The notes below the pieces were generated by a model. It saw nothing but the letters and a program-made list of their open reading frames with translations, had not been told where the DNA came from and searched no databases. A stretch of DNA of 64,000 nt from Candidatus Latescibacterota bacterium (GTDB lineage: Bacteria > Latescibacterota > UBA2968). Within the stretch, counting starts at the first letter, position 1. Each line of letters opens with the position of its first letter. Both the position numbers and the translations under genes were made by a program. Positions 1 through 64,000 of the stretch are shown one piece after another. Location of the stretch: positions 5,344,001-5,408,000 of the forward strand of contig OZ220741.1 of NCBI GenBank assembly GCA_965116885.1, in the 5' to 3' direction.

Positions 1-588
1 AAGAGCAAGTGATTTCTGTGTTGGATGATCCACTTTCTCATCACGAAAACGCCTACCGGACAGAGTGGGAAATCGCCACACATCGCCCGCAAGCCTTCCT
101 TCTGGATGCGGCTTCCACTGTTTGCCATTTTTGGTGATTTTATGCTTCAATCGCTCCTTGCTCTTATAGGGTTCTCTGATCGGATGGTAAGTATAATCAT
201 CCCCTTTGGAGAACCAGAGAATCGGCTCATAATGAGCTGCCAAGTTCCTTTTGTTATATCCTGCAAACCCATTCTCATAATGCCAGATTATCTGCCTCCT
301 ATATGTGAGGCCAATCTCATACATATAACACTGAAGCCAGCACAAATGATGATGTATTCCATAAACAAAAATATTTCCACCTGGAGCTAGAACCCTCTTT
401 GCCTCACCAATCCATTTCTTACACCAGGGCAACCATTCATCTTTTCTTTCTGTTTCTTTCCAACTGCCAAAATCCTTCGCTAAATTATAAGGCGGATCGG
501 CAACAACCAGATGGAAAAATTCATCAGGCAGTTGTCTCATCCCTTCAATGCAATCTTGATTGTAAATCACATCAACGGGTGTGTCCAT
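1..588 (-). CDS. DNA methyltransferase (beta-class N6A/N4C), runs off the left edge
   Basis: Hand translation from ATG at 588: MDTPVDVIYNQDCIEGMRQLPDEFFHLVVADPPYNL...IIWHY...DVWRFP...DHPTQKS. DPPY catalytic motif and HPTQK motif. Absent from the ORF track because it has no stop in the window. Confidence 0.88.
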   Translation of the reverse strand, partial: MDTPVDVIYNQDCIEGMRQLPDEFFHLVVADPPYNLAKDFGSWKETERKDEWLPWCKKWIGEAKRVLAPGGNIFVYGIHHHLCWLQCYMYEIGLTYRRQIIWHYENGFAGYNKRNLAAHYEPILWFSKGDDYTYHPIREPYKSKERLKHKITKNGKQWKPHPEGRLAGDVWRFPTLSGRRFRDEKVDHPTQKSLAL

Positions 589-1441
589 TACTATTTCCTT
601 TTTTGTTTTGCAAAATAATTATAAACTGATGATGAATATTAGGGACATAGGCATAGGGATAACCATATGGAAAAATCCGCTTATGCCTTTGATACAATAC
701 TTTGATACCTCTCAGTTCCAAACTGTATTTTGCGAGTGCTTCAGCAAGATGGGCGTGAAACATGACATAATTGGATTTATTTCTGAAATCGCTTACAACA
801 ACAGCCATATATTTGTCCAATTTCAATACCCGACCACAAGCGCCTAAGATCAGGCTAAGTTCTTCCAAAAATTTAGTATAATCGGATATATTACCAAGGT
901 CCAACTCGCTATTACTGTATCTGGTATCTAGGCCATTGCTTCTTCTCTCCTGTCTCACTTTGTGGTCTTCTTTATGTAAAATATTCCAATAAGGAGGACT
1001 GGTTACCACGAAGTCAATACTATCCTCCGGTAATGTCTTGATGAGGTCCCTTGCATCACCGGTGAGAACTTGCTGTTCTTCTTTACTAGAAAAAAGATCT
1101 TTTATTTCGTTATCAAGCCTTTGCTTGGCAAGTTCAGCGTATTTAGGATTTAACTCAAATCCGATCCCCTTTCGTCTTTCAAGGGCACAGGCTTTCAAGG
1201 TTGAGCCTACTCCAACGAATGGATCTAGAACAGTGTCATCAGGTTTTGTGAAGAATCGGACCAGTCGAGCAACATCAGTAAAAGAAAATGGAGCGGGATG
1301 TTGTTTCTCAATTTGTGCATCAGGATGTTTAGCACCTAAACCTTTTTGTGTCCAGACAGACACAGTTTCTGGAATCCACTCTTTAGATGTAAGAGCGTTG
1401 AGCTTGTTGCGCGGGTCAGGAGCATTCTGATTTTCGGTCAC
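572..1441 (-). CDS. DNA methyltransferase, probable N4-cytosine
   Basis: HPAPF, VLDPFVGVGST (SAM-binding motif I), GFELNP and VVTSPPY (catalytic). Motif I precedes SPPY. Confidence 0.88.
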   Translation of the reverse strand: MTENQNAPDPRNKLNALTSKEWIPETVSVWTQKGLGAKHPDAQIEKQHPAPFSFTDVARLVRFFTKPDDTVLDPFVGVGSTLKACALERRKGIGFELNPKYAELAKQRLDNEIKDLFSSKEEQQVLTGDARDLIKTLPEDSIDFVVTSPPYWNILHKEDHKVRQERRSNGLDTRYSNSELDLGNISDYTKFLEELSLILGACGRVLKLDKYMAVVVSDFRNKSNYVMFHAHLAEALAKYSLELRGIKVLYQRHKRIFPYGYPYAYVPNIHHQFIIILQNKKGNSNGHTR

Positions 1442-2342
1442 TTTCCTCTACCTCCTTCAATAGCTTTTCTACAATCTTGCTCATTTGTTCTTCTTGCTTA
1501 TTTCTCCGAAGTTTATATATCCAATTAAATATCAGGGGGTCATTGCTACGCTTTTCGTAGATTTCATTTTGCAGATTTCGAGATTCAATTTCGAGCTGTG
1601 CATCCGATATTCTGCCATCAAGAGTATCGTCCCATAATTTGTCCACATATTCTTTTAAATCCTGTTGTCTTGATATAGAAGCATTGTGCGCCTTATATTG
1701 GTGTATTACCCAAAATATTGCCGGCATCAGAGGCAGTACGATTGCCATTAGCAATTTTTCTACAGTAAAACCTTCCCAGAGACCTAAAAGGAAGACAACT
1801 ACTATAAGACACCCAACAGCGACTGCAATGACTAGGGTATAAAACTTGCGTAATTCTGCATCCCACTGTAGATTTGCTCTCTGGCAAACGAAACGAGCTA
1901 AAGGCATTTGTAATTTCTGAACACCAACAGGATACCAATCTTTAAGTTTAATTTTTTTAGAATTTTTCCTATAATGTTTTGACGAATACTTAACGATTGT
2001 ATCTCGATCAGGATTTGGACCAACTTTCAAATCATACCATGGAAGTTCGAGAACCTTACAGTCGAATAGTTCCTTCATCTTTGCGCCTTTTTTTCGGAAC
2101 GAATCTATCCAAGATGTAAAGCCAAGACTATTAAAAAATGCTATGACAACACCATAATAAGCAGCATAAATTTTTAGGTCAAAATCCCACCAAGCAATCA
2201 GTATCAACCAAAAGGCAACAACGGGAATAGTAAGAATTATCCGCACAATTTCTAATATTTTGGCTTCTGAGTAAATCTGATGTTGGGCTGCCAGCATGTC
2301 GAGTTGTTGTTCATCATTTTGGATTTTGGGTATCTCGTTCAT
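1416..2342 (-). CDS. CBASS S-4TM (SMODS-associated 4TM, Cap16-like) membrane effector
   Basis: N-terminus QNDEQQLDMLAAQHQIYSEAK, ELFDC.VLELPW, LKDWY, CQRANLQWDAELR, SRNLQNEIY..R. Two pairs of TM helices; adjacent to a CD-NTase. Confidence 0.85.
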   Translation of the reverse strand: MNEIPKIQNDEQQLDMLAAQHQIYSEAKILEIVRIILTIPVVAFWLILIAWWDFDLKIYAAYYGVVIAFFNSLGFTSWIDSFRKKGAKMKELFDCKVLELPWYDLKVGPNPDRDTIVKYSSKHYRKNSKKIKLKDWYPVGVQKLQMPLARFVCQRANLQWDAELRKFYTLVIAVAVGCLIVVVFLLGLWEGFTVEKLLMAIVLPLMPAIFWVIHQYKAHNASISRQQDLKEYVDKLWDDTLDGRISDAQLEIESRNLQNEIYEKRSNDPLIFNWIYKLRRNKQEEQMSKIVEKLLKEVEESDRKSECS

Positions 2343-2398
2343 CTGATTATCCCATTTATCCGGAAATTTGGTATGGGACTTCCCTCGCCGAGAATTGT

Positions 2399-3406
2399 TT
2401 ACCTGTAAAGTAGTATATCAAACTGTGGAAACGCTGAACCAAATATATTCCTGTATTGTGCAATAGCTTGTTTGTGGTCATTTCGAAAAGCGGAAATGTA
2501 CGCATGACAAGCATCACCTTGATGCTCTCTTAGCCTTTCTATCGTCCTTTGTCGTACATCGTCGCTGAGATATTCATCAATCGGTGGTCCCAGTCCCTTT
2601 GGGTCTGGACAAGAACGATTCATAAAGTCCGGCGCGCTCGTAAAGACTCTAAAAATACCCTCTGCATAATCTTGAATAGGATTGGTACCGAGCAATGCGA
2701 GGCACATTACCTCAACGTGGTACGAACTTAAACGGTTCCTGTTTCTGCATTTGTTCCAGTATTTGATAAACATAATAATGTGAGAAGCCATCCCATTGTG
2801 AATTTTATTCGCAGCATGGACACGCGCTTTATCCAGATCAGGATTCGTGATTTTCCAGTCTCGGATATTGTGACCCATTGGAATACAATACCGAGGGGCA
2901 TCTATAAGAATCGGCTGAATGTAGAATGCTGGCACAATATCGATGGTGAACCCCAGCGAGGATAAATGGACCGTGATAGCCTGCCCATCTCTCCCGATTT
3001 TGGAATCAGGGTACGTAAGTTTGAGCGTATCTCTAAATTTGTTCAGCACCTTCACCGAATTGAGCATGCCATCCCAATCTAAGAGGTCGTAAAGCGGATT
3101 TGGTAACTTACCTGAACTCTCGATAATGGAAGGCACAATCTGTCCATTTTCAATATAGGAGAGACCACTGCCATCCATCACCGTAAAAACATCAATATCA
3201 TCTAAGGGGCTTATCTTTGTCCAGCGCACGGCTGAGCCAATTAAAAAGTCGCGTTGGATGCGCGGAAAAGATGGATCCCGGACATTGCGGTTGGCGAGTA
3301 CCTGGCGGATATAGTTATGAGAATCAGAGGCTTTTTGCCGTTCAAATTTGCTCGGGCTGATATTGCCGCAAAATTGCCGGAAAGCGGCATCGGTAGTGCT
3401 AGGCAT
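2399..3406 (-). CDS. cGAS/DncV-like nucleotidyltransferase (CD-NTase, SMODS domain)
   Basis: FLIGSAVRWTKISPLDDIDVF (GS...DID), IDIVPAF, WKITNP, IKYWN, LSSYHVE and DPKG motifs. Confidence 0.88.
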   Translation of the reverse strand: MPSTTDAAFRQFCGNISPSKFERQKASDSHNYIRQVLANRNVRDPSFPRIQRDFLIGSAVRWTKISPLDDIDVFTVMDGSGLSYIENGQIVPSIIESSGKLPNPLYDLLDWDGMLNSVKVLNKFRDTLKLTYPDSKIGRDGQAITVHLSSLGFTIDIVPAFYIQPILIDAPRYCIPMGHNIRDWKITNPDLDKARVHAANKIHNGMASHIIMFIKYWNKCRNRNRLSSYHVEVMCLALLGTNPIQDYAEGIFRVFTSAPDFMNRSCPDPKGLGPPIDEYLSDDVRQRTIERLREHQGDACHAYISAFRNDHKQAIAQYRNIFGSAFPQFDILLYR

Positions 3407-3500
3407 AGTTATACTCCTATAAGGTGGGGAGAGGTACTAATGAGTAAAGATAAGGGGAGAGAATAACTACAACCTATAGTGTAGGGAAGTAGATAGACAC

Positions 3501-3529
3501 AATTTATGGGATTGCACAGCAGTTGTCAA
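3501..3529 (-). promoter_or_regulatory. sigma70-type promoter of the CBASS/methyltransferase operon
   Basis: TTGACA-N17-TAAATT on the minus strand; AGGAG RBS before the ATG at 3406. Confidence 0.65.
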
Positions 3530-3596
3530 CCAATAAAAACTGAACAAATGGATAGGAGTTGTATCTAAGTATTTGTATATATTATCGTGTTGATAT

Positions 3597-4643
3597 TCAC
3601 TTCACTTTTTCAACAAACGGCCACATAAGATCGCTGTAGAAGCGGTGACCCGCGGCGCCGTAGTGGTGTTCTACGTGGTCGGGCACACCGGCGATCTCGT
3701 AGAGACGCGCGATGCCTTTGACTGCGCGATCGACTTCGGGCACAGGGAATAGCGTATCCTGTTTCCCATTCACAATACAGAGATGGCGCGGGGCAATAAG
3801 ACCTGTAACATCCCAAATTTCGCCAAAGCGCAAAATGCCGGGCACGCCATTGCAATCGCAATGGTGAATCAAACCACTGGTGCCCACAAGCGTACAAAAA
3901 GAACAACTTGGCACAGCAATAGTAATACGGGGATCAACCGCGGCGGCATAGCAGGTAATCACCCCACCGCCCGAATTGCCCATAACCAGAATCGTAGAGG
4001 TATCGATTTCGGGAATATCCTGTGCCCAATCAATAAGACGCATCACATCCCACACGCGCTCACCCGTTGCCGTGCGCCCGGCGAGCAAAGCATGCATGAA
4101 CTGGCTGCGGCAATCGCGGGCACCGTGGCGCTTGTTAATATCGGGAATAGCCGTAGTACTCGTACCGCGGGCAGCGGGCGCAATGGCGGCAAACCCGCGC
4201 CTGACCGCCTGAACAGCAACATCGCGGTCCTCCGTCTCGATCTTTTTTTGGTGATCGTCATCGCGCGCTTTCCCGATATACGTATCCATGCCGTATTTGT
4301 CGTGCCCGTGTGGCAAAACAGCGAGTGGAAAAGGCCCATCGCCCCTGGGTTTGAGATACCAGAACGGCAAGCCAAAACGCGGCTCGGTAGTAATCACACC
4401 GGGTTGCAACGTATAATCGCCCATATCTTGCGCTGCACCGAGTTGCACCTGAATCGTGTGATCGCCCAGAGACGCACCAATACTTTCGAGCCCCAGCATA
4501 TGCTGAAGCACCGGGCGCGCCTCCTCTTGCCATAGCAGAAAAGATTCGCGATCAGTCGCTCGACACGCGACATAGCGCAGTTCATCGGCATAAAGAGCGT
4601 CGAGATAGGTGCGGACAGCACCGCTGTGTTCAGGATGTTCCAT
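3597..4643 (-). CDS. alpha/beta hydrolase (dienelactone hydrolase/acetyl esterase-like)
   Basis: GNSGGG nucleophile elbow, D-x-L-F-P and C-terminal GHRF. Start reassigned to MEHPEH (4643) to avoid overlapping the divergent gene. Confidence 0.8.
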   Translation of the reverse strand: MEHPEHSGAVRTYLDALYADELRYVACRATDRESFLLWQEEARPVLQHMLGLESIGASLGDHTIQVQLGAAQDMGDYTLQPGVITTEPRFGLPFWYLKPRGDGPFPLAVLPHGHDKYGMDTYIGKARDDDHQKKIETEDRDVAVQAVRRGFAAIAPAARGTSTTAIPDINKRHGARDCRSQFMHALLAGRTATGERVWDVMRLIDWAQDIPEIDTSTILVMGNSGGGVITCYAAAVDPRITIAVPSCSFCTLVGTSGLIHHCDCNGVPGILRFGEIWDVTGLIAPRHLCIVNGKQDTLFPVPEVDRAVKGIARLYEIAGVPDHVEHHYGAAGHRFYSDLMWPFVEKVK

Positions 4644-4668
4644 ATTGAATAACCTTTCGAGGAAAAAA

Positions 4669-5433
4669 ATGGCAGACACACTGCGAGAAGTACTGGATTT
4701 TGCAACAGATGCCGCCTGGCAAGCCGGACGGATCACGCTACAGTATTTTCAGACCGGCGTCGAAGTAGAGGAAAAGGCGGATGAATCACCTGTAACAGCC
4801 GCAGACAAAGGAGCCGAAACAAAATTGCGGGAATTGATAGAAGCGCGTTTTCCCAATGACGGCATTGTGGGAGAAGAGCACGGAGACAAAAAAGGAACAA
4901 CCGAACGACGATGGATTTTAGACCCCATTGACGGCACAAAATCATTCGTACAAGGCGTGCCCCTCTACGGAGTAATGGTCGGCGTGGAGGTCGAGGACAA
5001 ACCCGCCGTTGGCGTCGTCCATTTTCCAGCGCTAAATGAAATGATTTGCGCCGCTCAGGGACTGGGATGCACCTGGAATGGTCGCCCCACGCGGGTATCT
5101 GACATATCGGACATTCAGGACGCGACCGTGATCTTGACCGATTTTGTGAATGGGCATGGGCGAGGTGAAGCCATGGACCGGATCTGCTCACGCGCCAAAC
5201 TCGTGCGCGGCTGGGGCGATTGTTATGGCCATATGCTCGTCGCAACCGGGCGTGCAGAAATCATGCTCGACCCCATTATGAGCGTATGGGATTGTGCCGC
5301 ACTCGCGCCCATCCTGAAAGAAGCGGGCGGCACATTCACGACGTGGAGCGGCGAGGCAACGATTTGGGGCAACGAAGCCGTAAGTACAAACGGAGCGTTA
5401 TTTGAAGATGTGATGCAATTGATTAAAGAATAA
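4669..5433 (+). CDS. hisN: inositol monophosphatase-family histidinol-phosphatase (HisN-like)
   Basis: KADESPVTAAD, GEE, WILDPIDGTKSF, RGWGDCYG and WDCAA motifs. GAGG RBS before MADTLR. Confidence 0.75.
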   Translation: MADTLREVLDFATDAAWQAGRITLQYFQTGVEVEEKADESPVTAADKGAETKLRELIEARFPNDGIVGEEHGDKKGTTERRWILDPIDGTKSFVQGVPLYGVMVGVEVEDKPAVGVVHFPALNEMICAAQGLGCTWNGRPTRVSDISDIQDATVILTDFVNGHGRGEAMDRICSRAKLVRGWGDCYGHMLVATGRAEIMLDPIMSVWDCAALAPILKEAGGTFTTWSGEATIWGNEAVSTNGALFEDVMQLIKE

Positions 5434-5434
5434 T

Positions 5435-6634
5435 TTATCCCGCAAATATCGAGCGATTTGATATGCCACAGATGCAATCTTCGCGCATGAATCCCGGCAC
5501 AAATTGGGCGGTTCGACCAGAAGGCGCCACGCCTGTATAGTAGCCCGAGAATTGTTCATTGAAAGTAGTCAAACGGTCGCGCGAAGCCTCACTGCTCTCC
5601 GCAGCCACAATGTACGCATTGTTAAAAACCCCATTTTCTTTCAACCCTGCGCCGCCTGCTGCCACGATATGCCCGTCAATCGCATTGAGAATAGCATCTG
5701 CATCATCGCCGCCAACACCGCTCACGAGCACCTCGGATATCCCCTGCCGCCGGATGGCCGTCCATGTACTGAAACCATCGACAATTTCCCCCGAGCGATC
5801 AATGGCGACATCGCCGGTAACGCAGCGCGGTTGCGGTTCAACGATACCATCGAGATTGGGAATGCGCGAGACCGGATAAATTCTACCCGCGGGGCGGTGG
5901 TCGCCAAAATAATCGGCAATCACTTGGCGCACGGTTTCAATGCGCGTCCAGGTTGCCGAAGGATTGTCGTCAATCGCGACGAGAACCTCGAGATGCGCGG
6001 TTTGCGTTTTGAAATCCACATTGTCAGCCGCGAGCTTTTTTTCGTACTGTTCTACGAGCACAAATTCCATCTCTTGTTTGAGATCGTCGCCGAGTGTCGT
6101 AACCGTATTGCCCCCAGAATCGGTATGCATCACCGACGCACCACTGGGCTGATGATCGGCCCACGCACCGTACTCGATCTTCCCATCGCCAAAGGAAATA
6201 TCCTCCCCCTTAACCGCTTTGATTTCCACCTCAAAAAGTGCTACTGGATCTGGAAACCCTTCTCCATGGGTAAAACGCGCCATGCGATTGGATTTGAGTT
6301 CACAACCCGTCACAGCATCAATCATAGGGCCATATACAGCATTAAACGCATCTCGATATGCCTCACAGTCGTCACGGCTATCAGATGGCGTCGTCCACAG
6401 GACATCGGTTTTGTACACATCGCCCCAGTTCGCGCCCCCGCGCGCAAGGCCCAGACTCAGGTTCTCAATGGTGCCAAACCACTCTGACCCGAGTTCATTG
6501 GGATACTGCGTACCCACATTGCCGCTGGGTTCAACAAGGCGCACGACCTGATCGTCGTCATAAGTCATAACAACTTCGGCTGTGCTACAAAAAATGGGAA
6601 TGGGTTTGTGACGGATAATATTGACGCTTGCCAT
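5435..6634 (-). CDS. hypothetical protein, apparently three tandem Rid (YjgF/RidA)-like domains
   Basis: Three ~125-aa units with SG(N/G/V)G, ENL...DVYK, FN.VY/YF and LFEVEIKAV-like features. Confidence 0.5.
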   Translation of the reverse strand: MASVNIIRHKPIPIFCSTAEVVMTYDDDQVVRLVEPSGNVGTQYPNELGSEWFGTIENLSLGLARGGANWGDVYKTDVLWTTPSDSRDDCEAYRDAFNAVYGPMIDAVTGCELKSNRMARFTHGEGFPDPVALFEVEIKAVKGEDISFGDGKIEYGAWADHQPSGASVMHTDSGGNTVTTLGDDLKQEMEFVLVEQYEKKLAADNVDFKTQTAHLEVLVAIDDNPSATWTRIETVRQVIADYFGDHRPAGRIYPVSRIPNLDGIVEPQPRCVTGDVAIDRSGEIVDGFSTWTAIRRQGISEVLVSGVGGDDADAILNAIDGHIVAAGGAGLKENGVFNNAYIVAAESSEASRDRLTTFNEQFSGYYTGVAPSGRTAQFVPGFMREDCICGISNRSIFAG

Positions 6635-6681
6635 AGTGAAAAATCCTTTGTGTTGGAGTTACCAGAAATTCGGTTTTCTAC

Positions 6682-6710
6682 AAGATAGAGCTTGAAATAC
6701 ACAATGTCAA
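6682..6710 (-). promoter_or_regulatory. sigma70-type promoter
   Basis: TTGACA-N17-TATCTT upstream of the gene starting at 6634. Confidence 0.6.
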
Positions 6711-6723
6711 TGCACGCGGAAGA

Positions 6724-7476
6724 TCAGCCACCTTTGGATTGAAAAAACGCCCGCGCTTCGGCCAGAGACTCGCGGTTGCCAATATCGAGAACACCGCCAT
6801 CAATATTGTAAGCATAAACGGTTTCGCATGTATGCAACCATTCTAAAAAATGCCCAGGCGCGTCGGAATTGCCCCCATTGGCGATATATTCTTCAAAACG
6901 GGGCAGTATCGACGCCGGATAAATATAAACCGGCAAAGCCGACCACTCGGAAATGGGTTTATCGGGTTTCTCAATAAATTGCAAAACGCGATTATCTTTG
7001 TCTAACCGGACATTGCCCCTGCGCTTGCGATCATCGTAGTCGGAATTGTAGCGCACGGCAATATGAGAGACGGGATTGGATTTGAATATATTGACCAATG
7101 TTTGGAGAGAAAACAGCAGAATATTATCCGCGGCGAGAACGAGAACATCATCGGCAATATCGCGCGCATCAATAGCAAACTGGATATCGCCCACAGCACC
7201 CAAACGATCATCGTTGGAAGTTGTGCCATCGTTGAGAACCTCTATCTCCCCTCCCGTATGCACCGCTCTATTTGTACGCGCCCAATCGGCAAAGTGCCCG
7301 TAAAACCGGTGATTGGTCACCACATAAACGCCATCGATATCTGCAATAGCTTTAATCTGTTCAATCAGGTGATCGAGAATAGTCTTCCCACCTACTTCCA
7401 GCAAGGGCTTGGGAAAATTTTTTGTAAGAGGATACAGCCGCGTGGCGTATCCCGCCGCGAGAATAATAGCTTTCAC
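6724..7476 (-). CDS. sugar-1-phosphate nucleotidyltransferase
   Basis: MKAIILAAGYATRLYPLT..PKPLL, EKP and LDIG motifs. Overlaps the kinase stop by 4 nt. Confidence 0.88.
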   Translation of the reverse strand: MKAIILAAGYATRLYPLTKNFPKPLLEVGGKTILDHLIEQIKAIADIDGVYVVTNHRFYGHFADWARTNRAVHTGGEIEVLNDGTTSNDDRLGAVGDIQFAIDARDIADDVLVLAADNILLFSLQTLVNIFKSNPVSHIAVRYNSDYDDRKRRGNVRLDKDNRVLQFIEKPDKPISEWSALPVYIYPASILPRFEEYIANGGNSDAPGHFLEWLHTCETVYAYNIDGGVLDIGNRESLAEARAFFQSKGG

Positions 7477-8654
7477 AGAATCCTAACTCCATCGTCGGGT
7501 TGACAAATAAAAACAGGGGCATTCTTTGATAAATCGGGATGTTTGGCTCCATAAGCCGATTGAACCTGTTCAATCGCTACACTGGATTTTTGGGGATTAA
7601 CCAGTGCAACACAACAGCCCCGGAAACCGGCGCCGCTAAACCTGGCACCGTAAATCCCATCGGTTTCAATGAGAATATGGTAGAGATCAATGAGAGGTTT
7701 ACTACCGCATTCGTAATTCTCAATAGAACTGCGCCCCGACTCAGCGATCAGCCTGCCAAAAGTCTCGAGATCGCCAGTGCGCCAGGCATCAATACCCAGA
7801 CGCACGCGCTCAGATTCCGTAAAAAAATGTCTGGCGCGTTTGGCAAGAGCACCGCTTAACAGGTTTTTATGCATTTCGTATTCTTCAAAAGTAATATTGC
7901 CGAGCAATGGTTCTCGATCAGAACGCCCCACAGCATTGAGCAATATTCGCGCTGCACGGGCGCATTCATCTACCCGTGTGTTATACCCCGTCGAAACCAG
8001 AGCCTCGCGCAAGCCCGATTGGGCAATCAGAATATCAAAGTCTGGCATAGTATTGGACCGGGGGATCAATTCGTGTGTAGCCGAAGCGCAATCAATCACT
8101 GTGAGAGAGTCCTTCTGCGACAACAAGATCGCCGATTGATCCAGAATACCATTTTTGAGACCGAGGTAGCCATTTTCAATCGCCTGATCGAGCCGAATAT
8201 TATCTGCGGGCAATAGGGACAAATCATTGGCCTCTTCGTAAGCGAGCAAATAAGCCACGCCAATAGCGGCCGATGAACTCAAACCCCCTTCGTTCATTCT
8301 GCCCGCCGTAAGCCCCGTAATCCCGCGCGTGAGCTTATGACCCTCTTGCTGCAATGCGCGCACGGCACCACGCGGGAAATTGCCCCAATCCCCATCTATT
8401 TTGTCGGGCACATCGCTCAGTGCAAACGAGACCTCACCCTCAAAAGTAAGACTCTGAAGATGCGTATTGGCATCGCCCGATGGCGCAAAAGCGAGGTACA
8501 CAGCCTGATCAATAGCCATAGCCGTAACCTGTCCGAACTGGTGATCAATATGCGCGCCGAGCGGACATATCCGATAGGGCGATCGCACAACGCGCACATC
8601 GGCAGGCGCAACACCAAACCGGCGCTTCATTTCTGTTTTGAGTTGATCTATCAT
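7473..8654 (-). CDS. GHMP sugar kinase, galacturonokinase-like
   Basis: SPYRICPLGAHIDHQ, GLSSSAA, IENGYLGLKNGILDQSAILLS and YGARFSGAGFRGCC match plant galacturonokinase motifs as recalled. Start set at MIDQLK. Confidence 0.8.
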   Translation of the reverse strand: MIDQLKTEMKRRFGVAPADVRVVRSPYRICPLGAHIDHQFGQVTAMAIDQAVYLAFAPSGDANTHLQSLTFEGEVSFALSDVPDKIDGDWGNFPRGAVRALQQEGHKLTRGITGLTAGRMNEGGLSSSAAIGVAYLLAYEEANDLSLLPADNIRLDQAIENGYLGLKNGILDQSAILLSQKDSLTVIDCASATHELIPRSNTMPDFDILIAQSGLREALVSTGYNTRVDECARAARILLNAVGRSDREPLLGNITFEEYEMHKNLLSGALAKRARHFFTESERVRLGIDAWRTGDLETFGRLIAESGRSSIENYECGSKPLIDLYHILIETDGIYGARFSGAGFRGCCVALVNPQKSSVAIEQVQSAYGAKHPDLSKNAPVFICQPDDGVRIL

Positions 8655-8722
8655 GAGTAGTCGGTTGTCTATGGTCAGCAGTCGGCGATCAACAACATTA
8701 CAAAAAAAGGAGAACAACCGCA

Positions 8723-9751
8723 ATGCCACAAATCAAAATAGGCAAAGGTATTGGCGATATCTCAGAGCAGACATTGCGCTTTTATCGGCAAATTGGGGTC
8801 GATGCGGTATCGATACCAACGCGATGGCGCACAGAACCGGGAACGGGTGAACGCAAACTGGTCCCGCCGACACAGACGGGACCAAAAGGCGCGCAGGGAG
8901 GGATATGGGACGAGCGAGAATTGCAACGCATCAAAGCGAGGATCGAATCGTATGACCTCATACCTCTAATCACAGGACTGGGTATTTCAGGGCGCGTATT
9001 AATGGGCCAACCGGGCAGAGCGGACGATCTGAAAATTATCAAAGCCAATATCGAAATCGCAGGGCGGCTGGGACTTCGGGCATTAAACTACAGTTTCACA
9101 GCCCTCAGAGCCTCAGAAGGATATGCGGCGCAACGAGGTGTGGGACGCGGCGGCGCAGATCTGCGGGATTTTGACAACGAGCGGATAGCCAATCTCCCCC
9201 CCCTCAATTCAATCGGGCGAATTGGGATGGATGAAATGTGGGATAATCTGACCTATTTTTTGGAAAACGCGGTCCCAACAGCAGAAAAAGCGGGTGTACA
9301 ATTGGCCGCGCATCCCAATGATCCACCGATTCCAGAATATCGCGGCGTTGCCCAACCCCTGGGCGATATCGAGGGCATGCAACGGTTGATCGAAGTGATA
9401 GACAGCCCATCAAATTGCATTTTTTACGACACCGGCGTAATGACGGAAAAAGGCGCAGACGCCGTCGAAATGATTCGCTATTTTGGATCGCGGAATCGCA
9501 TTGGAACCGTACATTTCCGAAACGTGAAAGTGGAAATACCCCGTTTTAAGTATATCGAGACCTTTCACGATGACGGCGAATGCGATATGTTTGCCTGCGT
9601 ACAGGCATTTCAAGAGGTGGGTTACAACGGCATGATCGACCCCGACCACACGCCGGGCATCCTGGGCGATACACCAGATACGCGCATAGGCTGGGCGTAT
9701 GCCATCGGTCAAATGGTGGCGATGCGAAATGCCGTAGAAAAAAACAAATAA
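8723..9751 (+). CDS. mannonate dehydratase (UxuA)-family protein
   Basis: MWDNLTYFLE..VP.AEKAGV.LAAHPNDPP, VHFRNV, ETFHDDG and DPDHTP motifs. Confidence 0.8.
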   Translation: MPQIKIGKGIGDISEQTLRFYRQIGVDAVSIPTRWRTEPGTGERKLVPPTQTGPKGAQGGIWDERELQRIKARIESYDLIPLITGLGISGRVLMGQPGRADDLKIIKANIEIAGRLGLRALNYSFTALRASEGYAAQRGVGRGGADLRDFDNERIANLPPLNSIGRIGMDEMWDNLTYFLENAVPTAEKAGVQLAAHPNDPPIPEYRGVAQPLGDIEGMQRLIEVIDSPSNCIFYDTGVMTEKGADAVEMIRYFGSRNRIGTVHFRNVKVEIPRFKYIETFHDDGECDMFACVQAFQEVGYNGMIDPDHTPGILGDTPDTRIGWAYAIGQMVAMRNAVEKNK

Positions 9752-9782
9752 AAAAGCCCCAACGCGAAAAAGCGTTGGGGCT
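9751..9782. terminator. hairpin terminator between convergent genes
   Basis: AAAAAGCCCCAACGC-GAAAAA-GCGTTGGGGCT; U-tract on the minus strand. Confidence 0.75.
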
Positions 9783-9799
9783 GCATGTGATATTGCGTG

Positions 9800-9925
9800 T
9801 CAAAAACTGAGAACACTATAAACCAGAGTAATCGCAAAAATTACGCCTATAATGCCCATGGCGACTTTGAATTGTAAGCTGATTCTATCCTCTTCCCGGT
9901 CGCGCAATTCGTTGAAAGTCTGCAT
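9800..9925 (-). CDS. 41-aa single-TM microprotein
   Basis: MQTFNELRDREEDRISLQFKVAMGIIGVIFAITLVYSVLSF. Preceded by GGGGGAGAG RBS and followed by a terminator. Confidence 0.65.
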   Translation of the reverse strand: MQTFNELRDREEDRISLQFKVAMGIIGVIFAITLVYSVLSF

Positions 9926-10082
9926 AGCTCTCCCCCTTTGAGTAGTGCGGACGGATATGTTCTATATAAATAATACTAATTTCTCATATTAAGTCAATAG
10001 ACAAAATACGACTCTTGACATTTTATACAGATAAATCTATCGTTTGCAGTAGCTTTTGTATGAATGTTATACTCGGAGAAAT

Positions 10083-11057
10083 ATGCAAATGAAGTGGGTG
10101 GTCGTAATTGTAACAGTTATAGTTGTAGGTGCGCTGGGCGTTGCCTACCATCTGAATACCAATTTTCCCAAAGCTGATCCGCCTTATAATATTCGCGTAT
10201 CGGGAACACCCGAACAGATCGAGCGAGGACGTTATTTAGCCAATCACGTCACGGTATGTCTCGAATGCCATTCAACACGGGATTGGGCGCATTATTCTGC
10301 GCCACCGCTGCCGGGCACCGAGGGTAAAGGCGGCGAGGTATTTCCCGAAACAGCGGGATTTCCAGGCACCTTGATCGCGCCCAATATCACGCCAGCAGCT
10401 TTGGGAGATTGGACAGATGGCGAAATCATTAGGGCTTTTACCAGCGGCGTAAACAAAAACGGCGATCCGCTTTTCCCACTGATGCCCTATCGCGCATATC
10501 GAAATCTCATGCCAGCAGATATTGACGCCATTGTCGCTTATGTGCGTACCCTATCTCCCATTGACCATATCCCGCCGCGATCCAAATTGAATTTTCCCAT
10601 GAACCTGATAGTACGCACAATGCCAGAACCCTATAAACTCCCCAAACCGGTTGATCGTTCAGACCCCGTTGCTTATGGCAAGTATTTGGCGACCATTGCC
10701 GGATGTGCCACTTGCCATACGCCTCATGATCAAAAACAGAGGGAGCCAGTTGAAGACATGGAATTCGCCGGAGGATTTCAATTCCGATTGCCCAGTGGCA
10801 AAACCGTGCAATCGGCCAATATTACACCCGACGTAGAAACGGGAATTGGGCATTGGAAAAAAGAGTACTTCATCGGGCGTTTCAGGCAATTTGCCGGAGA
10901 AAACGCAAAACATATCCTATTGCAAGACGGCATGAACAGCGTGATGCCCTGGACGATGTACGCGGGCATGACAGACGAAGACCTCAGCGCCATCTACGAC
11001 TATCTGCAAACCGTCGCGCCAATCCGAAATGCCGTCGAACGATTTGTGGAAGAATAA
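10083..11057 (+). CDS. membrane-anchored diheme cytochrome c
   Basis: N-terminal TM helix; CLECH and CATCH heme motifs; RGRYLA/YGKYLA, PNITP and MPY/MPW motifs. Confidence 0.88.
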   Translation: MQMKWVVVIVTVIVVGALGVAYHLNTNFPKADPPYNIRVSGTPEQIERGRYLANHVTVCLECHSTRDWAHYSAPPLPGTEGKGGEVFPETAGFPGTLIAPNITPAALGDWTDGEIIRAFTSGVNKNGDPLFPLMPYRAYRNLMPADIDAIVAYVRTLSPIDHIPPRSKLNFPMNLIVRTMPEPYKLPKPVDRSDPVAYGKYLATIAGCATCHTPHDQKQREPVEDMEFAGGFQFRLPSGKTVQSANITPDVETGIGHWKKEYFIGRFRQFAGENAKHILLQDGMNSVMPWTMYAGMTDEDLSAIYDYLQTVAPIRNAVERFVEE

Positions 11058-11067
11058 AGAGGAAAAT

Positions 11068-11844
11068 ATGGAATCGGGTTCCGGAGCATTTAATTTTAAT
11101 CGCGTCAAAGTATGGTATCATTGCCCGCAAGACCGTCTTACCGACCTGCCAGTGGTATTTGTCCTGCACGGAGCCTCGCGCAATGCCAGCACCTATCGCG
11201 ACACCTGGGCCAGCCATGCCGATACGCACGGATTTTTGTTATTGTCTCCAGAATTTTCACAGGAGAATTATCCAGATGAAACAACGTTTAACCTCGGCAA
11301 TGTATTTGCCGAAGATGGCACGCGAAATGCCATGGCCGATTGGTCCTTTCAAATAATTGAAGGCATTTTTCACCACGTCAAAAAACAAGTGGGACTCCGG
11401 GCATCGTCCTATGGATTTTATGGACATTCGGCGGGCAGCCAGTTTGTACACCGATTTTTGTACTTCATGCCTCAGTCACATGCACACATCTTTGTAGCGG
11501 CCAACGCCGGATGGTACACCATGCCCACATTCAAACAGACCTATCCCTATGGACTGGCCGAATCGGGTCTGACGGCCACGGATTTGAAACGATCTCTGAA
11601 CCAGCGGGTTGTGGTACTCCTGGGCACTGATGATGTGGATGTAAACCACCCCAAATTGAGGCGCACACCACAGGCAATGATGCAGGGCGCACACCGCTTT
11701 GAACGCGGCCACACATTTTTTGAAACGGCAAAACGAGAAGCCGAAGCACTAAACGTGTCATTTAACTGGCAGTTGGACACAGTACCCAACGTGGGACACA
11801 ACAATGCGGGAATGGCAAAAGTAGGCGTTGAATATTTGGTGTGA
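11068..11844 (+). CDS. alpha/beta hydrolase (esterase/depolymerase-like)
   Basis: VLHGASRNA, GHSAG, ANAGWYT and VGH motifs. Confidence 0.78.
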   Translation: MESGSGAFNFNRVKVWYHCPQDRLTDLPVVFVLHGASRNASTYRDTWASHADTHGFLLLSPEFSQENYPDETTFNLGNVFAEDGTRNAMADWSFQIIEGIFHHVKKQVGLRASSYGFYGHSAGSQFVHRFLYFMPQSHAHIFVAANAGWYTMPTFKQTYPYGLAESGLTATDLKRSLNQRVVVLLGTDDVDVNHPKLRRTPQAMMQGAHRFERGHTFFETAKREAEALNVSFNWQLDTVPNVGHNNAGMAKVGVEYLV

Positions 11845-11846
11845 TC

Positions 11847-11909
11847 GTAGGGACAACCCCCTGTGGTTGTCCTTGTCCTAACGGGCGGGCACAGGGGCGC
11901 CGCCCCTAC
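11847..11909. repeat. REP-like GTAG-type inverted doublet
   Basis: GTAGGGACAACCCCCTGTGGTTGTCC...GGGCGGGCACAGGGGCGCCGCCCCTAC. The right half, reverse-complemented, matches 63709-63737. Confidence 0.75.
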
Positions 11910-11944
11910 CTTCTTACGTCTCACCTCTTACTGCTTGTTTTGCT

Positions 11945-11988
11945 AAACAAAAAAAGAATGGCCGCGATCCCTGTTATCGCGGCCATTT
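11945..11988 (-). terminator. intrinsic terminator
   Basis: AATGGCCGCGAT-loop-ATCGCGGCCATT followed by CTTTTTTT on the minus strand. Confidence 0.85.
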
Positions 11989-12292
11989 ATGTACTACAAG
12001 TCATGGAACCTCTTATGTCAGCCGATCGGGTGAGAGGCCCTAACACCCGACCGCTGGATACAGATTGGTGGCATAGTAACCTCCTCTTGTGCGTATTGCG
12101 GCCCGTCACGCCCACTCGCGGTCCGATGAACTCTCTATGCCCTGTATGTTTGCGCGAAGGTCTAAAGAACGGTATCCAAGTCGGGTTACCGAATGGCGGT
12201 AACGAGTCCGACGGAAAAAAAGACCAGATGTAAAAACACACGGGCGAGAACCTTTTCGAGCGGAATGCCGCCTGACGATTCATATCGCCTGT
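11945..12292 (-). ncRNA. candidate structured RNA (unknown family) containing an 18-codon mini-ORF
   Basis: Own promoter and terminator, several long helices and a predicted pseudoknot, no credible long ORF. Confidence 0.5.
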
Positions 12293-12299
12293 TATTTGA

Positions 12300-12329
12300 A
12301 ATATAACCCGATAAATTGTAGGATGTCAA
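12300..12329 (-). promoter_or_regulatory. sigma70-type promoter of the candidate RNA
   Basis: TTGACA-N18-TATATT. Confidence 0.6.
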
Positions 12330-12436
12330 GAGCCAATTTGAACTTTTTTATAAGTATCTTTAGACAAAATTATGTACTATATATCAATGCCCAATCCGCG
12401 CTAATCATTTTAGCCATAGAACAGGAGAACACAGAT

Positions 12437-14032
12437 ATGGGATATGGCAAACGAGAAGACCCGAAACTGTTTAACGACGAGCAAATGCGTCAATATATCG
12501 CAGACGGATACGTGGTTTTTAAACCAGATGTGCCCGATGACCTGCACGAGACAATTCGCCGAAAACTGCAATTTATGGTCGATGAAGAATTCAATTACGG
12601 CAACAACGTGCTGCCCCGCGTCCCCGAGATGGATCGTATCTTAAACAGCCCAGAAGTGCGGGGCGCGCTCATCAGCGTACTCGGCCCGGGATATATCGAA
12701 CACCCGCATCGGTTTTGTCACTACATCGCGCCCGACGCAACACACAGAACACTCGCCCAAAATTGTCATCAAGATTCTTACACCCCCCTGGGACGCCCGC
12801 GCCAACACTACCCGCGCTTTGCGCGCATCATGTACTATCCTCAGGACTCACCCGTTGAAATCGGTCCCACACACGCGATTCCCGGCACACAGTATCACAG
12901 GCGATTGACAGATGAAGACCGCCAGAACGCCATACCAATAGCCGGCAAAGCCGGCACAGTATCAATCACACACTTTGATGTGGGACACGCCGCAGGCATC
13001 AACGCACGTCGCCAACCCCGGCATATGATCAAATTCATTTACGTGCGCGCAGAAGAACCGACCGCCCCCTCGTGGGATTGCCGGGATCACATCTGGCGAA
13101 ACCCCGAAACATACAAAACACCGCATGATCTGCACCTGATCTGGTCGCATATATGGGATTGGCTCTGTGGCAAAAAGGACCGATACGAAAGTTTTCGCGC
13201 ATCAGACCCCGCAACTTGTGGATTGGAAGACCTGCATCACGACAACTTGGACAAACAACTCGCATCCATGCACTCGATAGCCGCGACAAAAAACACCGAT
13301 GCAATTCCAGCATTGATTCACAAGCTCAATACCGACGATCAGTGGACGCGCCTCGCAGCTATATATACCCTGGGCGCAATAGGTCAACCCGCAGTACAGC
13401 CTCTAATGGAAGCACTCTTAGACGCCGCTATGCATCAAGACGAGGACCCCGTACCCGCATCGTGGAACGAAGGCGCCATCTCGATGGAAGATGCCGCCCA
13501 TGCACTTGTCGCCATAGGCACACCTTCACTGGATCCTCTAATTGGACTACTGGACAACCCGAGCGAATGGACACGCATCAACGCGGCCTTCGCGCTCGGT
13601 GAAATGGATTCTCTGGCGACACAAGCCGTCCCTGCACTCACGCGCTGTCTGGACGATGCATCTCACTGCGTCGTGCGAACAGCTACAGATGCACTGGGCA
13701 GCATTCGGCAAAACAGCAAAGAATATATACCCGTACTCGAGCGGCTGCTCAAAGTGGGACGCCCCGAATGGCAAATGCCCGACCGACGCGACTGGACGCC
13801 CTATGACCAGGTCCGCGTCAACGCCGCAATGGCATTTACGCGCCTGGGCAAAGACGCCACATCTGCCGAAGCTCTCCTGCTCGACACATTATCCGATCCC
13901 AACGGTCACGTCGCTGCATTTGCCCTGGAAGCATTGCGGCGGATAGGCACGCCCTCGGCAATGGATGGCGTCATGGAATATCTGATGACGCGGCGGTGGG
14001 ATGAAAGCATTGAGAAAGGAAGACTATTTTGA
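12437..14032 (+). CDS. phytanoyl-CoA dioxygenase (PhyH) domain fused to HEAT repeats
   Basis: YIADGYVVF, CHQDS (HxD), YYPQD.P...GPT.AIPG, then HEAT repeats (R.NAAFALG, VVRTATDALG). AGGAG RBS. Confidence 0.8.
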   Translation: MGYGKREDPKLFNDEQMRQYIADGYVVFKPDVPDDLHETIRRKLQFMVDEEFNYGNNVLPRVPEMDRILNSPEVRGALISVLGPGYIEHPHRFCHYIAPDATHRTLAQNCHQDSYTPLGRPRQHYPRFARIMYYPQDSPVEIGPTHAIPGTQYHRRLTDEDRQNAIPIAGKAGTVSITHFDVGHAAGINARRQPRHMIKFIYVRAEEPTAPSWDCRDHIWRNPETYKTPHDLHLIWSHIWDWLCGKKDRYESFRASDPATCGLEDLHHDNLDKQLASMHSIAATKNTDAIPALIHKLNTDDQWTRLAAIYTLGAIGQPAVQPLMEALLDAAMHQDEDPVPASWNEGAISMEDAAHALVAIGTPSLDPLIGLLDNPSEWTRINAAFALGEMDSLATQAVPALTRCLDDASHCVVRTATDALGSIRQNSKEYIPVLERLLKVGRPEWQMPDRRDWTPYDQVRVNAAMAFTRLGKDATSAEALLLDTLSDPNGHVAAFALEALRRIGTPSAMDGVMEYLMTRRWDESIEKGRLF

Positions 14033-15279
14033 ACACACGACACTTGATTTCAACGCAGGGATCGGACCGCGGAACGGGATATAACATGAGCGGGAAACTG
14101 ATTCGGCGCGATGGCAAACTATTTATCGGATGGTTGGATGCCCCATCAGAAAAGGGCACACAGGCGAGAATCATGATAGGCGTTTGTGACGAAGTATCTG
14201 GCGAGATGCACCGGGCATTTCAAATTGGCGAAGGCATTGACAATCACTGTGGCCCCGCCCTGATACTGGACAGCAACGGACGATTGCACGCCCTCGTCGG
14301 AGCGCATCACGGCCCATTTTTTTATCGATGGTCGGACAACCCGGAAGCCCCGAATACCTGGAGTGAGCCAGAGGCATTGGGCACATTGGGCACATATCCC
14401 AGCCTGACATTAGATCAGCACGGAACACTTCACCTATCGCATCGCGAGAGCGGGGACAGATGGGCTATGTGGTACCGGCGAAAAAAAGCAAACCAGAGTT
14501 GGGAACCACCGCGTTCAATTGCAGTAAGCCCGGTCGCGGGATACAATCATTTCATGCAATCTCTGACCACGGGACCAGACGGAACTCTGCATCTAATATT
14601 TCAATTTCACTTTGCGGAATCTGGACATGCAGCAGATTGCCGGGGACGCGCAGCGGTACATGTATATTCAGAAGACGGCGGCGATACGTGGTTTAACGAA
14701 GGTGCGGGCTTTGACGACCCATTGACAATGGAAACCATGCGAGCCATTTGTCACGACCCGCATGGCGGAGATGGTCAGCACAGCGTGCGCGTGGGCAATC
14801 ACGTCGTAGATGCAAACAATCAACCGTGGTTCTTCTGTTCATATCCCGGGTATCAAAGCGGCGTATTGTGGCATCGCAGCGACGCGGGATGGGAGCCTGT
14901 GGATCTATCCCCGGTCCTCAATGGCTTAAACATGGAAGGCGGACGCGCGACATCGCTATCCCGAGATCACAAAGGCAGATTGCACTTTGCATTTGCAACA
15001 CATCCGCACAAAAAGCGGTGTGAATGGTTCAGCCCCGAACTGGAATTATTTTACGCAATACTCGACGAAAAGGGCGGATTGGTTTCCTTAGACCAACTCA
15101 CGGCAACCGACAACGCGGCAGCGAACTGGCTACCCGCACTGGAGCAATGGGACTGGACGCGCCCCCATCAAAAGTTCAATAATGGTCACTGGATGATGTA
15201 CACACGCGGCTTAAATGCCGGTGGCATTGGCGGCGACAACAAAAGCGCATTGAAGACAGAAATTTATTTAACCCGATAA
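14029..15279 (+). CDS. BNR-repeat beta-propeller protein (sialidase-like fold)
   Basis: DNHCGPAL..D..GRLH, GTYPSL and YSEDGGDTW Asp-box. Confidence 0.7.
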   Translation: MNTRHLISTQGSDRGTGYNMSGKLIRRDGKLFIGWLDAPSEKGTQARIMIGVCDEVSGEMHRAFQIGEGIDNHCGPALILDSNGRLHALVGAHHGPFFYRWSDNPEAPNTWSEPEALGTLGTYPSLTLDQHGTLHLSHRESGDRWAMWYRRKKANQSWEPPRSIAVSPVAGYNHFMQSLTTGPDGTLHLIFQFHFAESGHAADCRGRAAVHVYSEDGGDTWFNEGAGFDDPLTMETMRAICHDPHGGDGQHSVRVGNHVVDANNQPWFFCSYPGYQSGVLWHRSDAGWEPVDLSPVLNGLNMEGGRATSLSRDHKGRLHFAFATHPHKKRCEWFSPELELFYAILDEKGGLVSLDQLTATDNAAANWLPALEQWDWTRPHQKFNNGHWMMYTRGLNAGGIGGDNKSALKTEIYLTR

Positions 15280-15318
15280 ATTTATTGAATCCTTCCTGCT
15301 GAACCTCCAAAAAAAAAG

Positions 15319-15389
15319 TTGACATCTGAGATCATTTACTCTATTTTCTTAAGTAACTCTAAAAAATAGAGAACTCTAAAACCTGTTAA
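15319..15389 (+). promoter_or_regulatory. promoter with tandem ACTCTA operator-like sites
   Basis: TTGACA-N17-TATTTT. ACTCTA at 15338, 15356 and 15373; CTCTA-N5-TAGAG palindrome. Confidence 0.55.
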
Positions 15390-15401
15390 AGGAGGAATCA
15401 A

Positions 15402-15971
15402 ATGCAACCCACCCAAAAATTTGAGGAGGACGTGGCCTTCGTCCGCGAGGCCGTTGAAAAGCGCGATCGAATGCAATACAAATCCATTGCCATAGCCGTG
15501 CTCTGGGCCATCATCTTTGTCGCCGGTTCTGTGCTCAACGATTTTCGTCCCAAAGTGAGCCACCTCTATTGGCCCATCGCAACCTTCACCGGATTCCTGA
15601 TCAGCATCTGGATCGGCGTGCGGGCGAAGTGGGCGGAGGGCATCGCAAAACGCAGCGATAGGACTAAGCACGTCCTGCACTGGGGCAGTTTGTTTTTTAC
15701 GACTTACGCTGTTGCATTCATTGCCTTGCGACACGGCCTGGATGGCTGGGTGATGGGCCAGTTCATGACTCTAATCGTTGGTGTCACCTGGTACCTGGGC
15801 GGTCTGTATCTGGACCGTCGCTTTCTTCTGCCCGGCGTCGTATCTATCGTAAGTGCCCCTGCTGTTGACTATCTCGCGCCTTACCCCTGGACCATGACCG
15901 GTCTGGCCATCGCCGCCAGCATAATCATCAGTGCCTTATGGATGAAACCTCATGACAAAAGCATTGTCTGA
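15402..15971 (+). CDS. integral membrane protein (~6 TM)
   Basis: Hydrophobic helices; strong GGAGG RBS; overlaps the wHTH gene. Confidence 0.75.
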   Translation: MQPTQKFEEDVAFVREAVEKRDRMQYKSIAIAVLWAIIFVAGSVLNDFRPKVSHLYWPIATFTGFLISIWIGVRAKWAEGIAKRSDRTKHVLHWGSLFFTTYAVAFIALRHGLDGWVMGQFMTLIVGVTWYLGGLYLDRRFLLPGVVSIVSAPAVDYLAPYPWTMTGLAIAASIIISALWMKPHDKSIV

Positions 15972-16281
15972 AAACACCTCCGATAGTCTTGCCCAACTGG
16001 ACAAACTGCTGGAACACCGGTCTCGGCTCGGCGCCTGTGTACTCCTCGCCGACACCGATGCCATGACCTTTACCAGTTTGAAACAACTGCTAAAAGAAAC
16101 CGACGGCAACATGGGCGCGCACCTGCGAAAACTGGAAGACATGGGCTATGTCGATATTGACAAGCGATTCGAAAACCGAAAACCCGTCACCTGGTACAGC
16201 CTCACGGAAAAAGGCCGCAGGTCTTTAACCACACACTTAAAAGCCCTGCAAACCGTAATCCAAAGTGCTGGTATCGACTGA
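15952..16281 (+). CDS. winged-helix transcriptional regulator (HTH_34/MarR-ArsR-like)
   Basis: LDKLLEHRSRL...FTSLK..L.ETDGN.GAHLRKLEDMGYV...KPVTWYSLTEKGR. Confidence 0.88.
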   Translation: MTKALSENTSDSLAQLDKLLEHRSRLGACVLLADTDAMTFTSLKQLLKETDGNMGAHLRKLEDMGYVDIDKRFENRKPVTWYSLTEKGRRSLTTHLKALQTVIQSAGID

Positions 16282-16294
16282 CAGGCGTAAAAAC

Positions 16295-18526
16295 ATGAAA
16301 CATCTCCCCACATCCACAACGCAATGGGCAAAGGTCCTCCTCCTTCTGTCTTTCGCTATGCCCGCCCTTGCACAGAATCACGCCTTTATACAGGGTCAGG
16401 TACTCGACGAAACAGATCGCCCAGTAGCCTATGTCAACGTACAAATCACGGGCACTCTCGACGGCGCAATCACCGATCGCGACGGCCGCTTTGCCTTCTC
16501 CACACAGCACATGGGCAAATGCAAATTACACGCATCCTTCATCGGCTATGAACCCGCTCAGCAAACCCTGTATCTAACGCCCGGCGATACCACAACCGTT
16601 CGCCTGATCCTGCGCCTCGTCCTCATCGAACTCGACGAAACCACTGTCACGGCAAGCACCTATACCACTGGGGAAGACGAAACCGTAACCCTCTCCCCCC
16701 TGGACGTCGTGACAACACCTGGCGCTTCTGCCGATATATTCCGCGCATTCAAAACCTTCCCCGGCGTTGCAACTGTTGACGATGGCGCTGGCCTCTTTGT
16801 GCGCGGAGGCGACGTAAGCGAAACCGTCATATTACTCGGACAAGCCACAGTCGTGCATCCCTACAAATACGAATCGCCCACTGGCGGCGTCTTCGGCACC
16901 ATATCTCCCTTTATGGTACAGGGCACCGTCTTCTCCACAGGCGGATTTCCCGCGCGCTATGGCAACGCGCTTTCCGCTGTCCTGTCCATGGAAACCCAGA
17001 ACATGCCCGCGCAGAAAAGCTACACACTCAACCTGGGCCTCGCCGCTGGCTCTCTCGGCCTCGACCGGCCCCTTGTATCCGACAAATTGGGCGTACGCTT
17101 CACCGGCAACCTCAGCTTTACCGATCTCTTATTTCGCATCAACCGCCACAGCAGCGCATTCACTACCACGCCGCGCGGACACGACGGCAACCTCAATTTG
17201 ATCTACCAGTACTCGCCGACCGGACGCCTCAAATTCTTCAGCTTCAACGCGAGCGACCGCCTCGGCGTGCGCGTCACAGAACCCTCCTTTGACGGCATTT
17301 ACAAAGGCAGTTCCAACAGCGCGTTGCACAACCTCGAGTGGATGGAGGTATTCGCCAATTGGGTCATAGAGACCAGCGCCTCGCTCAACCACCACACTGC
17401 GCGAAAACAACTGGGCAATCTGGATTTCTCGCCCCGCGACCTGACCCTCAAACTTCGCACCGACATAGAACGCGCCCTCACCACATCTGCGTTCTTGCGC
17501 CTCGGCGGCGAAATCGAACACACAGACAACCGATTCGTAGGCAGCATACCCCAGGGCGATATATTCGATCCCCAGGCAGAGATCTTTGAACTCGATACAT
17601 CCTACGGTGCCCGGCGCGCGGGTGCCTACTTTGAAATCGACTTTGAACCTGCCCACCGCATCTCGGTCAATCTCGGCACACGCGCCGATCACCACAACCT
17701 GGGCGACCAGTTTGCCATAGACCCGCGCATATCTGCGCGCTACCAGATCACCAAACACACAGACGCACGCCTCGCCTGGGGCATCTACCACCAATTTCCC
17801 GACCCGTCCAAATACAACGCCACCAACGGCAATCCCAATATAGGACCTCAACGCGCACAACACAGAATCATCGGCCTGCACCACGAACGCGACCAGTTCA
17901 TGATACGCCTGGAAGCATACCACAAACCCTACCGCAACCTCGTACTGGATCATCCCGACCTGAATATCTCCAATGACGGCAAAGGCCGTGCCTCTGGCTT
18001 AGACCTCTTCCTCAAACGCGGCGATTTTCTCAGCACGCGCTTCAGCGGATGGATGGCCTACAGCCTGCTGAGATCACGCCGCTTGCAGGTGCGCCACATC
18101 GGATCAGAGATGCTCTACGAAGAAGCCCCATCGCCTTATGGCATCACGCACAACCTGACACTCGTCGCAAAAATGCGGCTCATAGACGACCTCAGCGGCG
18201 GCCTGACTGTGAAATATGCCACGGGTCGTCCCATCACCCCAATCGTGGGCGCAATTCCCGTAGCAGACCAGAACTACTACCTGCCCATTGAAGGACGCGT
18301 CGGTTCAGAACGGCTACCGTCCTTTCGGCAAGTGGATGGACAACTGAGCTATTTGCTGCCCTTTGGCGCGAATCACCAGATCATCTTCTATTTGGCGATC
18401 AACAATTTGCTCAACCGCGCCAATGTGCTCGACTACGATTACTCTATAGACTACAGCCAACGCCAGCCCCGCACCACCTTTAGCAGATCCATTTACTTCG
18501 GAGCCACCGTTACCTTAAACCCATAG
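16295..18526 (+). CDS. TonB-dependent receptor with N-terminal carboxypeptidase-regulatory-like domain
   Basis: Signal peptide, IQGQVLD...GAITDRDGRF, plug motif LFVRGG, FSTGGFPARYGNALS and beta-barrel C-terminus. Confidence 0.88.
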   Translation: MKHLPTSTTQWAKVLLLLSFAMPALAQNHAFIQGQVLDETDRPVAYVNVQITGTLDGAITDRDGRFAFSTQHMGKCKLHASFIGYEPAQQTLYLTPGDTTTVRLILRLVLIELDETTVTASTYTTGEDETVTLSPLDVVTTPGASADIFRAFKTFPGVATVDDGAGLFVRGGDVSETVILLGQATVVHPYKYESPTGGVFGTISPFMVQGTVFSTGGFPARYGNALSAVLSMETQNMPAQKSYTLNLGLAAGSLGLDRPLVSDKLGVRFTGNLSFTDLLFRINRHSSAFTTTPRGHDGNLNLIYQYSPTGRLKFFSFNASDRLGVRVTEPSFDGIYKGSSNSALHNLEWMEVFANWVIETSASLNHHTARKQLGNLDFSPRDLTLKLRTDIERALTTSAFLRLGGEIEHTDNRFVGSIPQGDIFDPQAEIFELDTSYGARRAGAYFEIDFEPAHRISVNLGTRADHHNLGDQFAIDPRISARYQITKHTDARLAWGIYHQFPDPSKYNATNGNPNIGPQRAQHRIIGLHHERDQFMIRLEAYHKPYRNLVLDHPDLNISNDGKGRASGLDLFLKRGDFLSTRFSGWMAYSLLRSRRLQVRHIGSEMLYEEAPSPYGITHNLTLVAKMRLIDDLSGGLTVKYATGRPITPIVGAIPVADQNYYLPIEGRVGSERLPSFRQVDGQLSYLLPFGANHQIIFYLAINNLLNRANVLDYDYSIDYSQRQPRTTFSRSIYFGATVTLNP

Positions 18527-18542
18527 ACTCAGGAGAACAGCC

Positions 18543-19397
18543 ATGCAATACATTTTACTCGCGCTCATCGTCCCTCTCATCATCTTCACAAAACTCGGAT
18601 GTGCGGCTGCGCGGCAATCAACCCATGAGCAAAATTCCGGTCCGCCGACTGTCAAATCTGACGAACCCGCACAACCCGCCGCCGATCTCCTCACCAGCGG
18701 CAAAAATATCCTTCAACAGGGTATAAACGAGAACAATCTCGACGCCCTGTACACCGCCCGGGCGACATTCGAACGCGCCCTCACCGATAAAAATCTATCG
18801 GCATGGAGCCATTACTACATCGCCCTCACCGACTACCGCATCGCCAACTATCTCTTAGCCCAGGGCAAAAAGAACAAAGACCAGGCGTCTAAGCACCTCA
18901 AGGAAGCGGCTGAACATCTGGAAGGAGCCACCCGAAAAGAAGCCTCTGGAGAAGATGCCAAAACGATCGTTGCCGAAGTCTATGCACTGCTATCAAGCGT
19001 ATATGGGCGGCAAATCAGCCTGAGTGGAATCAAAGGCATATTCCTCGGACCCAAATCCGGCAACCTCTTAAAAAAAGCCGAACAACTCGCACCCGACAAT
19101 CCGCGTGTGGTCCTGACCGCGGCCATCAGTGCTTTTAACACACCCAAAATGTGGGGTGGAAGCAAAGAACGGGCAATAGAAGGATTCCAACGCGCCGCAT
19201 ATCTCTTTGCACGAGAAAAACCAACCGATCCCATCCATCCCGTCTGGGGACACAGCGAGACCTATGCCTGGCTGGGCATCGCGTATATGGACCGCGATGA
19301 GGAAGATTCAGCGCGGGCGGCTTTTGAAAAAGCGCTCGAAATTGATCCAGATAATGGCTGGGTCAAATACGAATTATTGCCCAAGGTGTCAGGATAG
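18543..19397 (+). CDS. exported TPR-repeat protein (possible lipoprotein)
   Basis: Hydrophobic N-terminus ending LGC; APDNPR, TPKMWGG and FEKALEIDPD TPR motifs. Confidence 0.75.
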   Translation: MQYILLALIVPLIIFTKLGCAAARQSTHEQNSGPPTVKSDEPAQPAADLLTSGKNILQQGINENNLDALYTARATFERALTDKNLSAWSHYYIALTDYRIANYLLAQGKKNKDQASKHLKEAAEHLEGATRKEASGEDAKTIVAEVYALLSSVYGRQISLSGIKGIFLGPKSGNLLKKAEQLAPDNPRVVLTAAISAFNTPKMWGGSKERAIEGFQRAAYLFAREKPTDPIHPVWGHSETYAWLGIAYMDRDEEDSARAAFEKALEIDPDNGWVKYELLPKVSG

Positions 19398-19414
19398 CAT
19401 AAGTAACGCATTAT

Positions 19415-19460
19415 AAAAAGAAAGACCGCGAGTCGAAACATCTCGCGGTCTTTCTTTTTT
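19415..19460. terminator. intrinsic terminator
   Basis: AAAAAGAAAGACCGCGAG-loop-CTCGCGGTCTTTCTTTTT. Confidence 0.88.
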
Positions 19461-19550
19461 AAAAATCGGTTGACAGCGTCTTCAATCGCCTATTACATTT
19501 GATCTCTCCCAAACAAAAATAGCAAAAACCCAACTCACAAAGGAACGCAC

Positions 19551-20639
19551 ATGTCCAACGACAACATCATTCGCGTCGCCATCGGCGGTCAGGGTCGCAG
19601 TGGATACAACATCCACGCCAAACAATTGAACCAGATGCCCGACAAATTCAAAATTGTAGCCGTAGCCGATCAATTGCCCGAGCGCAGGCGCGATGCCCGC
19701 GAACAATTTGGAGCCGAAGCTTATGAAGACTGGCAAGACATGATCAAAGCGGGGGGATTTGATCTCTTTGTCAATGCCCTCCACCAGCCCCTGCACCCCG
19801 TCGCCAGCATTGCCGCTCTCCAGGCGGGTAACCATGTCGTATGCGAAAAACCCACCTGCAAAACCGTGGCGCAATTCGACGACATCGTTCAGACAGCCAC
19901 AGACAACAACCGCGTCTTTGCTCCCTTTCAAAACAACCGGTTGCAGCCCTACTTCGACAAAATGCAGGAAATCATCAACTCGGGCGTTTTGGGTAAAATT
20001 GTGTACATCCGATCCTCCTGGGGCGGTTTTTCGCGGCGCTGGGACTGGCAAACCCGTCAGGAAAACTGGGGCGGTGGCCTGCTCAACACAGGACCTCATC
20101 CCGTAGATCAAGCCCTCTGCCTCTTTGGCTTCGACCACACCCCCAGCGTCTTTGCCCGAATGGACTGCAACAACCCCTTTGAAGGCGACGCCGACGATCA
20201 CTGCACCGTCACATTGTACGACCCCGAACGACAGGCACCCCAAATCGACATCGTCGTGAGCAACTACCTGCATTATCCGCAAAACGACACCTACACCATT
20301 AACGGCACCTATGGCGGTCTCACAGGGGGATCATCAGCACTCAAATGGCGTTATTTTGACCCCGAAAAAGCACCCAAACACGACATGTGGACCTGGTCGG
20401 TAAACCGACAATACACCCGCGAGGAACTCGACTGGATCGAAGAAACGTGGACACTCGAAGAAGAGAAGAAAAGCAACACCCCCTCCGTCTCACTCGAAAG
20501 CGGTCCCGCACGCTTCTACAACAACATCCACGACGCCCTCAAAAACAACGGCGAACTCCTCATCACCCCCGCGCAAGTACGCACACAAATCGCCGTGATA
20601 GAAGAATCCCATCGTCAAAATCCACTCCCTAAAAAATAA
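19551..20639 (+). CDS. Gfo/Idh/MocA oxidoreductase
   Basis: GQGRSG, HVVCEKP, FQNNR and GGGLLNTGPHPVDQ motifs. Confidence 0.88.
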   Translation: MSNDNIIRVAIGGQGRSGYNIHAKQLNQMPDKFKIVAVADQLPERRRDAREQFGAEAYEDWQDMIKAGGFDLFVNALHQPLHPVASIAALQAGNHVVCEKPTCKTVAQFDDIVQTATDNNRVFAPFQNNRLQPYFDKMQEIINSGVLGKIVYIRSSWGGFSRRWDWQTRQENWGGGLLNTGPHPVDQALCLFGFDHTPSVFARMDCNNPFEGDADDHCTVTLYDPERQAPQIDIVVSNYLHYPQNDTYTINGTYGGLTGGSSALKWRYFDPEKAPKHDMWTWSVNRQYTREELDWIEETWTLEEEKKSNTPSVSLESGPARFYNNIHDALKNNGELLITPAQVRTQIAVIEESHRQNPLPKK

Positions 20640-20660
20640 AGCACAACAAAGGAACCCCCC

Positions 20661-21512
20661 ATGAGCATCCCCATCTTAGACACCCATCAACACCTCATCT
20701 ACCCGGACAAATATCCCTATTCGTGGACCAATGACCTCGCACCACTCAAAGGCAATGCCTTCCACATCGAAGACTATTTGACCCTCACAAAAGACAGCGG
20801 CATCACCCGCACCATTTTCATGGAAGCCTCGCCCGATGACCCCCACTGGCATGACGAAACGCAATTTGTTTATGAATTATCCGAACAACCCAATGCCATA
20901 ATCGAAGGCGTCATCGCCAACTGCCGTCCCGAATCCCCCTCTGGATTTGAAGCCTATATCGAATCTGTCCAGCACCCCAAACTCGTCGGCTTCCGCCGCA
21001 TCCTGCACACCATGCCCGACGACCTCTCCCAATCGGATCACTTCGCAACAAACATCCGCCTGCTCGAAAAATACAACCTCACCTTCGACCTCTGCTTCCG
21101 CGCCGACCAACTCCCCATCGCCCGCAACCTCGCGCAAAAATGTCCAGACGTCCAATTCATCCTCGACCACTGCGGCGTACCGGATATTGCAAACAGCGAG
21201 ACAGACCCCTGGCGCGACCATATCGCACAAATAGCCGCCCTCCCCAATGTCGCATGCAAAATATCGGGCGTCCTCGCCTATTGCGCCGAGGGAAACGCCA
21301 CCACCGAAGCAGTACGCCCTTATGTCGAACACTGCATCGCCAGCTTTGGCTGGAATCGCGTGGTCTGGGGCAGCGACTGGCCCGTATGCAACACGCGGTC
21401 CGATATCCAAACCTGGGTCCAAACATCGCGCGAAATCGTCGCCAATGCCGACGTGGCGGATCAGGAAAAACTCTTTCATAAGAACGCAGAACGCATCTAT
21501 TTGAAAAAATAA
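20661..21512 (+). CDS. amidohydrolase 2 family (sugar lactonase-like)
   Basis: DTHQH, GFRRILH, ILDHCG.P, CKISG and WGSDWP motifs. Confidence 0.85.
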   Translation: MSIPILDTHQHLIYPDKYPYSWTNDLAPLKGNAFHIEDYLTLTKDSGITRTIFMEASPDDPHWHDETQFVYELSEQPNAIIEGVIANCRPESPSGFEAYIESVQHPKLVGFRRILHTMPDDLSQSDHFATNIRLLEKYNLTFDLCFRADQLPIARNLAQKCPDVQFILDHCGVPDIANSETDPWRDHIAQIAALPNVACKISGVLAYCAEGNATTEAVRPYVEHCIASFGWNRVVWGSDWPVCNTRSDIQTWVQTSREIVANADVADQEKLFHKNAERIYLKK

Positions 21513-21518
21513 TAACGG

Positions 21519-22322
21519 TCACCCCACACGCGCACTCAACCCCCCATCCACCGGAAGCAAAACGCCCGTAATATACCTCGCCTCATCTGAAGCGAGGAAC
21601 ACCGCGGCAGCAGCCACATCCCACGCCGACCCCATTCTTTGTTCAAGAGGCACCTGTGCAGCGCGCTCTTCACGAAGCGCATTCCGGTTGACACCCTGAT
21701 CTTGAACGCGGGATTCAATCGCCATCGGCGTATCCATCAGACCGGGCAGAATCGCATTTACGCGCACGCCATAAGGCGCATTTTCAAGCGCGAGATTCTG
21801 CGTAAACGCATTGATCCCCGCCTTGGCGATTTTGTACGCAAGCGTCCTGGGACGAAAACACACAGCCGCCGTAGAAGAAATATTGATAATAACGCCGCTT
21901 CCTTGCGCGCGCATAACGGGAAGCACATATTTACACGTCAGAAACAACCCCTTGAGATTAATATCCATAAGTCGCTGCCAGTCTTCACCACTCAGATCAA
22001 CAGAACCCCCGTCTCCCCTCAGCGTACCGACATTATTGTGCAAAACATCGATACGCCCATAGCGATGGACACAAGTCTCACCAATAGCCCGACAATCGCC
22101 TTCAATCGTAATATCTGCGCCGAGCACCGACGTACGCCCCTTCTCCTGTGCAATCATCCGCGCAGTCTCTTCCGCAGACGCGACGTCTTTATCCACCAGA
22201 AGCACCTGCGCGCCCGCTCTGGCAAAGCGAATAGCCGTCGCACGTCCATTGCCAATGGTCTCGCCCGCCGACTGTCCTGCGCCAACGACAATCGCTATTT
22301 TATCTTTAAGCTGCATATTCAT
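21519..22322 (-). CDS. short-chain dehydrogenase/reductase
   Basis: G..IGNGRA, NNVG, YKIAK (YxxxK), RVNAILPG and VDGG motifs. ATGA overlap with the upstream gene. Confidence 0.88.
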   Translation of the reverse strand: MNMQLKDKIAIVVGAGQSAGETIGNGRATAIRFARAGAQVLLVDKDVASAEETARMIAQEKGRTSVLGADITIEGDCRAIGETCVHRYGRIDVLHNNVGTLRGDGGSVDLSGEDWQRLMDINLKGLFLTCKYVLPVMRAQGSGVIINISSTAAVCFRPRTLAYKIAKAGINAFTQNLALENAPYGVRVNAILPGLMDTPMAIESRVQDQGVNRNALREERAAQVPLEQRMGSAWDVAAAAVFLASDEARYITGVLLPVDGGLSARVG

Positions 22323-23545
22323 TCTACCGCGCACTCTTGCACAACATCCGATTCCATATTGACAAACGTATTCCCCTCAATCACCGTTCCGCGTGCTTCG
22401 CGCTCAATCGCAATCCCCACCTTCTGCTTCTCTCCCCCCGAATCCTCAATCCGATTATCTCGAATCTCCACATCATACGTCGTACCGCGAATCTCAATCC
22501 CATACCCATTCTCGGCAAAACCATTATCGCGGATCACACACGAATGAATCGCATTCCTGTGCGCCCCTCGAAACTCGGATAACGGCGTCCGGAACAAAAT
22601 GCCCACCTTGTGATTATCCGCAATCTCGCAATTGACAATCCGGTTATCCGTATCTCTGTGCCCAATTGAAATGCCAAAATCCCGATTGTCCAAACACGCG
22701 CAATTCTTCGCCACACCATCCGACACACCCCAGCAAAAGAAAATCCCCTGACTATTGCCCGTTGACCGGCAATTGAGAAACTGCGGCCTTTGTGATCCGC
22801 TACCCGGATGAAACCCCAGATTGGCATTGTTCTCCGACACACAATTTTCAAAAACAAAATCATCGCAAACCTGAAAACTGAACCCATCGCCATTGTAATT
22901 GCGCGCCGTCACATTCCGAAAAGCATAGCGGTGACAGCGCTGCAAAAACACCGCACCCGAATAATTCCCATTGATCTCTTCATTCTCCTCCATATTGCCA
23001 TCCAGAACGATATTCTCAATCGCGACATCGCAAACCCCTTCTTCCGCCGTCAAAATGGGGAAAATCGTCGCCAGCGTCGCCCGTTCATCCAGCCACATAT
23101 TTTTGTACACGCGCTTGCTAAGCGAAATCACCCGCCCCTCAATCGCCGTCACAGTATCTTTCACCACCGTCATCCCGGACTTGCCATAAGACCGCAACAT
23201 CACCCCGCATCCCACGCCAAACCCCTGTGCATCTTCCACCTCGACCCGCGCCTCATACCAATCGGAATCCCGCACCAGATGCGTAACAACTCCCTCCGCC
23301 TTCTTCAACACCGTCGCACTACCCGACCCACGCACAGTCAAATTTGGATGCAGATAAAGCGCATTCTGCATCGTATAGACCCCCGGCAAAATCTGCAAAA
23401 CACCGCCGCCCAGGCGATGCAAATAATCCGCACCAGCCTGCAAAATCCGATCATCGCCCCCCTGCAAATCCCCCTCGCTCTGCCCCACTGTCAACACCAT
23501 CTCCCGCCGCTCTGTCATAGGCCGATTAGCAGAAAAATCCGACAT
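22319..23545 (-). CDS. right-handed parallel beta-helix protein (pectin lyase-like fold)
   Basis: LQAGADYL...GGGVLQILPGVY and repeated N-x-G-x-G-F/I beta-helix coils. GAGGAG RBS before MSDFS. Confidence 0.75.
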   Translation of the reverse strand: MSDFSANRPMTERREMVLTVGQSEGDLQGGDDRILQAGADYLHRLGGGVLQILPGVYTMQNALYLHPNLTVRGSGSATVLKKAEGVVTHLVRDSDWYEARVEVEDAQGFGVGCGVMLRSYGKSGMTVVKDTVTAIEGRVISLSKRVYKNMWLDERATLATIFPILTAEEGVCDVAIENIVLDGNMEENEEINGNYSGAVFLQRCHRYAFRNVTARNYNGDGFSFQVCDDFVFENCVSENNANLGFHPGSGSQRPQFLNCRSTGNSQGIFFCWGVSDGVAKNCACLDNRDFGISIGHRDTDNRIVNCEIADNHKVGILFRTPLSEFRGAHRNAIHSCVIRDNGFAENGYGIEIRGTTYDVEIRDNRIEDSGGEKQKVGIAIEREARGTVIEGNTFVNMESDVVQECAVE

Positions 23546-23701
23546 GTCGAAGCTCCTCAAATTCACAAACTGCTCGCAAATGACAAAATGAGAAATAAAA
23601 AAATTCCGCTACCAAGATTTGACAGCGGAGTAAGTAGCATATTTCCATGGGCCTGTCAAGAAAGATATACGGTTCTTTAATCCGTATCATGACGCCTATG
23701 G

Positions 23702-26260
23702 CTAACGATTCGTCTGATAATTTATCAAGCTGCCCGCGGGTATGCCCCCATAATCCTCCACCCGTTTGTTATCCCGGTCGCTCTCGTGAAGCGGCGGCGT
23801 GTAGGTTAGCATCACATCTTGAGCCGCGAAGGTCGCCCCTGCCTGCCCCGTCCAACTCAGGTCTATTGTAACCGTACTCCCGTCATTGGCGAGGTAATTT
23901 TCTCTTTGATAACGGACGCCTTCGATCATTATCGCACCCTGCACACCCTGTATCAAGACCGCGTAGGCGTCAGAGGGGACCTCTGTGACCGGGTTCAGTT
24001 TCTCGTTGTAGATCAACTTTAGTTCCCCGGTATAAGAGCCTGCGCTTATCTCCTCTGTTCCCAGCGTCATTCCTATCAGCGTTGGCGGTGTTCGGTCTGG
24101 TGGCAGAAAATCTGGCAGTGGCGTATTGCGAATCGTTTCCCATTCCGTGCGAAGGGCTTTGAGCCAATCCGGGATGGTGCCATGCCGCAGTTCGAGTTGT
24201 GCGTCGAAAAGCGATTCTGGCTCAACCGCACTGCCCTGGGATTCGTTAAGCTGGACAGTGTTTTCATTAAAGGTGGCCGCATTGCCGTGAAAGCCAACGA
24301 TGATGGGTTTTATCACGACGCGGCCCTGTTGATCAGGACCCCGATTCCAAAAATCGTAATGTTGCGACGCTGGTCCCTGATGAAAATTCCAGGCCACAAA
24401 ATGTCCGAGATGATGAGGGCAATTCCGTGAGCAAACACCACTGCTGCCACCCAGATTGCCACCGTTCACGCGGTCAAACAGGGTAGCAATGGGTTCTCCG
24501 CTTCTTTGAGCGTGAAAGTCAAGTGATGCGGGATAATCATAACGATAGTACACGTTTCCGGAGCGTGGACCCTGTATATTGGGACCGTGTTGATGCCCTG
24601 CGAGGTCTTCTGAAAGACCGATCCACGAGTGGTCCGTGTTCCCCAAAAAAGCAAAATGACCCTGATTTCCCGCCAGTGTGACGTGATAAACGGATATGGC
24701 TGATCCATTAATGCCCAGTGCGATACTGGTGTTGATAAACGAGACGCGCCGAACCCAGGAATTGACACAACCTCGGAGTTGGAGCATATACCAGCTATAA
24801 TCGTGAATATAATTCTTATGATGGACAAAATCACCTGTCCACGATCCCTGAAAACTGATGTCTTCAACGCCAACTTCCTCAAGGAACCGGTATTCGTGTA
24901 CCTCCCAACCATAGCTGCTGTTGACATTGGCGTGCAGGGGTTCATGAAAGCGCATCCGGTTGTTTTGGATTTCAGCAATGCGGTGCGTTTCATCCACGAT
25001 AACCCCCCTTTTACTAATTTCCCAATCGGAACTTGGTGTGAACCCACCCATAAAATCAGCGATTGCCGCAGTGCTTTCCATCTTCAGCGTAACCCACTCA
25101 CCCACATTGAACTGGGAAGCATCTGCGACTGTGATCCAAAAGGTTTCGCGGAGAGCATCTTCTGTAACAGAGGTGCTTTTTCTCGAGTTGCCCCTATACC
25201 TGAACAGAAACATGGGATGCCAACCCCCATCAGAACCCAGGGATCTTTTGTACATGCTGTTCACCTGCCGGATGACTGTGCCCCCGGCTCGGCTGCCGCT
25301 TCCCCTGAGGACGATATTGCTGCTGCGAATCGCGATGGTCGTGAACTCACCCGCTTCGGTTGTATCGGCATCGGTATTGACGAGAAATTCACCTGATGGA
25401 AAAAAGATAATGCCGCTACCGTTCTGTTCCGCAGCAGCAATAGCAGCCGTAATGGCGACCTGATCAGACTGGTCATCATCGGGGATGGCACCATAAGTTG
25501 TGACATCATATATCGGTGCCATAATTTCATTGCTGTGGGGAACGGGTTTGTTGAAGTGGTGATAGCCCGCGTAGGAAAAATCGGGCAGGATAGGTTCTGT
25601 CCCATTCTCTTTGGCCTCCACAAATTGTCGATAGGTACTCGAGGTCTGTGGGGAATGGACACTGATCCTCACCGCGATGCTGTCGGTGCCTCCATGACCA
25701 TCGCGCACGTTCACCGTCACCGAGTAAACGCGCCTGATTTTGTAATCGTAAGAAACCCCTTCTCGTGTCAGAAGTTGACCGTTGCCCGAGACAATTGTGA
25801 ATGCACTCGCATCCGGTCCTCTCAGGCTGTATGTGAGGGCGTGATTATCGGCATCGGTGGCAGAAATAGGTTTGCCGATAGGCGTGCCTGCCGAGGTGTT
25901 CTCATCCACTGAGCGTATAACAGGAGAGGCGAAGGTGAATACCGGCACCTGATTTACCGCTTCGCCAAAGCTACTGACAAGGATCAGAAAATCGTCAAAT
26001 CCAATCGCGCCATCGCCATTCAGGTCGTATCTCGCCTCATACTTCTCTTCACCCTTCTGAGACCCAAACGCCCCTACAAACAGCAAAAAGTCGGGAAAAT
26101 CGACAAGCCCACTCCCGTCAAAGTCGGGGGAAGGTTCCGCAGCGAGAGATAAGGGATGACTCAACAGAACGATGAGTATAATAGCAAAACTCAAAGCATA
26201 TGGTGATCGCATGTGAAGCAGCCTGGACATGTTGAACTTTCCACAAAAGGCAGTCATCAA
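23702..26260 (-). CDS. secreted modular protein: dockerin-like EF-hand, cadherin, DUF4955-like beta-helix, SwmB-like domain
   Basis: Signal peptide, DFDGSGLVDFPDFLLF, cadherin VDEN...ATDAD...YDY, LPDFSYAGY, PESLFDAQLELR, DRTPPTL...LTYTPP. Start may be at 26230 or 26212. Confidence 0.7.
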   Translation of the reverse strand: MMTAFCGKFNMSRLLHMRSPYALSFAIILIVLLSHPLSLAAEPSPDFDGSGLVDFPDFLLFVGAFGSQKGEEKYEARYDLNGDGAIGFDDFLILVSSFGEAVNQVPVFTFASPVIRSVDENTSAGTPIGKPISATDADNHALTYSLRGPDASAFTIVSGNGQLLTREGVSYDYKIRRVYSVTVNVRDGHGGTDSIAVRISVHSPQTSSTYRQFVEAKENGTEPILPDFSYAGYHHFNKPVPHSNEIMAPIYDVTTYGAIPDDDQSDQVAITAAIAAAEQNGSGIIFFPSGEFLVNTDADTTEAGEFTTIAIRSSNIVLRGSGSRAGGTVIRQVNSMYKRSLGSDGGWHPMFLFRYRGNSRKSTSVTEDALRETFWITVADASQFNVGEWVTLKMESTAAIADFMGGFTPSSDWEISKRGVIVDETHRIAEIQNNRMRFHEPLHANVNSSYGWEVHEYRFLEEVGVEDISFQGSWTGDFVHHKNYIHDYSWYMLQLRGCVNSWVRRVSFINTSIALGINGSAISVYHVTLAGNQGHFAFLGNTDHSWIGLSEDLAGHQHGPNIQGPRSGNVYYRYDYPASLDFHAQRSGEPIATLFDRVNGGNLGGSSGVCSRNCPHHLGHFVAWNFHQGPASQHYDFWNRGPDQQGRVVIKPIIVGFHGNAATFNENTVQLNESQGSAVEPESLFDAQLELRHGTIPDWLKALRTEWETIRNTPLPDFLPPDRTPPTLIGMTLGTEEISAGSYTGELKLIYNEKLNPVTEVPSDAYAVLIQGVQGAIMIEGVRYQRENYLANDGSTVTIDLSWTGQAGATFAAQDVMLTYTPPLHESDRDNKRVEDYGGIPAGSLINYQTNR

Positions 26261-26280
26261 TCTTTTGACGGCGTAAACCT

Positions 26281-27111
26281 TTATACCTGAGCACTGACCT
26301 CATGCACCTTCAAATTCGCATATTCGCCAATCAAAGGCGCCATCTGCCGAAAACCGATCTTGCCACCGCCCAGCAAAGGCCCATACGTCTGACCATCATC
26401 CACCCAGTGAAAAATTTTCAAATCGCGAATATAAAAAACAACCTCTGCACCGCATTTGATCAGCGTAATCGGGTATGGCGGAATAGCATCGTCAACAGAA
26501 GGCAGGGGATCCGCCCCCTGACTGACCATGTGAAAACCATAACTCTTGCGCAAATTGCAAACTTGAAAGGCGCGTTCTTTGAGTGCCTTTCGCCGAAAAT
26601 AAGACACATGCAACGCATTGATATCGCTGCTGTGATACTGCTTGTATTCCCCAGCCCGCGGCGCCAATGACGAATCAAATATATCTTCACCACCTCGTCC
26701 CAAAGCAGAAAAAAACAGAATGCACAACCCCGGCTCGCGCACCGGCCAAAAATCCCATGTCACAGCAATATCCGTGGGAAAATCTTCAGGACACCAAAAA
26801 ACAAAATTCGCCGCCTGTCCTTCCCCTGGATCGCGACGGTTCTCCATTCGCATGCGACCATTCGGAAAAGTGATCGCAGCATCCCCCTCCAGCCGAAACC
26901 CTTCAATATCTGATGTGGAAGACAGCGGATTATCATAAATCAATTCGCCAAATTCAAAATTATCCATAACACCTCTCCTGATGCGTTGACGTATCGGATT
27001 CTTAGCTGCATGAACAGCCTGCCTCAAAAACAGCGGCGCACTGCCAAAAGATACTGAAAACAACGCCATCTTGCTGCATTTTATGAACGCCCTGCGAGTC
27101 CATTCCATCAT
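26281..27111 (-). CDS. YesU/DUF1961-family protein with a Tat-like N-terminal extension
   Basis: NFVFWCPEDFP, EPGLCILFF, LHVSYFRR and GGKIGFRQMAP motifs; TRRAFIK at the N-terminus; internal start at 26967. Confidence 0.75.
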   Translation of the reverse strand: MMEWTRRAFIKCSKMALFSVSFGSAPLFLRQAVHAAKNPIRQRIRRGVMDNFEFGELIYDNPLSSTSDIEGFRLEGDAAITFPNGRMRMENRRDPGEGQAANFVFWCPEDFPTDIAVTWDFWPVREPGLCILFFSALGRGGEDIFDSSLAPRAGEYKQYHSSDINALHVSYFRRKALKERAFQVCNLRKSYGFHMVSQGADPLPSVDDAIPPYPITLIKCGAEVVFYIRDLKIFHWVDDGQTYGPLLGGGKIGFRQMAPLIGEYANLKVHEVSAQV

Positions 27112-27135
27112 CTTAGTCTCCCTTCCTAAAAAACA

Positions 27136-27165
27136 AAAAGCTCTGGCAAAACACCAGAGCTTTTC
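27136..27165. terminator. intrinsic terminator
   Basis: AAAAAGCTCTGG-CAAAACA-CCAGAGCTTTT. Confidence 0.75.
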
Positions 27166-27204
27166 TGTTCCAGCGGCATCAACCCCGGTTCCAGCATATC
27201 CATA

Positions 27205-30200
27205 TCAGGGACGTTCAATACCCAATCTTTTCATTCGGCTGTACAGGGTAGAAGGCGGCAATTCCAGCCGCGCCGCCGCGCCTTTTGTTCCCTTTACCTT
27301 CCAATTGGTAATCTCGAGCACTTCGAGAATATAGAGACGTTCAAATTCTTCCATAGACACGATTTCGCGGTCTTGAAAATCCGATAAGGAGGTCCACGCC
27401 AGGTCGAGAGCCGCGCTTTTAATTCGCGAGCGGTACGACCCGAGATCCTCCAATGCAATTCGAGACCCATGGCACACAGTCACAGCTCGCTGTATGGTAT
27501 GCTCCAGTTCTCGCACATTCCCAGGCCAATCATAGGCTCGCAACACCTCGATAACCCCTGCCGTCAAGGGAGCTATATCCTTGCCTATATGCGCCGCCAT
27601 GCGATCCTTGAAAAACTCCGCCAGGAGTGGTATATCCTCTTTGCGATCGCGTAGAGGCGGCAAATACAGCGGAAAGCCATAGATGCGATAATAGAGGTCC
27701 TCGCGCAAAGCACCTGTGCTGGTCATCTCCTCCAGGTTGCGATTGGTCGATGCCACAATGCGCGTCTGCGCTTTTAGTGTCTCGCTACCCCCAACCCGCT
27801 CAAACGTGCCCTCTTCCAGCAAGCGCAATAGCCTGGCTTGCGTTTCCAGGGTCATATCCCCAATCTCATCCAAAAAGAGCGTGCCATCTTTGGCCAGTTC
27901 CACCTTGCCCAGCCTGCGAGAAACTGCGCTGGCAAAAGCCCCTTTTTCGTGACCAAAAAGTTCACTATCGATCAGCGTTTCAGGCAGTGCGCCACAGTTG
28001 ACCTGAATAAAAGGCCCATCGCTATGGGCACTTTGTCCGTGTAATACCCGCGCAGCCAATCCCTTACCCACCCCCGTCTCGCCCAGAATCAGCACAGTCA
28101 GATCAGTCGATGCCACCTCCATCAATCTGGTCTGAAACTGTTGCAAAGCCTCGCTCTGACCGATAAACTCATTGCCCTCCTGGCTGTTGAGAGCCGCAGT
28201 CAGAGCTTCAATACGCAAGTCCGGTTCTACTGAGATTTGAACCTGTGCCATCTCTGAGTAATTGAGATCGCGATCTACAGCCCTGACCTGAAAGGTGTAA
28301 TCGCCCGGTGGCAAATCCCGGTAATGCGCCCTCATTTCTCGGGTCGCTGGCTGCCAGTCGGGGTCGTGTCCCTGTAAACGGTAAACATACAGCATGTCGC
28401 TGGAACGAGTAGAAAAACTCAGGCCCTTGTACTCGAAAATCACATTCTGCTCTGTGGTAGATAGGATGCCTTCTTCTATGTTCTCATGGATTTTATCGGC
28501 AATCACTTGCAGCAGGCAAATCTGGGGCGGGGTTTTTTGTTGCCTATAGCGCACCAGAGAATTTTGGACTGTACCGAACCAAAAGGCGCCATCACGATCT
28601 TCGAGTATTTGAAGAACAGGTCCTATATGCGGTGAATTGATGGTCTGGAAAAGTTGACCATCGTAGTGAGCCACGCCCCCGTCTGTGCCAATCCAGATGT
28701 GGCCTCGCTGATCTTCTAACAAGCAGCGGATGCGGTTGCTCGGCAAACCGTCTTCAGTGGTGAAGGTGTGGAAGGTGCTACCATCAAAGCGACTGAGACC
28801 GCTTTGGGTAGCAACCCATACGTTCCCATGCAGGTCTTCCAGCAGGTCCTCGACTTTGTCATCTATCAGCCCATCTTCAATCCCATAAAATTTAAGCCCA
28901 TCTTCGGAATGCCAGCGCGCAAAACCCTTATCTTTGTCGAAAAAATTTGGGTAATCAATAAAAAAATAAAACTCGCCATTACGCCCGGCAATCACGGTGC
29001 CGATGCGGCCGAAAGGATCTCTCTGTACATTAACCTCAAGAATAGTTTGTAACTGATCGTCTCGCTGGTAAAAGAGCCTCAATGGGCTACCCCAAAAGTC
29101 TCTTTTTCTTGTTATTTTTTCGTTTCCCCAATCGCCAAAAAGAAATCTCCCTTGCGAATCCTGGGCAATTGCACAAATACCACTTTCGCCTAAACCTGCA
29201 GTTGTTTGCATTTTTTTGAGCTTCTCTCCATCATAGCGGAACAAGCCATTGCCACCTCCAAACCACAGGTCCCCGGCGGAGTCCGCGTAGATGGCGAAAC
29301 AGTTGTTGATATCAAAACCATCCTCAGTGCCTACGAATTCAAAGTGCTCGCCATCAAAGCGAAAAACGCTTTTCTCCACACGGTTGAGAAAGGGAGCCAT
29401 ATACCCGACCCATATATCTCCTCGCCTGTCTTGCACGATCTGTGAGATCTCAACCATATTGTTGTTTTCAAAAACTGCCGCATTGTGATCAAAAACACTG
29501 ATACTATGTGCATCGTAAAGCCCGACGCCCCCCCAGGTAGCAAACCAGAACTGATGCTCGCGGTCCTGCAACACAGCTTTGACTGCGGGATGGGGCAAGC
29601 CATCGGCAACGGTAAACCTGCTAAACCCATCTCCATCCTGATAGAATATTCCATCTGAAGTGCAAAACCACATCCGCCCTTCCCGATCGCACTGAATTTT
29701 GCGCAGGCTGTCACCCAAATCTACCCCAACAGATTGGAAGGTGCCATCGGCATAGTAACAGAGTTTATCCTGGTATCTGCGATGACCGATCCAAACACGG
29801 CCGGTAGAGTCCTGAGCCACAGCATAGGCCGTGTTGCCTTTCGGAAAACCATCTTTCTTCTCATAGCGATGAAAGGATGTGCCGTCGAAACGGATGAGGT
29901 AGTTAAATCCAAACCACATCTGACCTTGTGGATCCTGAGCAATACCCCGACACTGACTGGGCCAGAGAGGAGAAGGCGGCTCCTGATAATGCTGAAGGTA
30001 GATCGGAATTAAATCGCGGAACACAGTACCGTCGTAATATCCCAGAGTGCGGTGACCGCCACACCATATACGCCCCTCACTATCTTCGTAGATGAACTGC
30101 ACAGCACGCCCTGCGATCCCGTCGTCTTCCAAATGGTGGAAATCTGATCCATCATACCAGCAGACCCCATTTAATGTACCAAACCACAATCGCTTCTGAC

Positions 30201-30426
30201 TGTCCTCTAAAACAAAATAAACGCGGTCGCTAATCAGACCATCCCGTCGCGTAAAATTCTGAAACTCGTCCCCGTCGAAGCGACTAACACCGTTGTCCCA
30301 GGTGGCGAACCAGAGATAGCCTTTGCTATCCTCCGCAATGTGTTCAACGCGCATCCCAGCCAGGCCATCTGCCATAGAATAAGTTTGCCAGGTGCCCGTG
30401 CGGTCGAGTGTCTTGATCATTGTCAT
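27205..30426 (-). CDS. sigma54-type enhancer-binding protein with Reg_prop beta-propellers and a Y_Y_Y domain
   Basis: Many ED..G..WF.T..GV..YDG repeats, YRDLPPGDYTFQVRA, GETGVGK, LFLDEIGD, WPGNVREL and C-terminal HTH. Confidence 0.88.
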   Translation of the reverse strand: MTMIKTLDRTGTWQTYSMADGLAGMRVEHIAEDSKGYLWFATWDNGVSRFDGDEFQNFTRRDGLISDRVYFVLEDSQKRLWFGTLNGVCWYDGSDFHHLEDDGIAGRAVQFIYEDSEGRIWCGGHRTLGYYDGTVFRDLIPIYLQHYQEPPSPLWPSQCRGIAQDPQGQMWFGFNYLIRFDGTSFHRYEKKDGFPKGNTAYAVAQDSTGRVWIGHRRYQDKLCYYADGTFQSVGVDLGDSLRKIQCDREGRMWFCTSDGIFYQDGDGFSRFTVADGLPHPAVKAVLQDREHQFWFATWGGVGLYDAHSISVFDHNAAVFENNNMVEISQIVQDRRGDIWVGYMAPFLNRVEKSVFRFDGEHFEFVGTEDGFDINNCFAIYADSAGDLWFGGGNGLFRYDGEKLKKMQTTAGLGESGICAIAQDSQGRFLFGDWGNEKITRKRDFWGSPLRLFYQRDDQLQTILEVNVQRDPFGRIGTVIAGRNGEFYFFIDYPNFFDKDKGFARWHSEDGLKFYGIEDGLIDDKVEDLLEDLHGNVWVATQSGLSRFDGSTFHTFTTEDGLPSNRIRCLLEDQRGHIWIGTDGGVAHYDGQLFQTINSPHIGPVLQILEDRDGAFWFGTVQNSLVRYRQQKTPPQICLLQVIADKIHENIEEGILSTTEQNVIFEYKGLSFSTRSSDMLYVYRLQGHDPDWQPATREMRAHYRDLPPGDYTFQVRAVDRDLNYSEMAQVQISVEPDLRIEALTAALNSQEGNEFIGQSEALQQFQTRLMEVASTDLTVLILGETGVGKGLAARVLHGQSAHSDGPFIQVNCGALPETLIDSELFGHEKGAFASAVSRRLGKVELAKDGTLFLDEIGDMTLETQARLLRLLEEGTFERVGGSETLKAQTRIVASTNRNLEEMTSTGALREDLYYRIYGFPLYLPPLRDRKEDIPLLAEFFKDRMAAHIGKDIAPLTAGVIEVLRAYDWPGNVRELEHTIQRAVTVCHGSRIALEDLGSYRSRIKSAALDLAWTSLSDFQDREIVSMEEFERLYILEVLEITNWKVKGTKGAAARLELPPSTLYSRMKRLGIERP

Positions 30427-31709
30427 ACCCCCTTTGCCACATCGGCAACCGCTTCAATCGTCGCATCGATCACATCATCTGTATGCGCTGTCGATAAAAA
30501 CCACGCGCCCCGCTCCAGTGCGCGCACGCCTTTGTAGTGGAGTACCTCTGTAAATTTGATATACCGCTCGCGATCTGCTTGAAGCGAACTCCGATAATCG
30601 ACAACCGGAGCATCGACGCCAAAGCCCACGTGAAAAATCTGCGGAAAACCCGCAATCCGCGCTTGAATATCGGCCTCTTTTAGCCCGCGCGCAATACCTT
30701 CCATAAGCCGATTGCCCCGCGCATTGAGCGCGTCAAACGTCTCTTCTTTACCCAACTCGGTCAGCGTAGCGATCACCGCGGCCATAGAAGCCGGTTGCGC
30801 ATTATAAGTGCCGCCGTGCATCACACCCGCGACGAGCATATCCATCAAATCGCCTCGCCCTGCCAAACACGAAACCGGAAACCCATTGGCTATCGCCTTG
30901 CCAAACGTCGCCAGATCAGGCGTCACTCCAAAGTATTGCTGCGCGCCGCCAGGTGCCACGCGAAACCCCGTAATCACTTCGTCAAAAATGAGCACCGTTC
31001 CCGTATCGGTACACACATCTCGAACACCTTCCAAATAGCCCTCAGCGGGAAAAATTGTGCTGGTATTGCACATCGCAGGCTCCATAATAACAGCTGCGAC
31101 ATCCCCGCGTTTCAGGCGCGCACTCAGAAGTTCCAGATTATTCCAGGGAAGCACCTCAGTATGCCGACCTGCCACCGGGTCTTGCCCTGCACTGGCTGGA
31201 ATGGGGATGGACGCATCAATCGGACCATACTGATCGGGCGAGGGTGCAATAGACCACAGCACATTGTCAAACCAGCCGTGATAATGTCCCTCAAATTTGA
31301 TCACTATTGACCGCTCCGTAGCCGCGCGTGCCAGGCGCAAAGCCGCTTGCACCACTTCGCTACCCGTGCAATTAAACCGCACCCGCTCCGCACACGGCAC
31401 CATATCGCAAACCATCCTGGCAGCCTCTTGCTCAATCGCTGTCTGCCCGGCAAAGAGAATGCCCGACTCGAGCTGTTTCCGAACAGCAGACAGCACGGGT
31501 TCTGGATTGTGCCCCAAAATCATCGGTCCCATGCCCAGATAATAATCAATCAAACGATTGCCGTCCACATCGTAGAGATACGGCCCTTCGCCCCGTTCAA
31601 AAACCAGAGGCGAGGGAACCATCCCCAGTCGAAAATTGCTGTTCACACCGCCCGGCAAATAGCGCGAGGCTTCGGCGATCAAACGCCTGGATTTTTCAAA
31701 AGACTTCAT
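30423..31709 (-). CDS. class III aminotransferase, glutamate-1-semialdehyde aminomutase-like
   Basis: PGGVNS, DVDGN..IDY, KFEGHYHG, FDEVITGFR, DLATFGKAIANG and HGGTYN motifs. Confidence 0.85.
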   Translation of the reverse strand: MKSFEKSRRLIAEASRYLPGGVNSNFRLGMVPSPLVFERGEGPYLYDVDGNRLIDYYLGMGPMILGHNPEPVLSAVRKQLESGILFAGQTAIEQEAARMVCDMVPCAERVRFNCTGSEVVQAALRLARAATERSIVIKFEGHYHGWFDNVLWSIAPSPDQYGPIDASIPIPASAGQDPVAGRHTEVLPWNNLELLSARLKRGDVAAVIMEPAMCNTSTIFPAEGYLEGVRDVCTDTGTVLIFDEVITGFRVAPGGAQQYFGVTPDLATFGKAIANGFPVSCLAGRGDLMDMLVAGVMHGGTYNAQPASMAAVIATLTELGKEETFDALNARGNRLMEGIARGLKEADIQARIAGFPQIFHVGFGVDAPVVDYRSSLQADRERYIKFTEVLHYKGVRALERGAWFLSTAHTDDVIDATIEAVADVAKGV

Positions 31710-31737
31710 GTAATCCCCGAATTTTTATAGCGATCTG

Positions 31738-31822
31738 TTTATCCTATTCATCCTTTTATCCTGTACAGCCTGATCCGCTTTCATCCTGTTCATCTTTCAA
31801 TCCTGAAAATCCCGATCCGAGT
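31738..31822. repeat. CAGGAT/AGGATG-rich dispersed repeat (two units) overlapping the GT2 3' end
   Basis: Minus strand reads caggattgaaagatgaacaggat...caggataaaaggatgaataggat, similar to 63637-63680. Confidence 0.55.
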
Positions 31823-32754
31823 TCCATAAATCGCACACGCGAGGAAACATCTTCGAGAAGGGCGCGGTTGGTGGCGATGAGATCGGCGACAATACCGGTG
31901 AGAAACATCTGAAATCCAGCGAGCAGGAGGATAGCGGCGAGGATAAGCGATTGAATGTGAAGCTCGCCTTCGTCAGTAAAAAAGAAAAAATAGAGAAACC
32001 GGAAACCGATTAACGTACCGAATGCGAAAACAACAGCACCAAAAATAGAAAATATGCGGAGTGCTTTGTAGCGGGCGTAAGTGCGCAGACTGATCATGCC
32101 CGACTTAAAGACAAATACACCCGGATTTTTGAAAAGACGCGATTCGCGCGTTTTGGGATTCGTGCGAATAGGTACAGTTTCGACAGCGAGACGGTCTTGA
32201 CCCGCTTGCACAACATGCTCGGCAGTATGATCAAAATCCGTAAACATCGACAGACGCAGAACCGCTTCTCTTGAAAAGGCGCGAAAACCACTGGCGACAT
32301 CGGGCACCTCAATATGGGCGAGGCGACTGATGATGCGACTACCCAAACCCTGTAGCCATCGCTTAAAAAAAGAAAAGTGGCCGATATCACCTGTCTGTCG
32401 ATCTCCAATAACGATATGGGCGCGCTTCTCGAGAATGGGCTGAACAAGCGCTGCAATATCGGGACCATAGTACTGATTATCGCCATCGGTATTGACAATA
32501 ATATCGGCACCGAGTTTGAGACAAGTGTCAAAACCCGCTTTGAATGCATGCCCCAGACCGCGGTTTTTGGGGAATCTGACAATATGATCCACGCCGAGAT
32601 CGCGCGCGACCTCAGACGTGCGATCCGTAGAACCATCGTCAATGACCAGAATCTCGACTTTGTCAATACCGGGAACTTCGCGTGGAATATCGTTAACCGT
32701 AGCGGGCAGGGTTTCTTCTTCGTTGAGGCAGGGGATTTGGACAATCAGTTTCAT
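31756..32754 (-). CDS. glycosyltransferase family 2 (polyprenol-phosphate GT-like, two C-terminal TM)
   Basis: IPCLNEE, IDDGSTD, DGDNQY and DVASGFRAF motifs. Confidence 0.88.
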   Translation of the reverse strand: MKLIVQIPCLNEEETLPATVNDIPREVPGIDKVEILVIDDGSTDRTSEVARDLGVDHIVRFPKNRGLGHAFKAGFDTCLKLGADIIVNTDGDNQYYGPDIAALVQPILEKRAHIVIGDRQTGDIGHFSFFKRWLQGLGSRIISRLAHIEVPDVASGFRAFSREAVLRLSMFTDFDHTAEHVVQAGQDRLAVETVPIRTNPKTRESRLFKNPGVFVFKSGMISLRTYARYKALRIFSIFGAVVFAFGTLIGFRFLYFFFFTDEGELHIQSLILAAILLLAGFQMFLTGIVADLIATNRALLEDVSSRVRFMELGSGFSGLKDEQDESGSGCTG

Positions 32755-32756
32755 TT

Positions 32757-34430
32757 TTAATCGCCAAAAATAGCAGCCGATGCGGCCTCGGCCTTTTCCA
32801 TTTTTTCTTCTTCGGATAAATCGCCCATCGCTTTGTAAAAAATTTCATCGTAATCGCGCGTTTTGATAACCACGGGCATAGGTACCGCATGCCCAAATAC
32901 AAGGGCTTGCTGTTTGGAATCGAGACTGGCCAGAACACTTCGCAAGCCAGAGGCATTTGAAACACCTGTGAGTACCCCCTGGATGTCTTTTTCATCATTG
33001 AGCAAAGCCGTGATTTTTGTGCCGAGTTGTGAAAGCACTTCTTCGTCAATCCCCGAGGGACGCTGGTCAACCACGAGGAGCGAAACGTAGTATTTACGCA
33101 TTTCTCTGGCAATTGTACCAAAAATGGTTTGCCTTGCAGTCGCGGGATTGAGAAACTTGTGGGCTTCTTCAATGGTGATAACCAGGTGCCGCGGCTGATC
33201 TTCGGGATTTTGCGAGGCGTAAAATTTTTCGCTTTTTGTGACGTATTGTTCGTGAATGCGGCGAGAGAGAATATTCGCCACGAGCAAATACGCGAGCATG
33301 CCGGTCTGCCGACCAAACTCGAGCACAATGTGAATGCCGCGGTCGATGTAATCCATCATCGTATCGACGGCATCGGCTCCGTTGAGGCTATTGACCATAA
33401 AGGGAAAGGTTTCGAGGCGTTTGAGTTTGCGATGCAGCGCGGAAAGCGAACTTTTATTGGCACCAATATCCTCGGCAAATTGCTCGACATCGGGACCGTC
33501 AATAGAAAGCAATTGGCGCAGCCAGCGGTCTTTGTACATCGCGTAAACGAGATAGGCAGATTCAGAAGCCGTGGGATTGAGTTGCAGTTCGTCTTGCAAC
33601 GCGATAACATCTTCGACCGCGACCTGATCGTAGGTAATGTACACCTCGTGATCGGGTTGAATACCGCGCTGCCGAGACGATTCGGGATCGAGAGAAAATA
33701 GGGCCACCTGATTCCCAAAAAGCTGCTTGAGACCCTTGACAAAGCTATTTCCCTGTCCGCCCTCTTTCATAGCGCGAAAACCGTATTCGTTGTGCATATC
33801 AAAAATGAGATTGACGGCTTTCTTGTTTTTGATCAGACCGCACAAAACCAGACGCGTGAGAAAGGACTTACCCGTACCCGTTTTGCCAAAAATACCGTTA
33901 CTGCGTTCGACAAAGCGATTGAGATTGATGCACACCGGCGTATCCATATCCAATGGCGTACCCATGTTGAAAAACCGGTCGTCTTTTTCCTCGCTGCCAA
34001 AAACGCGCGATACATCCTCTTCTTCAGCTTCAACAACTTTGGAAAAATGACTGGGAATAGTTTTCACCGGACGCGGTTCATCAACGATTTCTTCGCCCTG
34101 TTCCAGCATGAGCATAGGACGCAGTGCAACGGTGACATAGGTACTGGACCCATTGAGAACGCTGTGCAACAACTGATCGCCCTCGCGCGGTGGATAAAGC
34201 AAAATTTCGGGATTGGTCGCATCCAGACTCAGGTCGGTGATCATGGAGAAAAACTGATTTTTATAGCCCTCAATAACCACAAATTTGCCAGCCTTGACGT
34301 CTTCTACACTGCGGTCGGGGTTGAGTTTCATCTCAACGCCCTCGGTCAAAGACCCTTGCGTGACAACGCCGATTTCGCCGCCATCTTGAATATTGGGCGA
34401 ACCGTTTAGATTATTCCAGAGATCGTTCAT
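32757..34430 (-). CDS. herA: HerA/FtsK-family ATPase with N-terminal HAS barrel
   Basis: GKTGTGKS Walker A, IFDMHNEY, ITIEEAH Walker B, REMRKY and DQRPS. Confidence 0.88.
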   Translation of the reverse strand: MNDLWNNLNGSPNIQDGGEIGVVTQGSLTEGVEMKLNPDRSVEDVKAGKFVVIEGYKNQFFSMITDLSLDATNPEILLYPPREGDQLLHSVLNGSSTYVTVALRPMLMLEQGEEIVDEPRPVKTIPSHFSKVVEAEEEDVSRVFGSEEKDDRFFNMGTPLDMDTPVCINLNRFVERSNGIFGKTGTGKSFLTRLVLCGLIKNKKAVNLIFDMHNEYGFRAMKEGGQGNSFVKGLKQLFGNQVALFSLDPESSRQRGIQPDHEVYITYDQVAVEDVIALQDELQLNPTASESAYLVYAMYKDRWLRQLLSIDGPDVEQFAEDIGANKSSLSALHRKLKRLETFPFMVNSLNGADAVDTMMDYIDRGIHIVLEFGRQTGMLAYLLVANILSRRIHEQYVTKSEKFYASQNPEDQPRHLVITIEEAHKFLNPATARQTIFGTIAREMRKYYVSLLVVDQRPSGIDEEVLSQLGTKITALLNDEKDIQGVLTGVSNASGLRSVLASLDSKQQALVFGHAVPMPVVIKTRDYDEIFYKAMGDLSEEEKMEKAEAASAAIFGD

Positions 34431-34459
34431 AAAAGGTAGCTTCCATTCTTACTTCACAT

Positions 34460-35056
34460 TTACTGCGAAATCCGCCGCATAATAGAACTCAGGCGGTCGT
34501 AGTCGTCGCGGATAAGGCGACACAGGTCTTTGCCAATACTCACCAAATAGGGCATGTCCGAAGCACGAGCTGCCCACGCATTTCGCACCGAGGCAATGAT
34601 GAGATCGTCGGCGGGCAGGCGGTTGCCACATAAAATGCTGCGGAGAAAATCCCCACTATTGGTCAGGGCTTTAATTTCGGATTCGGTACATGGAAAAACA
34701 AAGCTGTGAATCCCGGGCGGTTGCGGTGGCAAGACCTGTTGCGGGCCCTGGTCGTCGCCATAGCCAATAATAACGGCTTCGAATTCAGTCTTGAGAAGTT
34801 CAAAAATTTGCGGCTGCTCTTCGCGCAATTCTTGTTCCGTAAGCCCATAAGCCGTGGCGCGTCGGTTGGGTTCAATAGAATGCGTACACACATTGAAAAC
34901 CAGGCCATATACAGGCAATGCACCAATAGTCTTGACAAAGGAGCCGAATGGCGGTGCGCCATTTAGCTCCCGGCTTTCAGAAGTAAATTGCGAAGTCGAG
35001 CTTTCGACAATTTCGCCAATATATTCAGTGCTGATATCAATAGAAGAAAGAGCCAT
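34460..35056 (-). CDS. stand-alone HAS-barrel protein
   Basis: IGEIVESST..F...PPFGSFV, EEQPQIFELL.TEF and LPPQPP.IHSFV; lies between nurA and herA. Confidence 0.75.
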   Translation of the reverse strand: MALSSIDISTEYIGEIVESSTSQFTSESRELNGAPPFGSFVKTIGALPVYGLVFNVCTHSIEPNRRATAYGLTEQELREEQPQIFELLKTEFEAVIIGYGDDQGPQQVLPPQPPGIHSFVFPCTESEIKALTNSGDFLRSILCGNRLPADDLIIASVRNAWAARASDMPYLVSIGKDLCRLIRDDYDRLSSIMRRISQ

Positions 35057-35067
35057 AAAAAACCTCT

Positions 35068-36312
35068 CTATACAGCTGCAGCCATTTTTTTCAGTTGTTT
35101 GAGCGACTGTTCAGTTTTGATATTATTTTTTACAAAAGCGTCTTTTAAGAACTTAAAAAATATATCGCGGTCAGCCCCGCGCACAATGGCGCGTTCGTGG
35201 GATTCGGATAAGACGACGGGATATCCGCGCCCCTTATCGACCTGATCAATAACCGTGGCGTGTACGAGATCGAGCAACTCGCGGTCTTTGGCAACCCATT
35301 CGGGGATTTCGACGCGTCCAATTTCCCAACCCGTGTGTACGTAAAAAAAGCAGATGCGGTGGGGACCGTAGTCCTCGAGGATTTTAGACGCGCTGCGATA
35401 AACACCACTGCGCTCGCCGCGTTTGAGTCTCCGGGCATACAGCATATCGTCGGTAACGCCGGCAATGGGTTCACAGGGAATGGGCGCAGGCGGTTCGGAA
35501 TCCCCATCAAAATCGAGAAGATGCTGCGCTTCGGCTGCTTTCCACGGACACTTGTCGCAGTTGGGAGGCTGTTCGGGGCAAAGGCCCACGCGCAAGGCAT
35601 TGAGCACATCGGCACTGCCGGGATCTGAAATATACCCGGCAATGGGAACGCGGAGTTCGCGCAGACGCTCCAAACCAGCGAGTGTGGTCTGAAGCGTTTC
35701 GCGGCGAAAATCGTAGGGTTTGCCTTCGAGCATCCACAAAATCAGGGTGCCATCGGTCAGCCCAACACAGGTTCGGCCCTCTGCGTGCGCCAGAGCAGAG
35801 AGGGTAACTACCTTTTCGAGTTCCATCGCATTGCGCCGCACGCCAACGACTTCGCGGGTGATTGGACTGCGCTTGCCCGCCCATTCCTGATAGAGGTCGT
35901 CTTCATCGTAAAAAAGCGTTGGTTCGCTGTTTAACACCGGGCGTTCTCCCGTACCGTAATGAATGACGACATAGCCAATATTAATCAAAAAACAATTGGC
36001 GACTTCGTGCCGGTCGGGGAATATCTGAGACCCATCGGCGGCAATAACGGTGAGTTCTTTGGGGCGGTCGGGTCTTGGACACGCCTCGGCAATCGGCCCG
36101 CCGAGTTGGGCAACCAGCCAGGAAGTGCGGCTACGTGCAATTTTAATACCCAGGGTTTCCCAGGCACCTTCCCAGCGATCCATTTCGGAACATGCCAGAT
36201 CAATGCGGGCAAAAAAGTCGTCTTGCAAAGTACTGGCGTCAACCGCCATCTGGTCAATCTGGCGTTTGAGCAAACCGTAATCGAGCATAAGAGGCTCCAG
36301 GGAGCGAATCAC
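35068..36312 (-). CDS. nurA: NurA-family nuclease
   Basis: AADGSQIFPDRH, TDGTLILW, RVEIPEWV and GYPVVLSESHERA; four-Cys insert. Confidence 0.88.
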   Translation of the reverse strand: MIRSLEPLMLDYGLLKRQIDQMAVDASTLQDDFFARIDLACSEMDRWEGAWETLGIKIARSRTSWLVAQLGGPIAEACPRPDRPKELTVIAADGSQIFPDRHEVANCFLINIGYVVIHYGTGERPVLNSEPTLFYDEDDLYQEWAGKRSPITREVVGVRRNAMELEKVVTLSALAHAEGRTCVGLTDGTLILWMLEGKPYDFRRETLQTTLAGLERLRELRVPIAGYISDPGSADVLNALRVGLCPEQPPNCDKCPWKAAEAQHLLDFDGDSEPPAPIPCEPIAGVTDDMLYARRLKRGERSGVYRSASKILEDYGPHRICFFYVHTGWEIGRVEIPEWVAKDRELLDLVHATVIDQVDKGRGYPVVLSESHERAIVRGADRDIFFKFLKDAFVKNNIKTEQSLKQLKKMAAAV

Positions 36313-36866
36313 ACAATTGATTCATAAAAAAATTGCCGACCACCGCCGGGGACACTGCCATCGCGCACGCGGCACACGAGACCCATTTTTTGCAGGGCAT
36401 TGAGCCGATTACATGCGATATTGATATTTTTTCTCAACGCGTGGGCAAACTCGGAAGACGTACCTTTTTTTCGAGACAGAACAATGTCAAGGGCTTCTCG
36501 AATGGGCGTTTTGAGCACACCGAGCACATGAATATCGCCTTCGTCATCTTTGAAAAGCGCGGCCAGGTCGCGCAATTTGAGCACGGCCTCAAAGGTCTCG
36601 CGCACGGAATCATTGGCGTTTTGGATAAAGGTAAAGCGATTGCCAAGCTCCCCACTGCCAATACGCATAAGGAGTTTGCAAAGCAACTCGTCGGCGCATG
36701 AGATATCGATAAACGAGACATTGGCAAAGTCGAGGGGCGTAACCGCATCGTCATCGGCTGTCTGCATAAATGCCATAAGCTGATTGAGCAGGACTTCGCC
36801 TCGATCTCGCCCACTCAGAATACCCGTAGGCGTCTCAAAAACGAAAGGGGGGGTTTGTTCAGGCAT
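36309..36866 (-). CDS. STAS-like domain plus C-terminal winged-HTH regulator
   Basis: LSGRDRGE...LDFANVSFIDISCADELL (STAS/DUF4325-like), then SSEFA...INIACNRLNALQKMGLV.R...GGRQFFY. Confidence 0.7.
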   Translation of the reverse strand: MPEQTPPFVFETPTGILSGRDRGEVLLNQLMAFMQTADDDAVTPLDFANVSFIDISCADELLCKLLMRIGSGELGNRFTFIQNANDSVRETFEAVLKLRDLAALFKDDEGDIHVLGVLKTPIREALDIVLSRKKGTSSEFAHALRKNINIACNRLNALQKMGLVCRVRDGSVPGGGRQFFYESIV

Positions 36867-36934
36867 CTCATCGTCCCTTAAAATTCGGTTGAAATTCGAT
36901 TTGTGGGGATTGGGGGAACGATGGGGAAGATATT

Positions 36935-36991
36935 ACTTAATTGAATTCAGTTAAGTTATCGGAACTTAGGTGTTCTGAAATGATATGTCAA
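36935..36991 (-). promoter_or_regulatory. promoter plus 22-bp palindromic operator
   Basis: TTGACA(36991-36986)-N17-TAAGTT; ACTTAATTGAATTCAGTTAAGT at 36935-36956. Confidence 0.65.
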
Positions 36992-37095
36992 GTATTTTTT
37001 TGGGATTTGGTGCAGTGCTTGCAAATACGGCGCGTGTGAGATATATTTCTTTAAATACCACAGACGACTGCTAAAAAGCACAACTCTATAAAGGC

Positions 37096-37725
37096 TTGAA
37101 TGTGAACCCTCCGGCATCCAAAGATCAAATGCCCGTTTGGCGCGACACTGGTGCGATTTTGCAAGTTAATGAAATTTTCTATTCCATAGAAGGCGAGGGC
37201 CTGCGCGTGGGACAACCCACAACATTTGTCAGGCTTGCGCGTTGTAATTTGCGCTGTTTTTTTTGCGATACGGAATTTGATTCTTTTGAGGAAATGACCA
37301 TTGCTCAAATTGTCGATGAAGTCATGCATCATTCTGCAAAGTGGGTGTGTTTGACAGGGGGAGAGCCACTGGGGCAAAATATCACGCCACTGTGCAGGAA
37401 ACTCGTCAGCGCGGGTTTTCGATTGCATATCGAGACAAATGGAACGATTGATCCAGATCCAATTTTATGCGACCTGATTGAACACTGGACCGTATCGCCC
37501 AAACGGCGAAAAATTGCCGATGGCCTCACGCATATCACCGAACTCAAATACGTGGTGGGCAAAGCATTTTGCGAAACTATAGTCGATGAAAACCGAGCAA
37601 AATATATTTATTTACAACCCGAATCGAGCAAACCCCAATACATTCACAAAGCATTGGAAATTTTGTCGCGACATCCCAACTGGCGCTTATCGTGTCGCAT
37701 TCACAAAATGTTGCAATTACCATAG
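37096..37725 (+). CDS. queE: 7-carboxy-7-deazaguanine synthase (radical SAM)
   Basis: NEIFYSIEGEG, FVRLARCNLRCFFCDT, LTGGEP, IETNGT, VSPK and YLQP. Exact start uncertain. Confidence 0.85.
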   Translation: MNVNPPASKDQMPVWRDTGAILQVNEIFYSIEGEGLRVGQPTTFVRLARCNLRCFFCDTEFDSFEEMTIAQIVDEVMHHSAKWVCLTGGEPLGQNITPLCRKLVSAGFRLHIETNGTIDPDPILCDLIEHWTVSPKRRKIADGLTHITELKYVVGKAFCETIVDENRAKYIYLQPESSKPQYIHKALEILSRHPNWRLSCRIHKMLQLP

Positions 37726-37736
37726 GAGACAGATAC

Positions 37737-38738
37737 ATGATTAAACTGGGTATGATCGGATGTGGTGGCATGGGGGGTGCCCACATGCGGCGGTTTCACA
37801 CACTGAGTGATCGGGTCACATTGACCGCTGCTGTCGATGTTGTGCCAGAACGCGCAGAAGCAGTTGCCCAGCAATTTCCAGGAGCCTGTGTGGCAACAGA
37901 TTATCGCGAGATTTTAGACTCGGTAGATGCCGTATTGCTCGCACTACCCCACCATTTGCACTTCTCGGTAGGACATGCGTGTCTCAATGCTGGCGTTCAT
38001 GTCTTGCTCGAAAAACCCATGGCCAATTACGAAGTCGCCTGCAAAGAACTAATTGAGGCATCCGAAACCTCGGGCAAAGTGCTGATGATTGCGTATTGCA
38101 TGCGCTTTCATCCAATTGTACAGCGTTTAAAAGCATTGCTGGATGAAGGCGCGTACGGCGATGTATTTCAAGTGTCGATCTGGACCGAGCAACTCACCCG
38201 GTATCCCCCCGATCACTGGGCATCGAGCAAAGAGCGGTTGGGCGGGGGGCAGTTGTTTAGCCACGGCTGTCATTATATCGATTTATTACTCTGGTTTTTG
38301 GGACGCCCCGTGCAGGGCATGCACATGGGCACAAATTTTGGTACGCCGTGGATGGAGCGAGAAGGCACGAGCAATGTGACGATGGAATTTGAAGATGGTC
38401 GTCTGGGATATCACTTTGGCACCTGGGGCGCGCGGGGCACCCGATTGCGGTACTCGATCCACGCGCATTGCACAGAAGGTTTGCTCGATGCCGATCTCTC
38501 AGGTGGCAAACTCGTGCATATCCTGCGCGGTCAAGAGAAAGTTTTGTTCGAAGCAGAGCCGGGCAAACACACGGAAAACGAGATGGCCCATTTTCTCGAT
38601 TGCATTGAAACCGGACAAACACCGTTGACAGATGGCAGAAGCAGCTTGCAGGGATTGCGCGTGATCTGGCGGCTATATGAAGCCGAACAAGCAGGGCATA
38701 TTGCAGATTTGACGGGTTTGGGTTTAGAGGAAGTCTAA
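37737..38738 (+). CDS. Gfo/Idh/MocA oxidoreductase
   Basis: GCGGMG, HVLLEKP and GGGQLFSHGCHYID motifs. Confidence 0.88.
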   Translation: MIKLGMIGCGGMGGAHMRRFHTLSDRVTLTAAVDVVPERAEAVAQQFPGACVATDYREILDSVDAVLLALPHHLHFSVGHACLNAGVHVLLEKPMANYEVACKELIEASETSGKVLMIAYCMRFHPIVQRLKALLDEGAYGDVFQVSIWTEQLTRYPPDHWASSKERLGGGQLFSHGCHYIDLLLWFLGRPVQGMHMGTNFGTPWMEREGTSNVTMEFEDGRLGYHFGTWGARGTRLRYSIHAHCTEGLLDADLSGGKLVHILRGQEKVLFEAEPGKHTENEMAHFLDCIETGQTPLTDGRSSLQGLRVIWRLYEAEQAGHIADLTGLGLEEV

Positions 38739-38958
38739 TAAGTTTCGAAAATTCAATAAATTGAGATAGTGATTCTACCTCCACAATTGGGTAATTTCCG
38801 CTTGACACTCCGACACTCTTATTATAGATTTATCAGACTTTGGCAGGTTTCTATCTTTTAATCTCATTGCTGAGGGATATCTGCGGGCGAAACTGCTCAC
38901 CGAACGGTATCACGATTTCACATTTCGCGCGCCGGCAATTCCCGAGCGCGATTTTTTT

Positions 38959-40893
38959 ATGCCCGAAAACCATTTCATAACCATTACGCTTCCCGACGGT
39001 TCGACCAAAGAAATTGAACGCGGCACAACCGTGCTACAAGTAGCCGAATCCATCGGTGCAGGCCTTGCCCGCGCAGCATTAGCCGGGCGAGTTGATGGTC
39101 AAGCGGTGGATTTGAGTTACCCGGTTGCTTCAGATGCCGCGGTTGAGATTTTGACTTTTTCCGACGATGGAGGCAAAGAGGTTTACTGGCATAGCACCGC
39201 ACATGTGATGGCACAGGCCGTGCAGGATTTGTTTCCCGATGCCAAAGTAACCATTGGTCCGCCCATTGAAAATGGATTCTACTACGATTTTGATATCGAT
39301 CGGCCGTTTACACCCGATGAACTAAAAAAAATTGAAGCGCGAATGCTGGAAATTGCCAAAGAAGACCAGCCCTTTTCTCGCGAGGAAATCTCGCGCGATG
39401 AGGCTTCTGCGCGTTTTCGTGATTTGGGTGAATCCTACAAAATCGAGCTTTTAGATGCCATTGCGCCCGAAGAGACCGTGAGCATCTACAAAAATGCCAG
39501 GTGGTTTGATCTGTGCCGGGGGCCACACCTGCCGTCAACAGGGCGCATTAAGGCCATCAAGTTGTTAAACGCATCCGGGGCTTATTGGCGGGGCGATGAA
39601 AACAACAAAATGCTACAACGCATCTACGGTATCTCATTTCCCGGCAAAAAAGAATTGCAGGCATATCTCGATAAACTCGAAGAGGCCAAACGCCGGGACC
39701 ACCGCACATTGGGCGTGCAGTTGGACCTGTATTCGATAAATGACAATGTGGGGCCAGGCCTGGTGCTCTGGCACCCTAAGGGAATGCGGATTCGTCACGA
39801 GATTGAATCATTCTGGCACAGTGCTCATTTCGACGGTGGATATGAACTGGTTGGCTCCCCTCATATTGGACGGTCCAGCCTGTGGAACACAAGCGGACAT
39901 CTGGATTTTTTTCGCGAAAATATGTACGCGCCGATGGATATCGATGGACAGGAATATTTTGCCAAACCCATGAACTGTCCATTTCACAGCATGATTTACA
40001 AAAGCCGTCGTCGGAGTTATCGCGAGTTGCCATTGCGCTGGGCAGAAATGGGAACGGTTTACCGGTATGAACCAGCGGGAGTACTGCACGGGCTTTTGAG
40101 AGCGCGCGGATTTACACAGGATGACGCGCATATCTTCTGCCGCCCAGATCAGGTCGAAAGTGAAATTAAACAGACCATAGATTTTACGCTGTTTATTCTG
40201 CGGTCATTTGGTCTCGAAGATTTTAAGATCGATATTTCCACGCGACCCGAAAAAGCCGTAGGTGACCCTCGCGATTGGGATATGGCGACAAATGCCTTGA
40301 AAGCCGCGATAGATGCACAGGGTTTAAAATATGGCATTGACGAAGGCGGCGGCGCATTTTACGGACCCAAAATTGACGTGCAAATTAGAGATGCACTGGG
40401 GCGTGAATGGCAGTGTTCGACAATTCAGTTTGACTTCAACCTGCCCGAGCGATTCGATTTGACTTTTGCCGGGCAAGATGGCAAGATGCACCGCCCTTAT
40501 ATGGTACATCGCGCGCTTTTGGGGTCAATGGAACGGTTCTTTGGCACACTCATCGAGCATTATGCCGGCAATTTCCCCGTGTGGCTGGCTCCCGTACAAG
40601 CTGTTATTTTACCTGTATCGGATCGTTTCATTGACTATGCACAGCAAGTTGCCAGACTGCTTCGAAATGACCAGGTGCGCGTTGAAGTAGATGACCAGGA
40701 TGCCAAATTGGGCTACAAAATTCGAGAGGCAGAAGTTCAAAAAGTACCCTATATGCTCATTGTTGGCGCGCGAGAAGTTGAGAATGGCACGGTGTCGGTT
40801 CGCCGTCATGGCCAGGGGGATTTGGGTACACTGAGCCTGGAAAATTTAATCGCGCGTATTCAGCAAGAGGTCGAATCCAAACAGTTTTCGTAA
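38959..40893 (+). CDS. thrS: threonine--tRNA ligase
   Basis: TGS domain, HSTAH, DLCRGPH, KPMNCP, GAFYGPKID and HRALLGSMERF. Confidence 0.97.
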   Translation: MPENHFITITLPDGSTKEIERGTTVLQVAESIGAGLARAALAGRVDGQAVDLSYPVASDAAVEILTFSDDGGKEVYWHSTAHVMAQAVQDLFPDAKVTIGPPIENGFYYDFDIDRPFTPDELKKIEARMLEIAKEDQPFSREEISRDEASARFRDLGESYKIELLDAIAPEETVSIYKNARWFDLCRGPHLPSTGRIKAIKLLNASGAYWRGDENNKMLQRIYGISFPGKKELQAYLDKLEEAKRRDHRTLGVQLDLYSINDNVGPGLVLWHPKGMRIRHEIESFWHSAHFDGGYELVGSPHIGRSSLWNTSGHLDFFRENMYAPMDIDGQEYFAKPMNCPFHSMIYKSRRRSYRELPLRWAEMGTVYRYEPAGVLHGLLRARGFTQDDAHIFCRPDQVESEIKQTIDFTLFILRSFGLEDFKIDISTRPEKAVGDPRDWDMATNALKAAIDAQGLKYGIDEGGGAFYGPKIDVQIRDALGREWQCSTIQFDFNLPERFDLTFAGQDGKMHRPYMVHRALLGSMERFFGTLIEHYAGNFPVWLAPVQAVILPVSDRFIDYAQQVARLLRNDQVRVEVDDQDAKLGYKIREAEVQKVPYMLIVGAREVENGTVSVRRHGQGDLGTLSLENLIARIQQEVESKQFS

Positions 40894-40942
40894 TGCACCA
40901 TGCGTTTGTTAGATTCCTATATCCAACCTGGAGGTGATCGCA

Positions 40943-41485
40943 ATCAATAGAGGCTCAAGAAGTCGAGATACCAGACGAGAAATCGGACCACGCGTGAATC
41001 GGCAGATTCGCATTCCGCAAGTTCGCTTGATCGGTGAATCGGGAGCTCAAGTGGGCATTGTAGAAACGAGCAAAGCCCTGACAATGGCTCAGGGAGCCGG
41101 ACTTGATCTGGTCGAAGTTGCGCCAAATGCACGCCCACCTGTTTGCCGAATTATGGATTACGGTAAATACCGGTATGAGCGAGGGAAAAAAGCCAGAAAA
41201 AATCGTCAGAGTGCCTCGCAATTAAAAGAAATTCGGATGCGTGTTCGTATCAGCGATCACGATTATCAATTTAAGATCAGGCATGCTGAAAAATTTTTGA
41301 CCCAGCGCCATAAAGTGCGGATGGTTATTGAGTTTTTTGGACGAGAAAATGCACATCGCGATATGGGCCGCGACTTATTGCAGCGCATTGAAGACGATTT
41401 ACAACATATTGGACAGATCGAAACGCATCCCCGCGACGAAGGGCGAAAGCTCGTGATGATTGTCGCGCCAAAATCTCAGTCGTAG
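40943..41485 (+). CDS. infC: translation initiation factor IF-3 (probable ATC start)
   Basis: RVNRQIRIPQVRLI and LDLVEVAPNARPPVCRIMDYGKY; follows thrS. Confidence 0.95.
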   Translation: MNRGSRSRDTRREIGPRVNRQIRIPQVRLIGESGAQVGIVETSKALTMAQGAGLDLVEVAPNARPPVCRIMDYGKYRYERGKKARKNRQSASQLKEIRMRVRISDHDYQFKIRHAEKFLTQRHKVRMVIEFFGRENAHRDMGRDLLQRIEDDLQHIGQIETHPRDEGRKLVMIVAPKSQS

Positions 41486-41530
41486 TCCGCTTCAACTGAT
41501 CTGTGAGGCTGTTCTCATAAGGAGTTTATC

Positions 41531-41725
41531 GTGCCTAAAATGAAAACTCATAGTGGTGCCAAAAAGCGTTTCAAAAAGCGCAGTTCTGGAAAAATCAGCC
41601 GTCGCCAGGCCACCGCAGCGCACAATTTGACAAAAAAGACGAGCAAGCGCAAAAGAGGCCTCCGTCAAACTGCTCATGTTCACGACTCTGACCAAAGCCG
41701 CGTCAATCGCCTGCTGGCGTCTTGA
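41531..41725 (+). CDS. rpmI: 50S ribosomal protein L35
   Basis: [14 protein letters not shown]...H.LTKK. Confidence 0.96.
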
Positions 41726-41759
41726 CAGGGGTTGGTGTCACTGTTCATTGGAGATTAAA

Positions 41760-42113
41760 ATGCCGAGAGTAACTAACAGTCCTGCATCGAGACGCAGGCG
41801 AAAAAAAATTTTGAAACAAGCCAAGGGCTATCGGGGAGGGCGCAGCAAACTGCTTCGCACAGCCAGCAATGCCGTGGATCGCGCATTGCAATACGCCTAT
41901 CGTGACCGCAGACAAAAGAAAAGAAACTTTAGAGCATTATGGATTGCGCGAATCAATGCTGCAGCCAGACAAAACGGATTGACTTACAGCCGATTTATGG
42001 CGGGTTTAAAGCGCGATGGTATCGATATCAACCGCAAAGTATTGGCTAACCTGGCCGTAACCGACGCCAATGCATTTGCCGCATTGGCCGAAAGAGTTAA
42101 GCAAAACGCCTGA
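41760..42113 (+). CDS. rplT: 50S ribosomal protein L20
   Basis: [31 protein letters not shown] and INRKVLA. Confidence 0.97.
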
Positions 42114-42128
42114 GTATCTCATTGAATC

Positions 42129-42168
42129 CAAAAAGCGAAATCCGGCACAGTGTGGATTTCGCTTTTTG
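42129..42168. terminator. intrinsic terminator
   Basis: CAAAAAGCGAAATCC-loop-GGATTTCGCTTTTTG. Confidence 0.88.
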
Positions 42169-42269
42169 CATGAGGGTCAAATCCTCTTGGGGCAAGCTTG
42201 ACTTTCGGATAAGATGATGTTAAATTGCCTCTATATTTAATAGCTTTCGGTTTTTTTTAAGGAGCGGAC

Positions 42270-42701
42270 ATGGATATTAACCCCTGGACAGTGAGAGACG
42301 CGAAAGAAGAAGAGGAAGTAGAAGAAGTGGATGGCAACGCCGAGACTGTAGAAGACACCGAAGAAGTAGAGGAAATTGGAGAAGAAGTAGATCTGATGGA
42401 TACTAACGCTGGAGCAGTGGCGGAGGGAGTGGACCGGCTCGTTGAAGCAATCAATAGCGCCATTGCAACCATTGAAGATTTGCGTCGTGAAAATGCCGAA
42501 TTGAGGCAACAGAATCAGGCATTGCAGTCAGATATATCGCGCCTTGAAGAAGAGCGAGTGGTTCTTTGTAGCGAGCGGGACCGACTGCAAGCCATTTACA
42601 ACGACAATGTGCTTCTGATAGACAATAAGGCGGAAATCCTGGATAAGGTCGAGGCGATGTTGCAGCGCCTCAATTCCTTAAACCCCGAAAAAAATGAGTG
42701 A
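42270..42701 (+). CDS. ZapB-like coiled-coil protein with acidic N-terminus
   Basis: Heptad coiled coil (IEDLRRENAELRQQN...KVEAMLQRL) directly upstream of zapA. Confidence 0.6.
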   Translation: MDINPWTVRDAKEEEEVEEVDGNAETVEDTEEVEEIGEEVDLMDTNAGAVAEGVDRLVEAINSAIATIEDLRRENAELRQQNQALQSDISRLEEERVVLCSERDRLQAIYNDNVLLIDNKAEILDKVEAMLQRLNSLNPEKNE

Positions 42702-42979
42702 TGTCTGTTTTGTCCGACGTGCGCGTTCAGATATTTGGCTCAGAATATCGCATTGCCAGTGAAACTGATCCCGAACACATTCGCAAGGTGGCGAATTACA
42801 TCGATCAGAAAATGCGAGAAATAGCCAGTGCCCTTGCACTCCGCACCAGATCAACAGTAGCTGTATTGACGGCTGTGAATTTGGCTGATGAGCTTTTTAA
42901 GATTGAGGAAGAAGATCGCCGAATAGATCGGCTTTCACGCGAGAAAGCCGATCAACTCGCAGACTCGGTCAACCTTTAG
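42698..42979 (+). CDS. zapA: cell division protein ZapA
   Basis: VRVQIFGSEY.I, VANYIDQKMREI and VAVLTAVNLADELF. Confidence 0.9.
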   Translation: MMSVLSDVRVQIFGSEYRIASETDPEHIRKVANYIDQKMREIASALALRTRSTVAVLTAVNLADELFKIEEEDRRIDRLSREKADQLADSVNL

Positions 42980-43114
42980 CTCACGAGCGGAAGTGAGTAA
43001 AGCGCACATTGCGAGTGTGAGACAAGCTATCTCATGGGATTGTGAACCCCGCCGCGTTTGTCCTTAATAGTGGGCACAAGCGCAGTGGGGATTTCTTTTA
43101 CAATGGAGAAAGTC

Positions 43115-44677
43115 ATGGAAATCGTATCTGTGATTGCCCTATCTACCGGGCTGTTGGTGCTGGGATTTGTTGTGGGATGGCTGATGTGCAGTAAAATTGC
43201 TCACAAGAGATTTTATCGCACCGATGCCACAATCGAACAAATTTTGGAAGATGCTCGAAGAGAGGCAGAAACTGAAAAACGCACCGCGCTTTTAGAAGCT
43301 AAAGATCAGATTTATCACGAGCGCGTACAAGCTGAAAAAACACTGGAAGACCGCAACAGTGAAGTGGAACGCAAAGAAGAAGAGTTAGATCGCATGTCAA
43401 ACGAACTGAATCGGCGTGCAGATCTGCTCAACCACAAAGCTGGACAAATGGAAGAATTGGAACAAAAATTGGTACAACAGCAAGACGAACTATCCGTAAA
43501 AGAGCTGGAATTGGAAGCGATTTTAGAAGCTCAAAATACGCGATTAGAACGCATTGCAGCCCTGACGCGCCAGCAGGCCAAACGCGAATTGATGGAAAAT
43601 TTGGAGGCCGAAGCCCAGCGCGAAGTCGCCTGGCGCTTAAAAGAAATTCGGGAAGACGCACAAGCGCGGGCCAGTGATGAAGCGAGGGAGATTATCGCAA
43701 GCGCGATTCAGAGATTGGCAGTAGATTACACGGTAGAATCAACGGTAACAGTTGTCGAGTTGCCAGCCGATGAAATGAAAGGTCGAATAATCGGGCGAGA
43801 AGGACGTAATATTCGATCTTTTGAGATGTGTACTGGTGTAGATGTGATTGTTGACGATACCCCCAAAGCCGTGGTGCTGTCCGGATTTGATCCCATTCGC
43901 CGCGCAATTGCCAAGACAGCTTTGGAGGACCTTGTAATGGATGGACGCATTCATCCGGGCCGAATCGAAGAAGTGGTTAAAAAATCGCGAGAAAATATGC
44001 ACGAATTGATTCAACAAGCGGGTGAAGAGGCCATCTTTGACATGGGAGTGCCCGGCCTGCACGACCGTCTGATCGAATGTCTTGGGCGATTAAAATTCCG
44101 GACGAGCTATGGACAAAATATGTTAAACCACAGCAAAGAGGTCGCTTTTTTAGCCGGGATGATGGCCACTCACCTGGGGCTGGATGCACAACTTGCCAAA
44201 CGCGCCGGTTTGCTGCACGATATCGGCCAGGGAATCAGCCACGAATTTGAAGGTACTCCTGGACAAAATGGTGCTGATATGGCAAAAAAATACAACGAGG
44301 ATGATGAAGTGATCAACGCAATTGAAGCCCATCACGGCGAGGCGGACCCGATCTCGCCTATCGCAGTGCTGGTCGATGCCGCAGACGCCATTTCGAGAGT
44401 TCGTCCGGGCGCGAGGCGCGAGGTACTGGAAAACTATGTGCGCCGATTGGAACATCTGGAGCAAACCGCTCGAGAAATAGAGGGAGTAGATGCGGTTTAC
44501 GCTATTCAAGCAGGTCAGGAGATTCGAGTAGTCGCCAACTATGGATTAATCAGCGATGAAGACACCGAGCGACTATCTGCACAAATTGCCGAACGGCTGG
44601 AAAAAACGATGACGTATCCGGGACATATAAAGGTGACCGTGATTCGCGAGGTGCGCGCCGTTAATTTTGCGCGATAA
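43115..44677 (+). CDS. rny: ribonuclease Y
   Basis: N-terminal TM, coiled coil, KH domain (MKGRIIGREGRNIR), HD domain (RTSYGQN...LLHDIG) and RPGARRE. Confidence 0.95.
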   Translation: MEIVSVIALSTGLLVLGFVVGWLMCSKIAHKRFYRTDATIEQILEDARREAETEKRTALLEAKDQIYHERVQAEKTLEDRNSEVERKEEELDRMSNELNRRADLLNHKAGQMEELEQKLVQQQDELSVKELELEAILEAQNTRLERIAALTRQQAKRELMENLEAEAQREVAWRLKEIREDAQARASDEAREIIASAIQRLAVDYTVESTVTVVELPADEMKGRIIGREGRNIRSFEMCTGVDVIVDDTPKAVVLSGFDPIRRAIAKTALEDLVMDGRIHPGRIEEVVKKSRENMHELIQQAGEEAIFDMGVPGLHDRLIECLGRLKFRTSYGQNMLNHSKEVAFLAGMMATHLGLDAQLAKRAGLLHDIGQGISHEFEGTPGQNGADMAKKYNEDDEVINAIEAHHGEADPISPIAVLVDAADAISRVRPGARREVLENYVRRLEHLEQTAREIEGVDAVYAIQAGQEIRVVANYGLISDEDTERLSAQIAERLEKTMTYPGHIKVTVIREVRAVNFAR

Positions 44678-44686
44678 AAATAGCGG

Positions 44687-45478
44687 ATGAAAATTTTATT
44701 TGTAGGCGATATTTATGGCAAGCCCGGGCGACGGGCCGCCGCACATTTGATTCCCCAACTGATCGCACAGCACGCCATTGATTTCTGCGTTGTCAATGGT
44801 GAAAATTCTGCTGGCGGTTTTGGTATTACCGCAAAAATTGGACAAAAATTTCACGCTTACGGTGCCGATGTAATTACCATGGGCGATCACGTCTGGGATC
44901 AGAAAGATTCGGTTGGCTATATTCAAACAGGCGACCGGATTTTACGTGCAGCCAACTTCCCCAAAGAGGTTGGAGGTGTTGGTGCAGCGGTTTTTTCAGC
45001 GCGCAATGGAACATCGGTTGCAGTGCTCAGTCTGCTTGGGCGAACATATATGAAAATGGCGTTGGACTGTCCCTTTAGAACAGGGCAATGCGCCGTGGAG
45101 CAACTGCAAAAGAAAACGCCTGTTATTCTCGTCGATTTCCACGCTGAAGCGACCTCCGAAAAAATCGCTTTTGGACACTATATGGACGGCAGAGTCAGCG
45201 CAGTTTTGGGCACACATACCCATGTTCAAACAGCCGATAATGAGATTTTGCCCGGCGGAACCGCATATATGACAGATGTCGGCATGACAGGGCCTCACGA
45301 TTCGGTTATTGGCGCAAAAAAAGACCCTGCGATTCACCGCTTCATAAACCAGATGCCCGTGCGTTTTGAGCCAGCCACAGGCGATATAAAACTCTGCGGT
45401 GCCCTCATCGATGTGGATGAACGCTCTGGGCGTGCGCAACACATCGAGCGACTGCGCCTCGATTTAGAGGAGGGATAA
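44687..45478 (+). CDS. ymdB: YmdB-like metallophosphoesterase
   Basis: GDIYGKPGR, NGEN, DFHAEATSEK, GTHTHVQTAD and TDVGMTGP. Confidence 0.92.
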   Translation: MKILFVGDIYGKPGRRAAAHLIPQLIAQHAIDFCVVNGENSAGGFGITAKIGQKFHAYGADVITMGDHVWDQKDSVGYIQTGDRILRAANFPKEVGGVGAAVFSARNGTSVAVLSLLGRTYMKMALDCPFRTGQCAVEQLQKKTPVILVDFHAEATSEKIAFGHYMDGRVSAVLGTHTHVQTADNEILPGGTAYMTDVGMTGPHDSVIGAKKDPAIHRFINQMPVRFEPATGDIKLCGALIDVDERSGRAQHIERLRLDLEEG

Positions 45479-45479
45479 G

Positions 45480-46670
45480 GTGGAACACCCGCTTTCGGTA
45501 TCGGACGTCACGCAGGCGGTCAAGCAAACCCTTGAAATGCAATTTCCGCCCATGTGGGTCGTCGGTGAGTTGACCTCCTTTTCTCAGCCTTCATCCGGAC
45601 ACCGGTATTTCACGCTCTCAGACCCTCACAGCCAATTGCGCTGTGTGATGTGGCGCTCGCGTCCCATAACCGGATTTCGTCCCACAACGGGAATGGCCGT
45701 GTTGGCACAGGGACAGTTGACGGTATATGAACGACGGGGGGAATATCAATTTAATGTGTCACAGTTGTTTCCCGCGGGGGTGGGACAACAACTAATCGCC
45801 TATGAAAAACTGAAAAAAAAATTATCAGAAGAGGGCCTTTTTGACGAAGATCGAAAACGATCTCTACCCCAATACCCCAGAGCCATTGGGGTTGTGACTT
45901 CGAAGACAGGTGCAGCTTTTCGAGATATTTTGGACGTATTAAAACGGCGATTTCCCGCTGTCCGCATTGTTTTGCGCCCCGCGCAGGTGCAGGGATTGGA
46001 CGCGCCAGAAGATATTGCACAAGGCATTGCCGATCTCAATGACTTTGGCAAAGTAGATGTATTGATTGTTGGACGCGGCGGTGGCTCCGCTGAAGATTTG
46101 GCCGCATTTAACGACGAGACAGTAGTGCGGGCAATTGCGGATTCTGAAATTCCAGTTATTTCAGCCGTAGGACACGAGATCGACATCTCCCTATCGGATA
46201 TAGCGGCTGACGTGCGCGCACCAACCCCTTCTGCTGCCGCAGAAATTGCCGTACGCGATATTTTAGAAGTGCGCGAACAAGTCGGGCGGCTCACACTTCG
46301 CACGCGGGAGTTTATGCAGCGATTGTTAGACGAGAATGAAGACCAGCTAAAAGCGTACGAAAGCAGTTATGGCATGCGGCGGTTGTCCGATTTGATCTTT
46401 CAAAATGCGCAACACGTCGATGAATTAAACCGCGATTTATACGCACTCCTGCGACGGCTATTTGAAAGCCGATTAGCCGACTATCACCGCGTGACCGGCA
46501 AATTGGGATCACTCAGTCCCCTGTCAGTGCTCGAGCGGGGATTTGGCCTCGTACAACGCGAAGACGGTTCGGTCGTATCTGACGCAGGGATTTTGACACC
46601 CCGTGAACATCTACACATTCGGTTTGCAAAAGGCGAAGCAACCTGTAGAGTAGAAAAAATAAAAAGGTAA
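45480..46670 (+). CDS. xseA: exodeoxyribonuclease VII large subunit
   Basis: SGHRYFTL, GRGGGSAEDL, SAVGHE.D and RAPTPSAAAE. Confidence 0.95.
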   Translation: MEHPLSVSDVTQAVKQTLEMQFPPMWVVGELTSFSQPSSGHRYFTLSDPHSQLRCVMWRSRPITGFRPTTGMAVLAQGQLTVYERRGEYQFNVSQLFPAGVGQQLIAYEKLKKKLSEEGLFDEDRKRSLPQYPRAIGVVTSKTGAAFRDILDVLKRRFPAVRIVLRPAQVQGLDAPEDIAQGIADLNDFGKVDVLIVGRGGGSAEDLAAFNDETVVRAIADSEIPVISAVGHEIDISLSDIAADVRAPTPSAAAEIAVRDILEVREQVGRLTLRTREFMQRLLDENEDQLKAYESSYGMRRLSDLIFQNAQHVDELNRDLYALLRRLFESRLADYHRVTGKLGSLSPLSVLERGFGLVQREDGSVVSDAGILTPREHLHIRFAKGEATCRVEKIKR

Positions 46671-46676
46671 AATCCA

Positions 46677-46937
46677 ATGCCAAAAAATAAAACAGAAACA
46701 CCTGCATTTGAAACCGCTTTGAAGCAATTGGAGACGGCTGTAGATCGTTTAGAAGAAGGTGCACTGCCCTTGTCAGAGGCACTAAAAGTGTTTGAAGAAG
46801 GTCTAAAAGCATCCAATCAATGCCGCAGTTTATTAGAAGATGCGCGGCAACAGGTTGAAGTGTTGATACGCGATAGCGATGGTGAATTTGAATTGGTATC
46901 CATAGATTCCAATGGCGAAGGGTTTGCAGGCGAATGA
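46677..46937 (+). CDS. xseB: exodeoxyribonuclease VII small subunit
   Basis: FETALKQLE..V..LEEG.LPL.EAL..FEEG. Confidence 0.92.
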   Translation: MPKNKTETPAFETALKQLETAVDRLEEGALPLSEALKVFEEGLKASNQCRSLLEDARQQVEVLIRDSDGEFELVSIDSNGEGFAGE

Positions 46938-47794
46938 AGTCCATCGGTTTGTTTTCGAACCCGACCCAACCGGGCATGGGCGTTGCGGTCGATCAATTGG
47001 CCCAACGCATCCATCAAAGAGGTATTGGGGTGCTGATCGCCGATAACTTGCGGCAAATTTGTACATCTGATTCCAAATGGTTTTGTCCGGTTGATCAGTT
47101 GCCCACACGCGCCGACATCATTGTGGCAATGGGTGGTGATGGTACCTTATTGCGCGCAGCCGATGTGGTCTATCCGCATAGCACGCCGATTTTGGGCGTG
47201 AACCTGGGGCGATTGGGGTTTTTGTCAGGCGCGGAACCCCGCGAACTGGACGATGGGCTGGATCGGTTGTTATGTGGCGATTATACCGTTGAAGAACGGA
47301 TAGCACTGCACGCACAAACCCACACGCAAAAAGCATTTGCGCTCAATGAAGTTGTAATTGAACGCAGTGTCAAAGCGCGTCTGGTGCAGGTCGTAATGCT
47401 GGTTGAAGGTCGGCCCGTGAGTTCTTTTTACGGCAATGGATTAATTCTGGCAACGCCGACGGGATCCACGGGTTACAGCCTGTCTTCTGGCGGCCCAATA
47501 GTCCATCCAAATTTATCCGTGCTCGTCGCCACGCCTATATGTCCGCATTCGCTGTCTCAGCGTCCAATGGTAATGCCGGGCGATCAGTCGGTAACGATTA
47601 AGGTAATAGCTGATCAATCCGATGAAATTATGTTATCCACAGATGGACGCACTGTGTGTTCGCTTTCCCCTGAAGAACCCGTTACAGTACAACGAGCCTC
47701 CGAACCCGTGCGCTTTATCAATATGCAGGGGTTGACCTTTTACGATTTGTTGCAGCGCAAATTAGACTGGAGTCTGGATCGGCGAGACGAGTAA
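46934..47794 (+). CDS. nadK: NAD kinase
   Basis: GGDGTLL, GVNLGRLGFL, ALNE and ATPTGSTGYSLSSGGP. Confidence 0.93.
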   Translation: MKSIGLFSNPTQPGMGVAVDQLAQRIHQRGIGVLIADNLRQICTSDSKWFCPVDQLPTRADIIVAMGGDGTLLRAADVVYPHSTPILGVNLGRLGFLSGAEPRELDDGLDRLLCGDYTVEERIALHAQTHTQKAFALNEVVIERSVKARLVQVVMLVEGRPVSSFYGNGLILATPTGSTGYSLSSGGPIVHPNLSVLVATPICPHSLSQRPMVMPGDQSVTIKVIADQSDEIMLSTDGRTVCSLSPEEPVTVQRASEPVRFINMQGLTFYDLLQRKLDWSLDRRDE

Positions 47795-47806
47795 AGGAGT
47801 TGCCCC

Positions 47807-49510
47807 TTGTTGTCTCAATTGCATGTGATAAATTATGCCCTGATCGACGATATGGAAGTCGAGTTTGGTAAAGGGTTAAATATCATTACAGGCGAAACCG
47901 GCGCTGGTAAGTCCATTCTGGTCGGAGCATTGGGCCTGATACTGGGTATGCGAGCGAGCCCCGATGTGATCCGCACAGGCGCAAAAAAATGCACAGTAGA
48001 AACCATTTTTGAACTCTATCTTCAACACCCGGCACTCAAACTCCTGAATGACATGGGCATTGAAACAGAAAATGGTGAGCTAATTTTGCGGCGGGATGTA
48101 CTATTAGAAGGGCGCAGTCGGTGCTACGCCAATGGCCTGTCCATTCCCGTGCGTACACTGCGAGAATTGGGCCGCGCGCTGGTCGATTTGCACGGTCAAC
48201 ACGACCATCAATCGCTTCTAAATATCGATCAGCACCTGAACTTTTTGGACGGTTTTGGCGGCTTGCAAACAGCACGCGCACAGGTCGAAAAATCATATCA
48301 TCAAGTGGTGCAATTACAAAATCGGCTGATCGAAAAAACTGCCGTTGCCCAGCGCCAGCGAGAAAGGCGTGAACTACTGGACTTTCAGATCAAAGAAATC
48401 CATGCGGCAAAACCAGATCCCGGCGAAGACGAACGCCTACAACGCGAACAGTCCGTGCTTTTGCATGCAGAACGACTACTCGAGATCGCCTATCAGATAG
48501 AACAGGTGCTTTATGAAGGCGAACAATCCGTGGCCGATCAACTCGGCGAAGGCGCGCACCTCCTGAACGAGGCCGCACAAATGGATAGCGGCTTAGAGCC
48601 AATAGCTGAAGAACTCAATGGTCTGAGGTACGGTGCAGAGGAACTGGCCCGCGCCTTTGGCGATTATGCCAATCGCGTAGAACACAATCCCCAACGCCTA
48701 TCAGAAGTAACAGAGCGATTAGAAACGCTAAACGCGTTGAAAAAAAAATACGGCGGCGATCTGGAAAGTGTGCTATCCTATGAAAAAAAAGCCCAAAAAG
48801 AATTGGAACTCACCGACGAACTCGAAGAATCCATAAAAAAGATTCAGATCAAAATTGACGATGCAATACAGACATTCACACATTGTTGTGAGAAATTGTC
48901 AAAAGGAAGACACAAAGCCGCTGGCAAATTGTCAAAAGCGATATGCCGCGCCTTGCGCGAACTGGGCATGCCCGATGTGCAATTTGACGTCCAATTGGAT
49001 CGGCGGCCAGATCCCGAAGGCCTGATTGAATGCGATGGTCAGCGATTTGAAGCGGGACCACAAGGCATAGAACGCGGCGAATTTTTTATTTCGACCAACC
49101 CGGGCGAAGCCATCCGTCCGCTGGTAAAAGTAGCGTCCGGCGGTGAAATTTCGCGTATTATGCTCGCGATGAAAACCGTGCTGGCGCATACCGATTCGGT
49201 ACAAGTGCTAATTTTTGACGAAATCGACATCGGAATTTCCGGACGCATTGCAGAGGTTGTAGGCAAAAAATTGCGCGACCTGTCAGAAACGTATCAGACC
49301 ATTTCAATTACGCATTTGCCACAAATTGCAAAAATGGCTGATCGGCATTTTTCAGTCAGAAAAGAAGTGGTTGATCAGCGTGCGGTAACCCGAGTAATTC
49401 CGCTAAACGAAGAGACACGTGCCGACGAACTCGCTTTGATGATGGGCGGCGAAGAGATTTCGGAATTGACCCTGCAACACGCCCGCGAAATGCTGGCAGC
49501 AAAACCGTAA
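47807..49510 (+). CDS. recN: DNA repair protein RecN
   Basis: TGETGAGKS, LHGQH, ASGGEISR, FDEID and ITHLPQIA. Confidence 0.96.
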   Translation: MLSQLHVINYALIDDMEVEFGKGLNIITGETGAGKSILVGALGLILGMRASPDVIRTGAKKCTVETIFELYLQHPALKLLNDMGIETENGELILRRDVLLEGRSRCYANGLSIPVRTLRELGRALVDLHGQHDHQSLLNIDQHLNFLDGFGGLQTARAQVEKSYHQVVQLQNRLIEKTAVAQRQRERRELLDFQIKEIHAAKPDPGEDERLQREQSVLLHAERLLEIAYQIEQVLYEGEQSVADQLGEGAHLLNEAAQMDSGLEPIAEELNGLRYGAEELARAFGDYANRVEHNPQRLSEVTERLETLNALKKKYGGDLESVLSYEKKAQKELELTDELEESIKKIQIKIDDAIQTFTHCCEKLSKGRHKAAGKLSKAICRALRELGMPDVQFDVQLDRRPDPEGLIECDGQRFEAGPQGIERGEFFISTNPGEAIRPLVKVASGGEISRIMLAMKTVLAHTDSVQVLIFDEIDIGISGRIAEVVGKKLRDLSETYQTISITHLPQIAKMADRHFSVRKEVVDQRAVTRVIPLNEETRADELALMMGGEEISELTLQHAREMLAAKP

Positions 49511-49530
49511 AACAGTATAAGGAGCATAGA

Positions 49531-50679
49531 GTGAGACCGATAATTCCCGACGATCTCCGAGACATTGGAGAAAAAGTAAACCTGGGGCAACGGCTTTCTG
49601 CCGAAGATGGCATGCGGCTTTACGAGACGCCCGACCTCAATGCCGTGGGATACTTGGCCAATATCGCGCGCGAACGCCTGTGTGGCAATGTGGCGTGGTA
49701 CGTCCGAAATCAGCACATCAACTATACCAACGTCTGCAACAAACTGTGCCGGTTTTGTTCCTTCTATGTAAAACCAAAAGACGAGCGGGGCTATGTGTTA
49801 TCGCCCGAAGATATTCAAAAGCGCGTATTGGAATACATCGACCTGCCCATTTCTGAAATCCACATGGTCGCGGGCATCAATCCCAAACTCCCCTATTCGT
49901 ACTATCTCGACATCGTGCGCGCCGTCAAAGATGTGCGACCCGATGTGGCGGTAAAAGCATTTACCGCAATCGAATGGGTGCAAATTGCGCGTATTGCAAA
50001 AAAGCCACTAAAGGATGTCATGACCGAATTAAAAGCAGCCGGCGTATCGTCCATTCCCGGCGGGGGTGCAGAAGTATTTAGCGATCGCGTACAGGAAGAT
50101 TTATTCTGGACCAAAGCGGACTCCGAAGAATGGCTCGAAGTGGCGCGCACGGCGCATGAAGTCGGCCTGCCAACCAATGCGACAATGCTATATGGTCATA
50201 TCGAAAACCCACAAGAACGCATCGATCATCTCGTGCGATTGCGCGAATTACAGGACGAGACCGGCGGTTTTTTGACGTATATTCCCCTGTCATTTCATCC
50301 CGAACGCACAGAATTAGAGCATCTGCCTGGGCCGACAGGTATCGCTGATTTAAGAGAAATTGCCGTAGGGCGATTGATGCTGGACAATTTCTACCACATC
50401 AAAACGTTCTGGATTATGAATACCATTGAAATTTCACAGGTAGCTTTGTGGTATGGCGCAGACGATATCGACGGCACAATACAAGAATACGAAATTACGC
50501 GCCGTTCATATTCAGAGACGCGACAGGTACTCACCCGCAAACAACTGGTCGAACGCGTTATAGAAGCCGGACGCGATCCCGTTGAGCGGGATAATCTATA
50601 CAATATCTTATCGACCGACCGAGAGATTGTCGAAGAGACACCTATAGGAATTCCAGGTGAAATTCCAGTAATTTCGTAA
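49531..50679 (+). CDS. mqnE: aminofutalosine synthase (radical SAM)
   Basis: NQHINYTNVCNKLCRFCSF, KAFTA.E, PGGGAE, NATMLYGHIE and GADDIDGT; clustered with mqnC and mqnA. Confidence 0.85.
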   Translation: MRPIIPDDLRDIGEKVNLGQRLSAEDGMRLYETPDLNAVGYLANIARERLCGNVAWYVRNQHINYTNVCNKLCRFCSFYVKPKDERGYVLSPEDIQKRVLEYIDLPISEIHMVAGINPKLPYSYYLDIVRAVKDVRPDVAVKAFTAIEWVQIARIAKKPLKDVMTELKAAGVSSIPGGGAEVFSDRVQEDLFWTKADSEEWLEVARTAHEVGLPTNATMLYGHIENPQERIDHLVRLRELQDETGGFLTYIPLSFHPERTELEHLPGPTGIADLREIAVGRLMLDNFYHIKTFWIMNTIEISQVALWYGADDIDGTIQEYEITRRSYSETRQVLTRKQLVERVIEAGRDPVERDNLYNILSTDREIVEETPIGIPGEIPVIS

Positions 50680-50706
50680 TCTCCCAGAATTCGAACGGAA
50701 AACAAC

Positions 50707-51807
50707 ATGATCGACGACATTGTTGAAAAAGTATATAACGACGAACGCATTTCCACAGATGACGCCATGCGCTTGTTCGCACATCCCAATATAACCGAAT
50801 TGGGCTTGTTGGCCGATGTGGTGCGGCGCCGCAAATGGCCCAAAGACACGGTAACTTATAATATCGGGCGAAATATCAATTACACCAATGTATGCTGGGT
50901 AAGATGCGATTTTTGTGCATTCTACCGCCCGCCGGGATCCGACGAAGGCTATACATTGCCCAGAGAGCAGATCTTTGAAAAAATTGACGAACTCATTGCC
51001 GTGGGCGGCGACGTGTCAAAAGGCAGCGAGATTTTGATGCAAGGGGGATTGAACCCAAAACTGCGCGTGGATTACTACGAAGACCTCTTTTCCTCAATAC
51101 GCAATCGCTACCCGCAAATCCATCAGCACTGTTTATCCGCCACAGAAATTATTTATATCGCGCACATCTCGCGTATGTCACTCGAAAAATGCATTCGCCG
51201 CTTGCGCGATGCCGGGCTGGATTCTATCCCGGGAGCTGGCGCAGAAATTTTGTCGGATGAGGTGCGCGACATCATCGGCTTTCGCAAAGACCGCGTCCAC
51301 GAATGGCTTGCTGTTCATCGCATTGCACACGAATTGGACATGCACACATCGGCGACCATGATGTATGGACATGTCGAAACCATTGAACAGCGAATAGAAC
51401 ATCTGGAACACATTCGCAATTTGCAGGATGAGACGGGCGGATTCACCGCATTTATCGCGTGGAATTTTCAGCCAGATTCCACCGCCCTTGCCAATGACCA
51501 GGGGCGATGGAATGGCATAAAAGCCACCGGATTTGACTATTTGCGAACCATCGCCATCGCGCGCCTGTTTTTGGACAACATCAAAAGTTTTCAAGCATCG
51601 TGGGTAACGCAGGGCGCCAAGGTCGCACAGGTCAGCTTAAAATACGGCGTGAACGATTTTGGCAGCACAATGATGGAAGAAAACGTAGTCAGCGCAGCAG
51701 GCACGAGCCATACGGATACCATGACACTTCAAGAGATGCAACGGCTCATTCGGGATGCGGGATACGAGCCTGTAAGGCGAAATACGCGATATGAGATTTT
51801 GAATTAG
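50707..51807 (+). CDS. mqnC: cyclic dehypoxanthine futalosine synthase
   Basis: RNINYTNVCWVRCDFCAFYR, LMQGG, FIAWNFQ, QASWVTQG and DFGSTMMEENVV. Confidence 0.9.
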   Translation: MIDDIVEKVYNDERISTDDAMRLFAHPNITELGLLADVVRRRKWPKDTVTYNIGRNINYTNVCWVRCDFCAFYRPPGSDEGYTLPREQIFEKIDELIAVGGDVSKGSEILMQGGLNPKLRVDYYEDLFSSIRNRYPQIHQHCLSATEIIYIAHISRMSLEKCIRRLRDAGLDSIPGAGAEILSDEVRDIIGFRKDRVHEWLAVHRIAHELDMHTSATMMYGHVETIEQRIEHLEHIRNLQDETGGFTAFIAWNFQPDSTALANDQGRWNGIKATGFDYLRTIAIARLFLDNIKSFQASWVTQGAKVAQVSLKYGVNDFGSTMMEENVVSAAGTSHTDTMTLQEMQRLIRDAGYEPVRRNTRYEILN

Positions 51808-51819
51808 GGGTAAGTAGCA

Positions 51820-52617
51820 ATGCGTGTGCGTTTGGGCGTGGTGTCATACTTAAACACGCGGCCACTGGTTGAGGAGTTGCGCACGGGCGCGATCGATCGC
51901 GATTTCGAACTGATCTACGACGTGCCCTCGCGATGCGCCGAACGGCTGCACATAGGCGAAACCGACGTGGCCTTAATCCCCGCTGTAGAAATTGGACGCG
52001 GACGAGACCCTTATCGGATTGTACCCAATGTCGGCATTATTTCAAACGGGCCGGTTGGCAGTGTATTTATCGCACTAAACAAAGAACCCGAAGAAATTCA
52101 AACACTTGCCCTGGATCGCGGATCGCGCACATCAGTCGTGCTCGCGCAGATCATCCTGGCGCGACAATTTGGCTGCCGACCACAGGTATTTTTTCATCCC
52201 CCAGATATAGACGCAATGCTCAAACGAGCCGATGCTGCTCTGTTGATAGGCGACCCTGCGCTGGCATTGCCCCACAAACGCTACCGAATCCTGGACCTGG
52301 GCGAAATTTGGACACAGATGACGGGATTGCCCTTTGTCTATGCCTGCTGGACTGGACGCCCCGATGCATTGACGCCATATCACATTGACAAACTGATCGA
52401 AGCCAAAGAAAAAGGCAAGCCCCTCATCCCAAACATCGCAAAAGACTACGCCGCTGAAACCCGCACCTTATCGCCCGCGTTTTATACCAAATATCTAACC
52501 AAAAATATCCTCTACGATTTGGGCGATACCGAACTGGAAGGCTTGAGGCAATTCTATGCTTATGGTGTAGAACTCGGATTGATGGACGCATTGCCAGATA
52601 TTCGTTTTTATATTTAA
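51820..52617 (+). CDS. mqnA: chorismate dehydratase
   Basis: VSYLNTRPL, SRTSV.L, LLIGDPAL and DLGE.W...TGLPFVYA.W. Confidence 0.9.
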   Translation: MRVRLGVVSYLNTRPLVEELRTGAIDRDFELIYDVPSRCAERLHIGETDVALIPAVEIGRGRDPYRIVPNVGIISNGPVGSVFIALNKEPEEIQTLALDRGSRTSVVLAQIILARQFGCRPQVFFHPPDIDAMLKRADAALLIGDPALALPHKRYRILDLGEIWTQMTGLPFVYACWTGRPDALTPYHIDKLIEAKEKGKPLIPNIAKDYAAETRTLSPAFYTKYLTKNILYDLGDTELEGLRQFYAYGVELGLMDALPDIRFYI

Positions 52618-52621
52618 ATGA

Positions 52622-52650
52622 TAAAAACTCGGAGATAAGCCGAGTTTTTA
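52622..52650. terminator. intrinsic terminator
   Basis: TAAAAACTCGG-AGATAAG-CCGAGTTTTTA. Confidence 0.75.
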
Positions 52651-52673
52651 TTTTATTCAAAACTGGAGAACTT

Positions 52674-53927
52674 GTGATGCCCGAAAAAAACAAACCAATT
52701 CGCGTGGGCGTCGTCGGCGTGGGACGCGGGCGATCATTTATGCGGGCAGCAGCACCAACGGGAATGGAACTGGTTGCAATTTGCGATACCTGGGAAGAGC
52801 GACTAAGACCCGAAGGCAAAGCACTCGGAGTATCGACATATGGAGATTACCAGGCATTTTTGGAACACGATATGGATGCCGTAGTACTCGCCAATTATTT
52901 TCACGAACACGCGCCCTTTGCCGTCGAAGCACTGAACGCCGGAAAACACGTCATGAGCGAAACCGCTGCCTGCCATACATTGGGCGAAGGCGTCGCACTT
53001 GCGCGGGCGGTAGAGCGCAGTGGTAAAATTTATATGTTTGCCGAAAATTACCCCTACACGGCGTACAATCAGGAAATGAGGCGGCTCTACCAGAAAGGAC
53101 ACGTAGGGGAATTTAAATACGGAGAAGGCGAGTACGTACATCCCGATCCACCAGAAGTAAAATTGGGGCGCAGTTGCGGGCGCAATCACTGGCGCAACTG
53201 GATTCCCTCGACCTATTATTGCACACACTCGATTGCCCCCGTAATGTACATCACAGATACGCGCCCTGTGAAAGTGAACGGATTTGTCATCCCCTACGAT
53301 TTTGGGGACATGACCAAAACCCTGCACATGAACCGCGCGGATATGGCAGGCGTGATCATCTGCAGGATGGACAATGACGCCGTCATGAAATCCCTTCACG
53401 GCTCGTTGCGCGGGCACGGCAATTACGTCAGAATCCACGGCAACAGGGGCGTAATGGAAAACTGTCGCAACGGCGATAAATATCGGCTGCGCGTATGGAA
53501 AGAGCCGTGGGAAAAGCCAAAAGGAGAACCCGTGGAAACCGTTTACAGACCGGATTTCCCTGTGCATCACGACCGCGCAACACAAGCCGGGCATGGCGGC
53601 GGCGATTTCTTCACCAGCTACCATTTCGCCGAAGCGATTCGCACGGGCGAGCAACCCTACCTCGACGTATATCGCGGCATCGACATGAGCATCGCAGGCA
53701 TTCAAGCGTGGCGATCAGTACTCAGCGATTCGGCACCGATGGAAGTGCCCGATTTTCGTGACGAATCCATAAGAAAAAAATACGAGAGCGACGATTGGTC
53801 GCCCGATCCCACGCGCAAAAAACCGGGACAACCACCGAGCAGTATTCTCGGCGAAATCGAACCGTCCGATGGCGCCAAAGCACTGGCAAAAAAAGTTTGG
53901 GCAAGCCGGGGATACTTTGGACAATGA
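52674..53927 (+). CDS. Gfo/Idh/MocA oxidoreductase (GH109-like)
   Basis: GVVGVGRG, GKHVMSE, YMFAENY, EGEY.H, YCTHS and GHGGGD. Confidence 0.8.
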   Translation: MMPEKNKPIRVGVVGVGRGRSFMRAAAPTGMELVAICDTWEERLRPEGKALGVSTYGDYQAFLEHDMDAVVLANYFHEHAPFAVEALNAGKHVMSETAACHTLGEGVALARAVERSGKIYMFAENYPYTAYNQEMRRLYQKGHVGEFKYGEGEYVHPDPPEVKLGRSCGRNHWRNWIPSTYYCTHSIAPVMYITDTRPVKVNGFVIPYDFGDMTKTLHMNRADMAGVIICRMDNDAVMKSLHGSLRGHGNYVRIHGNRGVMENCRNGDKYRLRVWKEPWEKPKGEPVETVYRPDFPVHHDRATQAGHGGGDFFTSYHFAEAIRTGEQPYLDVYRGIDMSIAGIQAWRSVLSDSAPMEVPDFRDESIRKKYESDDWSPDPTRKKPGQPPSSILGEIEPSDGAKALAKKVWASRGYFGQ

Positions 53928-53937
53928 GGGTTTAGCC

Positions 53938-54330
53938 ATGATTGAAATAGCACAAGTAGTACTGGCAATTTACGGCATATTGTTAATTGTCGGAGGGATT
54001 ATTGGGAAGGCAAAATCCGGGAGTTCTGCATCCCTATTCGCAGGCGCAATCTGCGGTATTGTTGCACTCGTTGGATACTGGCAAAGCCTGAGCGATCCCG
54101 CTGTTGGATTTTTGACCGGCGGATTGGTCGGATTGTTGCTCACCGGCATTTTTATGAGCCGATTTGTCCGCACGCGAAAATTTATGCCCGCGGGATTGGT
54201 ACTCCTGCTCAGTCTTCTGGTGGGTATTTTGACAATGATGGCGAGACAGGAATACCTGCTCAATCAGGACAAACCAGTGGAAGAACTAACAAAAAAGGGC
54301 CAGGAACAATGTCCCTGGCCCAACGTCTGA
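53938..54330 (+). CDS. TMEM14-family small membrane protein
   Basis: YGILLIVGGIIG..KSGS.ASL.AG and RF..TRKFMPAGL. Confidence 0.85.
   Translation: MIEIAQVVLAIYGILLIVGGIIGKAKSGSSASLFAGAICGIVALVGYWQSLSDPAVGFLTGGLVGLLLTGIFMSRFVRTRKFMPAGLVLLLSLLVGILTMMARQEYLLNQDKPVEELTKKGQEQCPWPNV
54291..54321 (-). terminator. minus-strand terminator inside the TMEM14 3' end
   Basis: GGGCCAGGGAC-loop-GTTCCTGGCCC-TTTTTT on the minus strand. Confidence 0.65.
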
Positions 54331-54547
54331 AGGGTCACAGCCTGAAAATCAGGCGTTCACCTCCGAGTTAAAATGTTTCACATTAACCTCCTTTCGATAT
54401 GCGCAACTTCGCTTCCGGAAGGCGTTTTGCGCGGTGGATGCCAATATATCGGCAAACCGCACCAACCCGTTGGCCCGGTTACATAAACACCTGAATGGAT
54501 GCAGTTTTTCAGAAACGCAGTGTACTTTTATCGCGTCTTTTCCAACC

Positions 54548-54582
54548 AAAAACGCCTGAGCTATGACGCCCAGGCGTTTTTT
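54548..54582. terminator. bidirectional terminator
   Basis: AAAAACGCCTG-loop-CAGGCGTTTTTT. Confidence 0.75.
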
Positions 54583-54955
54583 AATTTGTAATGGCAATGC
54601 CGTGTTTGCGGCAGAGTTTGCGAAGTTTTTTCACAGCACCGCCTATGGATTTTCCATTTCGCGTAATGCCGAACAGATGCTGGCTGACCACCCTGCGCGA
54701 AATGCCCATAATCTCGGATATTTCCCGCTGGGTCTTGCCGTATTTGAAATACAAAACAGCAGCTTCAAATTGTCTTTGCGTAAGCGATTGATTTAAGAGC
54801 GTATCGATCTGCGGGAAGAGACGCCCAACCCGATCTTCATGTTTATAGCGCAAATTCTGGTCTTCGGGCGACTCGTACCACAGGCCAACATCATCCGGCA
54901 TCATTTCCAGGTCTGATTGATCTAATTGAACTTCCCAAAAATCAGGATTATACAT
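54581..54955 (-). CDS. sigma70 region-4-like HTH protein
   Basis: LTQRQFEAAVLYF.YGKTQREISEIMGISRRVVSQHL; no sigma region 2 visible. Confidence 0.75.
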   Translation of the reverse strand: MYNPDFWEVQLDQSDLEMMPDDVGLWYESPEDQNLRYKHEDRVGRLFPQIDTLLNQSLTQRQFEAAVLYFKYGKTQREISEIMGISRRVVSQHLFGITRNGKSIGGAVKKLRKLCRKHGIAITN

Positions 54956-55076
54956 ATGTCCGTTCGTCTCCTCCAGGGAATGAATATGTCGGGCGAAAAA
55001 CCACCATACATACCAGACCCGCGGCTCCGGAGGGACGATAAAACTGCGACGGACAGATAGTGAATGACCGAAGCAG

Positions 55077-55139
55077 CTATCTCACCGGAGGCGAACCGGG
55101 TATGTTATTAGTCGTAACTGCGAAAATTAAAGCCATCAT
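55077..55139 (-). CDS. putative leader peptide (M)MALIFAVTTNNIPGSPPVR
   Basis: AAAGGGGG RBS; lies between the promoter and the HTH gene; its 3' half is complementary to the downstream leader. Confidence 0.5.
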   Translation of the reverse strand: MMALIFAVTTNNIPGSPPVR

Positions 55140-55181
55140 GTTGCCCCCTTTCAAATAGACATACGTAAACGATCACCCGCA

Positions 55182-55210
55182 ACACTACGGGAATCTCACT
55201 GCATTGTCAA
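55182..55210 (-). promoter_or_regulatory. sigma70-type promoter
   Basis: TTGACA-N17-TAGTGT. Confidence 0.6.
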
Positions 55211-55261
55211 GACATACCTCTTCGCCCTTACACCGGCATGGATGCACTTTTGCGCGCTCTA

Positions 55262-56593
55262 TCAAAAAGATTTTTTCTTTCTCAATTCATCCCACCAATC
55301 CATAAGCGCGCGAATGTGTTTTTCATAACCGCGATCTGTGGGATGATAATAGGTGCGGCCTCTCAAATTATCGGGAAAATATTCCTGATCAATATAGCCA
55401 TCCGGATCGTCATGTGCATATTGATACCCCTTGCCGTAATCGAGATCTTTCATAAGCTTTGTCGGCGCATTGCGAATATGCAGGGGCACGGGCAAATTGG
55501 GATGTTTCTCAACATCGGAAAGCGCGCTATTATACGCGGCATAAACGGCATTGCTCTTGGGAGCTGTCGCGAGATAAACCACCGCCTGAGCAATGGATAG
55601 ATCGCCCTCGGGACTGCCCAGAAAATCGTACGCCTCGCGGGCATTGAGCGCAACTTGCAAAGCGCGCGGATCAGCAGCACCCACATCTTCAGAAGCAAAG
55701 CGAATCATACGCCTCAAAATATAATGCGGATGCTCACCCGACGCCATCATACGCGCGAGCCAATACAGTGAGGCCTGTGGATCACTGCCGCGGAGACTCT
55801 TGTGAAAAGCCGAAATAATATTGTAGTGCTCTTCCCCTGTCTTATCGTAAAGATGAGCCTTGCGACCGAGAATTTCGCGCACCGTTTCGGGCGTGGGTTC
55901 GCAACCTGTAGCCTCAACAGCCGCAGCAACGGTTTCAAGCGCGTTGAGAGATCTGCGGGCATCGCCCTCCGCAGTTTCGGCAATGAGATCCAAAGCCTGG
56001 TCATCAATCTGCAAATCGGGAAACCCGTGTTCCGAATCGGCAATTGCGCGGTCCAGCACCTGGCGAATATGGGACGTATCGAGCAAATTGAGCACAAAAA
56101 CGCGCGTGCGTGAAAGCAGGGCTGAATTGACCTCAAAAGAAGGGTTCTCAGTAGTAGCACCAATAAGCGTAATAACACCATTCTCCACATGGGGCAGAAA
56201 AGCATCTTGCTGCGCCTTGTTAAAACGGTGAATCTCATCCACAAAAAAGATAGTGCGCTTACCCAAACGTCGCTCTTCTCGCGCCCGCGCAATAATCTCC
56301 CGCGCCTCCCGGATACCCGCAGTAACCGCGCTAAAAGACACAAATCGGCTCTCCGTCGTACCGGCAATAACCCGAGCCAGCGTCGTCTTGCCCGAACCCG
56401 GCGGACCCCAGAAAATCATGGACGGCAAGCGGTCGCTCTCGATAAGCACGCGAAGGGGCGCACCCGGTCCAACGAGATGATCCTGCCCCACAATATCGTC
56501 CAGCACCTGGGGACGCAGGCGCTCAGCCAGAGGCGCGTCTGCCATCTCCTGCTCGGCTTGCAACACGGGTTTAATAAAAAGGTCTTCATTCAT
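55262..56593 (-). CDS. rarA: replication-associated recombination protein A
   Basis: PLAERLRP, WGPPGSGKTT, DEIHRFNKAQQD, ISAFHKSLRGSD and APKSNAVY. Confidence 0.95.
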   Translation of the reverse strand: MNEDLFIKPVLQAEQEMADAPLAERLRPQVLDDIVGQDHLVGPGAPLRVLIESDRLPSMIFWGPPGSGKTTLARVIAGTTESRFVSFSAVTAGIREAREIIARAREERRLGKRTIFFVDEIHRFNKAQQDAFLPHVENGVITLIGATTENPSFEVNSALLSRTRVFVLNLLDTSHIRQVLDRAIADSEHGFPDLQIDDQALDLIAETAEGDARRSLNALETVAAAVEATGCEPTPETVREILGRKAHLYDKTGEEHYNIISAFHKSLRGSDPQASLYWLARMMASGEHPHYILRRMIRFASEDVGAADPRALQVALNAREAYDFLGSPEGDLSIAQAVVYLATAPKSNAVYAAYNSALSDVEKHPNLPVPLHIRNAPTKLMKDLDYGKGYQYAHDDPDGYIDQEYFPDNLRGRTYYHPTDRGYEKHIRALMDWWDELRKKKSF

Positions 56594-56721
56594 GGGTCTC
56601 ACCTCTCGCAGAATATACTCAGATTCCCCTACTTTCGCCAATACTCGGAAAAGTGCTTGTAGATGCGACTGGATTCGCTATTTTGAAGCCTACTCTCCCA
56701 TCCCAATCATGAAAGGACCTT

Positions 56722-58929
56722 ATGATAGAAAAACCCGACATGACAGAGGAACAAATTCGCAGCTATTACGGCTGGGCAGAAATCGATCCAGACCGGGCGG
56801 TTATCGCCGGTGAAACGGGCACATGGCGCATTGTATATCACGCGGGCAAATACGGAATAGACGATGGCGGCGTAATCAAAATCGCCTGGCGCGACGTAAG
56901 CGACTGGCAGCGACCGCAATTTGACGACCCCGCCGCGCCTGCTTATGCATCGGTCTCGACCACGGGACCGGCGACCTTAAAAGCCGTATTTGACAGACAG
57001 CGCTATATTCGACCGTGGCGATATTGCGTGACCATTGATGTATTTGACGACTCATTGTCCGAAGGCGACACCATAACACTAATATTGGGGGACACATCCG
57101 GCGGAAGTCCGGGCAGCCGCGCCCAAACCTTTTGCAAAGATGCATTTGAATTTCGCGTATCGGTTGACTGGTGCGGCACATGGGTATATACAGAAGTACC
57201 ATCCCCCAAAGTACCAATCGTGAGCGGTGCGCCCAATAACCTCGTCGTACTGGGACCTTCTGAAACAACCCCGGGGAAAACCACCTGGATCGGAGTAAAA
57301 GCCGAAGATGTGTGGGGCAACCCGTGTGCAGAATACAGAGGCACGGTAAAAATCGATGCAGATGGACTGGACGGATTACCCGAAACTTATGCATTTCAGC
57401 CAGAGCATCACGGCGTCATGCGATTTGAAAATGTGGTAGCCCCCACAACGGGCATTTATCGCGTACAGGTTAGAGATGAAAACAGTGGCATTGAGGCAGA
57501 ATGCAATCCACTAATATGCATTGAAACGCGCAAAGGCGCGCAACCCTTTTGGGGAGACCTGCACGGACAAAGCGAAGAAACAGTGGGAACAAATCCGGTC
57601 TCATCCTACTTTCGCTTTGCACGAGAAAAAGCGTGGATGGATTTTGCGGGACATCAGGGAAATGACTTTCAAATTACAGAAGCAATCTGGAATGAAATCA
57701 AACACCAGGCCAACACACAAAATACTGCGGGCAAATTCGCGGCCTTTGTCGGTTGGGAATGGTCGGGCAACACGCCTTCAGGCGGCGATCACAACGTCTA
57801 TTATCCCGGTGACGATGGCCCATTGCACCGCTCCAGCCATGTCCTCATCGAAGACAAATCAGATATAGATACAGATTGCCAGCACATAACCGACCTCTAC
57901 CGCGCGCTCAAGGGAAAAGACGCGCTACTAATACCGCACGTGGGCGGGCGCTATGCCAACCTGACCTGGCACGACCCAAACCTGGAGACCGTAATCGAGG
58001 TTTTATCCGAATGGGGCGAATTTGAATGGTTCTTAAAAGAAGCCCTTGAAAAAGGCTATCGAGTGGGATTCACCTGTGGCAGTGACGACCACAAAGGCCG
58101 CCCGGGCGCCGCGCATCCGGGCAGTGGCGCATTCGGCATCTACGGCGGCATCACCTGCGTATATGCAAAAGAATTGACGCGAAAAGGCATCTGGGAAGCG
58201 ATAAAAACAAGGCGGTGTTACGGCACCAGTGGACAGCGCATCCTCATAGACGTCACCGTAGGTGGACAGCCCATGGGATCGGACCTCGCAACAAATACAC
58301 CTCCCGAAATCGCAGTCAATGTCTGGGGCACAGCACCAATAGAAAAAGTAGATATCTTCAGAGGCACGGAAATCATCTACACACACCCCCAAACCATTCC
58401 CCGACATCAAACAGACATACGCATTGCGTGGTCCGGGCAGCGCATTCGGGCGCGCAACCGACTCGTGCGCTGGGATGGCGAAGTAACAATAGACAAAGGG
58501 AGAATCACAGACGCCAGAGGCTTTGCCTTTGATTCCGCATCCGAAGGCATCCAATCAGCCAGCGACCAATCGGTAACCTGGACATCGGTGACAACCGGCG
58601 ATGCAGACGGCATCATATTAACCCTGGACGCTCCGCCCGATGCAACACTCAAATTTGGAACACCCGTCTTGTCGCAAGCGTTAAAACTTACAGAAATCGC
58701 ACAAAGACCAGTTGTAATCGACGCAGGTGGAATTGATATGCAAGTCGTATTTGAACAAATGCCCACAGGCATTGGACGAGACATCGCATTTACCCATACC
58801 GAAAACCAGTTGCATCCCGGCTGCCATCCCTATTGGGTGCGCGTAACGCAAATCGATGGCGGGAAAGCGTGGGTGAGTCCGGTATATGTGAAGTGTGATC
58901 CGCAGATGAACGCAGATGAACGCAGATGA
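56722..58929 (+). CDS. DUF3604-like protein (PHP-like metallohydrolase core)
   Basis: WGDLHGQSEET, HQGND, GWEWS..T..GGDHNV, PHVGGR and SDDHKGRPG. Confidence 0.7.
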   Translation: MIEKPDMTEEQIRSYYGWAEIDPDRAVIAGETGTWRIVYHAGKYGIDDGGVIKIAWRDVSDWQRPQFDDPAAPAYASVSTTGPATLKAVFDRQRYIRPWRYCVTIDVFDDSLSEGDTITLILGDTSGGSPGSRAQTFCKDAFEFRVSVDWCGTWVYTEVPSPKVPIVSGAPNNLVVLGPSETTPGKTTWIGVKAEDVWGNPCAEYRGTVKIDADGLDGLPETYAFQPEHHGVMRFENVVAPTTGIYRVQVRDENSGIEAECNPLICIETRKGAQPFWGDLHGQSEETVGTNPVSSYFRFAREKAWMDFAGHQGNDFQITEAIWNEIKHQANTQNTAGKFAAFVGWEWSGNTPSGGDHNVYYPGDDGPLHRSSHVLIEDKSDIDTDCQHITDLYRALKGKDALLIPHVGGRYANLTWHDPNLETVIEVLSEWGEFEWFLKEALEKGYRVGFTCGSDDHKGRPGAAHPGSGAFGIYGGITCVYAKELTRKGIWEAIKTRRCYGTSGQRILIDVTVGGQPMGSDLATNTPPEIAVNVWGTAPIEKVDIFRGTEIIYTHPQTIPRHQTDIRIAWSGQRIRARNRLVRWDGEVTIDKGRITDARGFAFDSASEGIQSASDQSVTWTSVTTGDADGIILTLDAPPDATLKFGTPVLSQALKLTEIAQRPVVIDAGGIDMQVVFEQMPTGIGRDIAFTHTENQLHPGCHPYWVRVTQIDGGKAWVSPVYVKCDPQMNADERR

Positions 58930-58940
58930 ACGCAGATGAA
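58901..58940. repeat. tandem 10-mer (CGCAGATGAA)x4
   Basis: Four perfect copies; contains the stop codon of the upstream gene. Confidence 0.92.
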
Positions 58941-58967
58941 AAAGAAACATAAAAACAGGAGATATAA

Positions 58968-59939
58968 ATGAACGAATATGCAGTCACATTCACCGAACGC
59001 GAAACCGCAAAATTGTTACCAGTTGAAATCGACACAGACGCGATCGGTGCAGACGAAGTCGCGGGTCATACCCTTGCAACCCTCATCAGCGCGGGCACGG
59101 AATTAAACAGCGGGTATCTCGGCAACAATTTTCCCAGACAATCGGGGTACGCAGCGGCATTCAAAGTAGAAAAAGTGGGAGAAAATGTCGCGGACATTTC
59201 CCCGGGCGACCTCGTCTTCTGCCCGGGCAATCACGCATCCTACCAGCGAAAACCAGCCTCACAGGTCATTCGCCTGCCCGACAACCTCACGCCAGAAACA
59301 GCTGTATTTGCCCGCATGATGGGTGTCTCAATGACCACCCTCACAACCACCTCGGCGCGGCCACCTGCCAAAATTCTCATCACTGGACTCGGCCTCGTTG
59401 GCCATCTCGCAGCCAAAAACTTTCAAGCCTGTGGCTACGAAGTCTATGCCAGTGACCCGGTCACATCGCGGCGACAAATTGCCTCGGAGACGGGAATTCA
59501 CAATGTACTGGATGCCGTGCCATCGGAAAATTCCGACCTCTCGGGCCAATTCCACCTCGCCATTGAATGCTCGGGGCACGAACAGGCTCTGCTCGATGCG
59601 GCAGGCGCCGTGAGAAAACGCGCCGAAGTCGTCTGCATTGCCTCTCCCTGGCGCCGATACACGGACTTGCTCATACACGACTTGCACCGCCTCATCTTCT
59701 TTAACTACGTCACCATACGCAGCGGCTGGGAATGGGAACTCCCGCGCCAACCGGAAGACTTTCGCACCAACAGCGTCTTTGAAAACTTTGCCGGTGCCCT
59801 CAAATGGTTGGCCGAGGACCGCGTCAACGTCGATAACATCTACACAAAATACGATCCCGAAAGGTGCCAGCAAGCATATCAGGACCTTTTGCACAAAAAA
59901 ACCGAACGCCTCGCGGTCGTCTTCGACTGGACGACTTGA
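58968..59939 (+). CDS. medium-chain (zinc-binding ADH-like) dehydrogenase
   Basis: LISAGTE, SGYAA, GDLVF...HASY, GLGLVG and IECSG. Confidence 0.82.
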   Translation: MNEYAVTFTERETAKLLPVEIDTDAIGADEVAGHTLATLISAGTELNSGYLGNNFPRQSGYAAAFKVEKVGENVADISPGDLVFCPGNHASYQRKPASQVIRLPDNLTPETAVFARMMGVSMTTLTTTSARPPAKILITGLGLVGHLAAKNFQACGYEVYASDPVTSRRQIASETGIHNVLDAVPSENSDLSGQFHLAIECSGHEQALLDAAGAVRKRAEVVCIASPWRRYTDLLIHDLHRLIFFNYVTIRSGWEWELPRQPEDFRTNSVFENFAGALKWLAEDRVNVDNIYTKYDPERCQQAYQDLLHKKTERLAVVFDWTT

Positions 59940-60053
59940 GATCCGCAGTTAGACACAACCTTAAAAATAAGGAGATGACAGCCAAATAGCTCCGAGTTTG
60001 TTTTCCACAGTTTCACTCTTAGAGCCGGGGGAACTCTTACAAGGAGGGTTGTC

Positions 60054-61760
60054 ATGTCGAGATGTATTCGCAGTATAGTCGCCGTCTCACTCGCCGCAGG
60101 CGTGATATTGAGCTGTGGTAGCGAGCGCGTGACCCAGTCGCAGGTGGCAAATGAACAGGTCGGACAGCCATTGAGCAAATTGGCTGCGGACCACCATACA
60201 TCATCTGCTATGGTGATGGCTACTTTGCGACAGGATGACGCGCCCGTAAGCGATGCCACAGTCGAATTTTCGCGTTCTATTGCGGGTCAGGTTCCGGATT
60301 ACGCATGGTCTGGGATCACCGATGACAATGGTCAGGCGCGCGTGGAAATTATGTCACAAAATGTGACGGGTTATTACCAGGCACGCGCCATAAAGGACGG
60401 GAATACAATCGGTTCCTGGTCGAGCATACCAATTAACGGAGGTTATGAAATAATGCTCGACTTGCCCGTTGGAGGAAAAGCACAGGTGATGGGTTCGACC
60501 CCAATAAGACCAGGGGAGCCACCAACCCAATTCACCGTGCGTATTGAGAACATCTCACCCACTTTTCCCTTTATAGGGAGCGGAGCCTTTGCCGTACCAT
60601 TGGGCGCAGATGGTCCCGGTCCACTCCCGCCAGGTCAGTCTTATGGATTCTCGTTTGAAGCACCGCCGGGAACCAAATTGTCCTTTGCCACGATGTTTGT
60701 GCAATCCAACGATCTATTCTATGCCCCCGATGAAGATGGCATCGCGCTTTGGGATGATGCGGGCAACAGAACATCGGGCGATGTAACGGATCAGATCATG
60801 TTGTGGGATTCGGGCACAGAAGTAAATCAACCCATCGGCACGGGTGCAGATCAGGCCCCGCGTCAAAGCGGTGCAAACACGGGCGCGGCTGACGAAGATA
60901 ACACCGTCCGCATCATCATGGGCGACGACATTCCCGCAGTTGACAGCGTAATCCGCGTAACAATCACGCCGTCAGAAGATTCCGCTACGGGTTTTGGCGT
61001 ACAAATTGAGAATGTGTGGACCGGAGAGCAGCCGCAACTACTGGCACCGGGTGTATTTGTTATCCATACGACGCCTGCGCCGCTATTCACATCGGGTTCC
61101 CCCGATACAGGCATGGGCCTCGAAGCACTCGCCGAAGATGGAAATCCGGGGGGCCTGGCAGAGGCTTTGAGCATACACACAGGCGTGACCGGGATACTGG
61201 CACCGGGTGTATTTGTCGTGCATAAGGAATCTGGCGTATTGTTCACATCGGGTTCGCCCGATACGGGCATGGGCCTCGAAGCACTCGCCGAAGATGGAAA
61301 CCCGGGCGGCCTCGCGGAGATGTTGAGCATGCACACTGGTATGATGGGAATACAGGCGTCGGGCGCGTTTGCCGTACCCGAAGGTGCAGATGGTCCCGGA
61401 CCTGTGCCCCCTGGCGGCGCGTATGTCTTTAGCTTCAGCGCATCATCAGGCGCACGTCTGTCCTTTGCCACGATGTTTGTCCACTCCAACGACCTGTTCT
61501 TTGCCCCCGACGAGGAAGGTATTCCCCTCTTTGGAGCGGATGGATCGGCAATGATGGGCGATATCACATCAATGATCCAATTGTGGTATGCCGGAACAGA
61601 GATCAACCAACCCCTCGGTGTTGGCCTCGACCAGGCACCGCGTCAGTCTGGCCCCAACACGGGCGCGCCAGATCCAGACAATACCGTGCGCCTTGCCACA
61701 GGCGACCACATCCCCGCGGTTGGCAACATCATCCGCGTGACGATCACGCCGGGCAATTAA
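60054..61760 (+). CDS. lipoprotein with repeated spondin-N-like domains
   Basis: Lipobox ILSC; two copies of LSFATMFV.SNDLF.AP...W(D/Y).GTE.NQ; two copies of GLEALAEDGNP. Confidence 0.8.
   Translation: MSRCIRSIVAVSLAAGVILSCGSERVTQSQVANEQVGQPLSKLAADHHTSSAMVMATLRQDDAPVSDATVEFSRSIAGQVPDYAWSGITDDNGQARVEIMSQNVTGYYQARAIKDGNTIGSWSSIPINGGYEIMLDLPVGGKAQVMGSTPIRPGEPPTQFTVRIENISPTFPFIGSGAFAVPLGADGPGPLPPGQSYGFSFEAPPGTKLSFATMFVQSNDLFYAPDEDGIALWDDAGNRTSGDVTDQIMLWDSGTEVNQPIGTGADQAPRQSGANTGAADEDNTVRIIMGDDIPAVDSVIRVTITPSEDSATGFGVQIENVWTGEQPQLLAPGVFVIHTTPAPLFTSGSPDTGMGLEALAEDGNPGGLAEALSIHTGVTGILAPGVFVVHKESGVLFTSGSPDTGMGLEALAEDGNPGGLAEMLSMHTGMMGIQASGAFAVPEGADGPGPVPPGGAYVFSFSASSGARLSFATMFVHSNDLFFAPDEEGIPLFGADGSAMMGDITSMIQLWYAGTEINQPLGVGLDQAPRQSGPNTGAPDPDNTVRLATGDHIPAVGNIIRVTITPGN
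61041..61340. repeat. intragenic tandem duplication, 156-bp period
   Basis: ctggcaccgggtgtatttgt...ggcatgggcctcgaagcactcgccgaagatggaaa starts at both 61041 and 61197. Confidence 0.85.
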
Positions 61761-61784
61761 CCAATCACGCAGCAAACATATCAC

Positions 61785-61814
61785 AGGGCGGGTCTTAGGA
61801 CTCGCCCTTTTTTC
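61785..61814 (+). terminator. intrinsic terminator
   Basis: AGGGCGGGTC-TTAG-GACTCGCCCT-TTTTT. Confidence 0.8.
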
Positions 61815-61819
61815 ATGTA

Positions 61820-62581
61820 TCAAATGTGCATACGCAACATAGGCCGACTAAATGAAACGGGCATGTACTCCCCGGTATTCTGACGCTTTGTGCCGGGGAT
61901 CATAAAATGGATGGCAAAAGCCCGACGCTGGCGATCTGTGTGATTGGGCGGGGTGTAGTGCAGGGTTTGGCAATGGTGAAACATCACACCACCGGCGGGC
62001 AACTCGATAATTTCGGCTCTGGATATCTCCACCTGATCTTCGATATCAAACAGGGCATCGGTTTGAGACGAACGCTCGTGAGTAAATGGCCGAAGATGAG
62101 AGCCGGGAATAACGTGCATAGCCCCGTTTTCGACATCGGCATCGTCCAGAGTGAGCCAGCATGAGACGAGATTCGCCGGCATACATTGCCAGTACCCATT
62201 GTCTTGATGCCAGAAAACTGCATCTCCGTTATGTGCGGGTTTGAAGAGCGCTTGATCGTGGAACAGTTGAATATTGGGACCGATGAGCGACTCGGCAATA
62301 TCGAGTATGGGATCGTAGTAGATCAGTTCCCGATAGTGCAGATTGCGCTCACACATTTGCATAATTTGCAGCATCTGTGTGGGCGCCTCGTTTTTTTCAC
62401 TGAGATCGTCGGTATTGCTAATGGCGAGATTGCGGAAGCGGTTATCCTTACGCGCGGCTGCAAATTCGCGGTCGTATTCCCGGCGCAATATCTCGATATG
62501 TTCATCCTCGAGAAGTTTGCCAATCGAGAGATAGCCGTTCTGAAAAAAAAATTCGACTTGCTCCGAAGATAACGCAGACAT
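61820..62581 (-). CDS. phytanoyl-CoA dioxygenase (PhyH) family
   Basis: FFQNGYL, FKP, WHQD, ENGAMHVIPGSH and LHYTPPN.T.RQRRA. Confidence 0.88.
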   Translation of the reverse strand: MSALSSEQVEFFFQNGYLSIGKLLEDEHIEILRREYDREFAAARKDNRFRNLAISNTDDLSEKNEAPTQMLQIMQMCERNLHYRELIYYDPILDIAESLIGPNIQLFHDQALFKPAHNGDAVFWHQDNGYWQCMPANLVSCWLTLDDADVENGAMHVIPGSHLRPFTHERSSQTDALFDIEDQVEISRAEIIELPAGGVMFHHCQTLHYTPPNHTDRQRRAFAIHFMIPGTKRQNTGEYMPVSFSRPMLRMHI

Positions 62582-62600
62582 TGTGTGCTCCTGTCAAAGA

Positions 62601-63623
62601 CTAATCCAACAACTCTTCTGTATAAGCAAACAGCGCGGGCGTCCCTCCCGTATGCACCATCACCACTGTCTCATCCTTGCCAATCTCGCCGCGGTTCACC
62701 ATATCGATCAAACCCGCCAGCGTCTTGCCCGTATAAATCGGCTCCAGCAAAATCCCCTCTGTTCGCGCCAATAGCCGTATCGCGTCATTGCCCTCGGGTG
62801 AACAATACCCATATCCCTGCTCGCCGACATACCGATCCACATTTTCAATCATAGATTCATCAAACGCGACATCCACATCCAAAATCTCCGCCATTCGTCT
62901 CAATACACCCAAAAATGCGTCTTTGAGATCATAAGACCACAAAATGGGCCTCACGCCTACAATCCGCACATCCAGCCCCAAAACGGTCTTCCCAAAAATC
63001 AAACCCGGCTGTGTACAACTGCCCGAACACACAACAACAGTCGTAGGCGTTTCACCTATTGCATCAAACTGATCCATCATCTCGGCCATACACAGCGCGT
63101 AACCCATTGCGCCAAACGGGCGATTGGCCGGTTGCATCACCACAAAAGGCTTTCGCCCTTCGCGCTCAAATTTTTCTATCAACGCCTGCTTGGCATCGTC
63201 CAACAACTCCTGCGTTTCAACATCGATCAGTTCAACATAAGCACCCAATAAATTATCCAACAGCAAATTGCCCTGCGTACTGCCACTCTTGTGATCCTTC
63301 ACCAGAACCAGCGCACAATCCACACCTATCTTTGCGGATGCCGCCGCCAACTGCCGGCTGTGATTGGACTGAGACCCCGCCCCACCAATAAGCACATCCG
63401 CACCGCGAACCAAACCCTGTGCAATCGTAAACTCAAGCTGCCGCGTCTTATTGCCGCCAAACGCCAGACCCGTACAATCATCGCGTTTAATATAAATTTT
63501 TGGACCACCAACCGCTTCTGTCAACCGCTCGCAAAACTCGAGCGGCGTGGGCAAATGCCCCAGCGACACACGCGGCACCTTCTCAATACGTGCTCTCAGT
63601 TCGTCACGGGAAATAACAGCCAT
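62601..63623 (-). CDS. D-cysteine desulfhydrase/ACC deaminase-family PLP enzyme
   Basis: PTPL, KRDD.TGLAFGGNK.R, QSNH, EGILLEPIYTGK and HTGG. GGAGG RBS before MAVISR. Confidence 0.88.
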   Translation of the reverse strand: MAVISRDELRARIEKVPRVSLGHLPTPLEFCERLTEAVGGPKIYIKRDDCTGLAFGGNKTRQLEFTIAQGLVRGADVLIGGAGSQSNHSRQLAAASAKIGVDCALVLVKDHKSGSTQGNLLLDNLLGAYVELIDVETQELLDDAKQALIEKFEREGRKPFVVMQPANRPFGAMGYALCMAEMMDQFDAIGETPTTVVVCSGSCTQPGLIFGKTVLGLDVRIVGVRPILWSYDLKDAFLGVLRRMAEILDVDVAFDESMIENVDRYVGEQGYGYCSPEGNDAIRLLARTEGILLEPIYTGKTLAGLIDMVNRGEIGKDETVVMVHTGGTPALFAYTEELLD

Positions 63624-63636
63624 TATAACCTCCTCA

Positions 63637-63680
63637 GTCAGAATCAGGATGTGCAGGATGGAAGGATGAACAGGATAAAA
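63637..63680. repeat. CAGGAT-rich dispersed repeat
   Basis: gtcagaatcaggatgtgcaggatggaaggatgaacaggataaaa; related to 31738-31822. Confidence 0.6.
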
Positions 63681-63708
63681 GCAAATGCAACCACAGATGA
63701 AGGCAAGC

Positions 63709-63737
63709 GTAGGGGCGGTGCCCCCGTGCCCGCCCGT
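63709..63737. repeat. REP-like GTAG-type palindrome
   Basis: GTAGGGGCGGTGCCCCCGTGCCCGCCCGT; near-identical to the reverse complement of 11881-11909. Confidence 0.75.
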
Positions 63738-63903
63738 CATGGGTGTATATCAGCACAATCGCAGCGTATGGAACGGAATATACACGCATGAAGCAAGCGA
63801 AAATGCCATTGACATTTCATAAGATAGCGAATTATTTGTTAAGGGCAGTACATACGGGGGTTACATCACCAAAAACCATCAATAAAAAGCCAGGGAGGAC
63901 CCC

Positions 63904-64000
63904 ATGAAAATACTCATCACCGGCATCACAGGGCGCATCGGCGGCAACCTGGCAGCGCAACTCGTTGAACAGGGGCATCAGGTACGCGGGCTTGTATGGC
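63904..64000 (+). CDS. NAD-dependent epimerase/dehydratase, partial
   Basis: MKILITGITGRIGGNLAAQLVEQGHQVRGL (GxxGxxG); GGAGG RBS; runs off the right edge. Confidence 0.8.
   Translation, partial: MKILITGITGRIGGNLAAQLVEQGHQVRGLVW

Follow-up and report, generated by a model that had tools for sequence, protein, structure and literature searches.

The CBASS genes and the pair of DNA methyltransferase genes at the start of the 64,000-nt window (the whole stretch of DNA analysed) are most probably parts of two autonomous defence systems, a Type I CBASS and a Type IIS-like restriction-modification (RM) cassette, joined back to back in one inserted block. In this lineage the CBASS pair appears to have become fused right at the front of the first methyltransferase gene, with a 26-nt overlap. 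The methyltransferases have an endonuclease partner of their own just beyond the window edge, and elsewhere the CBASS pair and the RM cassette are found apart.

Four genes in tandem and the CBASS module

ORF calling on the window placed the CD-NTase, S-4TM, MT1 and MT2 genes all on the minus strand, and the gene order, gap and overlaps reported in an earlier reading made from the sequence alone were reproduced to the nucleotide. The gene of the CD-NTase, a 335-aa CBASS cyclase, occupies positions 2399..3406 and is followed, after a gap of 56 nt (2343..2398), by that of the 308-aa S-4TM membrane effector (1416..2342). The end of the S-4TM gene runs for 26 nt (1416-1441) over the start of MT1 (572..1441), which encodes a permuted SPPY N6/N4 DNA methyltransferase of 289 aa and has a GTG start codon with AAGGAGG ahead of it. 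MT1 in turn overlaps MT2, the gene of a beta-class DPPY methyltransferase (1..588), by 17 nt (572-588). MT2 is open at the window edge, where the first 196 of its 268 aa are present; in the genome the gene is complete and ends at G000:C1:5343782, beyond the window.

The CD-NTase is recognized by PF18144 SMODS (E 1e-16) and by the PADLOC cyclase model (E 8e-56). Its nearest solved chains are 6p82, 6p8u and 6p8j (E 2e-41), presumably Pseudomonas CdnD, their database name being only "Nucleotidyltransferase". The active site, GS...DxD...D, is intact, with G57, S58, D70, D72 and D156 invariant in 14 aligned homologs. The next gene on this strand, 56 nt further downstream, encodes a member of a CBASS effector family, which PF18159 S_4TM matches (E 8e-89) over its whole model (positions 1-291 of 291); the protein also matches the PADLOC 4TM effector (E 7e-99). 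Pfam, PADLOC and NCBIfam scans of the island proteins found no Cap2/Cap3, HORMA/TRIP13, QueC/TGT/glycosylase or other sensor-adaptor family. Judged by sequence, the CD-NTase and S-4TM genes are a two-gene Type I CBASS. Two-gene CBASS operons, those of a CD-NTase and a 4TM protein included, are enough for defence according to passages of bioRxiv 10.1101/2023.05.21.541620, and the locus resembles the Type I operons described in those passages (e.g. EcCdnD12-4TM) in its two-gene core, intact cyclase active site and full-length S-4TM, as well as in being without Cap2/3, HORMA/TRIP13 and QueC/TGT genes. It differs from them in that the effector gene shares its last 26 nt with the beginning of a DNA methyltransferase gene, and the CBASS operon here probably continues into the RM module. 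Upon infection the CD-NTase would make a cyclic-nucleotide signal, and S-4TM would then damage the membrane, bringing about abortive infection.

The close clade of this CD-NTase spans 58-100% identity in 10 clusters, and other relatives are only 28-38% identical. A scan of genome contigs with the single CD-NTase protein found no relative; an alignment-based repeat gave the distant loci, and in 34 of 80 of these S-4TM adjoins the CD-NTase. Metagenome contigs scanned with the close-clade alignment yielded 7 loci of 24-31% identity, the close clade being absent among them. A link drawn between locus L087 and the contig of P0007, both 13,995 long, was rejected as coincidence, L087 being only 25% identical.

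The methyltransferases and their predicted split endonuclease

PF01555 N6_N4_Mtase matches both methyltransferases, with E values of 4e-25 and 5e-34. In MT1, motif I (DPFVGVGST) comes before SPPY, the permuted order, and in MT2 the DPPY motif lies near the N-terminus; MT1 is probably an m4C enzyme and MT2 probably an m6A enzyme. The nearest solved relative of MT1 is 2zie, a "putative modification methylase", and among solved structures MT2 is nearest to M.MboIIA (1g60, E 3e-41), an enzyme from a Type IIS system. In the MboII system an adenine methyltransferase, M1.MboII, works beside a cytosine methyltransferase, M2.MboII, as set out in part of PMC3990576, and as in that system a DPPY and SPPY pair suits an asymmetric site, of which MT1 and MT2 would each protect one strand. 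Unlike the MboII enzymes, MT1 is permuted, with motif I before motif IV.

Homologs of MT1 number more than 7,289, many at 72-78% identity; tblastn against plasmids returned 45 records, all below 60% identity, and a 401-genome sample of another phylum held a single match. At 18 MT1-homolog loci, a set that includes the near-duplicates L106/L107 and L118/L119, MT2 follows MT1 directly in 15, and genes like those of the endonuclease described below are adjacent in 10. MT1 and MT2 make up the modification side of a Type IIS-like RM cassette and are not CBASS accessories, in keeping with the earlier observation that such pairs typify Type IIS systems.

The adjacent sequence, which the sequence-only reading had proposed to search for an endonuclease, holds two plus-strand genes outside the window, p349 (G000:C1 5341256-5342305) and p489 (G000:C1 5342302-5343771). 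Both ORFs are intact and overlap by 4 nt, and they converge on MT2 with 10 nt between stop codons, a tail-to-tail packing that recurs in other cassettes (with an 8-nt overlap in L095). PADLOC offered no family for p349, p489 or the neighbouring p162. The two proteins together correspond to one chain of a 722-aa relative (P0166), p349 aligning to its residues 13-314 (33% identity, E 5e-53) and p489 residues 3-391 to its residues 315-667. Among 48,161 chains searched, the p349 model (pLDDT 85.3) matches the recognition domain of Nt.BspD6I, residues 1-282 (Z 18.1, rmsd 3.0, 235 aligned; Foldseek agrees), and also the BpuJI recognition domain (Z 13.9) and FokI (Z 11.7). In p489 a winged helix and a ferredoxin domain with eight cysteines accompany a cleavage domain of the FokI/BspD6I-like type. 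Its model (pLDDT 86.5) matches residues 370-601 of Nt.BspD6I, the cleavage domain (Z 11.5), as well as FokI (Z 11.1) and the small subunit of R.BspD6I (Z 9.8), and its top Foldseek match is FokI (E 7e-4). Of the catalytic residues, D304 never varies across 31 homologs, and E316 and K318 hardly do. On the evidence of these predicted models, p349 and p489 are a split Type IIS-like endonuclease of the FokI/BspD6I fold. Stand-alone p489-like proteins of 481-501 aa, 36-86% identical, head four separate 50%-identity clusters, so the split form recurs.

The ferredoxin-type domain of p489 lies ahead of the cleavage domain, at residues 136-213, and all eight of its cysteines are in the consensus of the same 31 homologs. 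C138, C141, C146 and C166 make up a variant CxxCxxCxxxCP-like motif, and C186, C189, C192 and C196 a canonical one. Fer4 Pfam matches are mostly under their curated cut-offs, though PF00037, at 24.2 bits, exceeds its cut-off of 21.1, and the p489 profile matches polyferredoxins in the PDB (E 4e-16). The domain is of the 2x[4Fe-4S] ferredoxin type and a putative Fe-S binder. A sequence-only PDB search with this profile returned ferredoxin domains only, the nuclease fold emerging only from the predicted model. Full-text literature searches, at the level of their listings, showed no paper on such a ferredoxin-type domain in a Type IIS enzyme.

R.BspD6I is a known heterodimeric Type IIS enzyme. 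Like R.BspD6I/Nt.BspD6I and FokI (PDB 2ewf, 2p14 and 1fok/2fok), the predicted enzyme has separate recognition and PD-(D/E)XK cleavage modules, and like R.BspD6I it consists of two polypeptides with two methyltransferases alongside. Its split, however, falls between the recognition domains and a third winged helix rather than separating a nickase from a small catalytic subunit, and only one nuclease domain is evident in p349/p489. The eight-cysteine domain before the cleavage domain further distinguishes p489 from both R.BspD6I and FokI.

The inserted block, its transcription and the reach of the linkage

The region under study probably makes up the right-hand half of a low-GC block of roughly 6.4 kb that was acquired horizontally. 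The GC content of the island is about 0.37-0.45, against 0.50-0.60 in its flanks. The site is empty in one congener (G009), and two others (G004 and G017) have there only homologs of the neighbouring ATPase pair, p440 (G000:C1 5339403-5340725) and p162 (G000:C1 5340729-5341217), which in this genome lie on the plus strand outside the window; the RM and CBASS genes therefore form one block of roughly 6.4 kb. Its left boundary is at about G000:C1 5341218, outside the window. Its right boundary is the stop codon of a flanking minus-strand abhydrolase gene (3597..3599), with similarity to the congeners resuming at 3596/3597. Near the two ends of the block there is an imperfect 15/18 repeat (L002 13252-13270 and window 3606-3623); it was considered as a target-site duplication and set aside, since its geometry does not fit a simple one.

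Upstream of the CD-NTase gene, and inside the block at 67 nt from its right boundary, is a minus-strand promoter-like site (3501..3529) composed of TTGACA, a 17-nt spacer and TAAATT, which matches 10 of 12 positions (3529-3501) of a sigma-70-like consensus that may not be that of the host. The sequence-only reading saw no terminator and no promoter between the genes. The former stands, there being no terminator-like site on the minus strand between CD-NTase and MT2. For the latter, the same scan gave seven weaker minus-strand matches inside the four genes, and as the count for the region (20) is not above that in shuffled sequence (21.6, sd 4.3), the result speaks neither for internal promoters nor against them. 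No promoter-like match falls within the 700 nt before MT1. Because the CBASS genes are joined to the front of MT1 by a 26-nt overlap that leaves no intergenic space, transcription from the CBASS promoter probably continues through the methyltransferase genes. Other cassettes usually have 150-800 nt between the end of the nearest upstream ORF and the MT1 core; here, unlike in those, there is neither intergenic space nor a promoter-like match in 700 nt, so MT1 expression may depend on CBASS transcription, which would be a form of co-regulation.

The linkage itself has little reach. No CD-NTase or S-4TM gene was found at any of the 18 MT1-homolog loci. Conversely, among the 31 of the 34 distant CD-NTase and S-4TM loci that have ORFs downstream, no methyltransferase pair occurs in the following 3 kb, and 29 are without a PF01555 gene there; the other two, the near-identical L039/L040, have a single such gene, a Type III Mod preceded by Res. 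Within the close clade, as viewed through length-matched contigs, which only some of the CD-NTase relatives of 58-84% identity have, CD-NTase clusters of 78-100% identity and the MT1 cluster of about 96-100% are on contigs of the same eight lengths, two of which are shared by p489 relatives. Among the contigs of run X3, one copy of about 94% identity spans the S-4TM/MT1 junction. None of the 8 contigs of the nearest MT1 outgroup (88-90% identity) matches in length a contig of any listed CD-NTase relative, and a contig of 149,308 bp carries MT1 at 96.5% identity with no listed CD-NTase on a contig of that length. The junction is thus kept only in a shallow clade, in which the fusion has persisted through 14-18% CD-NTase divergence. 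The recurring linkage among CD-NTase homologs that had been entertained does not extend beyond this clade. The description of the four genes as physically one unit is borne out by the geometry here and by the junction kept in the clade, and since the start of MT1 falls within the final stretch of the S-4TM gene, the methyltransferases probably do not form an independently transcribed RM system at this locus.

Competing explanations and significance

The fusion might be a selected, co-regulated CBASS/RM unit, and this is rather unlikely. In one variant the RM system would addict the cell to CBASS, such that deletion, silencing or polar disruption of CBASS would lower methylation and the endonuclease would punish the loss; in another the two layers would act in sequence, restriction first and abortive infection second. 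The 26-nt overlap, the want of a terminator-like site, the lack of promoter-like matches over 700 nt before MT1, and the position of the block's promoter-like sites at its two outer ends only are consistent with such a unit, as is the fact that MT1 elsewhere normally heads its own unit after a non-coding stretch. Given the junction on the eight length-matched contigs and in the 94%-identical copy, persistence through divergence would also be expected of a selected fusion. Against this, each half is autonomous elsewhere (CBASS in 0/18 MT1 loci, the pair in 0/31 CBASS loci), the clade that keeps the junction is so shallow that shared descent alone explains it, neither the MT1 outgroup nor the 149,308-bp contig has a length-matched CD-NTase among those listed, and the promoter scan, with a consensus perhaps foreign to the host, is at chance level. 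A fuller version, likewise rather unlikely, combines a functional fusion, in which RM would be an addiction module stabilising CBASS, with, separately, a split Type IIS enzyme bearing a ferredoxin-type Fe-S domain. Visible promoters only at the outer ends of the block would mean that the methyltransferases are made only while CBASS is intact and transcribed. Loss, IS insertion or silencing of the costly CBASS, normally selected, would then lead to under-methylation and killing by the endonuclease, and the Fe-S domain might serve redox or DNA-charge sensing or have a purely structural role.

Decay of the RM half is a less probable account, in which the split endonuclease is inactive and orphan methyltransferases ride behind CBASS. 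Some relatives of the endonuclease are single chains of 715-800 aa, and the single-chain sequence is divided here exactly at the p349/p489 boundary. Yet both ORFs are intact with their 4-nt overlap and give confident models, p489 retains the catalytic D, E and K along with its eight cysteines, the four clusters headed by stand-alone p489-type proteins (36-86% identity) argue that the two-gene form is conserved, and heterodimeric Type IIS enzymes are known in R.BspD6I, whose structures p489 matched. The proposal of the sequence-only reading that the methyltransferases are ancillary genes of a new CBASS subtype, or that CBASS is a PrrC-like guard firing when RM is inhibited, is very improbable indeed. 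That RM systems can have guardians, PrrC and PARIS among them, is well established as a concept, as outlined in PMC12707154, and the locus shares with PrrC-EcoprrI and PARIS, in the same outline, an abortive-infection module beside or within an RM locus. But PrrC lies within the hsd locus and is restrained by the RM enzyme, whereas here there is adjacency alone, and the physical fusion is confined to this lineage, with no recurrent association at any depth beyond the one shallow clade. The methyltransferases moreover have their own conserved endonuclease partner, the CD-NTase clade pairs with S-4TM without an RM neighbour (29/31 without PF01555 downstream), and the island proteins include no Cap2/Cap3, HORMA/TRIP13 or other sensor-adaptor family.

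Two autonomous systems joined in one block thus add no new CBASS type, and the methyltransferases should not be annotated as CBASS components. The two-gene split represents a third architecture of a widespread, apparently undescribed family of Type IIS-like enzymes with an eight-cysteine ferredoxin domain. The block is a clear case from nature in which two defence systems that work by different logic share one roughly 6.4-kb mobile unit with no spacer between them, and the arrangement raises the question of whether a methyltransferase behind an abortive-infection operon protects that operon from loss.

The gene array and its left-hand neighbours

The CBASS region comprises four consecutive minus-strand genes. 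The CD-NTase gene (window 2399-3406, 335 aa) comes first and is followed, after a gap of 56 nt, by S-4TM (1416-2342, 308 aa). A permuted SPPY methyltransferase, MT1 (572-1441, 289 aa), overlaps S-4TM by 26 nt, and is itself overlapped by 17 nt by the DPPY methyltransferase MT2 (1-588), which the window edge cuts at 196 aa. These are exactly the ORFs and spacings described by the sequence-only reading. CD-NTase matches the SMODS family of Pfam (1e-16) and a PADLOC cyclase model (8e-56), S-4TM covers the whole S_4TM Pfam model (8e-89), and both methyltransferases belong to N6_N4_Mtase (Pfam). The SPPY of MT1 is preceded by motif I, and the DPPY of MT2 lies close to the N-terminus.

That reading also saw one promoter ahead of the four genes, and no terminator or further promoter between them. 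A promoter scan does place a sigma-70-like site at window 3529-3501 on the minus strand, and no terminator-like site was found by scanning that strand across the four genes, but the promoter scan also returned several weaker matches inside them; its total of 20 promoter-like matches compares with 21.6 (sd 4.3) in shuffled sequences, a level at which the scan cannot settle internal promoters. From the geometry, MT1 and MT2 are likely co-transcribed from the CBASS promoter.

MT2 is 268 aa when read whole in L002, the stretch that includes 16 kb left of the window, which spans G000:C1:5344001-5408000. The adjacent sequence, where it had been proposed to look for an endonuclease, holds the genes of two proteins named by length, p349 and p489, just past MT2; they overlap each other by 4 nt and converge on MT2 10 bases past its stop codon. 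Upstream of them, at the left end of the island, are the genes for p440, an AAA_15/AAA_21 ATPase, and p162, a protein of 162 aa (G000:C1:5339403-5341217; L002 11403-13217). The best PADLOC matches of p440 are NsnB (1e-40), PDC-M55A (5e-39) and AriA (2e-24), and there is a 4-nt overlap between its start and the stop of a sulfatase gene; p162 has an ILDTN-type motif at its beginning and matches PIN weakly (E 0.0017). GC is about 0.37-0.45 all the way from p440 to the CBASS promoter, against 0.50-0.60 in the flanks.

A putative split Type IIS-like endonuclease

A search with p489 against 1.84 billion representative sequences retrieved relatives of full length (481-501 aa), single-chain proteins (715-800 aa) whose C-terminal part p489 matches, and numerous proteins of some 300-350 aa in which the match covers its ferredoxin region and part of what lies after it. 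In one single-chain protein, P0166, residues 13-314 correspond to p349 (33% identity, E 5e-53), the alignment ending exactly at the p349 C-terminus, and residues 315-667 correspond to p489 residues 3-391. Because the two align to successive parts of P0166, p349 and p489 are one enzyme in split form, and since p489-sized proteins head four separate clusters, the two-gene form recurs.

The AlphaFold model of p349 (pLDDT 85.3), in an unbiased comparison with 48,161 chains, resembles the recognition part of the nickase Nt.BspD6I (Z 18.1, rmsd 3.0 over 235 residues), the BpuJI recognition domain (Z 13.9) and FokI (Z 11.7), and Foldseek agrees. The p489 model (pLDDT 86.5) resembles the cleavage domain of Nt.BspD6I (Z 11.5), FokI (Z 11.1), the R.BspD6I small subunit (Z 9.8) and HindIII (Z 9.5), with FokI as the top Foldseek match. 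The model opens with a winged helix (residues 1-60), and among 31 homologs D304 is invariant and E316 and K318 nearly so. Eight cysteines lie within residues 136-213, grouped in a variant and a canonical CxxCxxCxxxCP motif; all eight are present in the family consensus, and the profile matches polyferredoxins. No description of a Type IIS enzyme with a ferredoxin domain was found in the titles and abstract openings of the literature on Fe-S clusters and restriction enzymes.

The TTG start listed for p349 falls at the same place as a promoter-like TTGACC, 18 nt, TATGAT (L002 13256-13343). Model confidence is low over residues 1-50 (pLDDT 51-59), and alignments to relatives begin only at residue 52; translation therefore probably starts at the ATG of residue 19 or 30, so that 90-125 nt would be non-coding and could hold a promoter of the endonuclease genes' own.

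Methyltransferases and CBASS in other genomes

The nearest solved structure to MT2 is M.MboIIA (E 3e-41), and to MT1 it is 2zie, followed by M.PvuII. MboII, according to PMC3990576, is a Type IIS system that pairs an adenine methyltransferase with a cytosine methyltransferase. The suggestion that paired methyltransferases are typical of Type IIS systems holds. The MT1 family is very large and strongly conserved, with more than 7,289 matches; for a methyltransferase of a restriction-modification (RM) system MT1 is unusually conserved, with more than 100 90% clusters at 71-78% identity from many sources (P0031-P0150).

Eighteen loci with MT1 homologs at 50-67% identity were compared, three from genomes and 15 from IMG/VR contigs, L106/L107 and L118/L119 being near-duplicates. 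MT2 directly follows MT1 in 15, and the three others have truncated MT1 genes. Genes matching p489, p349 or both adjoin in ten; the remaining eight may have nucleases that have diverged beyond the reach of a query with one sequence. In the usual cassette, the nuclease domain ends a protein of 570-607 aa with a p349-like N-terminus, and a second protein, of about 340-370 aa, contains the ferredoxin domain. An N-terminal XRE helix-turn-helix is present in some MT1 relatives (P0048 and P0098, 445 aa; a 516-aa ORF in L108, 7272-8819), which suggests self-regulation. Because of these domains, and because the closest ORF upstream in these cassettes mostly stops 150-800 nt short of the conserved MT1 core, MT1 normally heads its own unit. 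One such cassette, in genome G125 (L095:2263-6052 and 10524-11794), lies in another defence island with other neighbours, namely HD-CE, ORC/CDC6-like and HFX_2341_N-like genes, and has an AbiEi-like regulator upstream of MT1.

On the CBASS side, CD-NTase has ten close clusters (58-100% identity), after which identity falls to about 30%. Among 80 distant CD-NTase loci (28-38% identity) from 185,579 species genomes, S-4TM is present in 34. A phmmer search of all 80 with MT1 and MT2, with 8 kb of flank on each side, gave matches in only three loci, none of them adjacent. Pfam was also run on the ORFs lying up to 3 kb downstream of S-4TM at 31 loci, 80 out of 81 in all, the dropped ORF being a CD-NTase; outside the 31 are L045, with its S-4TM match on the other strand, and L022 and L072, with no downstream ORFs. 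PF01555 occurs downstream in 2/31, the near-identical L039 and L040. At L039:1397-7226 (Flavobacterium MAG) and L040:8944-14776 (Chitinophagales MAG), CD-NTase and S-4TM are followed on the same strand by Type III Res (891 aa) and Mod (696-697 aa), which start 120 nt downstream of the CBASS pair. Here too, in an instance unrelated to the first, CBASS reads into an RM system.

The sequence-only reading had offered two explanations of the array: a co-regulated CBASS/RM unit in which CBASS backs up or guards the RM system, or a CBASS subtype with methyltransferases as ancillary genes. The unbroken run of the four genes suits either. The subtype is not supported by recurrence, since no methyltransferase pair lies within 3 kb downstream of S-4TM at any of the 31 loci and neither CD-NTase nor S-4TM occurs at any of the 18 MT1 loci. 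The titles and abstract openings of the literature on CBASS and RM yielded no description of a CBASS-methyltransferase operon. The guard and the ancillary-gene readings are both unlikely. On sequence and structural models, MT1 and MT2 are instead predicted to supply the modification activity of a Type IIS-like RM cassette whose endonuclease is encoded immediately beyond the window edge, and CD-NTase with S-4TM appears to be an ordinary Type I CBASS. Two-gene CBASS operons, those with 4TM effectors included, are sufficient for defence according to a preprint (bioRxiv 10.1101/2023.05.21.541620).

Arrival of the block and age of the junction

The 60 relatives searched, among them 20 congeneric species, yielded no CD-NTase, and MT1 turned up in 3/167 other genomes from the phylum and nowhere in the family. 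In the congener G009 the site is empty, the sulfatase gene lying within 6 nt of the stop codon of an abhydrolase gene, and in the congeners G004 and G017 it is occupied by p440 and p162 homologs alone, about 75% identical in nucleotide sequence. For these reasons p349, p489, MT2, MT1, S-4TM and CD-NTase make up a single additional block of about 6.4 kb. Both of its outer ends carry promoter-like sites, and no integrase was found in the block. An imperfect direct repeat (15/18, exact 8-nt core) lies near the block ends, at L002 13252-13270 and window 3606-3623, the right copy within the abhydrolase gene's 3' end; the arrangement is not that of a simple target duplication.

All entries of the relevant 90% clusters were compared for contigs of equal size. 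Relatives of CD-NTase and MT1 pair at eight sizes, a co-location that rests on the size match and not on DNA: 5,561,361 bp (this genome; both 100%), 89,516 bp (98% and 97.6%), 15,326 bp (97% and 95.5%, both fragments), 300,992 bp (86% and 96.6%), 4,750 bp (86.7% and 95.9%, the latter a fragment), 18,136 bp (83%, a fragment, and 95.8%), 55,638 bp (82% and 96.5%) and 8,848 bp (78%, a fragment, and 96.9%). A p489 relative is listed for the 18,136- and 55,638-bp contigs, at 86% in each, and for none of the others. Two of the fragments are consistent with a contig ending within CD-NTase, and two others resemble frameshifted calls. The paired contigs would mark a shallow clade that retains the junction. 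For a 149,308-bp contig with MT1 at 96.5%, no CD-NTase is listed on a contig of that size.

When public contigs were mapped on the island, sequencing run X3 yielded a diverged copy of the block, one contig of which spans the S-4TM/MT1 junction. Its identity (L002 13200-19600) is about 91% in the endonuclease and methyltransferase genes, about 94% in S-4TM and about 98.7% in CD-NTase, which hints at recombination between block variants or a strain mix in the run.

With most clusters represented by one contig alone, no equal-sized contig joined the other CD-NTase relatives (58-84%) to MT1 entries, or the nearest MT1 outgroup (88-90%, eight contigs) to CD-NTase entries. Judged for most clusters by the representative's contig only, the pattern hints that the junction may be recent. 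That the fusion serves a function, for example with RM as an addiction module that stabilises CBASS, seems improbable. Elsewhere CBASS and RM are independent systems; this lineage has them fused, travelling as a single block.

Follow-up and report, generated by a model that had tools for sequence, protein, structure and literature searches.

The minus strand of the window, i.e. the whole 64,000-nt stretch of Candidatus Latescibacterota bacterium DNA that was analysed, very probably carries an independent gene, present in one copy, whose product is a very abundant structured RNA of ~340 nt. This RNA founds a family that is absent from Rfam and is seen only in one class of the Latescibacterota. 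The best reading of the element is a new stand-alone, translation-sensing regulatory RNA of the dual-function type. Its identity as a gene is the part in which we have high confidence. The mechanism, a translation-gated riboregulator akin to dual-function sRNAs, is a tentative proposal to which we give somewhat less than even weight, and the joint statement of identity and translation-gated mechanism stands about evenly balanced. A first-pass annotation of this DNA had suggested a stand-alone structured RNA that represents a new ncRNA class or a dual-function RNA; this is supported by the lack of a matching Rfam family, by covariation and by deep RNA contigs.

Gene unit and transcript

The RNA element is found in one copy in the genome. 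It occupies ~340 nt of the minus strand, bounded by a promoter close to consensus at 12329-12300 and an intrinsic terminator at 11987-11957, and both signals that had been read from the letters, TTGACA-18-TATATT and a 12-bp stem with T-run, were recovered. The unit comprises the following features:

12300..12329 (-), sigma-70-type promoter: -35 TTGACA 12329-12324, 18-nt spacer, -10 TATATT 12305-12300
11948..12293 (-), transcript of ~325-345 nt: 5' end inferred at 12293-12284, 3' end at ~11965-11948
12274..12289 (-), 5' hairpin GGCGAU-AUGA-AUCGUC, genus-specific
11948..11987 (-), intrinsic terminator: 12-bp stem, 7-nt loop, T-run

The promoter matches the consensus at 11/12 positions and its sequence is invariant across 21/21 genus genomes, while TTGACA-like/TA(T/C)A(T/C)T hexamers are likewise located 5' of the homologues in other genera. 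The terminator is 99.2% paired and shows double changes at 5/11 pairs in a MAFFT alignment that was not fitted to the structure. The base-pair probability of the 5' hairpin falls from 0.62-0.65 in the main clade to 0.29 in the divergent one, and a G.U pair is changed to A-U in 4 genomes; no counterpart was seen 5' of the core in other genera. The predicted fold of the RNA beats 100/100 shuffles (z = -2.86). The earlier view that promoter and terminator enclose no credible protein gene agrees with the comparison of the 21 genus genomes, in which no long ORF is conserved on either strand and the longest stop-free stretches differ in length and frame; the 98-aa frame at 11987..12283, for example, varies from 31 to 99 aa. 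Long ORFs on either strand were therefore rejected as the gene product.

RNA-library evidence

The summed depth of assembled contigs, a poor measure of expression in RNA runs that were selected for containing this stretch, amounts to 172,517-604,092 over 11972-12295 vs 1-130 in the flanks in run X19, and to 2,283-4,202 over the RNA vs 0-25 in the flanks in run X17. Depth over the RNA and over the flanks thus differs 100 to 100,000 fold in these two sponge metatranscriptome runs, which come from different studies. The high summed depth is limited to 11972-12295, by far the deepest part of the 2.4-kb stretch compared in the two runs. The RNA contig of X17 spans 12009..12283, a contig of run X11 has its terminus at 12284 followed by Illumina adaptor, and in X19 adaptor sequence occurs after 12287 and before 11965. 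Library contigs are thus confined to 11965-12287 in two studies, as expected for a discrete abundant RNA. The transcription proposed earlier is borne out by the very deep contigs over the element, its minus-strand direction is not, as strand and exact ends are not resolvable from assembled contigs. The coral RNA run X18 shows a flat depth of 32-64 over the region and has a contig (11963 to 12457) spanning the promoter; given these two features it may hold DNA, and it contributes no evidence on expression. Many sequence variants are present among the RNA and DNA runs, one of which contributes 577 contigs. The great depth of contigs over this locus in sponge metatranscriptomes is explained by the RNA gene.

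Homologues and family assignment

Covariance-model searches yielded 34 homologues from 10 genera and 3 families of one class of Latescibacterota, with 21 of the 34 sequences coming from a single genus. The two models, R1 and R2, describe the 5' rod only and not the whole RNA. Within the genus, BLAST located the RNA in 20/20 other genomes. Across the class R1 matched 25 of 132 genomes, while R2 matched 27/31 in family f1, gave 6 credible matches among 22 in family f2, and reached 28/151 across the phylum, one of them in family f3. The covariance model permits annotation of the RNA in Latescibacterota genomes. Genus g6 has no credible match in 15 genomes, though its sister genera carry the RNA; two weak R2 matches there (20 and 18 bits) lie within coding sequence, are without promoter, ORF and terminator, and were dropped. 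Three matches from an exact-pattern scan of JGI metagenome contigs were set aside as chance, as were the 4 of 22 matches outside the Latescibacterota in a pattern scan of a genome collection, and outside the genus a reversed-pattern control matched at least as often as the pattern itself when 3 mismatches were allowed. The gene belongs to sponge-associated Latescibacterota.

No Rfam family matches the window at the gathering score, and none matches this RNA at 8 loci from other genera, in line with the candidate novelty put forward in the first-pass annotation. An HCV match at E<=10 was discarded as chance. ARAGORN called no tRNA or tmRNA anywhere in the window. Canonical tmRNA (RF00023, 189 bits, tag ADDNTYAMAA), RNase P RNA (RF00010, 318 bits) and SRP RNA (RF00169, 74 bits) are all located elsewhere in the same genome, which agrees with the observation that the hallmarks of these three RNAs are missing here. 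A tmRNA identity was rejected because the RNA is without a tRNA-like domain, its ORF has a Shine-Dalgarno sequence (SD) and an AUG, and the canonical tmRNA resides at another locus; RNase P RNA and SRP RNA were rejected on the basis that neither is matched in the window and both lie at other loci of the genome. In the literature, no paper on this RNA was found among the matches listed, as far as their excerpts go.

The 5' rod domain

The 5' portion of the RNA folds into a long branched rod, which is the domain described by models R1 and R2:

12098..12271 (-), 5' rod domain, ~175 nt
12271-12267/12102-12098 (-), rod helix Ha
12263-12257/12118-12112 (-), rod helix Hb
12252-12248/12124-12120 (-), rod helix Hc
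12245-12237/12148-12139 (-), rod helix Hd
12225-12221/12163-12159 (-), rod helix He
12212-12208/12184-12180 (-), rod helix Hf
12203-12185 (-), rod hairpin Hg
12177-12166 (-), rod hairpin Hh

With 32 sequences, double (compensatory) changes are observed at 33/46 pairs vs 16.2 +/- 2.2 in shuffles, of which 0/500 reach 33; slid controls give 10-17, and 95.2% of the cells are paired. With 25 sequences the corresponding values are 25/46 pairs vs 7.1 +/- 1.8 after shuffling, and both sets are to be read with the lean of the covariance-model-made rod alignments (A4 and A5) towards the modelled structure. Covariation among homologues, as proposed for a structured RNA, was found for pairs of the rod, the pseudoknot and the terminator. 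Within the genus, a pairwise scan for covariation gave no usable signal, its 763 apparent covarying column pairs arising from a 17-vs-4 clade split.

Several helices had been read by eye in the first-pass annotation, and the resulting structure holds in part. GGTCT/AGACC, GTCGG/CCGAC and GTTACCG/CGGTAAC are each supported by covariation. The pairing ACAGGCGA/TCGCCCGT is mismatched in 4 divergent genus genomes and its 3' arm is part of another, covarying helix, so it was abandoned together with the inner hairpin GCGG/CCGC, which is broken in other genera and whose bases form the covarying long-range pairings GCGGC/GCCGC and CCGCUCG/CGAGUGG. The long-range helix TGGATAC/GTATCCA fails as well, being broken without compensation in 6/21 genomes (by eye). 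GGCATAG/CTATGCC has one compensatory case in its favour (GGCAC/GUGCC, one genome), but it is in competition with a covarying helix and can at most represent an alternative conformer. A long-range closing helix GUCAG/CUGAC from RNAalifold is invariant within the genus and was not located in g9 by eye.

The most conserved part of the rod, across 10 genera, comprises the asymmetric internal loops Ha/Hb and Hb/Hc. The basal helices are likewise conserved in sequence. The upper rod is branched, varies in length and is even dispensable, being missing in G024. A covarying domain with conserved unpaired nucleotides in its basal loops, as is typical of riboswitches, is thus present across 10 genera. 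Judged from the alignments, conservation of this kind is typical of sites that bind a protein or small ligand specifically, and it marks the rod as a candidate site.

Mini-ORFs, pseudoknot and terminator

The 3' portion of the RNA harbours a set of translation signals and structures that extend to the terminator:

12079..12086 (-), Shine-Dalgarno GAGGAGGU, 4 nt 5' of the start codon, invariant in the genus
12018..12074 (-), mini-ORF 1, 18 codons plus stop, MPPICIQRSGVRASHPIG
12023..12053 (-), hairpin within ORF 1, CGGUCGGG / CCCGAUCG, stop codon directly after the 3' arm
12007..12039 (-), pseudoknot, loop GGCCUCU 12039-12033 with second SD-like AGAGGUU 12013-12007
11987..12004 (-), mini-ORF 2, 5 codons MTCST, stop UAA abutting the terminator stem

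The AGGAGG ribosome-binding site and the 18-codon ORF (12074..12018) noted previously are both present, and the frame is intact in 21/21 genus genomes, with an in-frame 3-nt indel in 4 of them. GGAGG is located 5' of the start in 33/34 homologues (AAAGG in G081), and the combination of SD, start codon and CCR CCN is found in 32/34, with three valid start codons (AUG, GUG or UUG) at one position. The Pro codons vary synonymously at the third base, the first being CCA/CCG and the second CCA/CCU/CCG. Pro-Pro is absent in two homologues, G081 (MPL) and G024, which has a shifted frame and a truncated rod. The length of mini-ORF 1 ranges from 9 to 32 codons, and beyond Met-Pro-Pro the peptide differs between genera, as seen in the otherwise unrelated MPPICIQRSG.., MPPDRFVRPR.., MPPGCYWRPLRT and MPPGNLKRP. 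Among the genomes of the genus the peptide (MPPIC.QRSG...) is well conserved and some of the changes are synonymous; its conserved residues RSG and P(I/V) map to the two arms of the hairpin. From the SD, start codon and Pro-Pro of 32/34 homologues, the synonymous variation and the in-frame indel we infer that mini-ORF 1 may be translated. The putative hairpin of SD and start codon shows no double changes. The mini-ORF carries more weight than the first reading suspected, start codon and Pro-Pro being the feature conserved over 10 genera.

The hairpin within ORF 1 stands as far as pairing goes (99.5%), whereas its changes are one-sided, at 4/8 pairs (G.U, A-U and G-C at one pair), and double changes amount to 0. 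The pseudoknot between its loop and the downstream sequence, likewise suggested in the first reading, is 96.2% paired and is corroborated by double changes at 2 pairs of the unfitted MAFFT alignment, C-G being replaced by U-A in both g9 genomes and the outer pair occurring as U-A/U.G/C-G/A-U. Counterparts of mini-ORF 2 are MSCHT and MCCHI in g9 and MISF in G082 (by eye); it is absent in 3 divergent genus genomes and thus not universal.

The connection between ORF and terminator takes several forms. Mini-ORF 1 runs straight into the 5' arm of the terminator in g3 and g13. In g8 and g10 it is a second ORF, of 12 codons, that reaches into the terminator, and in g1, g9 and g11 the second SD is part of the hairpin-loop pseudoknot and a 3-5-codon ORF behind it has its stop at the terminator foot. 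Thus, the end of the ORF or of a relay ORF falls within or at the terminator stem in g3, g13, g8, g10, g11, g9 and most of g1.

Proposed mechanism

In the proposed translation-gated mechanism the RNA would consist of two modules, a 175-nt branched rod as putative binding domain and a translation module with a strong SD, a start codon, Met-Pro-Pro and a following short ORF whose sequence is not conserved. A ribosome moving along the second module would be led to the terminator hairpin, and in g1, g9 and g11 a ribosome on ORF 1 would open the pseudoknot that hides the second SD. The peptide is probably not the product. Instead, the ORF could act in cis as a translation sensor on which ribosomes may stall, since decoding of Pro-Pro directly after the start codon is slow and requires EF-P and prolyl-tRNA. 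Passage of the ribosome would remodel or unprotect the 3' end and would in this way determine how much of the rod-bearing RNA is present or which conformation it adopts. Should the ORF work as a sensor, ribosome passage through proline codons would decide the fate of a stand-alone RNA, and translation capacity would be coupled to regulation without a downstream gene.

An extended form of this mechanism, which we consider unlikely, is a new class of translation-gated RNA, i.e. a hyper-abundant stand-alone RNA that gauges Met-Pro-Pro translation and whose rod titrates a protein or ligand. Translation of Met-Pro-Pro would report the state of EF-P and prolyl-tRNA and, in a wider sense, elongation capacity. 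A ribosome that passes this point would open the pseudoknot, load mini-ORF 2 and remove the hairpin of the terminator, which shields the 3' end; when translation is slow, the RNA would accumulate and the conserved rod would bind and titrate its protein or ligand partner. If true, this may provide a dormancy or growth-rate signal in slow-growing sponge symbionts, with a logic like that of 6S RNA and the ribosome as read-out.

Alternative explanations

In all architectures seen, the ORF or relay ORF stops within or at the terminator stem. This, and the aptamer-like conservation pattern of the rod, would also fit a cis-acting leader composed of a riboswitch-like aptamer and a leader-peptide attenuator, in which read-through controls a co-directional gene, or a convergent gene via antisense transcription, and the abundant RNA is a terminated by-product. 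In g3 a CBS-domain gene is located ~75 nt past the terminator on the same strand, which fits such a leader there, and one RNA contig of X11 extends from 12284 past the terminator as far as 11083 and lies antisense to the adjacent hydrolase gene, although a contig spanning two genes does not establish a single transcript. However, no downstream gene is conserved among the homologues: the next gene is convergent on the RNA in g1, g9 and g11, the next co-directional gene in g8 has its own ZTP riboswitch, and neighbours vary in the remaining genera. Downstream genes of one pathway, as expected for a riboswitch, show no consistent association. A second intrinsic terminator follows on the same strand within tens of bases at 3/3 loci scanned (G082, G080 and G079), and the difference in depth between RNA and flanks argues in the same direction, so that a cis-acting leader appears rather improbable. 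An mRNA in which a long, structured 5' UTR precedes the frame of a small functional protein (9-32 aa) is distinctly less probable still. SD, start and intact frame are kept in 32/34 homologues and the peptide is conserved at the level of the genus, some changes being synonymous, but between genera only Met-Pro-Pro is common to products of unrelated sequence and differing length. RSG and P(I/V) lie in the hairpin arms and RNA constraint can therefore explain their conservation, and the strongest conservation and covariation reside in the 5' rod and not in the ORF.

The rod itself invites comparison with 6S RNA, an unbranched rod with a conserved large central bubble between conserved pairs that binds sigma-70 RNA polymerase and serves as template for product RNAs. 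A divergent RNA of the 6S type, sequestering the RNA polymerase holoenzyme, would agree with the hairpin-shaped rod of ~175 nt, with its internal loop of ~11 x 10 nt in the genus and with the very high abundance. The 6S model RF00013 finds no match at E<=10 in the region or in the genome, which would be a point in favour, but it is silent above cut-off in 151 phylum genomes and its absence here is therefore uninformative. The rod is conserved at its base and not around the large loop, is branched, and has an upper part that varies in length and is missing in G024; to our knowledge a 3' SD/ORF module is unknown in 6S RNAs. We regard a 6S-like function as very unlikely. Two AGGAG sites ~70 nt apart and a GGA-containing hairpin recall a sponge of the CsrB/RsmZ type, which would titrate CsrA via GGA-containing SD-like sites. 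This identity is disfavoured to the point of being scarcely credible, since CsrA (PF02599) is unmatched in a 98%-complete single-contig genome and the RNA has only 2-3 GGA sites.

Comparison with known systems

The stand-alone, translation-sensing RNA that we favour shares features with several known systems. Dual-function sRNAs include Staphylococcus RNAIII/hld, E. coli SgrS/SgrT and B. subtilis SR1/SR1P. Like these, the RNA has its own promoter and terminator, is abundant and structured, measures a few hundred nt and contains a short ORF with a strong SD. In contrast to them, its peptide is unconserved past Met-Pro-Pro, the ORF is linked to a pseudoknot, mini-ORF 2 and the terminator, and the family is unrelated in sequence and not in Rfam. 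A further dual-function (coding) sRNA, SR7 of B. subtilis, is the subject of PMC7834092.

The likeness to tmRNA is in size (~350 nt), abundance, a pseudoknotted fold and an internal mini-ORF. The RNA differs in that it is without a tRNA-like domain and that its ORF has an SD and a start codon. In tmRNA the tRNA-like domain is formed from the 5' and 3' ends, and the tag ORF is without SD or start codon.

Leader attenuators that sense proline or transcription-translation coupling are known from Salmonella mgtA/mgtCBR (mgtL, mgtP) and E. coli pyrBI, and in leaders of the pyrBI and mgtL type the ORF ends in or at the terminator stem. Here, too, a short ORF with proline codons meets a terminator or alternative structure and a structured domain lies upstream. 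Unlike in these leaders, there is no conserved regulated gene downstream, a tandem terminator follows at all loci scanned, the terminated RNA itself is hugely abundant and the prolines are codons 2 and 3. EF-P and transcription-translation coupling are the subject of PMC5021804 and PMC5299641.

None of the Rfam models for OLE, GOLLD, ROOL and the raiA motif matches this RNA. These four are large orphan structured bacterial RNAs, and the RNA resembles them in being long, covariation-supported, abundant and discovered by comparative genomics at a time when its function was not known. It is smaller, is confined to one class of one candidate phylum and has a conserved translated-looking module. 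It combines a covariation-supported, putative binding-type domain with a conserved Met-Pro-Pro mini-ORF that is tied to its own terminator, and it comes from an uncultured candidate phylum of sponge symbionts. Few bacterial RNAs that are large, conserved and highly expressed lack a catalogued family, and several of those described before have opened new biology.

Gene locus and coding potential

The RNA (approximately 12293-11948) is encoded on the minus strand in a 590-nt gap between two plus-strand genes, and both the promoter and the strong terminator which the first-pass annotation had placed on this strand were recovered. The features of the locus are:

12434-14032, plus strand: divergent ORF, a phytanoyl-CoA dioxygenase (PhyH) domain fused to HEAT/PBS-lyase repeats
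12329..12300, minus strand: promoter TTGACA, 18 nt, TATATT (11 of 12 consensus positions)
12271-12098, minus strand: 5' domain, a long branched hairpin (the rod; covariance-model structure)
12086-12079, minus strand: SD sequence GAGGAGGU
12074-12018, minus strand: mini-ORF 1
12053-12023, minus strand: hairpin inside mini-ORF 1
12013-12007, minus strand: second SD-like sequence, paired with the loop of this hairpin (pseudoknot)
12004-11987, minus strand: mini-ORF 2, 5 codons
11987..11957, minus strand: terminator, 12-bp stem followed by a T-run
ending at 11844, plus strand: convergent alpha/beta-hydrolase-like ORF

The fold of the interval between promoter and terminator beats 100/100 dinucleotide shuffles (z = -2.86). 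The same annotation had seen no credible protein gene here, and we concur: a 98-aa minus-strand frame (11987..12283) and a 130-aa plus-strand frame are without Pfam match, the first ORF of the RNA varies from 31 to 99 aa across the genus of the window (g1, 21 genomes) with its ATG lost in four genomes, and the longest stop-free stretches differ in length and frame on both strands. Judged by these sequence comparisons, the long ORFs at the locus are not real, neither the 98-aa nor the 130-aa frame being conserved.

The PhyH-HEAT gene starts about 105 nt from the -35 box of the RNA promoter. Just past the RNA terminator, at 11846-11925, lies a pair of short palindromic repeats, both about 30 nt long, with 73 and 11 matches elsewhere in the genome (blastn-short), which look like REP-like intergenic repeats; contigs from RNA runs show many loose ends and joints in this zone (11870-11914).

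Comparison with catalogued RNAs and distribution of homologues

The genome is a single contig of 5.56 Mb in which the RNA is present in one copy. Over the whole window Rfam 15 gave no match at gathering score, and over 11700-12600 its one match at E<=10, to HCV, is due to chance; ARAGORN identified neither a tRNA nor a tmRNA there or elsewhere in the window. The RNA is without a catalogued family in Rfam, which answers a check proposed at first pass, and the earlier remark that hallmarks of tmRNA, RNase P and SRP are missing agrees with the canonical tmRNA, RNase P RNA and SRP RNA being encoded elsewhere in the same genome.

BLAST detects the RNA in 20/20 other genomes of the genus (71-96% identity) and in 0/20 genomes of other genera. 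Exact-pattern matches in a collection of species genomes come from Candidatus Latescibacterota or uncultured Latescibacteria in 18/22 cases; the other four, and three pattern matches in JGI metagenomes, were discarded as chance. A covariance model of the 5' domain whose structure we set ourselves (R1), searched against 132 genomes of the class, recovers all 21 genomes of the genus together with two each of genera g9 and g8, the latter belonging to another family than g1. With these g9 and g8 members added, the second model (R2) identifies members in g11 (2), g10 (1) and g7 (1) over 22 genomes of family f2, and in g3 (2), g5 (1, truncated) and g2 (1) over 31 genomes of family f1. Two weak g6 matches from the f2 search were dropped after inspection. 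Under stricter filters, R2 finds one member in family f3 over 151 phylum genomes; f4 (64 genomes) and the other classes (36 genomes) yield none. This gives 34 homologues in 10 genera among the genomes searched, and in none of these searches does a missing match prove absence.

The 5' rod is supported by covariation

The rod comprises the following helices:

Ha: GCGGC/GCCGC, basal helix
Hb: CCGCUCG/CGAGUGG, basal helix
Hc: GGUUC/GGACC, basal helix
Hd, He: Hd, 9 bp long and bulged, is followed by a large internal loop and He
Hf, Hg, Hh: the tip, in which Hf and Hg together make up a two-part hairpin and Hh is a small GGA/UUC one

Asymmetric internal loops set Ha, Hb and Hc apart. Covariation among homologues, another check proposed at first pass, is clearly seen: with 32 sequences in the R2 alignment, standard pairs fill 95.2% of cells and 33/46 pairs have changes on both sides, compared to 16.2 +/- 2.2 in shuffles (0/500 reach 33) and 10-17 after sliding the partner by 1-3 columns, and 25 sequences give 25/46 pairs compared to 7.1 +/- 1.8, both alignments being fitted to the model and hence biased towards the modelled structure. 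Raw cmsearch output contains such changes as well, with Hb becoming CCAUCCG/CGGAUGG in g8 and G-C pairs of Ha and Hc replaced by A-U in g9. Among the helices first read by eye, GGTCT/AGACC, GTCGG/CCGAC and GTTACCG/CGGTAAC are borne out by covariation. The local GCGG/CCGC hairpin and the helix ACAGGCGA/TCGCCCGT were misread, their bases being part of Ha, Hb and Hd, and the long-range TGGATAC/GTATCCA is lost in 6/21 genomes without compensation.

Sequence conservation peaks in the basal helices and their loops, and the upper rod varies in length, down to a matched core of 74 nt in genome G024. In the modelled structure this resembles the conservation pattern of a specific protein or ligand site. 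The G024 homologue (L103) keeps only the three basal helices and has its mini-ORF out of frame (MHRPDT); its assembly is fragmented and 89% complete, and the copy may be either decaying or a minimal form.

A Met-Pro-Pro ORF and a pseudoknot lead to the terminator

The strong ribosome-binding site and short ORF described at first pass are intact in 21/21 genomes of the genus, with one 3-nt in-frame indel in the ORF. Across genera, 32/34 homologues combine a GGAGG with a start codon and a pair of proline codons; the exceptions are G081, which reads MPL and has a weak SD, and G024, whose frame is shifted. Most homologues have AUG as start codon, the two g9 genomes GUG and g2 UUG; the first proline codon is CCA or CCG, the second CCA, CCU or CCG. 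As three valid start codons share one position and both proline codons vary at the third base, this points to a constraint that would act at the level of translation.

The hairpin inside mini-ORF 1 occurs in g1 and g9 with one-sided variation only. The pseudoknot between its loop and the second SD-like sequence, likewise in g1 and g9, had been proposed earlier and holds up in a MAFFT alignment unfitted to any structure (96.2% paired, two pairs with double changes); in the same alignment the terminator has five doubly changed pairs and the SD/start hairpin does not vary at all. The covarying pseudoknot covers the second SD, behind which the stop codon of mini-ORF 2 abuts the terminator stem. 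Counterparts of mini-ORF 2 are found in g9 and in genome G082, a 12-codon version running into the terminator in g8 and g10, and none in three divergent genomes of g1. The relay is missing from g3 and g13, where the Met-Pro-Pro ORF itself ends inside the terminator 5' arm or loop. The ORF path always leads to the terminator.

Abundance in metatranscriptomes

The stretch is present in sponge metagenome runs, and parts of it in seven RNA runs. Following the suggestion to inspect metatranscriptome coverage, we aligned to 11000-13400 the contigs of four metatranscriptome runs, each from a different study; the runs were chosen because they contain the stretch, and contig depths are crude, while contigs reveal neither strand nor true ends. 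In run X19 the summed depth is 172,517 to 604,092 over 11972-12295 versus 1-130 elsewhere. Many of its 577 aligned contigs are 90-99% identical, so that several strains or species are present. Run X17 shows a depth of 2,283-4,202 versus 0-25, with one 276-nt contig spanning 12009..12283. Adaptor sequence begins immediately past 12284 in X11 and past 12287 in X19, and in X19 it also stands before 11965, placing fragment ends near the predicted start and inside the terminator. One X11 contig (depth 330) spans 12284 to 11083, through the terminator and across the convergent hydrolase-like gene, which may reflect either antisense transcription by read-through or a join made in assembly. Depth is flat across the region in X18 (coral). 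These data are strong evidence for a discrete, very abundant RNA species at the locus in RNA libraries, as distinct from a measured expression level.

Discussion

With its discrete gene, covarying rod and conserved mini-ORF, the RNA very probably represents a new stand-alone structured family carrying a translated-type mini-ORF, in line with the new class or dual-function candidate suggested at first pass.

A cis-acting attenuator or riboswitch leader is unlikely, even though a CBS-domain gene follows the RNA on the same strand in g3, as there is no conserved downstream gene. In the wider neighbourhood g1 and g9 share synteny, with a cytochrome c gene to one side of the RNA and a BNR-repeat gene to the other, and the next gene downstream is convergent in g1, g9 and g11. 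This gene is hydrolase-like in g1 and pdxA-like in g9 and g11, two different families (L090 2678-3751, homologues in L089, L094 and L096; motif ..IIG(L/I)TVGDPAGIGPEIV..). In g8 a ZMP/ZTP riboswitch lies directly past the RNA terminators, ahead of the next co-directional gene, which is 2-hydroxyacid-dehydrogenase-like (L088 858-945, plus strand, 53.3 bits, above the gathering score of 39; L087 382-468, minus strand, 32.7 bits, below it). At 3/3 loci scanned (G082, G080, G079), the first terminator is followed by another canonical one on the same strand. Varying or convergent neighbours, a g8 gene with its own riboswitch and the second terminator argue for a stand-alone gene.

A plain small-protein mRNA is less probable still, since past Met-Pro-Pro the peptides (9-32 residues) are unrelated between genera and nothing further is conserved, which on sequence grounds points away from a functional peptide. 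We consider a 6S-like RNA very improbable, the conserved part of the rod not being the bubble. The 6S model RF00013 returns nothing over cut-off in 151 phylum genomes and only six sub-threshold matches in two distant families; as it is silent throughout, the lack of a match in the window's genome is uninformative. Any 6S RNA of Latescibacterota escapes the Rfam model. The chance of a CsrA sponge is negligible, because a profile search of the genome gave no CsrA match.

For the stand-alone RNA we tentatively propose a translation-gated mechanism, which is possible though short of even odds. Consecutive prolines, above all right after fMet, polymerise slowly and rely on EF-P; a ribosome in the course of translation opens up about a dozen nucleotides in front of its P site. 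Joining this to the gene, rod, ORF and pseudoknot observed, the Met-Pro-Pro ORF could be a gate for ribosomes; those passing it would open the ORF hairpin and pseudoknot, then either load the second mini-ORF or simply continue, and intrude into the terminator hairpin. For a nascent transcript the outcome would be more read-through as far as the back-up terminator, for the mature RNA an exposed 3' end; in both cases translation capacity may set how much of the RNA with its rod there is, or in which form.

Full-text literature searches gave no paper on this RNA among the matches listed. Small RNAs with a small ORF and leader-peptide devices are a known kind; this RNA family is not a known one, nor is its architecture, in which an extremely abundant stand-alone RNA joins a rod to a Met-Pro-Pro ORF with a relay to the RNA's own terminator.
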